From: the human T2T-CHM13v2.0 reference genome, Homo sapiens
NCBI RefSeq assembly: GCF_009914755.1
Contig: NC_060930.1
Reading direction: 5' to 3' (one strand)
DNA: 64,000 bases
Numbering within the stretch: the first letter of the stretch is position 1; each line of letters begins with the position of its first letter. Below the pieces are notes generated by a model. The model made no database searches. It saw only the letters and a program-made list of their open reading frames with translations, and was not told the origin of the DNA. Made by a program: the position numbers and the translations under genes. Shown here piece after piece: positions 1 to 64,000 of this stretch.

Positions 1-560
1 TGTCCAGGGCACTACTAACCTGTTGAGTTAATTGGGAAATGAAGGATGGACCATTGTCATTCTGCAATGACCTGGGTTGGCTGAACTGAGGAATGAGTTC
101 CTTTAGGAGGAATTTAGCTACCTCCTGTGCCTTTTCAGTCCTTGTGAGGCAGGCTTCTACCCATCCTGTGAAGGTGTCTACACAGACCACGAGGTACTTA
201 AACCTGTGGTATGCAGGGAGCTGAGTGAAGTCCATCTGCCAGTCCTCCGCAGGGTATGTACCTCTCCTTTGGATTGGACTTACTGATGGAGAGGGCTTCC
301 CCGTCTGGGGATTATTTATAGTGCACAAAGTGCAGGCTTGACAAACCTGTTGAATAGTTTTATTTAGTCCCTCCCCCACTGAACACTGGTTTACAAATTT
401 GCCTTAGACTGTCTCTTCTAAAGTGGCGGGAGTCCTGTAAACTCTTGATGGTTTCCATTGGTAGGCTTTAGGTAGACGGAGAAGTTCTCCCAACCTATAT
501 CATCCATTGGTTTCTTTTCAATACCCATGTTGGGTGGCCCAATCTGTTTCTTCCTTAATG
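1..560 (-). pseudogene. pol integrase remnant
   Basis: Minus-strand translation gives CQACTINNP (HHCC zinc finger end) and QRRGTYPAEDWQMDFTQLP, typical of gammaretroviral integrase; frame is disrupted. Confidence 0.85.
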
Positions 561-599
561 TATTGGAGAGAGAGCAGTTCACTGGGGAGAGAGATGAGC

Positions 600-1190
600 A
601 AGGCCCCCATGAAGGTATCTTTTGAGATGCCTGTCTCTTTAGCTGTTTAGTTAGCTAACCTATTTCCCTATGCAGTTTCATTAGAGCCCCTTTGGTGTCC
701 TTTACTGTGCACTATTGTCACCTCCTGGGGCAAATGAACAGCTTCTAATAGCTCTAAGATTTGAGGCCCATATTTAATTTGAGTATCTGGAGCTGTTAGG
801 TACACCCTCTCCTTCCAGATAGCTGTGTGAGTGTGAAGAACCAGAAACGTGTATTTGGAATTTGTATATACTCCTTTTCTTTCCCCTAGTTTAGGGCTTT
901 TGTCAGCACAGTGAGTTTGGCTAATTGCACAGAGGTCCCCGGGGACAGAGCTTTAACCTCTGTAATTTGTTGAAGGGACATTGTACCATACTCTGCATAT
1001 CTAGCTCTATCCCTGACAAAGCTATTCCCACCTGAAAACCGTATGTCATGTGGATTATCTAGGAGCTGATCTTTTAAATCTTCCTGGCTGGCATAAATTT
1101 GGTTAAGTATCTCACAACACAAATGTGGTGTTATGGTCTCCTGGTAGTGGCAGTAAGGAAACTGAGTTAAGGGTGGAACACTGCTCAACT
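600..1190 (-). pseudogene. pol RNase H remnant
   Basis: ORF 886-1188 contains DLKDQLL...FSGGNSFV (decayed FTDGSSFV) and SVQLAKLTVLTKAL (decayed SAQLAELIALTRAL). Confidence 0.85.
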
Positions 1191-1195
1191 GTTAC

Positions 1196-1900
1196 CTATG
1201 GGTTTTCTAACAACAAGACTTGGTACTTTAGGAGTCTGTTTTCAGACACGTTGTATTCTCTGTCTGCAAGGAAGTTTGGTGTTTGGACTAGATGTTGGAT
1301 TCCCAGTTCTCTTGTTGGGGAGCAGATTAACAGGTCATCCATGTATTGTAGGAGACACTCTCTCCTCTCAAGACTTAGGTCCTGCAAATCTCTAGCCAGG
1401 GCTTGCCCAGACCAATGGGGACTGTCTCTGAAACCCTGTTGAAGCACTGTGCAGGTGAGTTGTTGACTCCTTCCTTTTCATTCTCCCACTCAAATGCAAA
1501 TAGAAATTGGGAGGATGGGTCGAGGGGGAGATACAAAAGAAAGAGTCTTTAAGGTCTAAGACTGGAAACCACTGAGCATCTGGAGGTTGGGGAAGAATTA
1601 CATATGAGTTGGGGATCATTGGGTGTATTGGGACTACTGCCTCATTTATGATTCTCAGGTCCTGGACTAGCCTGTATTTTTCATTGCTCTTTTTAACAGG
1701 TAAGATGGGGTGTTATAGGGTATTAATAATCCATGTTTTTGAAATTTTTCAGTCAGAAGCTGAAATCCCTCTTTGGCCTCCAGCTGAAGAGGAAACTGCC
1801 TTCTACAAGGATAGCTAGAAGGATTCTTGGGCTGAATTACTATAGGCATTGCCATTATGGCCTTTCCTGTTATTCCTGAGGCCCAGACCTCTGGATAAAT
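1196..1900 (-). pseudogene. pol reverse transcriptase remnant, frameshifted and internally deleted
   Basis: ORF fragments WFPVLDLKDSFF, QGFRDSPH and LLQYMDDLL lie in different frames. Confidence 0.92.
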
Positions 1901-1979
1901 GGGAAGGTCTGTGAACAGTTCATCCTTGTGTATGGTTTCCTTGAGGCATAAGATTGCATTTGAAAAAGGGGGTGTTGGC

Positions 1980-2260
1980 CCTGGAGGAAAGGTTAACTGA
2001 GCCCCTAGTCTGAGCAAAATATCTCTACCCAAAAGGTATGTAGGGTATTCTGGCATCACTAAAAATGAATGAGAAAAGACGGTTTTCCCCCAGAGACAGC
2101 ACAGAGGAGGAGTAAACCTCCAGGTTACGGGCACTTCATATCCTCCCAGGAGGATAATTGCCTGGGAAAAGAGGTAAGCATTGAGCAGGCAGCCCTCATG
2201 TCCAAAAGAAAACTTACAGTCCTACTGGGCACATCCAAGGCAGCCCTTGGCTCTGTCCCT
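1980..2260 (-). pseudogene. retroviral protease remnant
   Basis: SFLLDMRAACS (decayed DTGA active site) at about 2180-2217 and LLGRDIL motif in ORF 1667-2134. Confidence 0.85.
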
Positions 2261-2329
2261 TCAATAGTGTTATTTAATCCAGGAGCCAAGTGGAGCGTAG
2301 GGCCCCCTTCAGCTCAAGGAGCTGAAGGT

Positions 2330-3740
2330 CATCCAGTTGGGATGTCCTGAGGGCCTTTCAGCTTTCAGGGTAGTCCTGTTTCCCAGTGGCCAAGATTGTG
2401 GCAATTGGAGCATGGAGAGCTGGGGGTGGGTGTCCCCATCGGTTTGGGCACTGCCTTCTTGTGTGGCCTGGCTCCCCACAGAAGTAGCATTTGGGCAAAG
2501 GGATCTCCCTGGGGCCTGCCAGAGGTGGCTGGCAGGTTTGCAGGGCAGTCAGTAGTTGGAGCTGTTGCTTTTCCTTTTGCCTCTCCTTTTCTTGAGCCCT
2601 TTCCTACTCCTCCTGGTTTTGGTTGTAAAAGACCAAGGAACCTACTTTGCAGATGTCAGGCATAGGGGTACTGGGATCCAGTGCTAGTTTCTGGTGTTTC
2701 CTCCTAATATCTGGGGTTGTTTGAGTTAGGGAAATGATCCTTTATGAACAGTTGTCCTTCTAGTGGGTCTGGGTCTAGGTTAGTGTGTTTCACTAGGGCC
2801 TCTTCTAGCCTGTCTAAGAAAATGGTGAGGTTTTCATAAGGCCCTTGATCTGTCAAGCCCAATTTATTACAGTTCACAGGCTTTGCTCTGCTAGCTTTCA
2901 TTCCTTCTATCAGATAGAGGAACATGTGGGTCCTTGCTCATGTACTCCCCTGGATATTGTAATCCCAATTGGGGTTGACCTGGGGAACTATGGTGGCCCC
3001 CACAGGGTAGCCACCAGTGTCAGGCATGTGCATTGTGTTTGCAAATTGTTGGACCGCCACCATAATGGAGTCACATTCTCCCTTAGGCAGAGTTTGCCCT
3101 AGTATGACTGAGAGGTCCCTCCTGGTGAGTTCAGATGTTAAGCCCAGTTTATAAAACACTTTGATATATTTGTCAGGGTCCTCCATAAACTTCCCTAGTT
3201 CCATTTTAATTTGGCTCAGGTCTTGCACAGTGAATGGAGTCTGGACTCCAGTGGGTCCACTGGGACCACTAAACCTCCTGAATGGGGCATAACTTAAGGA
3301 GGTGGTGTCCAGAGGATGGCCCTGGGTAGGGAGGAGAAGGCTTCTGGGAGACTTCGATATAATTGGGTAGAAGGGGCAGTGGGGCTTGAGCTCTGGGTAA
3401 ACCTGATGAGGGGCCTTCTGAACCAATGGGAAGGGGCTGCATGACTATGGCCATGGATCTGTTTTACAAGCCCAACAAAGGTCAGGGTTGTTTCTTAGGG
3501 CCATGAAGGCCAGCACCTAGGGGATTTCTGTCCATTTTCCCTGGTGGTAGCAAAACAAATCTAGTTGATGGATCATATTTAAATTTGTGCTTCTATTTTC
3601 TGGCCAAGATTCCTGGTCCTAGAGCTTTTATTCAACCCAGGCTGTATTACAGAAAAATATTAGCCTTTTCCTTTTTAGGGTTTGGGAGTCAAACTTTTCC
3701 CAGTTCTTGAGGATGTATCCTAGTAGTGTGTCCTGTGGTA
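2330..3740 (-). pseudogene. gag remnant (MA, CA, NC)
   Basis: MA-like LGYILKNWEKFD...LIFFCNTAW; CA-like DLSQIKMELGKFMEDPDKYI and QGPYENLTIFLDRLEEAL; intact CCHC knuckle CYFCGEPGHTRRQC at 2448-2489; stops and frameshifts elsewhere. Confidence 0.9.
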
Positions 3741-5589
3741 CAGAGACTTGATTACCTGTCCACAGAGAGAACAGAGGAGAGAAGAGAAAAAGAAGGCAAC
3801 CCCTCCAATTTCCCTACTGTCTTTTTCCTGAACTTACAGCAGACCAGAGTGGGTAGGGCATTACCCCATTCATCCATTTTTCCTTTGCGTATGGCAGTGT
3901 CCCCCATTCATTCTAGGGGTTCCAGAATGAACCAGTGCTTACCAGGTACCCCTAACCTTGGTCCCATCTTGTTTTATTGAGGCACAATTACCCGTTTGTA
4001 AAGAAAGAACAGAGGCGAGAAGAGGGCATCTCCCCTTGTTCTCTTAATCCTGTGCCTATGGCAGACTACAGTGAACAGGGTGCCCTCCCACTCATCCAAG
4101 GGGTTCTGGAATGAACCCAGTGTTTACTGGGTACCCCTACCCTGATCCCATCCCATTTCTGGACCAGCCTTCATCTGTGTTGCAGTGGTAATCTGTTTTG
4201 TGTTTGTAGCCTGGAACTAGTCTTCATCTCTGTTCTATGGGTACTTTGGTCTCTTGCATCTGCCTCCTTGGGCTGTCCTATATCCTTGTCTCCATGACCT
4301 TATAGTGACCCTTGTTCAGAGCATTCTAGCAACAGAATGATGATCTCTTCTCAGATTCTCATTTCCCATGTTCTTTAAGAAGACGAGAAGCCTGTTTTTC
4401 TGCCAATTGCTGCAAGGGGGCTGGACTTCTCTCCCTTCAAATATAACTTTGAAGGTCCTGATACATATTGAGAAGGGCCTGGAGGTGATTAGAGGAATGG
4501 AGGAAAATTTGTATTTGGGATTCTTCATCCTCCCAGGGTAACATGCAGAACAAATGCTTAACGAGGTAGAACAATCCCTCTGCTACAGGAGAAAGCGGGA
4601 GGAAGCAAGAGGAATACTCATGGAAAGCCTTCATATGTTTGCAGAAACAGCAGCCCTTGGATTTGAGAGGGCAACGTTTATTTGCCCTCTTGATATAAAG
4701 GAGGAACCTCTGGAGGACTTGGTGTTTGGGATAAGACCCTGCAAACGGCAGAGAATTTTCCTTCCCCACAAAGGGGTGCTAACTCAGAAAAAAAGCGAGT
4801 GGGTGGGGTCCTTAAGGGCTACAGAGTGAGGTCCTATGCAAGCAAGCAAACCATTCAAAAGCCAGGGAGAAACATGGCCCTGGAGCATAACAGGGATGAA
4901 AAGCATATGGTAAGTCATAAGGAGCTGACAGAGCTAAGGTTCTGATTAGTGTCTATCCCGGCAGTGAGCCAACAGACAGGGAAAGGGTTGGAGGTCATCC
5001 GAGCTGGTAGGGTAACAAGTATAAATATCAAGGGACATCCGTAAGGGAGTCCATCTCTTGGTTGCCAGGCTAACACAGCAAGAGCTGCGGGTGCATGAAT
5101 AACAAATAGGGAATGTGTGTTTAAGGCAGAGAAGAAAGTTGCAGGGCATGCAAAGTAAGAACAGAGAAAAGACAGACTTACCCCCAAGGCAGTTGGTCCA
5201 ATGGGTGTGCGAGGTCATTTTGGAATACATACAGAGAAAGGAAAATAGGTGGTGGTGGGTTTTTGGGAAAGAGCTGATTTTAGTTGAAAAAGCAGAGGAA
5301 ACCCCAGATACTACATGGTTGTAGGTTTTAGCCCTACCGCTCTCATCAGCCTCCTGTCCGGGGGGGCCATTAGTGTCTCAGGTCTACTTAGTGCAGACTC
5401 CAAGGTCCTTCCCACCCCTGCAAGCCATCCTTCGGGGTGAGCAGAGAGAGCAGCCAGGGGGAGCAGAGCCACTGTGGTTGAGAGGAATTGTTCCAGGGGT
5501 AGGTTAGTAAGCAGGAGAGTGAAAGAGGAGAACGAAACCACGTACGAGGGTTGAACGCCTCCAGCCGAAGAAGGCAAGGCGTAGAGGTG

Positions 5590-5598
5590 TCTTACCAC
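5590..5598 (-). other. major splice donor of the provirus (GTG|GTAAGA), likely the end of non-coding exon 1 of the env mRNA
   Basis: Plus-strand tcttaccac at 5590-5598; near-consensus donor just downstream of the PBS. Confidence 0.7.
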
Positions 5599-5608
5599 TA
5601 GGGAAGGT

Positions 5609-5626
5609 ATCCGAGTCACTGCACCA
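5609..5626 (-). other. primer binding site, tRNA-His
   Basis: Plus strand ATCCGAGTCACTGCACCA versus tRNA-His 3' end ATCCGAGTCACGGCACCA (17/18), 2 nt from the LTR end. Confidence 0.9.
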
Positions 5627-5628
5627 TT

Positions 5629-6136
5629 TGAGAGATCCAAGTGCCCTGTTCAGCCCTTGACTTGGGGTTTTATACATCGGCATGGTTCCGGGGTTTCCAT
5701 TTCTCCTCCTTGGATTTTTTTCCTTGGGGTGGGCTGTCTGCTGTGCAGTGGCCTGTCAGCACTTGGGAGGAGCCACATGTGCATTTGTTTACTGAAGTTG
5801 TGCGCATGCTTTCTTGAGACATTTTTCCCTTATCAGTCAGGTGTTCCTAGAGGAAGGTCACATACTGGTTAAACTGTCATTTTGCTTCTTAGTGCGCATG
5901 CTTGAGCCCACTTGCCCAGCTTCGGAGATCTTATCAGGAAGTTGCTGATCACCAGCTTCCGGTGTTTCCTGTCTTTTGGGAGACTGTCTTTCCCTGGTAC
6001 TGGCTGCAACCCATTATTATTATTTTAGAGAAACAGTGTAACAACCGCCTGATCATCACCTGATGGTCGCCTGACATTCCTGAGCTGGGGGCCCTCTCCT
6101 GCCCTGCTCATGTCTGCCTGACTACCTACTCTAACA
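5629..6136 (-). promoter_or_regulatory. MER50-type 5' LTR, syncytin-2 promoter
   Basis: Minus strand begins TGTTAGAGTAGGTAG and ends CTCTCA; TATAAAA at 5674-5668; TGATAAG (GATA) motifs at 5829-5835 and 5930-5936. Confidence 0.85.
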
Positions 6137-6177
6137 GAACCAGCTTAACCTAATGGCCTCCTGATAGAACTGCTTGC

Positions 6178-6472
6178 TTTTTTTTTTTTGGAGACAGCCT
6201 CGCTCTGTCTCCCAGGCTGGAGTGCAGTGATGCAATCTTGGCTCACTGCAACCTCCACCTCCCGGGTTCAAGTGATTCTTGTGCCTCAGACTCCTGAATA
6301 GCTGGAATTAACAGGTGTGCACCACCATGCCCAGCTAATTTTTGTATTTTTAGTAGAGACAAGATTTCACCATGGTGGCCAGGCTGATCTTGAACTCCTG
6401 ACCTCAAGTGATCTGCTGTCCTTGGCCTCCCAAAGTGCTGGGATTACAGGCATGAACCACCACACCTGGCCC
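6178..6472 (-). mobile_element. Alu (S-type)
   Basis: Poly-T followed by the full reverse-complement Alu dimer. Confidence 0.95.
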
Positions 6473-6622
6473 AAACTGCTTTCCATAAACATAAATTTAC
6501 CTTTCTAATGTAAATCAAATCACACAACATGCTTTTTGTGTTTGACTTCTTTCTGCTAGCATAATGCTTTTGAAATCTATTTGTGTTGTGTATATCAGTA
6601 ATACATTCTTTTGTATTGCTGA

Positions 6623-7038
<416 letters not shown>

Positions 7039-7494
7039 TAGTAGTAGTATTAGTAGTTAGTAGTATTATTAACATTCAGTTGCAAATCTTGGTGTAGACA
7101 TATGTTTTCATTTCTCTTGAGTAACTTCATTTCTCTTGAGAAACTGCCAAACATTTGCATTGCCAGCAGTCATGAGTGAGAATTTGTTACTCCGCATCCA
7201 TCACCAACATTTGATGGTATTGTCTGTTTTTAATTTAGCCATTCTAGAGGATGGGTATTATGCTTTTGATTTTTGTTTCATTAATGACTAATTATTTTCA
7301 GCATCTTTTATGTGTTATTTGCCATTCTTTCTACCTTCTGTGTAAATCATCTTTACAAGTTTTTTCTACTCATTTAAAAAATTGTGTTACTTTTATCAAG
7401 TTGTAAACAATTCTTTATTCTGGATACAAGTTTTTTTTGTTTGTTTTTATCAGATATGTTTTGCAAGTATTTTCTTCTATTCTGTAGCTTGCCT

Positions 7495-7793
7495 TTTTAT
7501 TTTTATTTTTTTGAGATGGAGTCTTGCTTTGTTGCCCAGGCTGGAGTACAGTGGCACAATCTTGGCTCACTGCAGCCCCCGCCTCCTGGGTTCAAAAGGT
7601 TGCCCTGTTTCAGTCTCCCCAGTAGCTGGGAATTACAGGCATGTGCCACCATACCTAGCTAATTTTTGTATTTTTAGTAGAGGCAGGGTTTCACCATGTT
7701 GGCCAGGCTGGTTTCGAACTCCTGATCTCAGGTGGTCCACCCATCTCGGCCTCCCAAAGTGCTGGGATTACAGGCATGAGCCACCGCACCCGG
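7495..7793 (-). mobile_element. Alu (S-type)
   Basis: Alu dimer consensus. Confidence 0.95.
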
Positions 7794-7874
7794 CTGCCTT
7801 TTTATTTTTAAATGTCATTTGTTTTGTGTTGTTATTGTTTGATAAGTCCTTCTTATCAAGTTTTTAAGGTATGA

Positions 7875-8179
<305 letters not shown>

Positions 8180-8503
8180 GTTGAAGGTAGTTTTACCTTT
8201 TCTTCCCAATGTGTACATTTGTCTTTTAGCTTTTGCCTCATTGCACTGGCTAGGGCCTTATAATGTTGCAAGAAAGGAGTGAGAGCAGACCTTCCTCCCT
8301 GATCTTTTGGAGTGAAATATTTAGCCTTTTACCATTAAATAAATTATTAGCTGTGGGATTTTAATAGATATTCTTTATCAAGTTTAGGAAGAAAACTTCC
8401 CCTCTGTTTCTACTTTGTGGTGATTTTTCTTTTTTTTTTTAATCAGGAGTGGATATTGGATTTTTTTTTTTAATGATTTTTCTGTATTGAGATGGTCATG
8501 CAC

Positions 8504-8872
<369 letters not shown>

Positions 8873-9109
8873 TGAAAGTAACCCATTCCTCAGATAAACC
8901 TGTTTTGGTCATGACATGTTATCCATTTTCTATACTGTAGCAATTAATTTAGTAAACATTTAAGATTTTTCTCTTTATATTCATGAGAAATACTTGTGGT
9001 TTTCTTAAACACCCTTGTCTGGTTTTGTCATCGTGTTAATGCAGACCTTATTACATGAGTTGGGTACTGTTCCTGTCTCTTTGGATTTTTGGAAGCATTT
9101 ACATACAAT

Positions 9110-10356
<1,247 letters not shown>

Positions 10357-10870
10357 TTTGACATAATTTCTTTGTAAATGTTTGGTAGAATTCATCTGGG
10401 CTGGGACTTTTCTTTTTGGAAAGATTTTCAACTACAAATTCTGTTTCTTTATTAGATATTGGACTATTCCACTTACCTGTTTCTTCTTGAATGAGCTTTC
10501 AGAGTTTGTGTTTTTCAGGCACTGTGTCTGTTTACTCTGAATTGTATAATTTACAGGGATAAAGTTTATAATATTTCTTAATTAGCCTTTTAACACCTGT
10601 AGGATCTGATATTGATTATTTGTGTCCTTTCTTGTTTGTTTGTAATTGGCCTGACTAGAGGTTTATAAATTTTATTGATCTTTTCCAAGAACCACCTTTG
10701 GTTTAATTGATTGTTTTCTCCCTATTGCTTGTCCATATTCTGTTTCATTGGTTTATGCGTATATCTATATATCTTTCCTTCTGCTTATTTTGAGTTTAAT
10801 TTGTACTTCTTTTTCAAGTTTCTTATGGGGAAATCTTGGGTTATTGATTTTAGACTTTTCTTATTTTTAA

Positions 10871-11393
<523 letters not shown>

Positions 11394-11606
11394 GACGTTT
11401 AATAGTTGTTTGTAAGTATTGATTTTGACGTTTAAATTTTTATTCAATTCAAGATATTTTCTAATTTCACTTGTGATTTCTCCCTTGAACCATGGATTAT
11501 TTAGAAGTATGTTGTTAAATTTTGAATATTTGTTCTTTTCCAGATATTTCGTTATCAGTTTCTAATTTGACTTTTTTATGGTCACACAATGTATTTTGTA
11601 TGATAA

Positions 11607-12090
<484 letters not shown>

Positions 12091-12689
12091 GTATATGGTT
12101 TGCCTTTGTGAACGTCCCATATATAATCAAAAGGAATGTTTTTTTCTGCTATTGATTGAAATGTTCTGTACATCTCAGGTCAGTTTGGTTGAGGGTTGTT
12201 TGGTACTTTTGTGAAAGGGCACCAGCAGCTTTTGCTATACAGTAGCTACTATGTTATATAGTAGGACTCTTCAGAGCAGACATTGAGCTCTGTAATGAAT
12301 CAATTGGTCAAATTAATTAAATCTTGATAGTTTTGGGAGTGGGGTTGGGACAGGGAGAATAATAGTTGATTTGTTTTGAGTATCTACTTTGTGCCAGGTG
12401 CTACTTTAAGGCATAGTGAACACACTGGAAAACTGATTAAACCATACGTTTCGTTTCCTTAAGAAACTTGTTTCTCATAGGGAAGGTGGTCAGTACTATG
12501 CAGGATGAAAGTGAGCATGAGGTGCTAAAGCAATTACCCAAAATAGGTCATATTGAGGTAATAGTATTGTAGAACGATCTAAAAGTTATATATTAATAAT
12601 ACTTAAAATTCTTAGTTACAGTGGTAGTAGTCTCATATCTGTATTCTTTGCCTTAGAGGGGAGGAGGTTGGAGCCTATGAGATGGTAAC

Positions 12690-12880
12690 AGAGCTAATAT
12701 TTGATGAGTACTTATTATGTTTTAGGCATTCACTTTAGCTTGTTACATGTATTAACTTTTAATTACCACATACCCTTTGAGAATGGGTACTGTTATTCAC
12801 ATTTTATAGAACAGGAAACTGAAGCACATAGAGGTTAACTTGCCGAAGTCGGAAATAAGTTACTGAGTTAGGATTCATGG
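12690..12880 (+). mobile_element. MIR fragment
   Basis: MIR core attttatagaacaggaaactgaagcacatagaggttaa. Confidence 0.65.
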
Positions 12881-13290
12881 AAGAACATTGCAGTCTAACA
12901 TGCCTCTGAGATATAAGAAATTATGGGGACAATCCAGTTGATAGATACAAGGATGTGATCTAGGATAGAGAATGACACTAGGAGTGTAGAGAAGGAAACA
13001 GATGTGAGAGGGTTTATTAAAATAGAATCTATAGCACTGGGATAAGATAAAGTGGGAACAAAATGCTGAAGAAGAACTCTTTTCTGCCATAGAGATGGGG
13101 AGAGAATGTAGTTCTCCCAAAGAGCTGTTGGATGGAGACAGACAGCAGACACATGCGCGTGCACTCTCTCCTCTCTCTCTTTCTCTCTCTCACTCACTCA
13201 CTGTTTTTGAGATGTCTTCAAACTAGCCAGGTAGAAATTCCCTCTTGAGGTTCAGGAAAGGTGGAAAGTATGGATGAAAATTTGGTCCTC

Positions 13291-13602
<312 letters not shown>

Positions 13603-14160
13603 CTATAATAACGATGATATTTGGATCCATGGCAGTGTTGTGATCACCAGAAGAAGAAGAAGAGAACAGAAAGAGGAGAGAAGAGATTTTAAAAGGTAAC
13701 TTGAAATGTCTTATGATTATTGGATAGAAAAGCTTTGGATTTGGAGGTACTATGATTCAAATTTGTATTGATTTGATAGTGGTAACTCCAGGGGCTTAAT
13801 AACTTCTAGCATTGCCTAGTGTGTCATTGAGAAAGGGGTGTGTACAATAGAGGGAGAATTTTAAGAATTAGAAGAGCTTGGCTTACTTGGTTTAGTCTAC
13901 ATTTAGGATTTGGACATACTGTCTCATAGATGAGCCTTTGCTGCCTTCAGAATAAAATGGAAATAAGGTAATAAGATTGAAAATGGAAAAGAGCTTTTTA
14001 TAAATGTGAAATTGGTAGTGAGCCAGTCAACTAGCTACTTAGATACTATCATGAAGGTGAGATTATATAACTCCACTGGAATGATTCCACAATTTACAAA
14101 GATCAGAATTTGTAGTTATACTGCACCTGGGCTTTTGGACTGAAAATACCTTGGGTAGTG

Positions 14161-14535
14161 TGTCTTAATCGGTTTGGGCTGCTGTAACAGAAATACCATA
14201 GACCAGGTGGCTTATAAACAACGGAAGTTTATTTCTCATGGTTCTAGAGGGCTGGGAAATCCAAGATCAAGGTACTGGCAGATTTAATGTCTGGTGAGGG
14301 CCTGCTTCCTGGTTCATAGATGTCTGTCTTCTCACTGTGTCCAAACATGGCAGAAGGGGAAGGAGTGAGGGAGCTCTCTGGGGTGTTATTTTAATAAATG
14401 CATTAATCCCATTCATGAGGACTCCACCCTATGACCTAATCACCTCCCAGAGGCTCCACCTGCAAATACTGTCACATTGGGGATTAAATTTCAATATATG
14501 AATTTTGGGAGCACACAAACATTCAGACTACAGCA
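14161..14535 (-). mobile_element. MaLR solo LTR (MLT1A/MST-like)
   Basis: tgtcttaatcggtttgggctgctgtaacag...aaacattcagactacagca. Confidence 0.8.
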
Positions 14536-16318
14536 AGTAGCAAAATCGTATTCTCATTCTCTAGATAGTGCTTTGTGTTTCAGTCATACTGTCACCATGA
14601 AAATCTGAGAAATTTGATACGCTGTTAAGATTCATTGCTCTGTCTTATGTAGCTGGCTGTCTTCCAATGTCATGAGTCACTGTGTGCCTTTATTTTCTTA
14701 TTTAGAAAATGGGAATAATGATTGCTGGTCTCATTCAGATGGGTCGTGTAAAAGCACAGTGATTGAATGTAAAAGCACTGTGTGAACTGATAACTGTGTA
14801 ATTGAAGGTGAAATTACACTTCTCCCCTGGGTTTGTGGTGTGTTGATAGTGATGGTTCATCACTCAAGTTCATCTATCACAACCCTTCTGCTGCCAGCAT
14901 GTTTATCTTACATAGAAAACAATTTACAGTGTGTTTCATGAAATTCATCATTTGAACAAATGCTTAGTTATTGGCACACAGAAGTGAGTGCTCTTTTGCC
15001 TATCTCAGAATACACACCCTCTATTGCTGATTAGTTATTCTGGCATACAATGCGATACTGAAGCAAGACATAAACTTCCTTTTAAGCTGAAAAACTGCAA
15101 AACCCATCTTAACAATCAGTATATTGTGGACTGTACTTTGCCCCTCACCTCTCCTTTCTTCTTTCACTCTCTACTGTTTCTGTCTTACTAAATCCCAGGA
15201 CATGGTTCCAGACCCATGCCCATAGAATAAGAGTTAAGAAGTTTCTGATATGTGCACTTTGGGTCTGGGAATTGTATAAGCTATACTTCTGTTAGAAGTC
15301 CGCTGTAGGCATGCAGGGTGCAATGGGTAAGTCTTTTTCAGAAGAAGGCTGCCTGGGTTTTAGTGGTTTTACTTCCTTCATTCCCCTGTCCCCCAAAATA
15401 CATATGCTCACCTGGGAGAAGTTAGTCATTAGGGCCCAGAGTCCGGATTAGGTTGGTCTATATTTATGGTTATACAGGTGCCTCTCCCCCTCCCAACACA
15501 CACACCTGCATACACACCCCTCTGCTGTTATTTGGTGCTCTCTTACCAATATCATGTAAAGGGTGATGCTTTATTTTCTATTACATAACTTTGCACTTGT
15601 CTTCTCTTCCACTCATTGTATAAAAGAGAACGAGTTCTGAATGCATAAGTGCTGTATTAAACATTCTATTAACCAGACATAATACAATTCTACTTGGAGC
15701 AAGATACAATCATTCTTTATGTCCACTTCTGACTATCCATTATGTTGGTCATCATATCCATGGTCCTCCTGCAGCATTGCTCCACTCATCAGCAATGTCT
15801 GGCCAGTTTCTTTGTTGCTCCCCTTACATACATACCTACACCGTCTCACTAGTAAATACTGATTTTTGCATTAAGCTGCCTTTTCTCAAGTGGAGTCTTC
15901 TCAGGTTCTGTGGTCAACTGTTGTTCTGTCTATCCCCCATGGGCACCCCACTGCTAATCTTTTTCTTCTTTTCCTTGGCCAGTCTCCACAATTCATTGGC
16001 AGCAGCACTCATGCTTCTTTTTCACTGCTTTTTGTCTTTTCCAAGGCTGCATGTCCATCGCAATCATTCTAGGGAGCTTAAAAAAAATGAATAAGCACAA
16101 TCCCTGGAGATTGATTTTGGGATATCTGGGATGAGCTCTTGGCAATCTGTGTTTTCTAAAAACTCCTCAGCAGATTTTGAAGTTCGAATGATCCCTCTTA
16201 TGAAGGGTGCAGTGTGATAATCACATACCTTTAACTAGAATCGTTCCACTGGATAATAATTCTGAACTTGCCTTACTTTTACAGGTGTTCCTTTCCCTAA
16301 AAGGGAAAATATGAATCC

Positions 16319-16620
16319 TATCCTCTTGTGACCCTACCTTGCTCCGACTTTGAGTGGTTCCTCTGCCCTAGAGGTGGAGGACTTTTTGCAGTGTGGACCA
16401 AAAGTCAGGCCTGTGACCTTTTTGCAGTATGGACCAAAGGTCAGGCCTGTGACCTTTTTGCAGTGTGGACCAAAGATCAGGCCTGTGACCTTTTTGCAGT
16501 ATGGACCAAAGGTCAGGCCTATCTTCTTGTGACCCCACCTTGCCCTGACTAAGTAGTTCCTCTGCTCTAGAGGTGGAGGACTTTTTGCAGTGTGGACCTT
16601 TATCAAAGGTCAGGCCTGTG
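16319..16620. repeat. 36-bp minisatellite (4 copies plus a partial fifth) inside an approximately 80-bp direct duplication
   Basis: Unit gacctttttgcagtRtggaccaaaggtcaggcctgt; 16319-16399 recurs at 16520-16598. Confidence 0.92.
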
Positions 16621-16845
16621 TTTTAAAGGAATTGAGGCAGATTCCAAGAAGATTAAAAGTTTTGGTTAGACATTATCTAACAAAATAATTGCCTGTCTGG
16701 GTTTTTTTTTGGGGTGGCTCCTGTGATAGAGGCTGTCCTCCAAGAGCCTATTGTCTAATAAAGGTAGAGGAGATATCATTACTGGGGATCTTTTTCCAGG
16801 CTGTTCCCTCTACTCCCCTCTTAAATCTCAAAAAACACCCATGTC

Positions 16846-16980
16846 AGCTGGGAGTGGCAGCTCACACCTGTAATCCCAGCACCTTGAGAGGCCAAGGCGG
16901 GAGAATCACTTGAACCAGGAGTTTGAGACCAGTCTGGGCAACAAAGCAAGACCCTATCTCTACAGTAAATAAATAAAAAC
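16846..16980 (+). mobile_element. FLAM / free Alu left monomer
   Basis: Single monomer with A-rich tail. Confidence 0.85.
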
Positions 16981-18914
16981 ATCCATGTCCTCTCAGGGAT
17001 AGGCCCTATATCCATGTTCACTGTACCTGCTCCTGGGGCTGACACTTGAATTCAGTTTAGGGCAGAGATTCTACGTTGTGTTTTTTCTAGGTTTGTGTTT
17101 TAGAAAGCTGGGGGGAGGAGGAGCAATCTACAGAGAGAAGCGTAGAGGAAAATGGAGCCGCTGTGCAGAGAGAAACAGATAATGCTGAGCAAATGACCTC
17201 AGTTCACGAGAACCTTCTCCTAGTGCTTGTCCCTCGTAAGGGCGCTTCCTCCCGTGCTCTCTCAGACACCTCTGTAGCTTTTAGTAAATTCCCCTTTTTT
17301 TGTTTAAGCTAAGTCTTTGGAATTTTCTAACTTGAACTAAAAGCTGCTTTATTAAAATAACAAGAGATGAACTATGTGTGTGACTTTCTATTTCGTGTTA
17401 TATTTGTCATAAGATGATTACCAATACCATAGATGAATAGATTTTGAGCCCTATTAGCAGCAAGGAGTGTGGCATACCAGAAGTGTATGACAGAACAGTT
17501 TAGTTAAACTGAATAACAATTTGGCCATTAGATGATATGTGCAAAGCATTTTCTTACAGTTCTTATCCCAGAGTTTTAAAAGTTAGCTGTTATTATTTTT
17601 ATTGTTACATAATAATCATACATATTTATGGAGTATATATGATATTTCAATACATACATATAATTTACCATGATCAAAGCAGGGTATTTAGCATATCCAT
17701 CACCTCAAACATTTATCATTTCTTTGTGTTGGAAACATTTCAAATCTTCTAGCTATTTTGAAATATACAATACATTATTGTATGTATTTTTTATTTTTGT
17801 GGGTACATAGTAGGTACATATATGGGGTACATGAGATATTTTGATACGGGCATGCAATGCATAATAATCACATCAGGATAAATGGGGTATTCACTACCTC
17901 AAGCATTTATCCTTTGCATTATAATTCTTTTATTTTCTTTTAGTTATTTTTATAAATGTACAGTAAGTTATTGTTGACTGTAATCACCCTGATGTGCTGT
18001 CAAATACTAGATCTTATTCATTCTATCTAAATATGTTTTTGTACCCATTAACCATTCCCACTCCCTGCCCCTTCAGTACCGTTCCCAGCCTCTGGGAGCT
18101 ATCATTCTACTTTCTATAAGTTCAGTTGTTTTAATTCTTAGCTCCTACAAATAAGTGAGAACACGCAAAGTTTGTCTTTCTGTGCTTGGCTTATTTTATT
18201 TAACATCCTCCAGTTTCATCCATGTTATTGCAAGTGACAGGATCTCATTCTTTTCTTTGGCTGAATAGGATTCCATTGTGTGTATGTACCACATTTTTAA
18301 AATCCATTTGTCTGTTGATGGACACCTAGGTTGCTTCCAAATCTTGACTATTGTGAATAGTACTGCAGTAAACATGGGAATGTAGGTATCTCTTCAGTAT
18401 ATCGATTTCCTTTTTTTAGGGGGGTAGGTGGGGAAATACCTAGCAGTGGGATTGCTGGATCATATGGTGGTTTTATTTTTAGATTTTTAAAGGAACCTCC
18501 GAATTGTTCTCCATAGTGGTGTTACTAATTTATGTACACAGTGTTTCCACCAGCACTGTACAAGGGTTCCTTTTTTCTCCACATTCTCACCAGCAATCGT
18601 TATTGTCTATCCTTTGGATAAAAGCCATTTTAACTGGGTGAGATGATATCTCATTGTAGTTTCGTTTTGCATTTCTCTGATGATCAGTGATGTTGAGCAC
18701 CTTTTTATATACCTTCAGGTGGTTTCTTATCAGTAATGTCCTTTTCTTTCAGGTTGAAGAACTCCTTTTAGCACTTGTAGGACAGGTTTGGTGTTGACTA
18801 AATCCCCTAGCGGGAAAGTCTTGATTTCTCCTTCATGTTTGAAGGATATTTTTGCTCGATAAACTGTTCTAGGGTAAATTTTTTTCCTTTAGCATTTTAA
18901 ATATGCCATGCCAT

Positions 18915-19560
<646 letters not shown>

Positions 19561-19775
19561 ATGCCATGCCACCCTCTCCTGACCTGTAAGGTTTCCACTG
19601 AGAGATTGATTGCCAGACATGTTCAAGCTTTTGAGTATCTTACTTGTTTCTTTTCTCTTGCTGCTTTTAGGATCCTTTCTTTGTCCCTTACCTTTGGGAG
19701 TTTGATCATTAAATGCCTTGAGGAGTCTTCTTTGGGTTAAATCTGCTTGGTGTTCTATAACTTTCTTGTACTTGA

Positions 19776-20270
<495 letters not shown>

Positions 20271-21374
20271 GCTGCGTATTTTCAAATAGCCTGTCTTCAA
20301 GGTCACTAATTTTCTTTTGCTTGATCAGTTCTGCTGTGGAGAGACTCTGATGCATTCCTCAGTATGTCAGTTGAAAGTTTCAGCTCCAGAATTTCTGCTT
20401 GATTTAAAAAAATTATTTCAATCTTTTTGTTAAATTTATCTGATAGGTTTCAAATTCATTCTCTTTAATTTTGTTGAGCCTCCTCAAAACAGCTATTTTG
20501 AATCCTCTCTCTGAAAGGTCACATATCTCTGGGAGTGGTCTCTGATGCCTTATGTAGTTCATTTGGTGAGGTCGTGTTTTCCTGGATGGTCTTGATACTT
20601 CTGGATGTTTATTGGTGTCTGGGCATTGCAGAGTTAGGTGTTTATTATGGTCTTCACAATCTGGGCTTGTTTGTACCTATCCTTCTTGGGAATGCTTTCC
20701 AAGTTTTGGAAGGGACTTGGGCATTGTGACCTAAGTCTTTGTTCACTGTAGCCATGTTTGCATTGGGAAGCATCCCAAGCCCAGTTATGCCGTGGCTCTT
20801 GCAGACTTGTAGAGTCACCACCTTGGTTGTCTTGGGTAAGATCCAGAAGAATTCTCTGGGTTAGCAAGCAGAAACTCTTGTTCTCTTCCCTTACTTTCCC
20901 CCAAACAAATGGAGTCTCTCTGTGCTGAGCTGCCTGGAGCTGGGGAAGGGATAACATAGTCACCCCTGTGGCCACCACTGCTGGGACTGTGCTGAGTCAG
21001 ACTCGAAGCCAGCATAACAATGGGTCTTGATTGAAGCTCATGGTGACCACTGCCTGGCTGCCACTTACGTTTGCTCAAGGCCCAAGGGCTCTACAATCAG
21101 CAGGTGGTGAATCTAGTCAGGCTTCTGTCCTTCCCATTAGGGTGGGGTGAGTTCTCCCCTAGCTGTCTGGGAGCCAGAGCCAGGAGTTGGGAAACTTACA
21201 AATTTACCTGGTGCTCTCTATTCTACTGCAGCTAAGCTGGCACCGAAGCTGTAAGACAAAATCCCTCCCAGTCTTCCCTTTCCTCAAACAGAGAACTGTT
21301 TCCTTGTGGCCACAGCTGCCCTAGGCCCACAGGGACTACTGTCTTCCAGCCACCAGTGTTCACTCAAGGTTCAG

Positions 21375-21783
21375 TGTATTAGTCCACTTTCATGCTGCTG
21401 ATAAAGACATACCTGAGACTGGGCAATTTACAAAAGAAAGAGGTTTAATTGGATTTACAGTTCCACGTGGCTGGGGAAGACTCACAATTATGGTGGAAGG
21501 CAAGGAGGAGCAAGTCCTGTCTTACACGGATGGCAGCAGGCAAAGAGAGAATGAGGAAGACGCAAAAGTGGAAACCTCTGATAAAACCATCAGATCTCGT
21601 GAGACTTATTCACTACCAGGAGAACAGTATGGGGGAAACTGCTCCCCATGATTCAATTATCTCCCACTGGGTCCCTCCCACAACACGTGGGAATTATAGG
21701 AGTATTTGTGTGGGGACACAGCCAAACCATATCTAACTCAGCTTGTGGTGAGATTTGGGTGGGGACACAGCCAAGCCATATCA
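21375..21783 (-). mobile_element. THE1 (MaLR) solo LTR with a duplicated terminus
   Basis: tgtattagtcc...gctgctgataaagacatacctgagactggg; end motif tggggacacagccaa.ccatatc occurs twice. Confidence 0.88.
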
Positions 21784-24177
21784 CTCAGTTAGCTTGTGGT
21801 GAATGCTGTCAGGACTTAGTCTCTCCTTCAGGACAGTGGGCTTCCCTCTGGCCCAGAGCAGGTCCAGAAATGCCATCTAGGAGCCAAGGCCTGGAATTGG
21901 GGACATCAGGAGGCTGCTTGGTATTCTATCCCACTGTAGCTGAGCTGGTACCCAAGCTGCAAGACAAAGTTCTCTTTACTCTTTTCTCTCCTTTCCTTGA
22001 GTAAGAGTTTCTCCGCATAGCCACCACAGCTCAGAATGTGCTGGGTCACATCTGAGGCCAACATGGCTCTGAGTCTCACTCAAGGCCCTCAGTAAGTACT
22101 GTTTGGCTACCACTGTTGACTATTTGGGGCCCAAGGGCTGTCTACTAAGCAGGCAATGCATCCTGCTAGGACTGGGTCTTTCCATTCAAGGCAGCAGGTT
22201 CCTATCTGGCCCAGGGTGTATCTGGAAATGTCAGCTGGGAGCTAGGGCCTGGAATGGCAACCTCATGACTCTGCTTGGTGCCCTATTCTAGTATGGCTAA
22301 GCTGATACCCAAGTTGCAAGACAAAGTCCTCTTCACTGTCTACTCTCCTCTCCTCAAACAGAGGGAAGAAGTGTCTCCCCGACCTGTGAGCTGTACTGCT
22401 TGTAGTTGAGGAGGGGTAATGCAAGCATTCCTTTGGTTGCCCCAGGTGGTGTCTCACTAGGTTGTGTGCCCTCTAAGTCCACTGGCTCCAAGCCCATCCT
22501 AGCACAGCACCAGGACTTGTCTAGGAATTTTAGTCCTTGTGGCTTAGATTCCCTTTCAAGTTTATTGAGGTCCCCAGAGCACTTTAGCCCATGGTGGTAG
22601 GGCTTGCTGGAACTCAGGTTCCAGTTGCTGGGGTGGGCAATTTCCCTATGGTTAGGACTGGTCTAGCTGCTCCCTCTGTGGGTACAGACTGAGTTCTGTC
22701 CTGTCTTGCTTTCTCCTATGACAGGACAGCACTGAGTTTCAGTGCAGAGTCCCATAATAATCACTGTGCTGTCCCTCCCCCAGGCATACAGATTCTCTTT
22801 CCATGGCATGTGACTGCTGCTGGCAGGGGAGGGAGGGTAGCGTAGGCATTTCAAGACTATCTTTCCTACCCTCTTCAGTGCCTCTTTTATTAATATGATG
22901 TTAAAACCAGGTACTGTGATCGTTCACCTGATTTTTGATTTTTATGGAGGTGCTTTTTTGTGTGGATAGTTGTTCAATTTGGCATTGCTACCGGGAGCGG
23001 GGGGGGGGATGATCACTGGAGGCTTCTGTTTGGCCATCTTCCTCTGCCTCCCTCCTCTCTAATTGTATTTTTATACCCACTAATCAACCTCTTTTCATCC
23101 GCTCCCCACCTCAACACTTCCCGGACTCCGATAACCATCATTCTACTCTATCTCTGTTAGATCAACTTTTTTAGCTGCCACAGATGAGTGAGATGATGTG
23201 ATATTTGTCTTTCTGTGTCTGACTTATTTCACTTAACATAATAACCTCCAGCTCCATCCATGTTGCTGCCAATGACAGGATTTTATTCTTTATGGCGGAA
23301 TAGTATTCTATTATGTATCTGTGCCACATTTTCTTTATCCATTCATCCATTGCTGGCACTTAGGTTGATTTCATATTTTGCTATTGTGAATAGTTCTGCA
23401 ATAAACATGAGCATGTATGCAGATATCTCTTGAATATACTGATTTCCTTTCTTTTGGATGTATAAACCAACAGTAGAACTGCTGGATCATATGGTAAATC
23501 TGTTTTTAGTTTTTTGAGGAACTTAAATGTTCTTGGTGGCTGTGTCAAAAATCAGTTAATACATGGATTTATTTCTGGATTCCCTATTGTGTTCCGTTTG
23601 TCTATGTGTCTGTTTTTTTATTAGTGCCATGCTGTGTTGGTTGCTCTAGCTTTTTGGTATATTTTTAATTCAGGTAGTGTGATGCCTCCTAGTTGTTATT
23701 ATTGTCATATCTAACATAGCAGTTGAATAGCTTATTGGCAGTTGTATCTGGCACAGTAATACCTTTCTTAGTTTATTCTTTGCTCAGTCATACTTTTCCT
23801 GGTATGTATTCCTTGGGGCTTTAATAATGGTTTTTTCCCTCAAAACAGATGTGTCATGTGTCGTTTTCCCATTGAGACTACCTGGCATTTTTAGTCTCAT
23901 CCTTTGTTCAGACTATGAACACTCTTTGATAAACAGCCTGTGGTAGAAGTATCAGATCTTACTAGTCCTAAGTATTATGATATGGAAACACCCTGTCTTC
24001 CTGTCCTCCTCCTGTCTGTCCCCAAAATTACACCTCTGTAAGAACTTAGTCATTTTACTTGGAGGACAACTTGTTGAACTTTCCTCAATTTAGTGAATTT
24101 ACTGCAATTCTTATCTAAACTACAATTTATCTCTTTCCTTTGTACTCCCAACCTATCATTACAGTAGTCATTGTAAA

Positions 24178-24208
24178 AAAAAACAACAACAACAACAACA
24201 ACAACAAC
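24178..24208. repeat. (CAA)n microsatellite
   Basis: About 9 AAC units after an A-run. Confidence 0.9.
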
Positions 24209-25249
24209 TGGGTGTTTATTCTTTTTGGCTGCCCAGTAGATGAGCTCCCTAGTTATATTAGGGGAATTCCATACCTCACAGTGTTTTGTGAGAAACAGTG
24301 TAACTACTACATGTTTTCCCCCAGCCCTCACACAGCCTATACCCAGACAGAATTGGGAGAAAAATGCATACTGTTCAAGCTTACCTCTCTCCAGATTTGA
24401 GGATAAAAATTACAGCAGTGTGGAATTGGAGTGGCTCAGCTGGCCAGGGTGGGGAGGGGAGTGGTGATAGTAGCCATAACTTGCCTCTCCAAACTCTAGA
24501 GTTTTTCTCATTGATACCACATTCTGGTTCTGAATTTTGACTTGAGATTGAATCCCTTACATTGGCTGCTGGCAGTGATTACCAAAAATATTTTTTTGAT
24601 TCCTCTTACTAAAATTGGGGAAGAGAGAGTCTGTGATCTAGCTGAATGCTCTTGTATTCCAAGCCTCTGAAAGCTACAGCTGTCCTTAGTTCCTTACCTT
24701 GTAGATTTCTGTGCTGAGAGACTTACTCTTTCTTAACCATCCCAAGAGCACTATAGTACTTTATGGCAGGAACCCCACTGGTGAGGCCCTTTATCATAGC
24801 CTTTTCAGTCAAAAGACTTCCTCACTCTTCTTTATGGTCATTTTATACATTGTAGCCACTGTTGGAATCTTTGGTTTTAATGAAATCAAAACTATCAGTT
24901 TTTAGAAAGATTATAATTCTCTGATAGTAAATTTACCACTGTAATATCTGTTTAGATATTACAAGTGAGTTCTTGTAATATTACAAGATATTACAAGTGA
25001 TCAAGTGAGTTCTTTTAAGTTACATTTTTGAGTCTAACCTAAGAGTTAAGAGAAGTTTTCCTTAGTATTTGTTGAAGTCAATTGACCATGTTAATTTAGG
25101 CCAATTAATGGCATTGAGGTATTTACAAAATATAAGTCTACAGACTATTCATGATTTATCTTACCAGTTTCTTTCTTATTTATCCCAATTACCAAAGCCA
25201 TGTTTTGTTCATTGTGGAAAAATTTGGTAAGTACAGAGAAATATATTTT

Positions 25250-26870
25250 TTTAAAAAAACAAGGTGGGTCTCCAAATTGATCTGCAGATTAAATGCAGTC
25301 CCTGTCAAAATTCTTGATGCCATTTTTTTTTTTTTTTACTGAAATCGATAAGATGATTCTAAAATTCCCATGGAAATGACTCAGAATAGTCAAAACAATC
25401 TTGAAAAAGAACATTGATGTACTCACATTTCCTGATTTTTAAACTTAGTATAAAGCTACTGTAACCAACATGGTATGCAACTAGAATAATGATAGGCATA
25501 TACAGGTTAATGGGATGGAATTGAGAGTCCAGAAATAAACTGTAACATTTATGGCCAATTGTTTTTTGACAAAGGTGCCAAGATAATATAATAGTGGGGG
25601 AAAATAATCTTTTCAACAAATGATCCTGGAACAGCTTGATTTCCTCATGCAAAAGGATGAATTTGGACCCCTCTCTTATACCAAAATTAACAAAACTGGA
25701 TTGAAGACTTACATCTAAGAGCAAAACTATAAACTCTTAGAAGAACTACATAGATGTAAATCTTCATGACGTAGGATTGGTCAGTGGTTTCCTAGATATG
25801 CCATCCAAAGTACAAGCAAACAAAGGAAAAAATGATGCGTTAGGCTTCCTTAAAATCAAAAACTTAGGTGCTTCAAAGGACTTTTTCAAGACAGTGAAAA
25901 GCCGGCCCACAGAATGGGAGAAAATATTTGCAAATCATATACCTGATAAGCATCTAATAGCTAGAATATACTAAGAACTCTTACAACTCAATAATAAAAA
26001 GACAAGCAACTAAATTTAAAAAATGAGCAAAAGAAATGAATAGATATTTCTCCAAAGAAGATAACAGATGGCTAATAAGAACATGAAAAGATGTTTAACA
26101 TCATTAGTCATGAGGGAAATGCAAATCAAAGCTTCGTGATATACCATCATGCCTGCTAGGAGTCCTGTAATAAAAAAGATGGACAATAAAAAGTGTTGGC
26201 GAGGATGTAGAGAAATTGGAACCTCATACATTGCAGGTGGGAATGTAAAGTGTTGAAGCTGCTTTGCAGTTTCACAAGTGTTTAAACACAGAGTTACCAT
26301 ATGACCCAGCAATTCCCTTCTAGATAGATACACCCGAGATAAATGAAAACATATGTCCATGGAGAAACTTGTACACAAATATTCATTGCAGTCAAAAAGT
26401 GGCAACTTTGTTTCTTATAATAGCCAAAAGTAGAAACTTCTAAATGTCTATCAATTGATGAATCCTTAAACAGAATGTAATATATACATAAAATTGAATA
26501 TTATTCAACCATAAAAAGAAATGAAGTACTGATGCTTACAACACAATGGACACACCTTGGAAACATGGGCTGAGTTTGAAAAACCAGACACAGAGGCCAC
26601 GTATTGTATGATTCCATTAAAATGACATGTTCAGAATAGGCAAATCCATAGAGACAGAGAGTAGATTAGAGGTTGCCAGGGGCAAGTGGGAGCAGGGATG
26701 GGGAGTGACTGTTAATGGGTATGAGGTTTCTCTTGGGGTTGATGAAAATGTTTTGGACTTCAGTAGTGGTGACGGTTGTACAATCTTGTGGATATACTAA
26801 AAAACACGGAATTGTATACTTTAAAAGGATGAATTTTAGGGTATGCGAATTACATCTCAATTTAAAAACT
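25250..26870 (+). mobile_element. L1MB-like element, ORF2 C-terminus and 3' UTR
   Basis: PTEWEKIFANHIPDK; ccatatgacccagcaattcc; L1M 3'-end motifs. Confidence 0.85.
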
Positions 26871-28322
26871 CAACAGAAGATACCTCAGATCCCACTGCCT
26901 ATGGACAACCACAACTGACATCAATTGAGCATTTTAGAAAATGCCTAATGCCAGGCACCTAAGCCCTTTTGATACCTTCTCATTCATTCCTCACTATAGC
27001 TTTGTGAATATTCTGTCAGAACTGGAACTCCTGACTTCTTCCTTGGTGTTCTTTCCACTAATTCGCTCTGCCTGTTTTACACAGAATTTTGGGTAAAGAG
27101 AGAAGATGCTAATTTGGAATATCATTAAAATAATATTTTACAAAGTTGGGTGCTTTACTCAAACACACAGTTGACCAAAAAATATTTGTGATTTGGTTCA
27201 GGTAACACTCAGCACTCAAGCTTAAAGCAAAAACTTGAGAAATGGATTAAATCTCCGAAGTTTGTCTTTAGTGTCAAGGGGTTTATAGTAATTTTTTTTC
27301 CAGAGATAGTAAGAAAAAAAACAAGTAAAATTAGAAACTCCCCTTACGTATCTGTTTATCTTGGCCTGGATTAACACGGCTAGAAAAGCTGGTTGTATTT
27401 TGTTTTCACAAAATATGCTGTGTTTCATTTCTATTCTATGCAACCAGAGTCTTTAAAGTAGACAGCATCAAGAAAACACGTAAGCATGAAAAACCTTGTT
27501 AGCGTGGTTAAGTTAGTTAATTTTATGCTCTTAACATTTTAGAGCAACCAAGCATAGGTTCAGAGGTTTTCTCCTGTGTGTTCCTTTATTGATTAATGTT
27601 TGTTCCTTATTAGCGAACATTTAAAAACCTTTACTACTCCTTGCAAAAACAAAACTTGTTTTTTTTTTTTTGTTAAAAGAGAATTAGTCATACTTTTTAA
27701 TGACATTGATGTGAAAATATCGTATTTTAAAAATCTGTGTTTTAAACATCTTGAATCTAAGATATTGGTGCCGTGGCTTTAGTCTTTCATCATATAATTT
27801 AAGAAAATGTATTTTCTTTGAAAAATTATTTCCAGAAACTTACGAATAGCTTGGTCCTGACTGAGTAGTTTTCATCATAGTGCAGTTAAGTCCTGCTGTT
27901 TAAGGCCTTATGGATTCTGATCGAAACAAACTTGCTTTTAGTAAATAAATAGCACCGAGATATGAAAGTCCAAGTAAATGGCAAAGTGAATTCTTTCTTT
28001 CCCAGAAAAATGCTCTCAAAAATTTGATTTTAGTATAAGTAACACTTTTACTTAGATATCATAAACTCATTATGATTTTACTGTAGATAGACTCAGCCCG
28101 AATTCTAAATTCTATGAGGGTAGAGACTGTTTTTGTCATTACTGTAATCCCAGAGTTTATCCTCATTCCTTGTACAAAAAATGTTTGTTATATCATTATA
28201 TATTTGTAATTATGTATATTTTTATATAGTATTTTGTAATATACCCCCCATTAACTGTAACATTCTGAATTGATAACATTGTGTGTAATAACTTTTCTTA
28301 ATGTTTTTGTCTTTCTCTGTAG

Positions 28323-28522
28323 GTTGGTATTTTGTATGGCATCTTTTTTTATCAAAATTCAAGTTTCTCCGGGAACTGGTGGGAGACACAGGATCCCAAG
28401 AGGGAGATCATGAGCCTTCAGGGTCTGAAACTGAAGAAGACACTTCCTCCTCTCCACACAGAATCAGATCCGCTCGCCAAAGGAGGGCACCTGCTGATGA
28501 AGGCCACAGACCCCTGACATAG
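28323..28522 (+). CDS. SMIM13: SMIM13 (small integral membrane protein 13) last coding exon, phase-1 start; exon 1 is outside the window
   Basis: Polypyrimidine tract and AG at 28321-28322; peptide GWYFVWHLFLSKFKFLRELVGDTGSQEGDHEPSGSETEED...GHRPLT* recognised as the SMIM13 C-terminus. Confidence 0.93.
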
Positions 28523-28821
28523 TCCTGTACTTGTGAAGGATGAAAAGGCAGTTGCCAGCTTCTGTCTTTTACTGACTTCGCTTTGAAATTTACTAATGAC
28601 TGAAGAACATTTGTATTGGATTTTAAGTCGAATTTTAAAAAAGATTTACATGTAAGCCATATAAAAATAAAGGGAACTGAAACCAAATTGGACTATTATA
28701 AATTTCATCTTAAAGATAATCTTTTGTTTCACCAGCTTTCTACTTATACACTTATTCCTTGGCTTTTGGGCTTATTTTCTTGCACTGGTGCAGATCTGGT
28801 AAACATTAAAGGCTTGAAAAA

Positions 28822-29833
28822 CCATATTTTGTTAGCCCTAAAATGTACATTTTTCTTCCCATTTTAACTTATCTGAAATTGGGATGCATCTCATTACTGT
28901 CAACCAGGTGATAGTCATGTAACGCTCCTACCGTGTGCATGTGTGAATTTACAGCTTGTCATCGTGTCATCCCTTTAACCAACATGTGTTTTGTTGGTAT
29001 CAAATGTGTCAGGTTTAATTGACATTTTAAAATGTCTTCAAAAAGATCACACTATGATTCAGCATTGAAACGAAAAGTTATTGTGTATGCAGAAAAGCAT
29101 GGAAACAGAGCAGCAGGGCGTACATTTGATATTAGTGAAGCAAATATTCGTCGCTGGAGAAATGATCGCAATTCCATATTTTCCTGCAAAGCAACAACAA
29201 AATGTTTTACGGGACCTAAGAAAGGTAGGTACCCACAAGTAGATGAAGCTGTACTACGTTTCGTCAGTGAGACACGTGCAAAAGGATTGCCTATCACACG
29301 CCAAGCAATGCAATTGAAGGCAGGAGAAGTTGCCAAAACCCTAGGAATTGATGAAACAAAATTCAAAGCCACAAGAGGCTGGTGTGACCGATTCATGCGT
29401 CGAGCAGGACTATCATTAAGGCATCAAACATCGTTTTGTCCCAAGCTCCCCACTGCCATTAAACAGAAGACAGTGTTGGAGCACTCTTTCAAGAAGTGCT
29501 GCATAACCAGTACTCTTGACAACACCGGGAGAGACGTTCTGTGGAAAAATGCAGACATCAATGACTGTGGTTTGAAAAGTGATTCAGAAGAGTTGGATTC
29601 AGAATATGAAGTTATAATTATAACTTAACCAATTTATTTCACACATTTTCTTTACATATGCACAAGATTGATGTGATAAAAATCTGTTTAACTCAAAGCG
29701 CTGTTTCAATAAATATAAACATTTTCTGTGATATGAAAGCATTGTGTCATAGTTTAATGGGCAGTGTTTTTTCTTAGTGATACATATGGTGCATCTTAAC
29801 AATTGGTAGTGTCTTAGGTTAAATTAAAAATGG
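28822..29833 (+). mobile_element. TcMar-Tc2/pogo DNA transposon (Kanga/MER104-like), internally deleted
   Basis: Decayed TIRs ccatattttgttagccctaaaatgtac and gtgtcttaggttaaattaaaaatgg followed by TA; subterminal attttaacttatctgaaattgggatgcatct resembles the Kanga/MER104 end as I recall it; contains a transposase-derived ORF. Confidence 0.75.
29032..29628 (+). CDS. candidate 198-aa pogo-transposase-derived DNA-binding protein (Brinker-type HTH, CENP-B HTH, acidic tail; no DDE domain)
   Basis: Uninterrupted ORF with aaaATG context; YDSALKRKVIVYAEKHGNRAAGRTFDISEANIRRWR, GRYPQVDEAVLRFV, FKATRGWCDRFMRRAGLSLR and SFKKCCITSTLD; translation not shown. Confidence 0.6.
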   Translation: MSSKRSHYDSALKRKVIVYAEKHGNRAAGRTFDISEANIRRWRNDRNSIFSCKATTKCFTGPKKGRYPQVDEAVLRFVSETRAKGLPITRQAMQLKAGEVAKTLGIDETKFKATRGWCDRFMRRAGLSLRHQTSFCPKLPTAIKQKTVLEHSFKKCCITSTLDNTGRDVLWKNADINDCGLKSDSEELDSEYEVIIIT

Positions 29834-30746
29834 TAGCTTGTAAATTTATTTTTCTTTTTAAGATAGCAGTTATTTATTGGGGAATTTGATTCTGACTCTT
29901 ACAATGTTAAACTTGTAATCCTGTGTGAAACACATGTTTTTGGGGGGGAGGGGGTAACCAAGATTTCAGGGTAGTAACTTAGGAATCTAAGAACTATCTT
30001 CTACTTTAGGAAGAGTGGGATTAGTTACTCCCTTTGTATAGGAGGACTTTATGCTCAAGGAATGTGTTGTGGAGAAAAACACTTCTTCACAAACAATTCA
30101 GTGACAAGACCTCAAAGGTAATGCGTATTGAGGAAAACAGTAGTGGGTGAAAATTCCCGCTTAGCTGTAAAATGACTCTCTTGCCAGGTTTCCGTGTTTG
30201 TCTCAACTGAACTCTGGGCTGAGTGTTTACCAGGGAGAAGAGATGTGAATTAAACAACCTTCCTGTTTAGTGTTACCTGCTTTGTACAAGAATGAAGTGC
30301 AAAGCCAACTTACTTTATTAATCCAAGTTCTTTTTATGTTTTTCTTAACCTTTATTAAGGACTAGTCATCACAAAATATCTATTTAACCTCTATTTTATG
30401 ATGGTGTGTTATTATGTTTGATACCTCATACTTCTTGCTTAGAGTTTTGTTTAACAGTTCACTGGCTCTGTCCCAATGTTTGTGATGAACACCTTTTTGC
30501 TATATTGTAGCTCTTGGAGATACTAAAAGAGAATTCACAGAACATAACTTTAGTTTTATGTGTTTGCTAGGGGAAGATTTCCTAGCAGCTGAGAGCAAGG
30601 CACAGTCTCTGTCTTCATTTCTTTATTAGATACAATTTTCTATTTTTATGTGACTCTAGGGCATAACAAAACAGTGACAGTTTCAAGCGTTAATTTTAAT
30701 GCTTCCTACTAGCTAAATATCATCTTAAAATGATTATCAGAAAAAA

Positions 30747-30782
30747 AAATAATGCCCCCAAAAACTTTTGGGGGCATTATTT
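30747..30782. repeat. perfect 17-bp inverted repeat with 2-nt spacer
   Basis: AAATAATGCCCCCAAAA-AC-TTTTGGGGGCATTATTT. Confidence 0.95.
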
Positions 30783-32632
30783 GGTACTGGGAGGATATTT
30801 AAATTAGATTTTTCATAGTCTATTGTTTTGAACTATGGATTCTGTTTTATGGTGGATACCTAAGGTTTATATAATAGTTGCTGGAAAACTTAAAGTAGCT
30901 GGTGAGCTTCCTGTTATGTCACTATTAAAGAATGATGGCTGATGTAACTCTGCCCCTGAAATCTACAAGGGTCATGCCCAAATTAATACAGGTTAACCTT
31001 TGTAGAGGTATATATGTTGGCATTATTTATTGACATTTATGCTTCAAGCATGTCTTATTTTATGTAATTTTAAGAAATACTCTATTTAACTTGTGAAATA
31101 TACCTAAAAGCATACTAGTTAGCTCTTAGACTCTCACTTAGGGAGGGTAAAGAAACATCACTGATGCCAATATGAAGATCTATAAACAAATCCTTTGTTT
31201 AGAACTTTTTTCTCTTCGTGCACCTCACAACACACTTACCATGGTACATATTTCTTAATGCCACTAAGAAAGGCAAGATAGTGAACGCAGAATTATTTAT
31301 GTGGTATAGTGTTTGTTTTCCTGTTTTAGTGCTTTTGTAGCTAAAACTTACTGGAACTGCATCACAACTACATTTGCAGTCTCAGTGGGAGGTGGACTAG
31401 CCTGTGGTTAATTTTAGAGCTTAAAAGTTTATAAGCATTAAAAACACATACATGTATTAGAATCTTGTCTAACCCCTCACAAAGGATGATGGTGATCAGC
31501 ATGCCATCTTTTGAAGATTAATTCTAAAATTGAGGACTCTGGTAGGTTGTTTTATTTCCTTCCCAACCAGCCATTCATTTCCAATTGTTCTGCCTTTGAA
31601 ACTTTTTGTGAAAATTGCCTGTACCAATTGCATTGGTTGCGTTGCTCTGATTTAAATGCCAAAAACACTAAATATTTGTGTAGTGCTGTTAAATGAGGTT
31701 TTTGATATTTCCATCAAAATGAATGTAAAATTCACTTGATGGATTTTGTAGTGATGTTTTCACAGTTGAAACAAACATATTGCTGTGCGGTGGACAGCCA
31801 CTTCACAGACATGCAGACCCATTTCTTTAGAGATATTAGGTTTAAAACCCATTTTAATTTTATTTTGCTGAAGGTTTGGAATATATAAAGTAATGGATTC
31901 ACAAAATATGATATCTTAAAACATGTTGAAAGATTTGAAAGTGGTGCATTTTTACTTTTAAGAGCAGCAATCTTTGAAATTAGTCAACAATGCAGTCTTT
32001 TTTAAAAGTCAGTTTTCTCAAGTAGTATGTTGTAACGTAAGATGTAACTGATATAACTAGATTTTGACTGGTAAACTTAAAGTGCTTTTTATATTTGAGG
32101 TTGACTTTAAAAAGCCATTGAGCAGTCCTCAGAGGTTATGGACTCTCAAGCGACTAATGGAATAGTGTTCTGTTGTGAAGTCTAGAACTAAAGCACCTTG
32201 TATTGTCTGCTTCTAAAGTGTCCTATAGTTTTTAACTTAAAGTGTAAAGAGTAACATTTTATCTTATGTCAATTAAAGTTACATTTTTCATTTGTTGGTG
32301 TACATGTGCTACCTGTTTTATGGGGAATGTTTAACACGATCCTCCAAGTTGGTTCTATGCATAACCATTCACCAAATACTGCTGCTGTGATTCCTTGAAG
32401 GAAATATTCTGTGGTCTGCTATGATGCATTGCCATCTTGCTGCTTGACAATAGGTTTATAAATAATTAGAATTACGTGTTTTAATAGTACCTTTGTATAT
32501 ATAACAAGATGTAAAATTAAAGATGAGGAATGTGTGTAAATGATCATTCACTGTTTTTGTTTTAAAACTGGTCAGTACTATGAAGCTTCTGTGGTTTGTA
32601 TGATGTTTTAACTTTCACTTTAAACTGCATAG

Positions 32633-32638
32633 AATAAA
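32633..32638 (+). terminator. probable distal SMIM13 polyadenylation signal
   Basis: AATAAA followed by tatgtgtctctggttg. Confidence 0.7.
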
Positions 32639-34656
32639 TTAAATTGAAAACAACAAAAGTTATGTGTCTCTGGTTGATAAAGGATAATAAGTATGAAGGG
32701 TGCCTTGGACATGAAGGGATTTGAAAGCAGCCATTCTTACTAATGGTCCACACTTCACCCCATTTTTCAAATGAAAAGTCTAGAAGAATTAAGAGAATAG
32801 CAATAATATTTCTTAGTGCCATGAAAGTAAATGACTTAGGACATATATATAGCATTAAAGGACACACAGACACACGCACACACATATAGTGTTAGAGCTA
32901 CATTATTACATTTACCTTATTGTTTTCTTCCCATGCTGTATTCAACACCCTCAAGGTTGTTTTGTTAACCTGTTTGCCACAGATCATGTTTCACATTTTT
33001 GTTAGTATTAACCACCAGGAAGATTGAAGAAACTCATCAAAGCCAAGTAAAAAGATGGAGGAGTTTCTTTGAGAATGCAATTGAGAAAGAAAACCATGAA
33101 TTTCATTGGCTGGGGCAAGTTGTGACTTCTCCAGGAGTGCTCAGCTGCCAAGAATGTAGGATGGGAAGAAGTGGATTGTGCTAGGGTTGGATTTTGCAAG
33201 GCAGGTGTGTCTGAAGGGCAGGGTCATTAGAGATTGCTGGAGATTGGCCCTGGAATTTGGGCTGCGTCATGAGAGAAGTTGGATCAGTAAGGCACTGGTA
33301 AACTGGATGAAAGGAAAGGGATAGGGAATTGAAGATAAAATGAATGTGACGTGTATGATAAGTTTGGGATGGAAATTAGGTGAAGTAGTTCTGAGTGATG
33401 ACACTAAATACAGCCATAGAAAAGGGGAATCTGAGAACAGTGACTCATTTTAAGCATATGATGTGAGCCTCAGAATGGCCACTAATATTTTCCACATGAT
33501 GGCTACAGTTGGAATGGAGAAGGTAACTATGACTTGGGGGCCATGTCAGGGACTTGGAAGACTTATCTTAAGGTCTGTTATGTCTGGTGGCTCTTAAAAG
33601 GAGGAGGGAACTTCCTGAAAATGGAAGAGGAATGTTCTGGGGGAGCTTCGAGAATGCTCTTTCCTCATCCTGGCCTCCCACCCCCTGGGCATCTCTACAA
33701 GTGCATTAGTTTATCTTGTGTAAGTAATTCAGCTGGATTGTAAGAATGATGCTGTTTACAAAGAACTTTGTGGGGGTTAGAGGAGGAAGGAGGGAAGGAC
33801 AGCAAAAGCTTCACTAAGAATCTTGAAGAAAGGAGTTGGAGTTTTCCAAGTAGAGGATGAGGATTCTAGATAAAAGAATGTGCACAGGCAGTGTCATGGG
33901 AAGGTGCCTTGCTTGGAGAACTATAGATAGTTGGTCATTCCTGAAATAGAGAATGCACGTGTCCGGGGGTGGGGGTGGGGGTCCACTGTTTTGACAATAG
34001 AGATGTACAGTCTAGGTCACAAAAAGACTTTGTGTGCAGTGGCAAAGGCTTTGAAGTTCATGTCATATGGGACAGAGACTACTAAACTATTTTAAACAGA
34101 GAGCACTGATTTGCTTATTTAACATATGTTGAGTAGTCGACTAATCTTCCAGGCATCTGCACTAGTTGCTCGTGCTAACTGCAAGGAGGAGGACTGGTTG
34201 GAGGCACGATGGAAACAGGATGTCTCTTAACTGGTCCAAGCAAGAAAACAAAACTAATGGCAGACTGGAAAGGAGCAATGACCATGGGAAATTTGAGGAT
34301 ATGAAAAATCAATAGGACTTGAGATTAGATTGTGAAGGAGAAGGAGAAATGAAGGATGATTTCAACATTTAGCAGTTGATAACATGGGGGGATGCATACA
34401 GCAAGAGAAGTAGGTTTGGGATTGGGCATAGGGAGGTGGAAGATAGGAGTCCAGTTTTGGGCATACCATATTTGAATTTCAGGTGCTTATATGATATTAC
34501 GTAGACAGAAATAACCAGTTGTACAAATAGTATGAGGGACATGGATTGAAAACACAGACTCAGTGTTATCACTATGTGTATGCATTTGAAGCTGTATGCA
34601 AAAATAGGATTCCCCAGGGTAGGGGGGTGGAATAAGAAGAGACCCAAGGTGACACT

Positions 34657-35280
<624 letters not shown>

Positions 35281-35284
35281 TTAA

Positions 35285-36012
<728 letters not shown>

Positions 36013-36729
36013 TCAGGCCTCTAAAGAACATTGGTATTTCTCAAAGAGGTTGGTAAAAATTTCTTAAAGAGACTGGTGAAAGAAGTTCATTAAGGACTCT
36101 GAGAAGGACTGGTAAGAGAACTGGAATATACATGAAGGATAGTAAGGTGCTAGAAGCAAAATAAAGAAAAAACTTGAAGAGCAAGTGTTCAACTGACATA
36201 TATTGTAGAGTGATGTTGCTTGGATCCGACTTTCGAAGAAATTGTGCCAACAGGAGGCTATTGCAGTAGTTTATGCAAAAGATGACATGAGTCTGCAAGG
36301 CTGGTGGTAGTGGGGACAAATTGAAGAGATACTGATGGGAGTCAATTTGACAGGTTTTGATAATTGGTTAGATACAGGAAGTGAAAGACAAGGATTAGTC
36401 AATGGTGAATCACTGCTGGACACTGGGGTGGAATGTATTTGAGGGGACAGTTTGGGCATAATCCCAGGTGCGCGTAAGACCAGTGGAAATGGCCAATCCA
36501 GATCTTAGGATCTCAGTCAGAAGAACTGAGATCCCATCCAAATGCTATAACTTGACAGTTGGAAATTTATTTAACCTCCCTGTTTCCTGGTCTGCTAAAT
36601 GGGAATGATAATATCTATCTCATAGGATTAATTTTTAAAATACCCATCAAGCATATTAATATATAGTAAGAAATCAGTAACTTCACTGTCCCCCTCCCTT
36701 CTCCTTATTCATCTTTTTAAGTGTAGAAA

Positions 36730-37119
<390 letters not shown>

Positions 37120-37389
37120 TCCATATTTCTATCTCTTGAGCCAACTGCCTTCTCAGTCAGTTAAACACTGGTTAAACTCAGCATCTGCAAGGTCAAGCTT
37201 ATGACTTTCTCCAAACCTGGTGTTCCTCCAGTGTCCCTATCCAGTGGCTTAAGTCGTCAGCCTGGGTATCATTCTTGATACTCTCTGATGTCCTATATCC
37301 AGCACATCATCAGGTCTTGTTGATTTTTCTTCTGAAGTAGCTCTTGAAACCATATACTTTCTTCCATTTTCTTATTACTGTCTGTAGGC

Positions 37390-38130
37390 CAGGTAATGTA
37401 GTGGTCATAAAATTAGACATAAATTGTGGTCTGTGAAATTAGACTTCTGTATGCCTCTTTTTTCATCTGTAAAATGGGTATTAATAGTAGTACCTATCTC
37501 ATAGGGCTTTTGTAAGGCTTAAATGAGTCAATACACAAAGCATCTAGAAGTGTGCCCAGCATATATCGGTTATTCCCTACCATGATAATGCTCACTTGGG
37601 CCACTGCAGTAGTGGCTGTTTCAAATCACTACAGCCCATCTTTAGTATTTTCTCTTATCGTTACCGAGAATGAGCTTTTCACAACTCAAATTTGTCTTCT
37701 TGCTTAGAACATGTGAATAGGTTCCCATTGCTCCTAGAAAAAAGGTAGAAAAGCTTCGACATGCCGGTGACATGCTGCACGGCTTCATTTGCTGCCTCGT
37801 CATCCTCTTACTCTACATGCTCATGGCCACATGAGTCATCGTTCAGTTGCGCAAACATGCTGTCCTCACTCAGACATCCCCACCCTACTCACTGGATCCT
37901 TCCACTGGCCGTGCCCCTCACTCACAAACTTGCCTTCTCTCTCCTTATCTTCCAGTCCTTCTTTCAATTTCAGCACACAAATCACTTTCTCAGGGAAGTG
38001 TTCTTTGAACACAGCCCCCTTTCCAGACAAAGAGTTTGTCTGGAAAGACAAACTGTCACAGAGAAGTCTTCCTTTCCCTCAGTGGCCTGATCCCAGACAA
38101 GAATTGAACATTTGTTGGTGGATTTTTTTA
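37390..38130. mobile_element. MIR and L2 fragments
   Basis: tcatctgtaaaatggg MIR core; L2-like tcagggaagtgttctttga and aacatttgttgg. Confidence 0.55.
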
Positions 38131-38452
38131 AATTAAGTGCCACCATTCCCACTATGTTGAATTAATTAAACAATATTTCAATATAAAGTAGAACTTATAT
38201 CAAAATAACATTTTAGCCTGCAATCTTTTTATTGGAATCTGAGAGTGTAAAATATAAAAGATGCCTTATTCCTGCCTAATGAGAATCTCCTGAAAGTGGC
38301 GATTTTCTTTAATCAGCAAACACAAAAGTGTATGTTAATGAGATACATATTTTTCAAGCCCCCTAATTCTGCATCTTCTGTGTCCATTTCACTCCTTCAT
38401 CTCTTCTGCAAAGGTCAAAGGATCCTGTCCAGTGCTGCTGGAACAGCAGCTT

Positions 38453-38472
38453 GTGACCACGAGGTGGCGACA
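38453..38472 (+). promoter_or_regulatory. candidate CTCF site
   Basis: CCACGAGGTGGCGA at 38457-38470 resembles the CTCF core CCASYAGRKGGCRS in non-repeat sequence. Confidence 0.5.
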
Positions 38473-39019
38473 GTTTTCAAGAGTTGGCAGGTGAGGACGC
38501 CTTCTATTCCGGTCTGGTCAGGGGTGTGCTCCTTTAGAAGGGTGTCACTGGATGGAAATTTGTTTGGTAATTATGTGGCACCCTGTTTTGTGTCATAGGC
38601 ATTTTACCTAGCCTTCTTTACCTAAAGCGGCTGGGGCGAGCATAGAAGCTGTTGATCAAACTGGAGCACTTGAGAGTGAATGGGAGGAGAGTGGACTATA
38701 CATCATTGGGCCAGGACAACAGATACAAACCAGGATTGTTCTGGCCACACAGGGGCATCTTTTTTCTCCCTCTAAAGCCAAGTCAGGGGACAATATTTAC
38801 AGTCTCTCTGACACCTACTGATGAAGGCTTGAAGTTGGAGAGAAAAGGAGCGCTCCCAAATAGCATTTGAATTTTATCTCCCTGTGTAGAACTCCAGAAA
38901 GCAAATCATTTCAGAAAATGAGTGAGGAGAGGATGATTGATTCAAAGGCTCACATATTTATTTGTTGGAGTCAGAGAAACCCTACCTTTGGTGAGATGTT
39001 TTGAAAATAATAAAGTTTA

Positions 39020-39408
<389 letters not shown>

Positions 39409-40559
39409 TGAGGGGTAAGGAAGGAAGGAAAAGTCTTATCCTTACTTCACGGGTAAAGAAATTGAAGTGCAATTTCTTGGCCATGGATGTGATAAGTGCA
39501 AACCCTGGGCTTCTGCCTTGTTGCTTAGAGAAGGGGAGATACTTAAAGCATTCAAATCACTGTATGTCATTCAGCACAAAGGAAAATGAACGCATATTCA
39601 AATGCAAACACAAGATGAAACCCTAATTTATATGAGCATACCTGGCTGGATAAACTAATGAGAGAGTATTGGTGTAGCACTGGCTTTCCCTCACTCCATA
39701 CGGACTCAACAGGTTTGGGCTCACTGGGGTTCTAAATCTGGATTGTCCAGCAAGGAGGACTTGCACAGGGTTTGGAGGAAAGGTGCATTTAACAAGAGCA
39801 AGTGGCCTGTGAGCAATGTGGTTGGATTCCCAGGGGTTAATAGTAGAAACCTGCACCCCGTGTCCACATAGTCTGGAAGGTGGTAGGTCTCTAATGAGGG
39901 TGGCTTGCGGATACTCGGTATCTGAATGCTAAGCTCTGGCTTTGGAAACTGTAGCCATGTTTTCTGTGGCCACCTTGGACCCAGGGAGTGATGCTTTGAG
40001 CAGTAAGGTGGACCCCATAGGGCCGGATGACGAGCATCTCAGTGACAGCGCTGACAACCTGAAGAGCGCAGGCTGTTGCTAAGTTTTCTGGATTGTGGAG
40101 GACCCTTCAGGCTCTTAGGGAGAGGGAGATATGTTGCCAGTAATGACTTACATTGAATGTCTCACTAACCCTGGTAAGTAGACTCAGAGTCACATTTAAT
40201 TTGATTGAGAAACAAAACAAACCCAAATACATAACAAATCTTGCACTGAGTGTTGTCAGGTTAACTCATACTCATTAGTGATTACATGTAAAAACAAGTC
40301 CTCTGCTCCTGTCCAGACCAAAAAATGAAACACAGAAAGAAGCCCAGGGCCCCGGCCTGTTTTCTAGGCTGGTTCCTTCCTAGCCCACACCATCCATCCA
40401 TCAGTCCTGCCCCATGCTGCTGCAAATGCCAGTCACCTTGCCTGGTGACCTCTCACCTTTAACTCAAGGGCCACCTCTTCCATGCAGCCTTCCCTGGTCC
40501 CCTGTATCCTGTGGCTTTCCATTGGCACCTCCAGGAGATCTCTCACTTGTCCCTCCTTC

Positions 40560-40710
40560 TAAGCAAGTGTTCTCAGCATGCAGAATCACCTGGGTGCTTG
40601 CTAAGTGCAGATTCTTGGCCCTTTCTTATTGAAATCCACTGAATGAGAATCTCGGGAGGTCTGGACTAAGAAGCTGTATTTTTAATATGTGTCCCTGCAG
40701 GTGATTACTA
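40560..40710. mobile_element. MER5A-like hAT fragment
   Basis: cagaatcacctggg...tgcagattc...actgaatgagaatct...caggtgatt. Confidence 0.6.
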
Positions 40711-40726
40711 TCCTCTCTGTACCCCT

Positions 40727-41427
<701 letters not shown>

Positions 41428-41618
41428 TAAGTTATCCTTATTTCACCTTCTCCTCTACAGGAAGTTAGATTTCTTATTTAAATTATTTTCATGTTGTAGT
41501 GGACCTATGTCAATTTTTTGGGGTGGTTCAGTGGACGATCGCTTGAGGAAACGCGTGTGTCTACCCACCTCATGTGTCTTGGGAGGCCAAGCCCATCTCT
41601 CTCAGTAAAGGAAAATTA

Positions 41619-41865
41619 GGCTGAGGTGGGTGGATCACAAGGTCAGGTGTTCAAGACCAGCCTGACCAACATGGTGAAACCCCATCTCTACTAAAAATAC
41701 AAAAAAAAAAAAAAAAAAAAAAAGCCGGGCATTGTGGCATGCGCCTGTAATCCCAGCTACTTGGAATTGCTTGAACCCGGGAGGCGGAAGCTGCAGTGAG
41801 CCGAGTGTGCCACTGCACTCCAGCCTGGGCGACAGAGTGAGACTTTGTCTCAAAAAAAAAAAAAA
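41619..41865 (+). mobile_element. 5'-truncated Alu with deletions
   Basis: Partial dimer with expanded A linker. Confidence 0.88.
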
Positions 41866-42221
41866 GACATAAAATTCCAGACCTTGGTTTCCTTCCCTGC
41901 ACTGCAGCGATGGTGCAAGCACATCACCTTGTCCCTACAGCCATATGTTCCCACCCGTGCTTGAGGGGGTAGCAGCTCATAGCCCCAGGAGGCTGCCTGA
42001 CAGAGACATTGCTCCGGATCTGCAGTGGCAGCTGCAGTGGCTTGAGTTGCCCACCCCGAGGGGTTCTAGGGTGGCGTGTGTGCTGATGTGGTGTGGGCCA
42101 TGCAGGAGGTGAGGGCTGTCATGTCATCACCAGGCCAGCTCCGCACCCTGACCGTGGTATTGGTCCTACTAGTGCTTCCTTTGACTATATTCCTACTGAT
42201 CCTGTGAGATATCCAATATTC

Positions 42222-42507
<286 letters not shown>

Positions 42508-42974
42508 AATATTCTTTCTAATAAACCTCTTTCCTGCTTAAATCAGCCCCAGTGAGTTTCTGTTGCCTGCATCTAAAAAGCCTGATTGTCACTGGTAGGC
42601 CTTTCTTTCTTTCTCTCTTTTCTTTCTTTCCTTTTTTCTTTTACTTTTTTTCCCTTTCTCGTTCTTTTTTCTCCCTTCCTTTCTTCCTTCCTTCTTTCTC
42701 TTTTCTTTCTTTCTTTCAACAAAGTTGCTCATTCAACAAAATCTGAAGACAGACAATAATGTTCGCTCCTCAACACCAGGACCTCAGGAGGTAGTAAACG
42801 TTTCATCCTATCCACCTTTCTTGTGATTGGGGTTGAATACTTTTGTTCACCTTAATTTTAACTAAGTAATTACTATTAGTCATTAGTTAGTCATCATTAT
42901 CATTTTTGTTGCATATTTAAGAGTTGAAGCTTCTTGAGCTATACCGACATGTTTCCCGGTTTCTTTGCTCTCCA

Positions 42975-43293
42975 TTGTTTTTGTTTTGTTTTGAGACAGA
43001 GTTTCGCTCTTGTTGCCCAAGCTAGAGTGCAATGCGCAATCTCGGCTCACTGCAACCTCTGCCTCCCGGGTTCAAGTAATTCTCTTGCCTCAGCCTCACA
43101 AGTATCTGGGATTACAGGCACCCACCACCACGCCCAGGTAATTTTTTGTATTTAATAGAGATGGGGTTTCACCATGTTGGTCAGGCTGGTCACTATGTTG
43201 CCCAGAGTGACCTCAAGCAATCCTGGCCTCAAGCAATCCATCCGCCTCAGCCTCCCAAAGTGCTGGGCTTACAGGCGTGAGCCACCGCGCCCA
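42975..43293 (-). mobile_element. Alu
   Basis: Dimer with rearranged left arm. Confidence 0.9.
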
Positions 43294-44142
43294 GCAGATT
43301 CTTTATAGAGTCAAATATTCTATTGGTATTTATTAAACAGCTCCTGGATTTGTAGTCTTGATTAAGAAAATCTCTGCCACCCTTACAGTGAATTCATACT
43401 TGTTTAGATTTTCTTGTAGGATTTTAATCTCACTTTCATATTTAAGTATCTAATCTATTTTGGGTTTATTTTTATATGATGTAAGATAGTGACCTGGGTT
43501 TATATTCTTTCACATCCACATATGGCAGATGCCTGGAATGTTTATTTTAGACAGGGGATGATTTTCCCCTTATCCTAGTCCCTGCACAGATGGCCACCTT
43601 TCTTCTGTTTCCTGGGCCAGTGTGAAGACATTTCTAGTCCACCTTTCATAAACAAGGCTCAGGGATTCATGCCAGGGCTTGGTACATTTTCTTTGCCTTC
43701 TGCAGTCTGGAGGTCACATCTGTCCATGTGAGCTTATACGCCAGGTCCTAGGGCCTTTATCAGGGCCCAACCATAGTGAGCCACGAGGCACCAGGGATGC
43801 GTCTACTTCTCACTGCTCTGGGTTTGATTTCTATCTTTCTTCTGGCTCCTGGTTACCTCCCATTCTTTGTTCAGCTGGATTATGAATACTGCAGTGAAAA
43901 TATTGCCATTATATCCAACTCCTCTATGGTTTGCAGTAGGAGGGAAGACCTGTCTGCATTACTTTAGTCTGTGGTATTTCCGGAAGAGTTCCCTAATATT
44001 GGATATATATTTTGAACATTGGAAAGCAAGTGTAGAGCACCTCTGGGTCCTATGTGAAATGAGTCCCTCTGTACCCGTCACCCCCATGGGGCTCTGCAGT
44101 TGCCACCTTCAGGTGCCGTTCTGTACTGCCAATTCCCATTAA

Positions 44143-44514
<372 letters not shown>

Positions 44515-45969
44515 AGCAGTTGCTTTTTAAACTGGAACGAAAGCAGTTGGCTTGAGTTTTTAAGTATTGTTGGTAAGTCTATGAGGCATGGCTTTTGAGT
44601 GAACTTTGTGCATGAAAGAAATTAGATTGAGAAACCTGAGGATAGAGTCCCATGAAAATGTATATAGTCCAGGCAAAGGATCTTACATCATATTGTATTT
44701 GCTGGGACAATAAAAAAACACCAAGCATTTTCTTCCGTAGGTCAGAACACTAGAAGTACCCTATGCTGTTTTTGTTGTAGTTTCCTTCTTTTTTTTTTTT
44801 TTTGTTTGTCTGTTTGTTGACTTATTTTGTCTGCATTTGTGAGGAGAGTGATTGCCATGCGGAAATTTACTTAGTAACAGATAAGAATCAAAGAATAGCT
44901 TCGCATTTTCTCTTTCTTCCCCCACCCACCACCTCCTCTTTTCACAGATATTGATAGCTTCACATGTTGTAAGGAAAGAGTTCAATTTTTTATAAAAGAA
45001 TAACATTTCCTGTGCCAGAAGGTAGGCCAAGGAGAGCCTAGGTAATATGTAAATTGGGTAAAAAGTAAGGTGTGGCTCTAAAGTTATGCTACTTTGGAGG
45101 ACCTCTTATGGAAATAAATTTATTTTCTTAGTCATATGAATTTCATGCTGTTAGTGGTCTTTAGAGAAGTACCTGTTTCTAAAGGTAGTTTAGACACATC
45201 TGGAAATCTTTCAAATATTAAAAAATATGATTTTAAAAAGTCTGTTTGCTTTCTTTTTTCTCTTTATTGGTTTTAAAAGTTGTTGTCTCCATATAGGAGT
45301 TTCATTTTTGGCAATGGAGGACTAGGTAATTCGGACCAGATCTCTTGTTCATGATAACTAGTAAAAGCTAGATGCAATAGATAATTAAGTTTTAAAATCA
45401 AGAAGAGCAAAAGGGTCATAAGGATTTATTGGCCAAGATCTGGGAGAAGACACAAATCAGGAGAGTGAGCCTCATATTTAAGGCTCCTTTTGTCCTGGGG
45501 AACATTTGCAGATCTTCAAAGGGCAACTGAAAGACAGAGTTGCAGTTTAAAAAACCCCTTGAGCCAGAGAGAAAGAGCTGTGGTCTGGAGCCTGCCAGGG
45601 GCAGAAGTCTTGGGAGGTACCCTACACCTTGGGAGTAGAGCCCTGAAGAGCTGGCCCAAGAAGGAAGGGTGAAGATAACTAAATGAGTCTTTATAAGGCT
45701 CATAGCCTCTCTTCAGGTGATTCTGCAGGCCTAGAAAATCTCAAACTCTAAAATTAGAATAGGGCGAATCCAGATTGCTAATAGTGCCCCCTGGGATTAC
45801 GGAATAAGCAACAAGAATCCTCTCTGGAGCAAGATATATCATTCTAGTCCTCAAATTATTTCTGCAAATAATTTTTCAAAACCAAATGTCTAGCACACAA
45901 TTTAAAAAATAGCACAGCCCTACTTCTTTAACATAATAAAATGTGTGTGTATGTGTGTGTGTGCGCATA

Positions 45970-47650
45970 ACAATCCAAAAGCCAGCCTCATACTTAATCT
46001 TCAAATGTCAAACACTTTAGGGAAGATTCTCCTAAAGTCAGGAACAAGACAAGGATGTCCACTATCTCTACAATTGTTGAACATTGCACTGACATGTTAG
46101 CTAATGCAATTAAACAGGAGAAAACAATTTGAAGCATAGAATTGGAAAGGAAGAGACAAACTGTCTTTGTTCACAGAATTTAACTGTATAGTTGGAAAAC
46201 CCAAAAGAATCAATGGAAAAGTACTAAAACCGTAAGATAATAAAGTAGCAGCATATAAAATAAGCATACAGAAATCAATAGCTTTCATATATATAAACTA
46301 AGCAGTTTGATGAGAACACCCTATGTATAATAACAAAAATTTAAATATCTTGACATAAACTTAATAAGATAGGCAAAACAATAGGAAAACTGTAATACAT
46401 TCTTGAAGGACTTAAAAATTTTGAACAAATTGAAAAACATACTATATTTTTGAAGGAAAAATTCAACGTGATAAAGATGATACTTCTTCCTAAAATAGTT
46501 ATAAATTTAGTGCAACCTTAATAAAAATCTCCTCAGATACTTTTTTCCTGGAACTAGACAAGTTGATTAAAAAGTTTATATGAAAGAATAAACAAGTGAG
46601 AATAACCAAGAAATACTTGGAAAGAACACTAATGTAGTGCATGGCTAATCTGGCTAATCCTATTAGAATGTACTAAAACATTTTAAATCCTCTAAATTAA
46701 AGCAGTGGGATACTGGCTCAGGAAAAGACTTATAGACCAGTGGATCAGAATAGAATATACAGAAATACATGTAAGGATAATTTAGCATATGACAAAGCAA
46801 GCATTGAAGTCAGAGGGAAACATTAACTTTAAACAATGTTTGGGCAGCTGGATAGCTATAAAGAAAAAGATAAAGTTGTAACTTTTTCTTAAAATATACT
46901 CCAGGATAATTTACAAATGTGTTAGAGATCTAAGTGAAAAACAACAACAACAGAATCCATATAAGAACTAGAAGAAAACATGTATTTTATTTTTATAATC
47001 CAAGAGTGGAGATTTCTAACTATGACTAAAATAAATCTAGAGATAAGAGAAGAGATTGATAAATTTGACAACACTGAAAAGAAAACAACATAAGGAAAGT
47101 CATAAGATAATTACAAATTGGGAAAAATTTGGCAACCTTTATCACCAAATATTAACATGCTTTAATATAGTAAGGATTTCCTAAAAATTGAGACGAAAGG
47201 ACTCCCTTCTACACACACACAAAGGGCAAAAGTATGAATAGAGAGTTCACAGAAGAACATGCTAATCACCCTCATGCACAGTAAACAATATGCATGTCAA
47301 AACTACTGAGATACTGTCTCATCTGTCAAATTGACAAAATTCCCTGTTTGACAATGTAAAATTTTTGGTGAAGCTGTGGTAAAACAGGCCTTTCATACAC
47401 TGCAGGCGAGGACATAAAATGGTACAAATTTTGTGATGGGAAATTGGCAAATCAGTATATGCAAATTACATATGCACGTGCCTTTTGATCCACCAATCAC
47501 GCTTCCAGGATTCGATCTCAACTATCCAATGGCGATATACGCAGACATGTGCCACTATACTCTATGGCCTTATCTGTTATAGCAAAAGGCTGCAAAACAA
47601 CCCAAAGGTTTTTCAGCAGAGAATGGGTTGAATAAAAACTACAGTATATC
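45970..47650 (+). mobile_element. old L1M (L1MC/ME-like) ORF2 and 3' fragment
   Basis: tcaggaacaagacaaggatg, aaatcaatagctttc and other ORF2 signatures. Confidence 0.78.
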
Positions 47651-48229
47651 TAGAAAGTGAAACAAGGAGACACTTTCCATTTTCAGATATGATGGAGTGG
47701 TTAGTAGAAAACTGATGCTTCCAGTGAGAACAACAGAAAAAGAGAGATCCAATTGAAAGGGATCTGTTTGAAGTCTTCAGAGAGTCACAGAGACACCCCA
47801 CAGATGAAGGGTCAAAATACTAGAGAGAAGGGAATCCCACTGAAGTGAGCCCAACATTCTGAATGTTGATTTTCTCCCTTGGCATTTGCTAATTCTTGGC
47901 ATGAAGAAAGAGGTTGAGAGGCTTGGTAGAGACTTGGAAGGGGAGGAAAAGCAGCAGAGTTCTCACGGTCTTACAGGTCTGAGGTGATAAAACTTGGAGT
48001 GTGGAGTTTCCAAGTCGGCTGGGTTCAAGAAGTCTTGGTTCCAGAGAGAAGGGAGGTGCAGAGGAGTGAGCCTGACATCTGACGGTTTCTCTCGGAAGTG
48101 CGTAGTGTTAGTTATGTAGAGTGACAGTCAAGCCGGGAAAAGCAACTGGAAAGCAAGGTGGGATTTTAGCAGTCTTGTGTTGTAACGGAGATAAAAACTA
48201 GAGTTTGGGAACTGACAAGGAAGTAGCGT

Positions 48230-48336
48230 TTTATTTTATTTTTTTGAGACTGAGTCTCGCACTGTCGCCCGGGCTGGAGTGCAGTGGTGCGATCTCGGCT
48301 CACTGCAACCTCCGCCTCCCAGCTTCACGCGATTCA
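48230..48336 (-). mobile_element. 5'-truncated Alu (3' end only)
   Basis: About 100 bp of right arm; TSD aaggaagtagcRttt on both sides. Confidence 0.88.
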
Positions 48337-48729
48337 AGGAAGTAGCATTTAGCAAATGCGCCAGGCTTTCAGGTGAGACCATTGGAAAGGGAGTGCATGA
48401 GGGCTGATCAAGCCTTACTGCAACGCAGACTTCGTCTTCTTAGTCCCTGACTGGATTGAGATAAACTGACCTTACTCCAGCAGCCTGTCAGACCACGGGG
48501 TAACCCTTCTCCAGAGGAAAGTAACTCCATCCAGAGCCTCTAGACCCTGTGATCAGCATTCAATTCAAAATTAGTAGGATTCAAGAAAGAGGATCAAGAG
48601 AAAAAACATACTCACATGTGTCCTAGATTGTTGTAGCTATCAGATGCAGACTTTAATTGTAATTATCGTGATCAAGAAAATAAATTACAAAATGAAGAAT
48701 TTTACTAGAAAACTGGAATGTATATTTTT

Positions 48730-49613
<884 letters not shown>

Positions 49614-49629
49614 CTGGAATCTATATTTT

Positions 49630-52600
49630 TTAAAAAGCAAGTAGAAATACTGGCATTGAAGAAAAAAATACAGTAAGAAAAAGGAGAACTCCACAGATGT
49701 GGTTTAACAGCAGTTTGGTCACAGCCAAAGAAAGGACTGGTGAGCTGGAGATAGGTCAGTAGAAAATATCTTGACTGAAGTACAGAAAGAAAAAAGGATG
49801 GAAAACAAAAAAGTGTATAGGAGACATATGAGACATGGTCTATCATATGAAACTTTCTAACCTGTGTAATTGGAGTTCAAGGAGGGAGGAAGAAAAGAAT
49901 GTGGCAGAAGCAATATTAGTAGAGATAATAAACAAGAATTTTCCAAAAGGGGTAAAAAATATTGAGTCATAGAATCAAAAATTACTAAGAACCTAAAGCA
50001 AAATAAAGGCAACAAAAATAACGCCTTGGCATACTACAATCAAATTAATAAAAATTAAAGACAAGAAAATCATAAAAGCAAGTAGAGAAAAAGGATACAT
50101 TACTTCAAGGAAGCAATGATAAGATTAATAGCTAACTTCTCAATGGAAGTGATGAAAACTAAATGATGGAATGACACCTTTAAAAGGCTGAAGAGAGACA
50201 ACAGCAAGCCTAGAATTCTATATTTGGTGAAAATATCCTTCCAAAATAAAAGCAAAAGAAAGATATTTCCAGAAAAACAAAAACTAATACTAATATGAGT
50301 GTATGTCACCAATAAACTTCTAATAGAAGAAATGTTAAATGGAGTTATTTGTGTTTTGCATCACAATTGTTGTAGGGCTTATACAAATTTATACATGCAT
50401 TAAAATTCATAGAACTGTATGCCAAAAAGTCAGTACTTCTTTTTTTAAAGAGGTGCTTTAGGCACAAGGAATGTGGTCCCAGATGGAAATCCAGAGATGT
50501 AGGAAGGAATAAAGAGCAACAGAAAAAGCAAATATATCAGTAAATATAAGTGACTATTGACTATCCAACAATAATAATATCTTTTGTGGTTTAAAATTAA
50601 TGTTGAATTGAAATATACGACATCCATAAAACGAAAGACAGCATGGGGCAAATAGAGAAAACTGTGCTGAGGAAAGAACATTATCCAACAATAACGTTGG
50701 ATATTGTGGTTTAAAATTAATGTTGAATTGAAATATATGACAGCCATAAAACAAAAGACAGCATGAGGCAAATAGAGAAAAGTAACCTAAGGAATGAACA
50801 TATTCTAGGGAAGTGTAAGTACTAATTTGTATTTAACAGTAGTAAGTCAAGGATTCATATTATAATCTCTAACATAAACACTAAAATATAGTAAAATACT
50901 CTATAATTGAAAAGCTAATAGAGGGAGAGACTATTAATACTTAATTCAAAAGAAGGCAAGAAGGGAAGGAAAAACATAAAATGAGCTAAATATATAACAA
51001 ATAATAAGTATAAATGAGCCCAAATATATCAGTCATTACTTGATATTTTACTTGGGGTAGTTTATATATTTACATTACTGAGATAAATACATGAAATACC
51101 CCCATATAAATATATAAAATACCCCAAGTAAAATATCAAGATTGTCAAACTAGTTTGAAGAACAAAGCATAACTATATGCTACATTTTTGGATTTATTCC
51201 AAGAATAAAGCTTGATTAATACTTTAAAAACTAATCAGTTTAGCTCACTACATTAATGGAATGGGCAAGGAGGAAACATTTCTAAACTCTTTTTATGAAG
51301 CTAGCATAATGTGTCAAGGAAATTACAAAAAAGGGCATTCCTGAGTTAGTCTTTCTCATGGACATGGATGCAAAAATTCTAGACAAAATATTGGCAAATT
51401 GAACCCAGTGGTATATAAAAAGGATAATATGATACAGCTAACTTGGGTTTAAATAAGAATGCAAGGTTGGCTTAATATTTGAAAATCAATCAATGTAATT
51501 CCCCACATTAAGGAAAAAAGGGGAAAAAATCATATGATCATCTCAGATACAGAAGATATATTTGCTAAAAATTGACACCTATTTTTTATTTAGAAACTTT
51601 AAGCAAAAAAAGAAACTTTCAGCAAACCAGGAATAAAATAGATTTTTCAAAATCTGATAAAGTACTACAAAAATTATTCAGAAAACACTATACATAATGG
51701 TGAAATACTGAAAGTTTTACCTTGAATATGGAAACAACTAAAGAATGTCAACTCTTGCCATTTCTATTCTAGGTTGTACTGGAGTACTTTTCAAAAAGAA
51801 AAAAGTTGACAGTTAAATAAAAACTAATAAAATAGTTACTTATGGGGAGGGTAGAAGGGACATGAATGAGAGTGAACCTCTGTGAAAATAGCTTCTTATA
51901 AAACCCAATAAATATTTATTATAATTAAAATACAAAAATTAAGTTTTAAAGAAGTGAAAATAATCAATAAAAATGGTAAATGAATGGAAACAAATGAACC
52001 TGTCTATCAAATTGGTGCAAGAGTCATAAAGAGGAAAATATTCCAAGTGAATTTAGGATATGGTAATTTGACTGTACATCTCAGATAATATATTCTAATG
52101 ATGAGAATAACTACTAAAAAATCTCAAATGGCATTCAGTATCTAATTGTTAGTAGTAATATTGTCATTGTTGCTTGGAAACTGTTATATGAATGTTCAAA
52201 CTGTTACTTTGAGACTGTTATATGACAAATAAATAATTATATTACTCCTAAAAGGAATCAAGGTTTTCAGTGTACAAGAAATGAGATCAAAGGATAAAAT
52301 AAAAGAAAATAAGTAAAACTTTATTTTTTTATTTAAGTTAAAAATATAACTATGAATTTGTGGCTTTTCCCTTTTATTAAATAACAACACCACCATCTTA
52401 TTTCCTAGCCTTGTCAAATATAGGATCTAGATGCAATAATTACTCATAGCACTGGTCACTTCTAATATCCAGATTGTGGTCTCTCAGTACTGTTTCCAAC
52501 GTAAAGGAAATGAGTTTTTGGGAAACTGAATGATGCTAGGTCTGGGGCAGGAAAACACTAGTTGGATCTGGGGCACACTATTGCACCAGAAAGTGAGGAA

Positions 52601-54530
52601 GCAATCAAAGACTGGTGTGATTACATTAAAAGACCATAGGAATTAAGTAGAAGAAGCTCCCACTGGCCAAAAAATGGGAGAATTTGAGTTCACAAAGAGA
52701 ATAATGACTGCGATTGATAGAAATATATCAAATATCTAAAAATCAGTAAGTTCAGAACAGGACAAGGATGTCACTCTTTCCATTTCCACATTGTACCATA
52801 GAACATTCTGGCTAGGACAGCTAGGCAAAAAAAAAAAAAAAAAAAAAAAGAAGATTCACATTGGTAAGTAAGAAGTAAAATTATTTATATTCACAAATGA
52901 CATGATCTTGTATATTAAAAAGATCAAAGACTCTACCAAAAAACAATGAGAACTAACACACAAGTTCAACAGATCAATATAAAAAAATCAATTGTATTTC
53001 TATACAGTAGTAATAAATAGTCTGAAAATGAAATTAAGAAAACCATTCTCTTTACATGAGTGTCAAAATGAATAAAATACTTAGGAATAAATTTATTTTA
53101 TTCCTAAGGAATAAAAGGAAGTACAAAACTCAAAACTTGTACACTGAAAACTACAAAACAGTATTGAAAAACATTAAAGAAGATTTAAATAAATGGAAAG
53201 GCACTCCATATTAACAGATTGAAAGACTTAATATTGTTGGGATGGCAATATTCCAGTTCATCTACAGATTCAACACAATTTCTATCAAAATTCATATGGG
53301 CATGGAAGGAAACCAGAATGGTCCAAATAATCTTTAAAAAGAACAAAACTGGTTACTCATATTTCCTGATTTCAAAACTTATTACAAAGCTATAGAAATC
53401 AAGACTGTTTTTTACTGTCATAAGGATAGACATATTGACCAATGAAATATAATTGAGAATCCAAAAATAAATTCATATGCTTATGGTCAATTGATTTTTG
53501 ACAAAGCAGCCGAGACCATTTCATGGGAAAAGAATAGTCTTCAACAAATGCTGGAAGAACTGAATAACTGAATATCCACATGCAAAAAAATCAATTTGTA
53601 CCCTGAAATCCTACCATACACAATAAAGTGAATCATGTATCTACATATAAAAGCTAAAATCATTAAACTCAGAAGAAAACACAGTAGTAACTCTTTATGA
53701 TCTTGAATTAGGCAATGGTTTCTTAGTTATGGCAACAAAAGCACAAGGGATAAAAGAAAAGATTGATAAGTTGGACTTCATCAACATTAAAAAAATTTTG
53801 TGCTTCAAAGAATGCCATCAAGAAAGTGAAAAACAACACACAGAGAATATTCTCAAATCATGTATCTGAAAAGGGACTCATATCCAGACTATCTAAAGAA
53901 TTCTTACAATAATAAAAGACACATAAGCCAATTAAAAAATGGGCAAAGGATTTGAATAGATATTTTTCCAAAGGAGATAATGAATGAATAATGAGCACAT
54001 GAAAAGATGCTCAGCATCACTGGTCATTAGAGAACTACAGCTAAAAACCCCAAGGAAATACTACTGCACACCCGCTGGAATGGCTGTCATAAAAAAAGAC
54101 AGCCAGTAACAAGTGTTAGTGAGGATATGGAGAAAACTGGAACTTCATACATTGCCAGTGTGAATGTAAAAGGTGCAGTCCCTTTGGAAACGAGTTTGGC
54201 AGTTCCTCAAAATCTTAAACATAAAGTTACCATATAACCTAGCAATTCCACTCCTAGGAATCTACCCAAGAGAAATGAAAACATGTCCATACAAAAATTT
54301 GTACATGAATGTTCATAACAGCATTACTCACAATAGCCAAAAAGTGGATACAATCCAATGTCTATCAACTGATGAATAAACAAACTGTACCATATCCATG
54401 CAATAGGATATTACTCAGCAATAAAAGAACTGAATTACTTACATATGCTACAATATGGGTGAGTCCCATAAACATAAGTGTCACAAAAGTCCACATATTG
54501 TGATCATTTATATGAAATATCAGAAAAGGT
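49630..54530 (+). mobile_element. old L1M fragments (ORF1, ORF2, 3' UTR), probably more than one element
   Basis: ORF1-like tgtgtaattggagt and cctagaattctatat; ORF2-like aatgcaaggttgg, QSLWKRVWQFLKILNIKLPY and MFITALLTIAK. Confidence 0.8.
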
Positions 54531-56679
54531 AAATCTTTTTTATCTTTTTTTTTTGCTAGACTTTTAAAAGCAAAAATCTTGGTTTTACTCATCAATTCTA
54601 CTTTTTGTTTGTTTTTAAATCCCTTACTTTTGTTTTTATCTCTACTAGTATTTCTACTTTGTTTTGGTTAATTTTGTTTTTTCTTACTTTTGAGTGAAAA
54701 TGAATTAATTTGGTTTAGTTTCAAATTTCTAAATTTCCAGTTGCTTTTTGGAGGGTTCTGTCTTAATTTAAAATATGAATATGAAGACAGATACCTTCTT
54801 GAGAGACCTGAAAATGTTATTTCCAAATTCCAAATATGACACTGTATTATGTTGTTCTATTGAAAGAATCAATCTGAGATAATTCACATTAAAATATGAA
54901 GTTGGATCTGCAGGAGAGAAGATTGTAGTTAGTCTTGTAAATTTAAAAGTTGTCTTTCCATGAAAACATTAAGAAAAGCAGATGGCCATGTTTTGTTTCT
55001 ATTATCCCTGCTTGAGCCTAGGATTATCCAAATTCCAATTTCCCAAAACTGCTAATACAAAAAAGGTATGCGCCTTCAAGGAACGTCTTTCCTTTAAAAA
55101 CTTCATCCCACTCATCCAAAATCTTATTAAAGTCATTTGACAGCCTTCATTCTTTTTTGACCAATCAGTTCCCCAAGCTCAACCAACTTTGTTCAGAAAC
55201 CTTTTACATTTCTTATTATGTGGGAAAATGATTCATTTTAATTGAAGAGAGCTTGTTCGGAATTTTCAAAATGAAATTTGAGCTCAGACAAAGAAAGCCT
55301 CAGACAGAAAGGGTAATTTTTCATCAACTACTGAAACCAGGGGACATAAAACGAATGTCTGTCTGTGCCCTTAGCATTCATGGTTTCTGCCATGGAACTG
55401 AATGCCCATTCTTCATTGTTGATCTGTGACTCAGCCCTTGTGCATGAATACTTGGATAGAACAGAGACACACAGCAGGGCAATTCTTCCCTAGTTTAAAT
55501 TGTTTATGGTGCCTTTTGTACCTATAATTCACAATTTAAACATTCCTCTTAAGTGCATTTGTTTATATGCTACTCAGGCTTAACAATGGGCTTTTGAGAA
55601 GCTCTTATGTACTATTACACTACGAAATGTCTCCTTACCATAGAAAAGAAGGTGGTGGGGGAGTGGGGATGGGAATATGACCTTCTGCCCTGAGGACTTG
55701 TGCAAAGAACGCAGACTGACTGTGGGAATCTGGGGAAAGAAATGATTCCTCCAACAACTGAAGGAGGAGTGTGAAACAGGTGCTCCAATATTGAGGCTGT
55801 ACAGGAGGAAAGAGCCTGGGCTCAGGAATGATACAGAGCACGAGGTGCTTCATGAATGTCGTGGAAGAGTTAGGCCGGTGAAGCACAGGTAAATGTGTGC
55901 CAGGCAGGAGAAACAGCAGGAACGATTTAGGAAGGTATGGCAGGTCTTGTGCGTGTAGAGGGGTTTCATGCAAGACTGAAGCAGGTGTGGAGAGGACGAG
56001 ATGCAGGAGATGAGGTCCACTCAAGGAGGGTCTTGTAGGCCACACCAAGAGAGGGCATTGGGGTGCCCTTAGGGGGTGGCAGGATCATATCAGAATCGGG
56101 GGATTGTCTCCCTGAAGCAGGGTGGAGATCAGATGGGAAAGGGCAGGGTGTGTGGAATCAGGGAGGTCAGTTAGGAGGCCTTTGCAGTTGCCCAGCTTGC
56201 AATGATGGCACCTGGCAGTAAGGAAACAGCCATGGGAATAGTGAAAGTGAGCAGATCCTGTGATGTTAGAGGCTCACTTCTATTACTCTTGGCCGTTGGT
56301 TGGATATGGGGCCTGAAGGAATGGAATGATTTTCATTTCTGCCTTCACAAGCTGGGTGGATGGTAGTGCCTTTTGCTAGGCCAGACCACACAAGCAGAGG
56401 TTGTCTGCAAAATGCAGGCAGAGTGGTTATGCATGCTGGAAGGTATGGGAAAAGTGGACAAGGCTGGAGACAGATATATAAAACAAGACAAGCTGACCGA
56501 AAGCATGCTCAGCAGTCTTTGGCTCTCACAGAGTATGGAGACCATAACTGGCATGGCCTGCGTGGCTGTAGGATTTTTTTCCAGGCTCATGAGAGAGGTG
56601 GGTGCTGACTGATGCCCTGGCTTGGGCAGATGTCCCTCAGATCAGAGCAGGACATACTTAGATGCCAAAGTGTCCTATC

Positions 56680-57882
<1,203 letters not shown>

Positions 57883-58474
57883 TTAAAAGTGTCTTATGAA
57901 TGCCTCTGAGTGGATAGTCTGCTTCCCTCTCACCTTGTTTGCCTTCACTGTGGTCCTGAGGCTGGCTCAGCCTGATGTCTGCTCTCCTGTCATCTGTTGA
58001 CCGACTTTACCCGTGACCTGGGAATTCACACCTGCCTCCTGCAGAGGACAGGATGTTTTCTGTGGCCACTGCAGCACTGACTCAAATAGGGAGAGCATCT
58101 GGGTTTGCTCTCCCCACTTGTAGTTGGTGAATGACATGGAGGACTGATTCCTCTTGTTCCCTGCAGAAATCTATCTTGTGCTATTTAGCAAAAGCCACCT
58201 GCCAATGTATTTACACACCACCACATTTTATTAAGGGCTGAGAAAGGCTCAATGATGCATTCAGCCTTTTATAAATATTTCTTAAGATGAGCAAATCGGT
58301 ACAAGAGGAACATAGGAGGGAAACATCAGGCCAGAGCTGCGATGGGTCCCTCCAATGCACAGCGTAAGGTCTTGTGCAAGTAGGAGAAGTGAGCCTTGCC
58401 TTTGACCCTGAGTGTCCTAGGGATCATAGCAATGAGAAAATCACACATGGAAATTAAATCTACCATGCTCATAA

Positions 58475-59070
58475 GACTCATTCAATAAATGCTTGTTAGC
58501 AGATATCCTATTCCAGGCACTTTTTGTCTGTGAGAACACAGCAGTGGATAAGACAGGCAAGTTTTCTTCTCTCGTGAGATCACATTTTAGGTGGAAGAAG
58601 GAAGAGAGAAAAAGGCAAGCGATGAGCATTCTGAGAGACTCTGGAGACCACTGTGTGCTGCGAGGTGGCTGGGGGGTACTTTGGACTGGGAAGTGTAGGT
58701 GGCTGGGCTTTGCGTGACGATAAGGGGGCTCCTGAGTGGCCGGGAGGGGAGCCGCAGGGCAGCAGGGTAGCTGGTGCAAAGGTCTTGAGGGGAATGCCTT
58801 TGGCTTATCTGAGAGACCAAGAAGATGCCCCCGTGGCTGGAATGTGGGAGGCGAGGTTGAGCTGAGGTCAGATGTCAGCGAGGCAAAGGGCAAAGAGGAG
58901 GACTGGCTGGCATTGAGCAGGTGAGGCGTGGGATGTGGTTCGTGTTTGTAAAGGCTCTCCTGGCTGCTGTGTGGGACTTGCATTGTATCCGGCAAGTGGG
59001 GAAACAAGGAGTCCAGGTGAAAGGCCTTGGCTACTGTCGAGGACAGAGACGCCAGCAGTTTGGAGCAGGC
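58475..59070 (-). mobile_element. L2 fragment
   Basis: cattcaataaatgcttgttag...ccaggcac (L2 3' end) and purine-rich L2 body. Confidence 0.6.
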
Positions 59071-59493
59071 TGGTGGACTAGGTAAGCTCCCTTAGGGAGA
59101 ACAGAAGGGGCCACAGAAGCAAGCCTTGGGCCCTGCAGCAACCAACACAGCCATTCAGGAGAGCTTGGCTTTAATTTCTCAAGGGGATCCTTAGAAAGAG
59201 ACACTGGTGTGTAGCTGAATACTTAAAAGCATCACTCCCTCCTCCCTTCTTCCTGCTGCACCTTCCTCGGCTTCTCCCATGCTCGTGGGGTGCAGACCTG
59301 ACATATCTTTTGTGGCGTGGCAACCAAGGAGTCCTCAGCCGTCACCACGACTGATGCAAAACCCAAGGAGGGTCAAAACAGGAAATGACATCAAATTCAT
59401 TAGAAGGAGGTAGGATGGGATCATTCTGTTGAAGAGGAGACACAGAGCACTAGTGACTAAATATAAACCTAGTGTGAAGGCCAGGATTTGTCA

Positions 59494-59935
<442 letters not shown>

Positions 59936-60158
59936 TCAGTTAGCAAATTACAGTTGGAGCCCAGCCCATCCTGACTTGTACACATAATTCTCTCTATCCC
60001 ATCATTTGTTCTCTCCCTTCACTGTACATCAAGTAACTGACATATGTGATCAGATCTATTGTATAACACTATTATTATTTTTTTAACTAAATGGCTAGTG
60101 ATATAGACAATAAAAGAAAATGAGGTAGAGAAAAACCTTCTTATGAAAGAACCCCTTA

Positions 60159-60486
<328 letters not shown>

Positions 60487-61744
60487 TTATTTTTGTTTCC
60501 CATTTAGTTTTTTACTTTCATTGTTTGACAAACAATAGCAATGACAACAACAGACTCCTCTGCATACTTATTTGATTAGAGAATTCCAATATGTTTCAAT
60601 TATCATTGTGAAATCAAGGAGACTCTTATGACTTTTTGTACACAGCTGTTACATGTACGGCAATCAGTTTTTAAGGTGGGATAAATTTCTCTAAAATAAA
60701 TGATCCTAGATAGCTTTCCTTCAAGTCAAGTGTCTTGCTGTTTAAATCCATTTCTTGTTTAAAGTAATAATATAAAAAAGTTCATCACTTTATCAACAGA
60801 ACAGTGAAGCTATTTCTTATAACAGGAGCAGGGCTGTCATATCATGTCAGAGAGTAAGAGGAATTCTATGAGATTTAAGAGGCCAAGACAGTGTGGTCCA
60901 GGTGCAAACTCATGGGTGGATTGGCTTGATCAGGATAAAGCTTAGCATAGCTAGAGGGATGGATGAGTTGTAAATCTTTGCAGAAACCTCTGTGAACGTT
61001 CATCACACTTCTTCAATGCAGTCACCTTGACCTGCCATCCACCTGGATGCTTTAGGTAGTAATCTTCCTGGAATCTGGGGGATTAACCATGTGGCTTCCC
61101 AAAGATGCCTGCAGCTACCTGACCCTGGGAGGTTTGAAGACAGTGCTCACTCAGGCCCTGCCGACAGGAAGGCTTTCCTGGCCAAATGGCCAGAGACTTT
61201 GGGAGCTTTCAAAAGAAACTCTTAGTTGCCCCAACTCTGCTCTCCTCCAGGAAAAAATTACTGTAGAAGCCAAAGATAGGCAGTTTTTGCCTTTCCTTTT
61301 CCACGTGTTTGGTATGTAATAAGTCATTCTCCTGTGAGGTTTAATTACTTTGCATCCTATAGCAAGGCTAGGCCATATAGGATATTATCATATTTCCCCC
61401 CTTGATTTCCTGAAAGCTCAGTATTATACCAAAGATGTGTTTGGAAGATTACCGAGTAGTTATTTTATCTGTGCTTATTTTAACTCAATATCTACTTAAT
61501 ATATCTCACGGCTTTTGCAAAAGTGAAATGCGTGAGTAGCTTAAGCTCGCCCACGTTTCCAACCCTGCTTGATCAACTGTACTTGATTCTGCTTGGTCAC
61601 CCAACAATTAACACACACTTAATGCTCGATCTATGAAAACGTTGACTTAACATTATTTTAGTCAGTCAGCAGATCCCAAGAGGAAATTCTTAAATTTGGA
61701 AAATTTTTGTGTGCTTCTTTTGTTTTCAATTTCAGAATGGTGGC

Positions 61745-61980
61745 AATATATTTGTTAAACATTTATATGAAGCTGACTATGTGCCAGACCCTGTTCTCAA
61801 TGCTTTGTAAAGTTTAATTTGTAATTTTCAGTCTTCTAACAAGTATGTGATACAGCGACTATGATTATGCCCATTTTATTGGTGAGGAGATCAAGATCTG
61901 CAGAGAGTGAAGTAGCTCATTGAAGAGCCAGAGATGAGATTTAAACCCAGGTTCTATTACTGAGGCCAAACTCTTCTAGA
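61745..61980 (+). mobile_element. MIR
   Basis: actatgtgccagac...cccattttattggtgaggag...gatttaaacccagg. Confidence 0.7.
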
Positions 61981-61999
61981 TGAGATTGAACTGTTGTTG

Positions 62000-62700
62000 T
62001 TGTTGTTTTGACTTTTCATTTGGAAATAATTCCAAATTTTCAGAAAAGCTTTGAGACTAACAATAGCACACACTCTTTACTGAGATCCACTTACTGTTAA
62101 CACAGATAAAATTGCTTTTCTAAAACGCGCATGCCTATATAGTCACCTTTACCCTAGAATACTTGAGTGCATCTTTGCTAAGAATAGGAATATTCTCTTA
62201 CAGAACCACTGAGTATTTATCCACTTGAGTAAATTTAACATTGATTTAATTTATTCAATGGTAGTCTGTATTTCCATGATGACAGTTGACCCAATAATGC
62301 CCTTTCTTATTTCCTCTGGGATGGGATCCAGTCTAGGGCCCGACATTTGGATCTAGTTGTCATGTCTCTCTGGCCTCCTTTAATCAGAAACATTCCCACA
62401 GCCTTCCTTTATCTTTCATAACAATGACAGGCAGCAGAATAAGTTTCCCTGTGCCTTTTAAAGACAGAACAAATGTTCTTCATTGTGTTTGTCTGATGTT
62501 TCCTCACGATGAGGCGAGAAAATGAAATACTGCGTAAGTGATCCTGCATCCGTCTCAAAAAAGGTCTCATTTCTGGAGACACTGATGTCCTTCTCACCTC
62601 ATTGGCGGTGTTGATTTTGATCATTCCTCCCCTCCAGGGCGTTGACTGATTTCCCCATGGTGTAAATTACTACTTTTCCTTTGCATCTAATAAGCAGCCT
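62000..62700 (-). mobile_element. old L1M (MC/ME) 3' fragment
   Basis: tggaaataattccaaattttcagaaaag and tctgatgtttcctcacgat. Confidence 0.6.
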
Positions 62701-63398
62701 GTGGGGAGCCTGAAATATGTTTCTTGCCAGGTGGAGGCACGGTCATAAGGAGCAGTGTGTGTGTGTGAGGATGGAGAGAAGCCCTTCCCTTCTAGGGGAA
62801 CGTGAGGAGAGTGGAGGGTGCACTTCCTCCACCTGCAGCTGGAAGGTCTGTGCGCCTTTCAGTGATGAAGCTTACAGATGGATGTTGCAGGGCTTTGGGT
62901 AGGGCCTGGACCAGGCTCCAGGTAGAGTATTTCGGGCTTGGATGTTTTCAGGCACCAATAAGTCAAGCTTGCATTGATGATATTACAAAGTGGCAGAGGT
63001 GCCTCCTGAATGAAAAAGAAATGGAATCCTAACCCTGACTTCTGTCTTTGAGGGTAAAACATATAAAAACATGTCTGATGCCGGATTTCTGGGAAGGGCA
63101 TTGGTTTCTGGAGGGGAGATTGATAATGGCAGAGATGGAAGTCTGGGCCAGTTTCACACCAGAGGCAGGGGGAAGTTGCAAGGAAAGATTGATTTAGGGT
63201 GTGAAATTGCCAACAGATGAAGTTGTTCCACCTGGCACCCTGGTGGTGGATGTATATGGAAGAAAACTTGCTATGAGCCGCAGTTCTGGAGCCCCTCCCT
63301 TTCTACTGTGGAACATATTGGCTCAGCACACGGAGGAGCAGAGCCCATGCTTCTTTATACATTCAGAGAGCATCAGAGCTCTCACATGTGGCTAATCA

Positions 63399-63840
<442 letters not shown>

Positions 63841-64000
63841 TTACTGATATTGGGCATCAAATTTGTCTCTGACCTTTACAGTAAAGGAAAACATGATCAG
63901 TTAATTGCAAAAATCTTGTTTCCATGAGAAAAAGCATATCAGTTACTCAGGACAAATGAAATATCCCCTGATGCTTAAATATGAATACGTTTGCCTATAA

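What the first reader, a model, noticed from the sequence alone, without database searches (positions are those of the whole stretch)
29071..29403. CpG-containing arginine codons preserved in the DNA-binding half of the ORF
Seen, by hand count: 16 CpGs in the 597-bp ORF against about 4 in the 415 bp of flanking transposon. Eleven are in-frame CGN Arg codons (14, 30, 40, 41, 46, 76, 82, 90, 120, 123, 124). Three are CGA, one deamination from TGA. The TIRs appear to have lost their CpGs (CCATAT where I recall CCGTAT in the consensus). Inference: selective retention of hypermutable Arg codons in the HTH domains is internal evidence for protein-level purifying selection.
Basis: partly seen in the sequence, partly recalled or inferred. 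Interest (0 to 1): 0.7.

Follow-up and report, generated by a model that had tools for sequence, protein, structure and literature searches.

The report
Overlooked transposase-derived gene inside SMIM13 3'UTR
A fragment of an ancient DNA transposon in the untranslated tail of the human SMIM13 gene keeps an intact 198-amino-acid reading frame that selection has protected and that a ribosome-profiling catalogue lists as translated, so it is likely an overlooked mammalian gene for a DNA-binding regulator.

Summary
The counts are exact: 16 CpGs in the 597-bp ORF (window 29032-29628), 4 in 415 bp of flanking transposon, 11 CGN arginines. Twenty-seven other human copies of the element keep CpG at 3 of 252 positions at those 11 sites, and all 27 are frameshifted. 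This copy lost 7 of 8 non-Arg ancestral CpGs, all silently; pN/pS is 0.16 against 0.84, at equal pS. The ORF is a Passer-type pogo transposase DNA-binding region with the DDE domain deleted in frame. Nineteen near-full-length homologs exist, two named donkey and cat. A chrX retrocopy shows an mRNA polyadenylated just after the ORF. The ORF is already catalogued as translated SMIM13 dORF c6riboseqorf8, but labelled primate-young, with no mass-spectrometry support. Verdict: likely an unannotated domesticated DNA-binding protein gene. Ten paper searches found no description of it as such. Protein, mRNA 5' end and targets are untested.

The parts
28822..29833 (+). Internally deleted pogo/Passer-type DNA transposon, 1012 bp (Kanga1/MER104 label recalled, not tested)
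   Evidence: Ends read; 42 related places in the human genome, 40 of 212 candidates scored; family ends compared
28323..28522 (+). SMIM13 coding part of exon 2; the element lies in this exon's 3'UTR
   Evidence: RefSeq table given with the finding; ORF ending at 28522
29010..29013 (+). Candidate splice acceptor CAG|G, 19 nt before the ATG (inferred, no junction read seen)
   Evidence: Only YAG of 9 between 28523 and 29031 with no ATG before the ORF; YAGG within 30 nt of the ATG in 2 of 25 family copies, plain YAG in 9 of 25; weak pyrimidine tract, 0.53
29032..29628 (+). 198-aa ORF, identical to catalogued SMIM13 dORF c6riboseqorf8
29044..29169 (+). First helix-turn-helix, Brinker-like (codons 5-46), holding R14, R30, R40, R41, R46
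   Evidence: BrkDBD E=0.0011, 19.3 bits, under the 23.4 cut-off; model matches Brinker 2glo at Z 7.5, rmsd 2.9, 54 residues
29230..29421 (+). Second helix-turn-helix, HTH_Tnp_Tc5 (codons 67-130), holding R76, R82, R90, R120, R123, R124
   Evidence: Pfam E=8.5e-16; CENP-B 1hlv best match by sequence and fold
29467..29478 (+). In-frame deletion junction (codons 146-149) that removes about 224 aligned residues including the DDE domain
   Evidence: Alignment with P0028-P0030 and POGK; DDE_1 present in P0028-P0030; among 56 loci only the chrX retrocopy has the same junction
29581..29625 (+). Conserved acidic plus hydrophobic C-terminus (codons 184-198), resembling a SUMO-interacting motif (motif recalled, untested)
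   Evidence: Majority residue in 15-19 of 19 homologs at each position while residues 137-182 drift; family copies end differently
29708..29733 (+). AATAAA (29708-29713) and proximal poly(A) site near 29733
   Evidence: chrX retrocopy L002 ends at 29733 with an A-run and a 16-bp target-site duplication

Best explanation
The ORF is a pogo-transposase DNA-binding region without its catalytic domain, kept under protein-level purifying selection, and is likely a domesticated gene whose protein is predicted to bind DNA and would act as a transcription regulator. Shown: two helix-turn-helix units, DDE deleted, selection on amino acids, a Ribo-seq listing, and an mRNA once polyadenylated just after the stop. 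Inferred steps: (1) the deleted copy landed in SMIM13's last exon before primates split from carnivores and horses; (2) it is likely translated from its own short-leader mRNA, made by splicing an upstream non-coding exon to the acceptor at 29012 or by a nearby start site, and ended at 29733 (about 55%); (3) the invariant arginines 40, 41, 120 and 124 sit in the third helices and would read DNA, probably a motif like the element's repeated terminal CGTCTTA, whose CpG has decayed in old copies, so present targets may be unmethylated host sites (about 45%); (4) the acquired C-terminal acidic-VIVIT end would recruit SUMO-modified cofactors, making it a repressor (about 30%).
For: CpG pattern. pS 0.22 here against mean 0.23 in 27 copies; pN 0.034 against 0.19; Fisher p=4e-6. 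About 9 breaks expected per 399 nt of neutral copy, none here, Poisson P about 1e-4. Nineteen near-full-length homologs at 72-99% identity, two named Equus asinus and Felis catus by UniRef; mean identity 91% in residues 1-133 against 58% in the tail, no internal gaps in 1-133. They share the deletion junction and locus-derived residues K22, T109, K110 (17 of 19 each), and group apart from full transposases and POGK at 97/89 support. Model of residues 1-146 has pLDDT 89, best match CENP-B-DNA complex. Listed as Ribo-seq dORF with PhyloCSF primates +112. Retrocopy with poly(A) and duplication. Nine ATGs lie between the SMIM13 stop and the ORF, which disfavours simple reinitiation. Terminal motif: 15 hits in 25 left ends against 2 in controls, 9 in 15 right ends against 2, a CA/TG mix with no CG before TCTTA.
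Against: The same catalogue row gives 0 mass-spectrometry studies, PhyloCSF mammals -1669 and 'primatomorpha - young, duplication'. Seven homologs in the same tree group are truncated or altered (P0020, P0021, P0023-P0027), so the gene may be lost in some lineages. Orthology rests on shared derived sequence, not on synteny; species are named for 2 of 27 homologs. RefSeq annotates no coding sequence here. No splice junction or start site was seen. Joining the annotated exon-1 donor to the 29012 acceptor puts SMIM13's ATG in another frame that stops at 29066, overlapping the start. R76 and R82 drift. BrkDBD is under its cut-off. Binding site and SUMO link are untested.
Confidence: 0.72

Rival explanations
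1. Same protein, different route: it is made as a second cistron from the full-length SMIM13 mRNA by reinitiation, internal entry or leaky scanning.
For: The catalogue maps it as a dORF on SMIM13. RefSeq lists one SMIM13 transcript. No alternative junction was seen, and the candidate acceptor has a weak pyrimidine tract.
Against: Nine ATGs and about 510 nt lie between the SMIM13 stop and the ORF. Two homologs (P0010, P0016) carry unrelated N-terminal extensions joined just before the Met, as spliced first exons would give (inference).
Confidence: 0.25
2. A once-functional domesticated gene that is now relaxed or decaying in humans: selection acted in early mammals, and present translation is residual.
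For: No mass-spectrometry support and negative mammal-wide PhyloCSF; broken homologs; pN/pS against the family majority integrates over the whole history.
Against: The human frame is intact with all three CGA codons kept. The chrX retrocopy, only 9% diverged (37 of 403), already lost 5 of 7 CpGs in its span and gained stops and a frameshift. PhyloCSF primates is +112.
Confidence: 0.1
3. The protein's job is defence: a catalytically dead DNA-binding domain that blocks transposases of its own family at the element ends.
For: Anatomy of a dominant-negative transposase: binding domains kept, DDE removed; terminal motif repeated in family copies.
Against: All 27 examined copies are about 20% diverged and frameshifted, so there has long been no active element to block, yet constraint continues across mammals. 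It may explain the first fixation only.
Confidence: 0.1
4. No protein function: the stretch is conserved as a 3'UTR or DNA element, or escaped methylation, or is simply a younger copy.
For: It lies in a 3'UTR, where RNA-level constraint is common; germline methylation was not measured.
Against: Changes fall at third positions (12.8% against 3.4% and 5.2%); all 7 non-Arg CpG losses are silent; pS equals that of other copies, so it is no younger; GC 0.40 with no island, against CpG o/e 0.93 at the SMIM13 promoter.
Confidence: 0.03

Closest known systems
POGK (Passer-derived, BrkDBD + HTH_Tnp_Tc5 + DDE + KRAB)
   Same: Same transposase family and the same pair of DNA-binding motifs (Gao 2020, PMC7386202); best intact human match, 43% over residues 5-149 (the name POGK for L035 is recalled from its sequence and place).
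   Different: No KRAB, no DDE; separate origin, since the ORF groups with P0022, P0028, P0029 rather than POGK; lies inside another gene's 3'UTR.
CENP-B and the TIGD/JRK group of domesticated pogo genes
   Same: Two-HTH fold, best match 1hlv; single intact copy under purifying selection (ratio 0.16, inside the 0.055-0.207 range tabulated by Gao 2020, though computed differently).
   Different: Gao 2020 lists 12 genes and says all retain the DDE domain; this ORF is not among them and lacks DDE.
Passer transposases (P0028, P0029, P0030)
   Same: 73%, 73% and 45% identity over the binding region; same C-terminal FKKCC...W block.
   Different: They carry DDE_1; this ORF cannot transpose.
GENCODE Ribo-seq ORF c6riboseqorf8
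   Same: The very same 198-aa ORF.
   Different: Listed as young, from duplication, with no mention of a transposase in the row seen; the data here point to an older, selected gene.
ZBED6 (PMC2780926, search listing and abstract start only)
   Same: A transcription factor from a domesticated DNA transposon in placental mammals.
   Different: hAT superfamily with BED fingers (recalled), not pogo HTH; function proven there, untested here.

Membership tests
Passer (pogo) transposase lineage | BrkDBD plus HTH_Tnp_Tc5, or HTH_Tnp_Tc5 alone, at the N-terminus | tested here: met
   HTH_Tnp_Tc5 E=8.5e-16; BrkDBD weak, E=0.0011; fold matches Brinker and CENP-B
Passer (pogo) transposase lineage | DD35D catalytic domain (active transposase) | tested here: not met
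   Deleted in frame: derived from the family, not a working transposase
Passer (pogo) transposase lineage | Short terminal inverted repeats with TA duplication | tested here: inconclusive
   Degenerate ends, TA on the right and AA on the left; not among the 25 longest inverted repeats shown
Kanga1/MER104 repeat family | Best match to the Dfam or Repbase model | not testable with these tools
   No Dfam library; label recalled. Searches show only that these names are Mariner/Tc1 elements with internal deletions
Domesticated transposase gene | Single intact copy among decayed relatives | tested here: met
   27 of 27 compared copies frameshifted; of 113 protein matches, no other stop-free match over 43% identity spans the binding region
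Domesticated transposase gene | Purifying selection on the protein | tested here: met
   pN/pS 0.16 against median 0.84; CpG phase pattern
Domesticated transposase gene | Orthologs at the syntenic site across species | tested here: inconclusive
   19 near-full-length homologs with shared derived features, donkey and cat named; no DNA context available
Domesticated transposase gene | Transcribed and translated | tested here: met
   Ribo-seq catalogue row; processed retrocopy. Stable protein not shown: 0 MS studies in that row
Sequence-specific transcription factor | Binds a defined DNA motif and changes transcription | not testable with these tools
   Predicted from fold and conserved arginines only
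SUMO-interacting motif protein | Hydrophobic V/I core beside acidic residues that binds SUMO | not tested
   Pattern seen; consensus recalled; no binding prediction obtained

The most novel reading that the evidence does not exclude
An unnamed human transcription factor, conserved across at least Boreoeutheria, hides in the SMIM13 3'UTR: a DDE-less Passer transposase DNA-binding domain with a newly acquired SUMO-interacting tail that represses unmethylated CGTCTTA-type sites, while catalogues misfile it as a young dORF.
Probability: 0.3. Interest if true: 0.88.

Novelty: new member of a known kind. Interest (0 to 1): 0.74.

Why it matters
If true, the human gene set lacks a conserved DNA-binding protein gene, and variants now scored as SMIM13 3'UTR (including three CGA codons one step from a stop) are coding. 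SMIM13 expression signals and knockdowns may partly report this second product. It would add a thirteenth domesticated pogo gene to the twelve of Gao 2020, the first in that list without a DDE domain. It also shows a failure mode: a Ribo-seq ORF inside a repeat was scored as primate-young although close homologs exist in donkey and cat, so other repeat-embedded ORFs in that catalogue deserve the same codon-phase CpG test.

Tried and rejected
Younger insertion: rejected, pS equal to other copies. CpG island or local hypomethylation: rejected indirectly. In-frame fusion to SMIM13: an in-frame TGA lies four codons before the ATG, the exon-1 join is out of frame, and a search of longer proteins found 3 transposases among 853 candidates and no fusion (weak evidence). 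First fold from 28 close homologs was poor, pLDDT 57; redone with 79 sequences. ESM Atlas gave only generic HTH_Tnp_Tc5 clusters and no mammalian taxa. Inverted-repeat search did not show the termini among its 25 longest pairs. Literature: ten searches listed no paper describing this ORF as transposase-derived; 'c6riboseqorf8' occurs in no main text; one search listed 40 of 49 SMIM13 papers, seen as listings only. Mudge 2019 (PMC6886504): SMIM13 absent from main text and supplements searched; file S6 was searched over 4.0 million characters of 8.0 million bytes, file 1 unreadable. No SUMO-tail complex prediction was obtained, so that link is open. Rows dropped from the 27-copy counts: L001 (self), L002 (retrocopy), L024 (covers only the 3' part); 12 further places were not fetched.

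Full report
Observation. The element spans 28822-29833 and its 415 non-coding bases hold 4 CpGs. It lies in the annotated 3'UTR of SMIM13, about 510 nt after the stop.

What the ORF is. Pfam finds HTH_Tnp_Tc5 at residues 67-130 and a sub-threshold BrkDBD at 5-46, with no DDE. That motif pair marks Passer transposases and POGK (Gao 2020, PMC7386202, parts 2 and 3 of 7 read). Against three full transposases and the POGK last exon, residues 1-146 are the binding region, joined in frame to the transposase C-terminal block, with about 224 aligned residues missing. One human copy, L007, has 611 extra bases at this place; among 56 loci only the chrX retrocopy shares the junction. A model of residues 1-146 (pLDDT 89) matches CENP-B bound to DNA (Foldseek E=2.7e-6; Z 10.1, rmsd 5.6, 122 residues) and, in its first half, Brinker (Z 7.5, rmsd 2.9, 54 residues). 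R40 and R41 lie in helix 36-44 and R120, R123, R124 in helix 115-125, the third helices of each unit; that these read DNA follows from known HTH structures, not from a test here.

Test of the CpG argument. One search gave 42 related places (40 of 212 candidates scored); 30 were fetched and 27 cover the binding region. All 27 have at least one frameshift and 26 have a stop. At the 11 Arg sites they keep CG in 3 of 252 cells. Calling ancestral CpGs from the TG/CA mix gives 20 sites: this copy keeps 11 of 12 at phase 1 (the twelfth, codon 8, is a doubtful call), 1 of 5 at phase 2 and 0 of 3 at phase 3; the copies keep 7 of 448 cells. All seven phase-2/3 losses leave the amino acid unchanged. Fisher p=0.0008. 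So deamination did act here, and only silent outcomes survived.

Independent selection test. On 110 codons touching no CpG site, against the family majority, this copy has pS 0.22 and pN 0.034 (ratio 0.16, p=4e-6); the 27 copies have mean pS 0.23, pN 0.19, median ratio 0.84, range 0.48-1.63. Equal pS means equal age. A neutral copy would carry about 9 breaks in 399 nt; this one has none.

Other species. One search returned 27 proteins of 147 candidates; 19 cover 92-100% of the query at 72-99% identity, and UniRef names two as donkey (82%) and cat (81%). Excluding the near-identical P0001, mean identity is 91% in residues 1-133 and 58% in the tail. R30, R40, R41, R90, R120 and R124 are Arg in 19 of 19, R14 in 18 of 18, R46 in 18, R123 in 17, R82 in 15 and R76 in only 5, where His and Cys, the deamination products, dominate. 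The human ORF, the 19 and seven truncated or altered homologs form one group at 97/89 support, apart from P0022, P0028-P0030 and POGK (midpoint root). Shared junction and derived residues argue for orthology; synteny could not be checked.

Expression. L002 on chrX is a 5'-truncated copy of 29327-29733, 9% diverged, ending 20 nt after AATAAA in an A-run, with a 16-bp duplication, inside what reads as L1 ORF2 (L1 label recalled). An mRNA ending just after the ORF therefore existed in the germline. It has since lost 5 of 7 CpGs. Supplement mmc2 of Sandmann 2023 (PMC10032668; three SMIM13 rows, passages and section 27 read) lists the identical protein as c6riboseqorf8, a dORF, with PhyloCSF +112 in primates and -1669 in mammals, 0 MS studies, 'primatomorpha - young', 'duplication'. 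The catalogue has a replicated set of 3,085 ORFs with 115 dORFs (Mudge preprint 10.1101/2021.06.10.447896, passages); that the 'riboseqorf' prefix marks that set is recalled. The 'young' call rests on the median BLAST E-value over aligned non-primate regions, which misalignment in a repeat or loss in some lineages could lower; I could not tell which. The donkey and cat proteins contradict it.

How it likely works. Nine ATGs separate the SMIM13 stop from the ORF, so a short-leader mRNA is more likely than reinitiation. A CAG|G acceptor 19 nt upstream is the only YAG with no ATG before the start; the family mostly lacks it (2 of 25 YAGG). It is weak and unproven, and joining the annotated exon 1 to it is out of frame. 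The element's ends repeat NN-TCTTA with a CA/TG mix and no CG, pointing to an ancestral CGTCTTA, the likely binding site. The last 15 residues are conserved while 137-182 drift, and the VI[VI]IT end is not that of the family copies; it resembles a SUMO-interacting motif (recalled). These last steps are inference.

Comparison and novelty. Gao 2020 names twelve domesticated pogo genes, all with DDE; the Passer paper (PMC9976928, passages) names POGK and POGZ for this family. This ORF is in neither passage set. Ten searches found no description of it as a transposase gene; most subscription papers are outside the library, and the supplements of PMC13275300 were closed, so a prior note there cannot be excluded. 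Kojima 2018 (PMC5753468) and Dfam 2013 (PMC3531169) were seen as passages for the Kanga names only. The ORF is known as a translated sequence; its reading as an old, selected, domesticated gene appears new.

Verdict. Observation confirmed, interpretation supported. Selected protein-coding frame about 0.9; DNA-binding regulator about 0.72; interest 0.74; new member of a known kind.

Noticed in passing
L002 = G000:C23:53977055-53977470 (-): Processed retrocopy of this ORF's 3' half with poly(A) and a 16-bp target-site duplication; serves as a neutral control.
   Followed up: yes
L062 = G000:C3:37414726-37415036 (-) and upstream: Processed SMIM13 pseudogene: exon 1 joined to exon 2, ending at window 28632 before the transposon, with a junction that keeps a few intron bases. 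May reflect a short SMIM13 mRNA or priming at an A-rich stretch.
   Followed up: partly
L031:1405: Upstream ATG in strong context in SMIM13 exon 1; the catalogue lists a 20-aa uORF c6norep27 there, and an internal out-of-frame ORF c6norep28 in exon 2. The locus has four listed or annotated ORFs.
   Followed up: partly
L007 = G000:C13:33928355-33931764: Family copy with 611 extra bases at the deletion junction, probably a near-full-length decayed element.
   Followed up: no
P0020, P0021, P0023-P0027: Truncated or altered homologs inside the same tree group: possible lineage losses or further retrocopies; species not given.
   Followed up: partly
window 30747-30782: Perfect 17-bp inverted repeat with a 2-nt loop in the SMIM13 3'UTR.
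   Followed up: no
window 48001-48600 and 10801-11600: CpG-rich stretches (up to 16 and 21 CpG per 400 bp); the second overlaps a masked repeat, the first does not.
   Followed up: no
window 1-5644: ERVFRD-1 lies in the SMIM13 intron on the other strand per the annotation, so two element-derived genes would share this locus.
   Followed up: no
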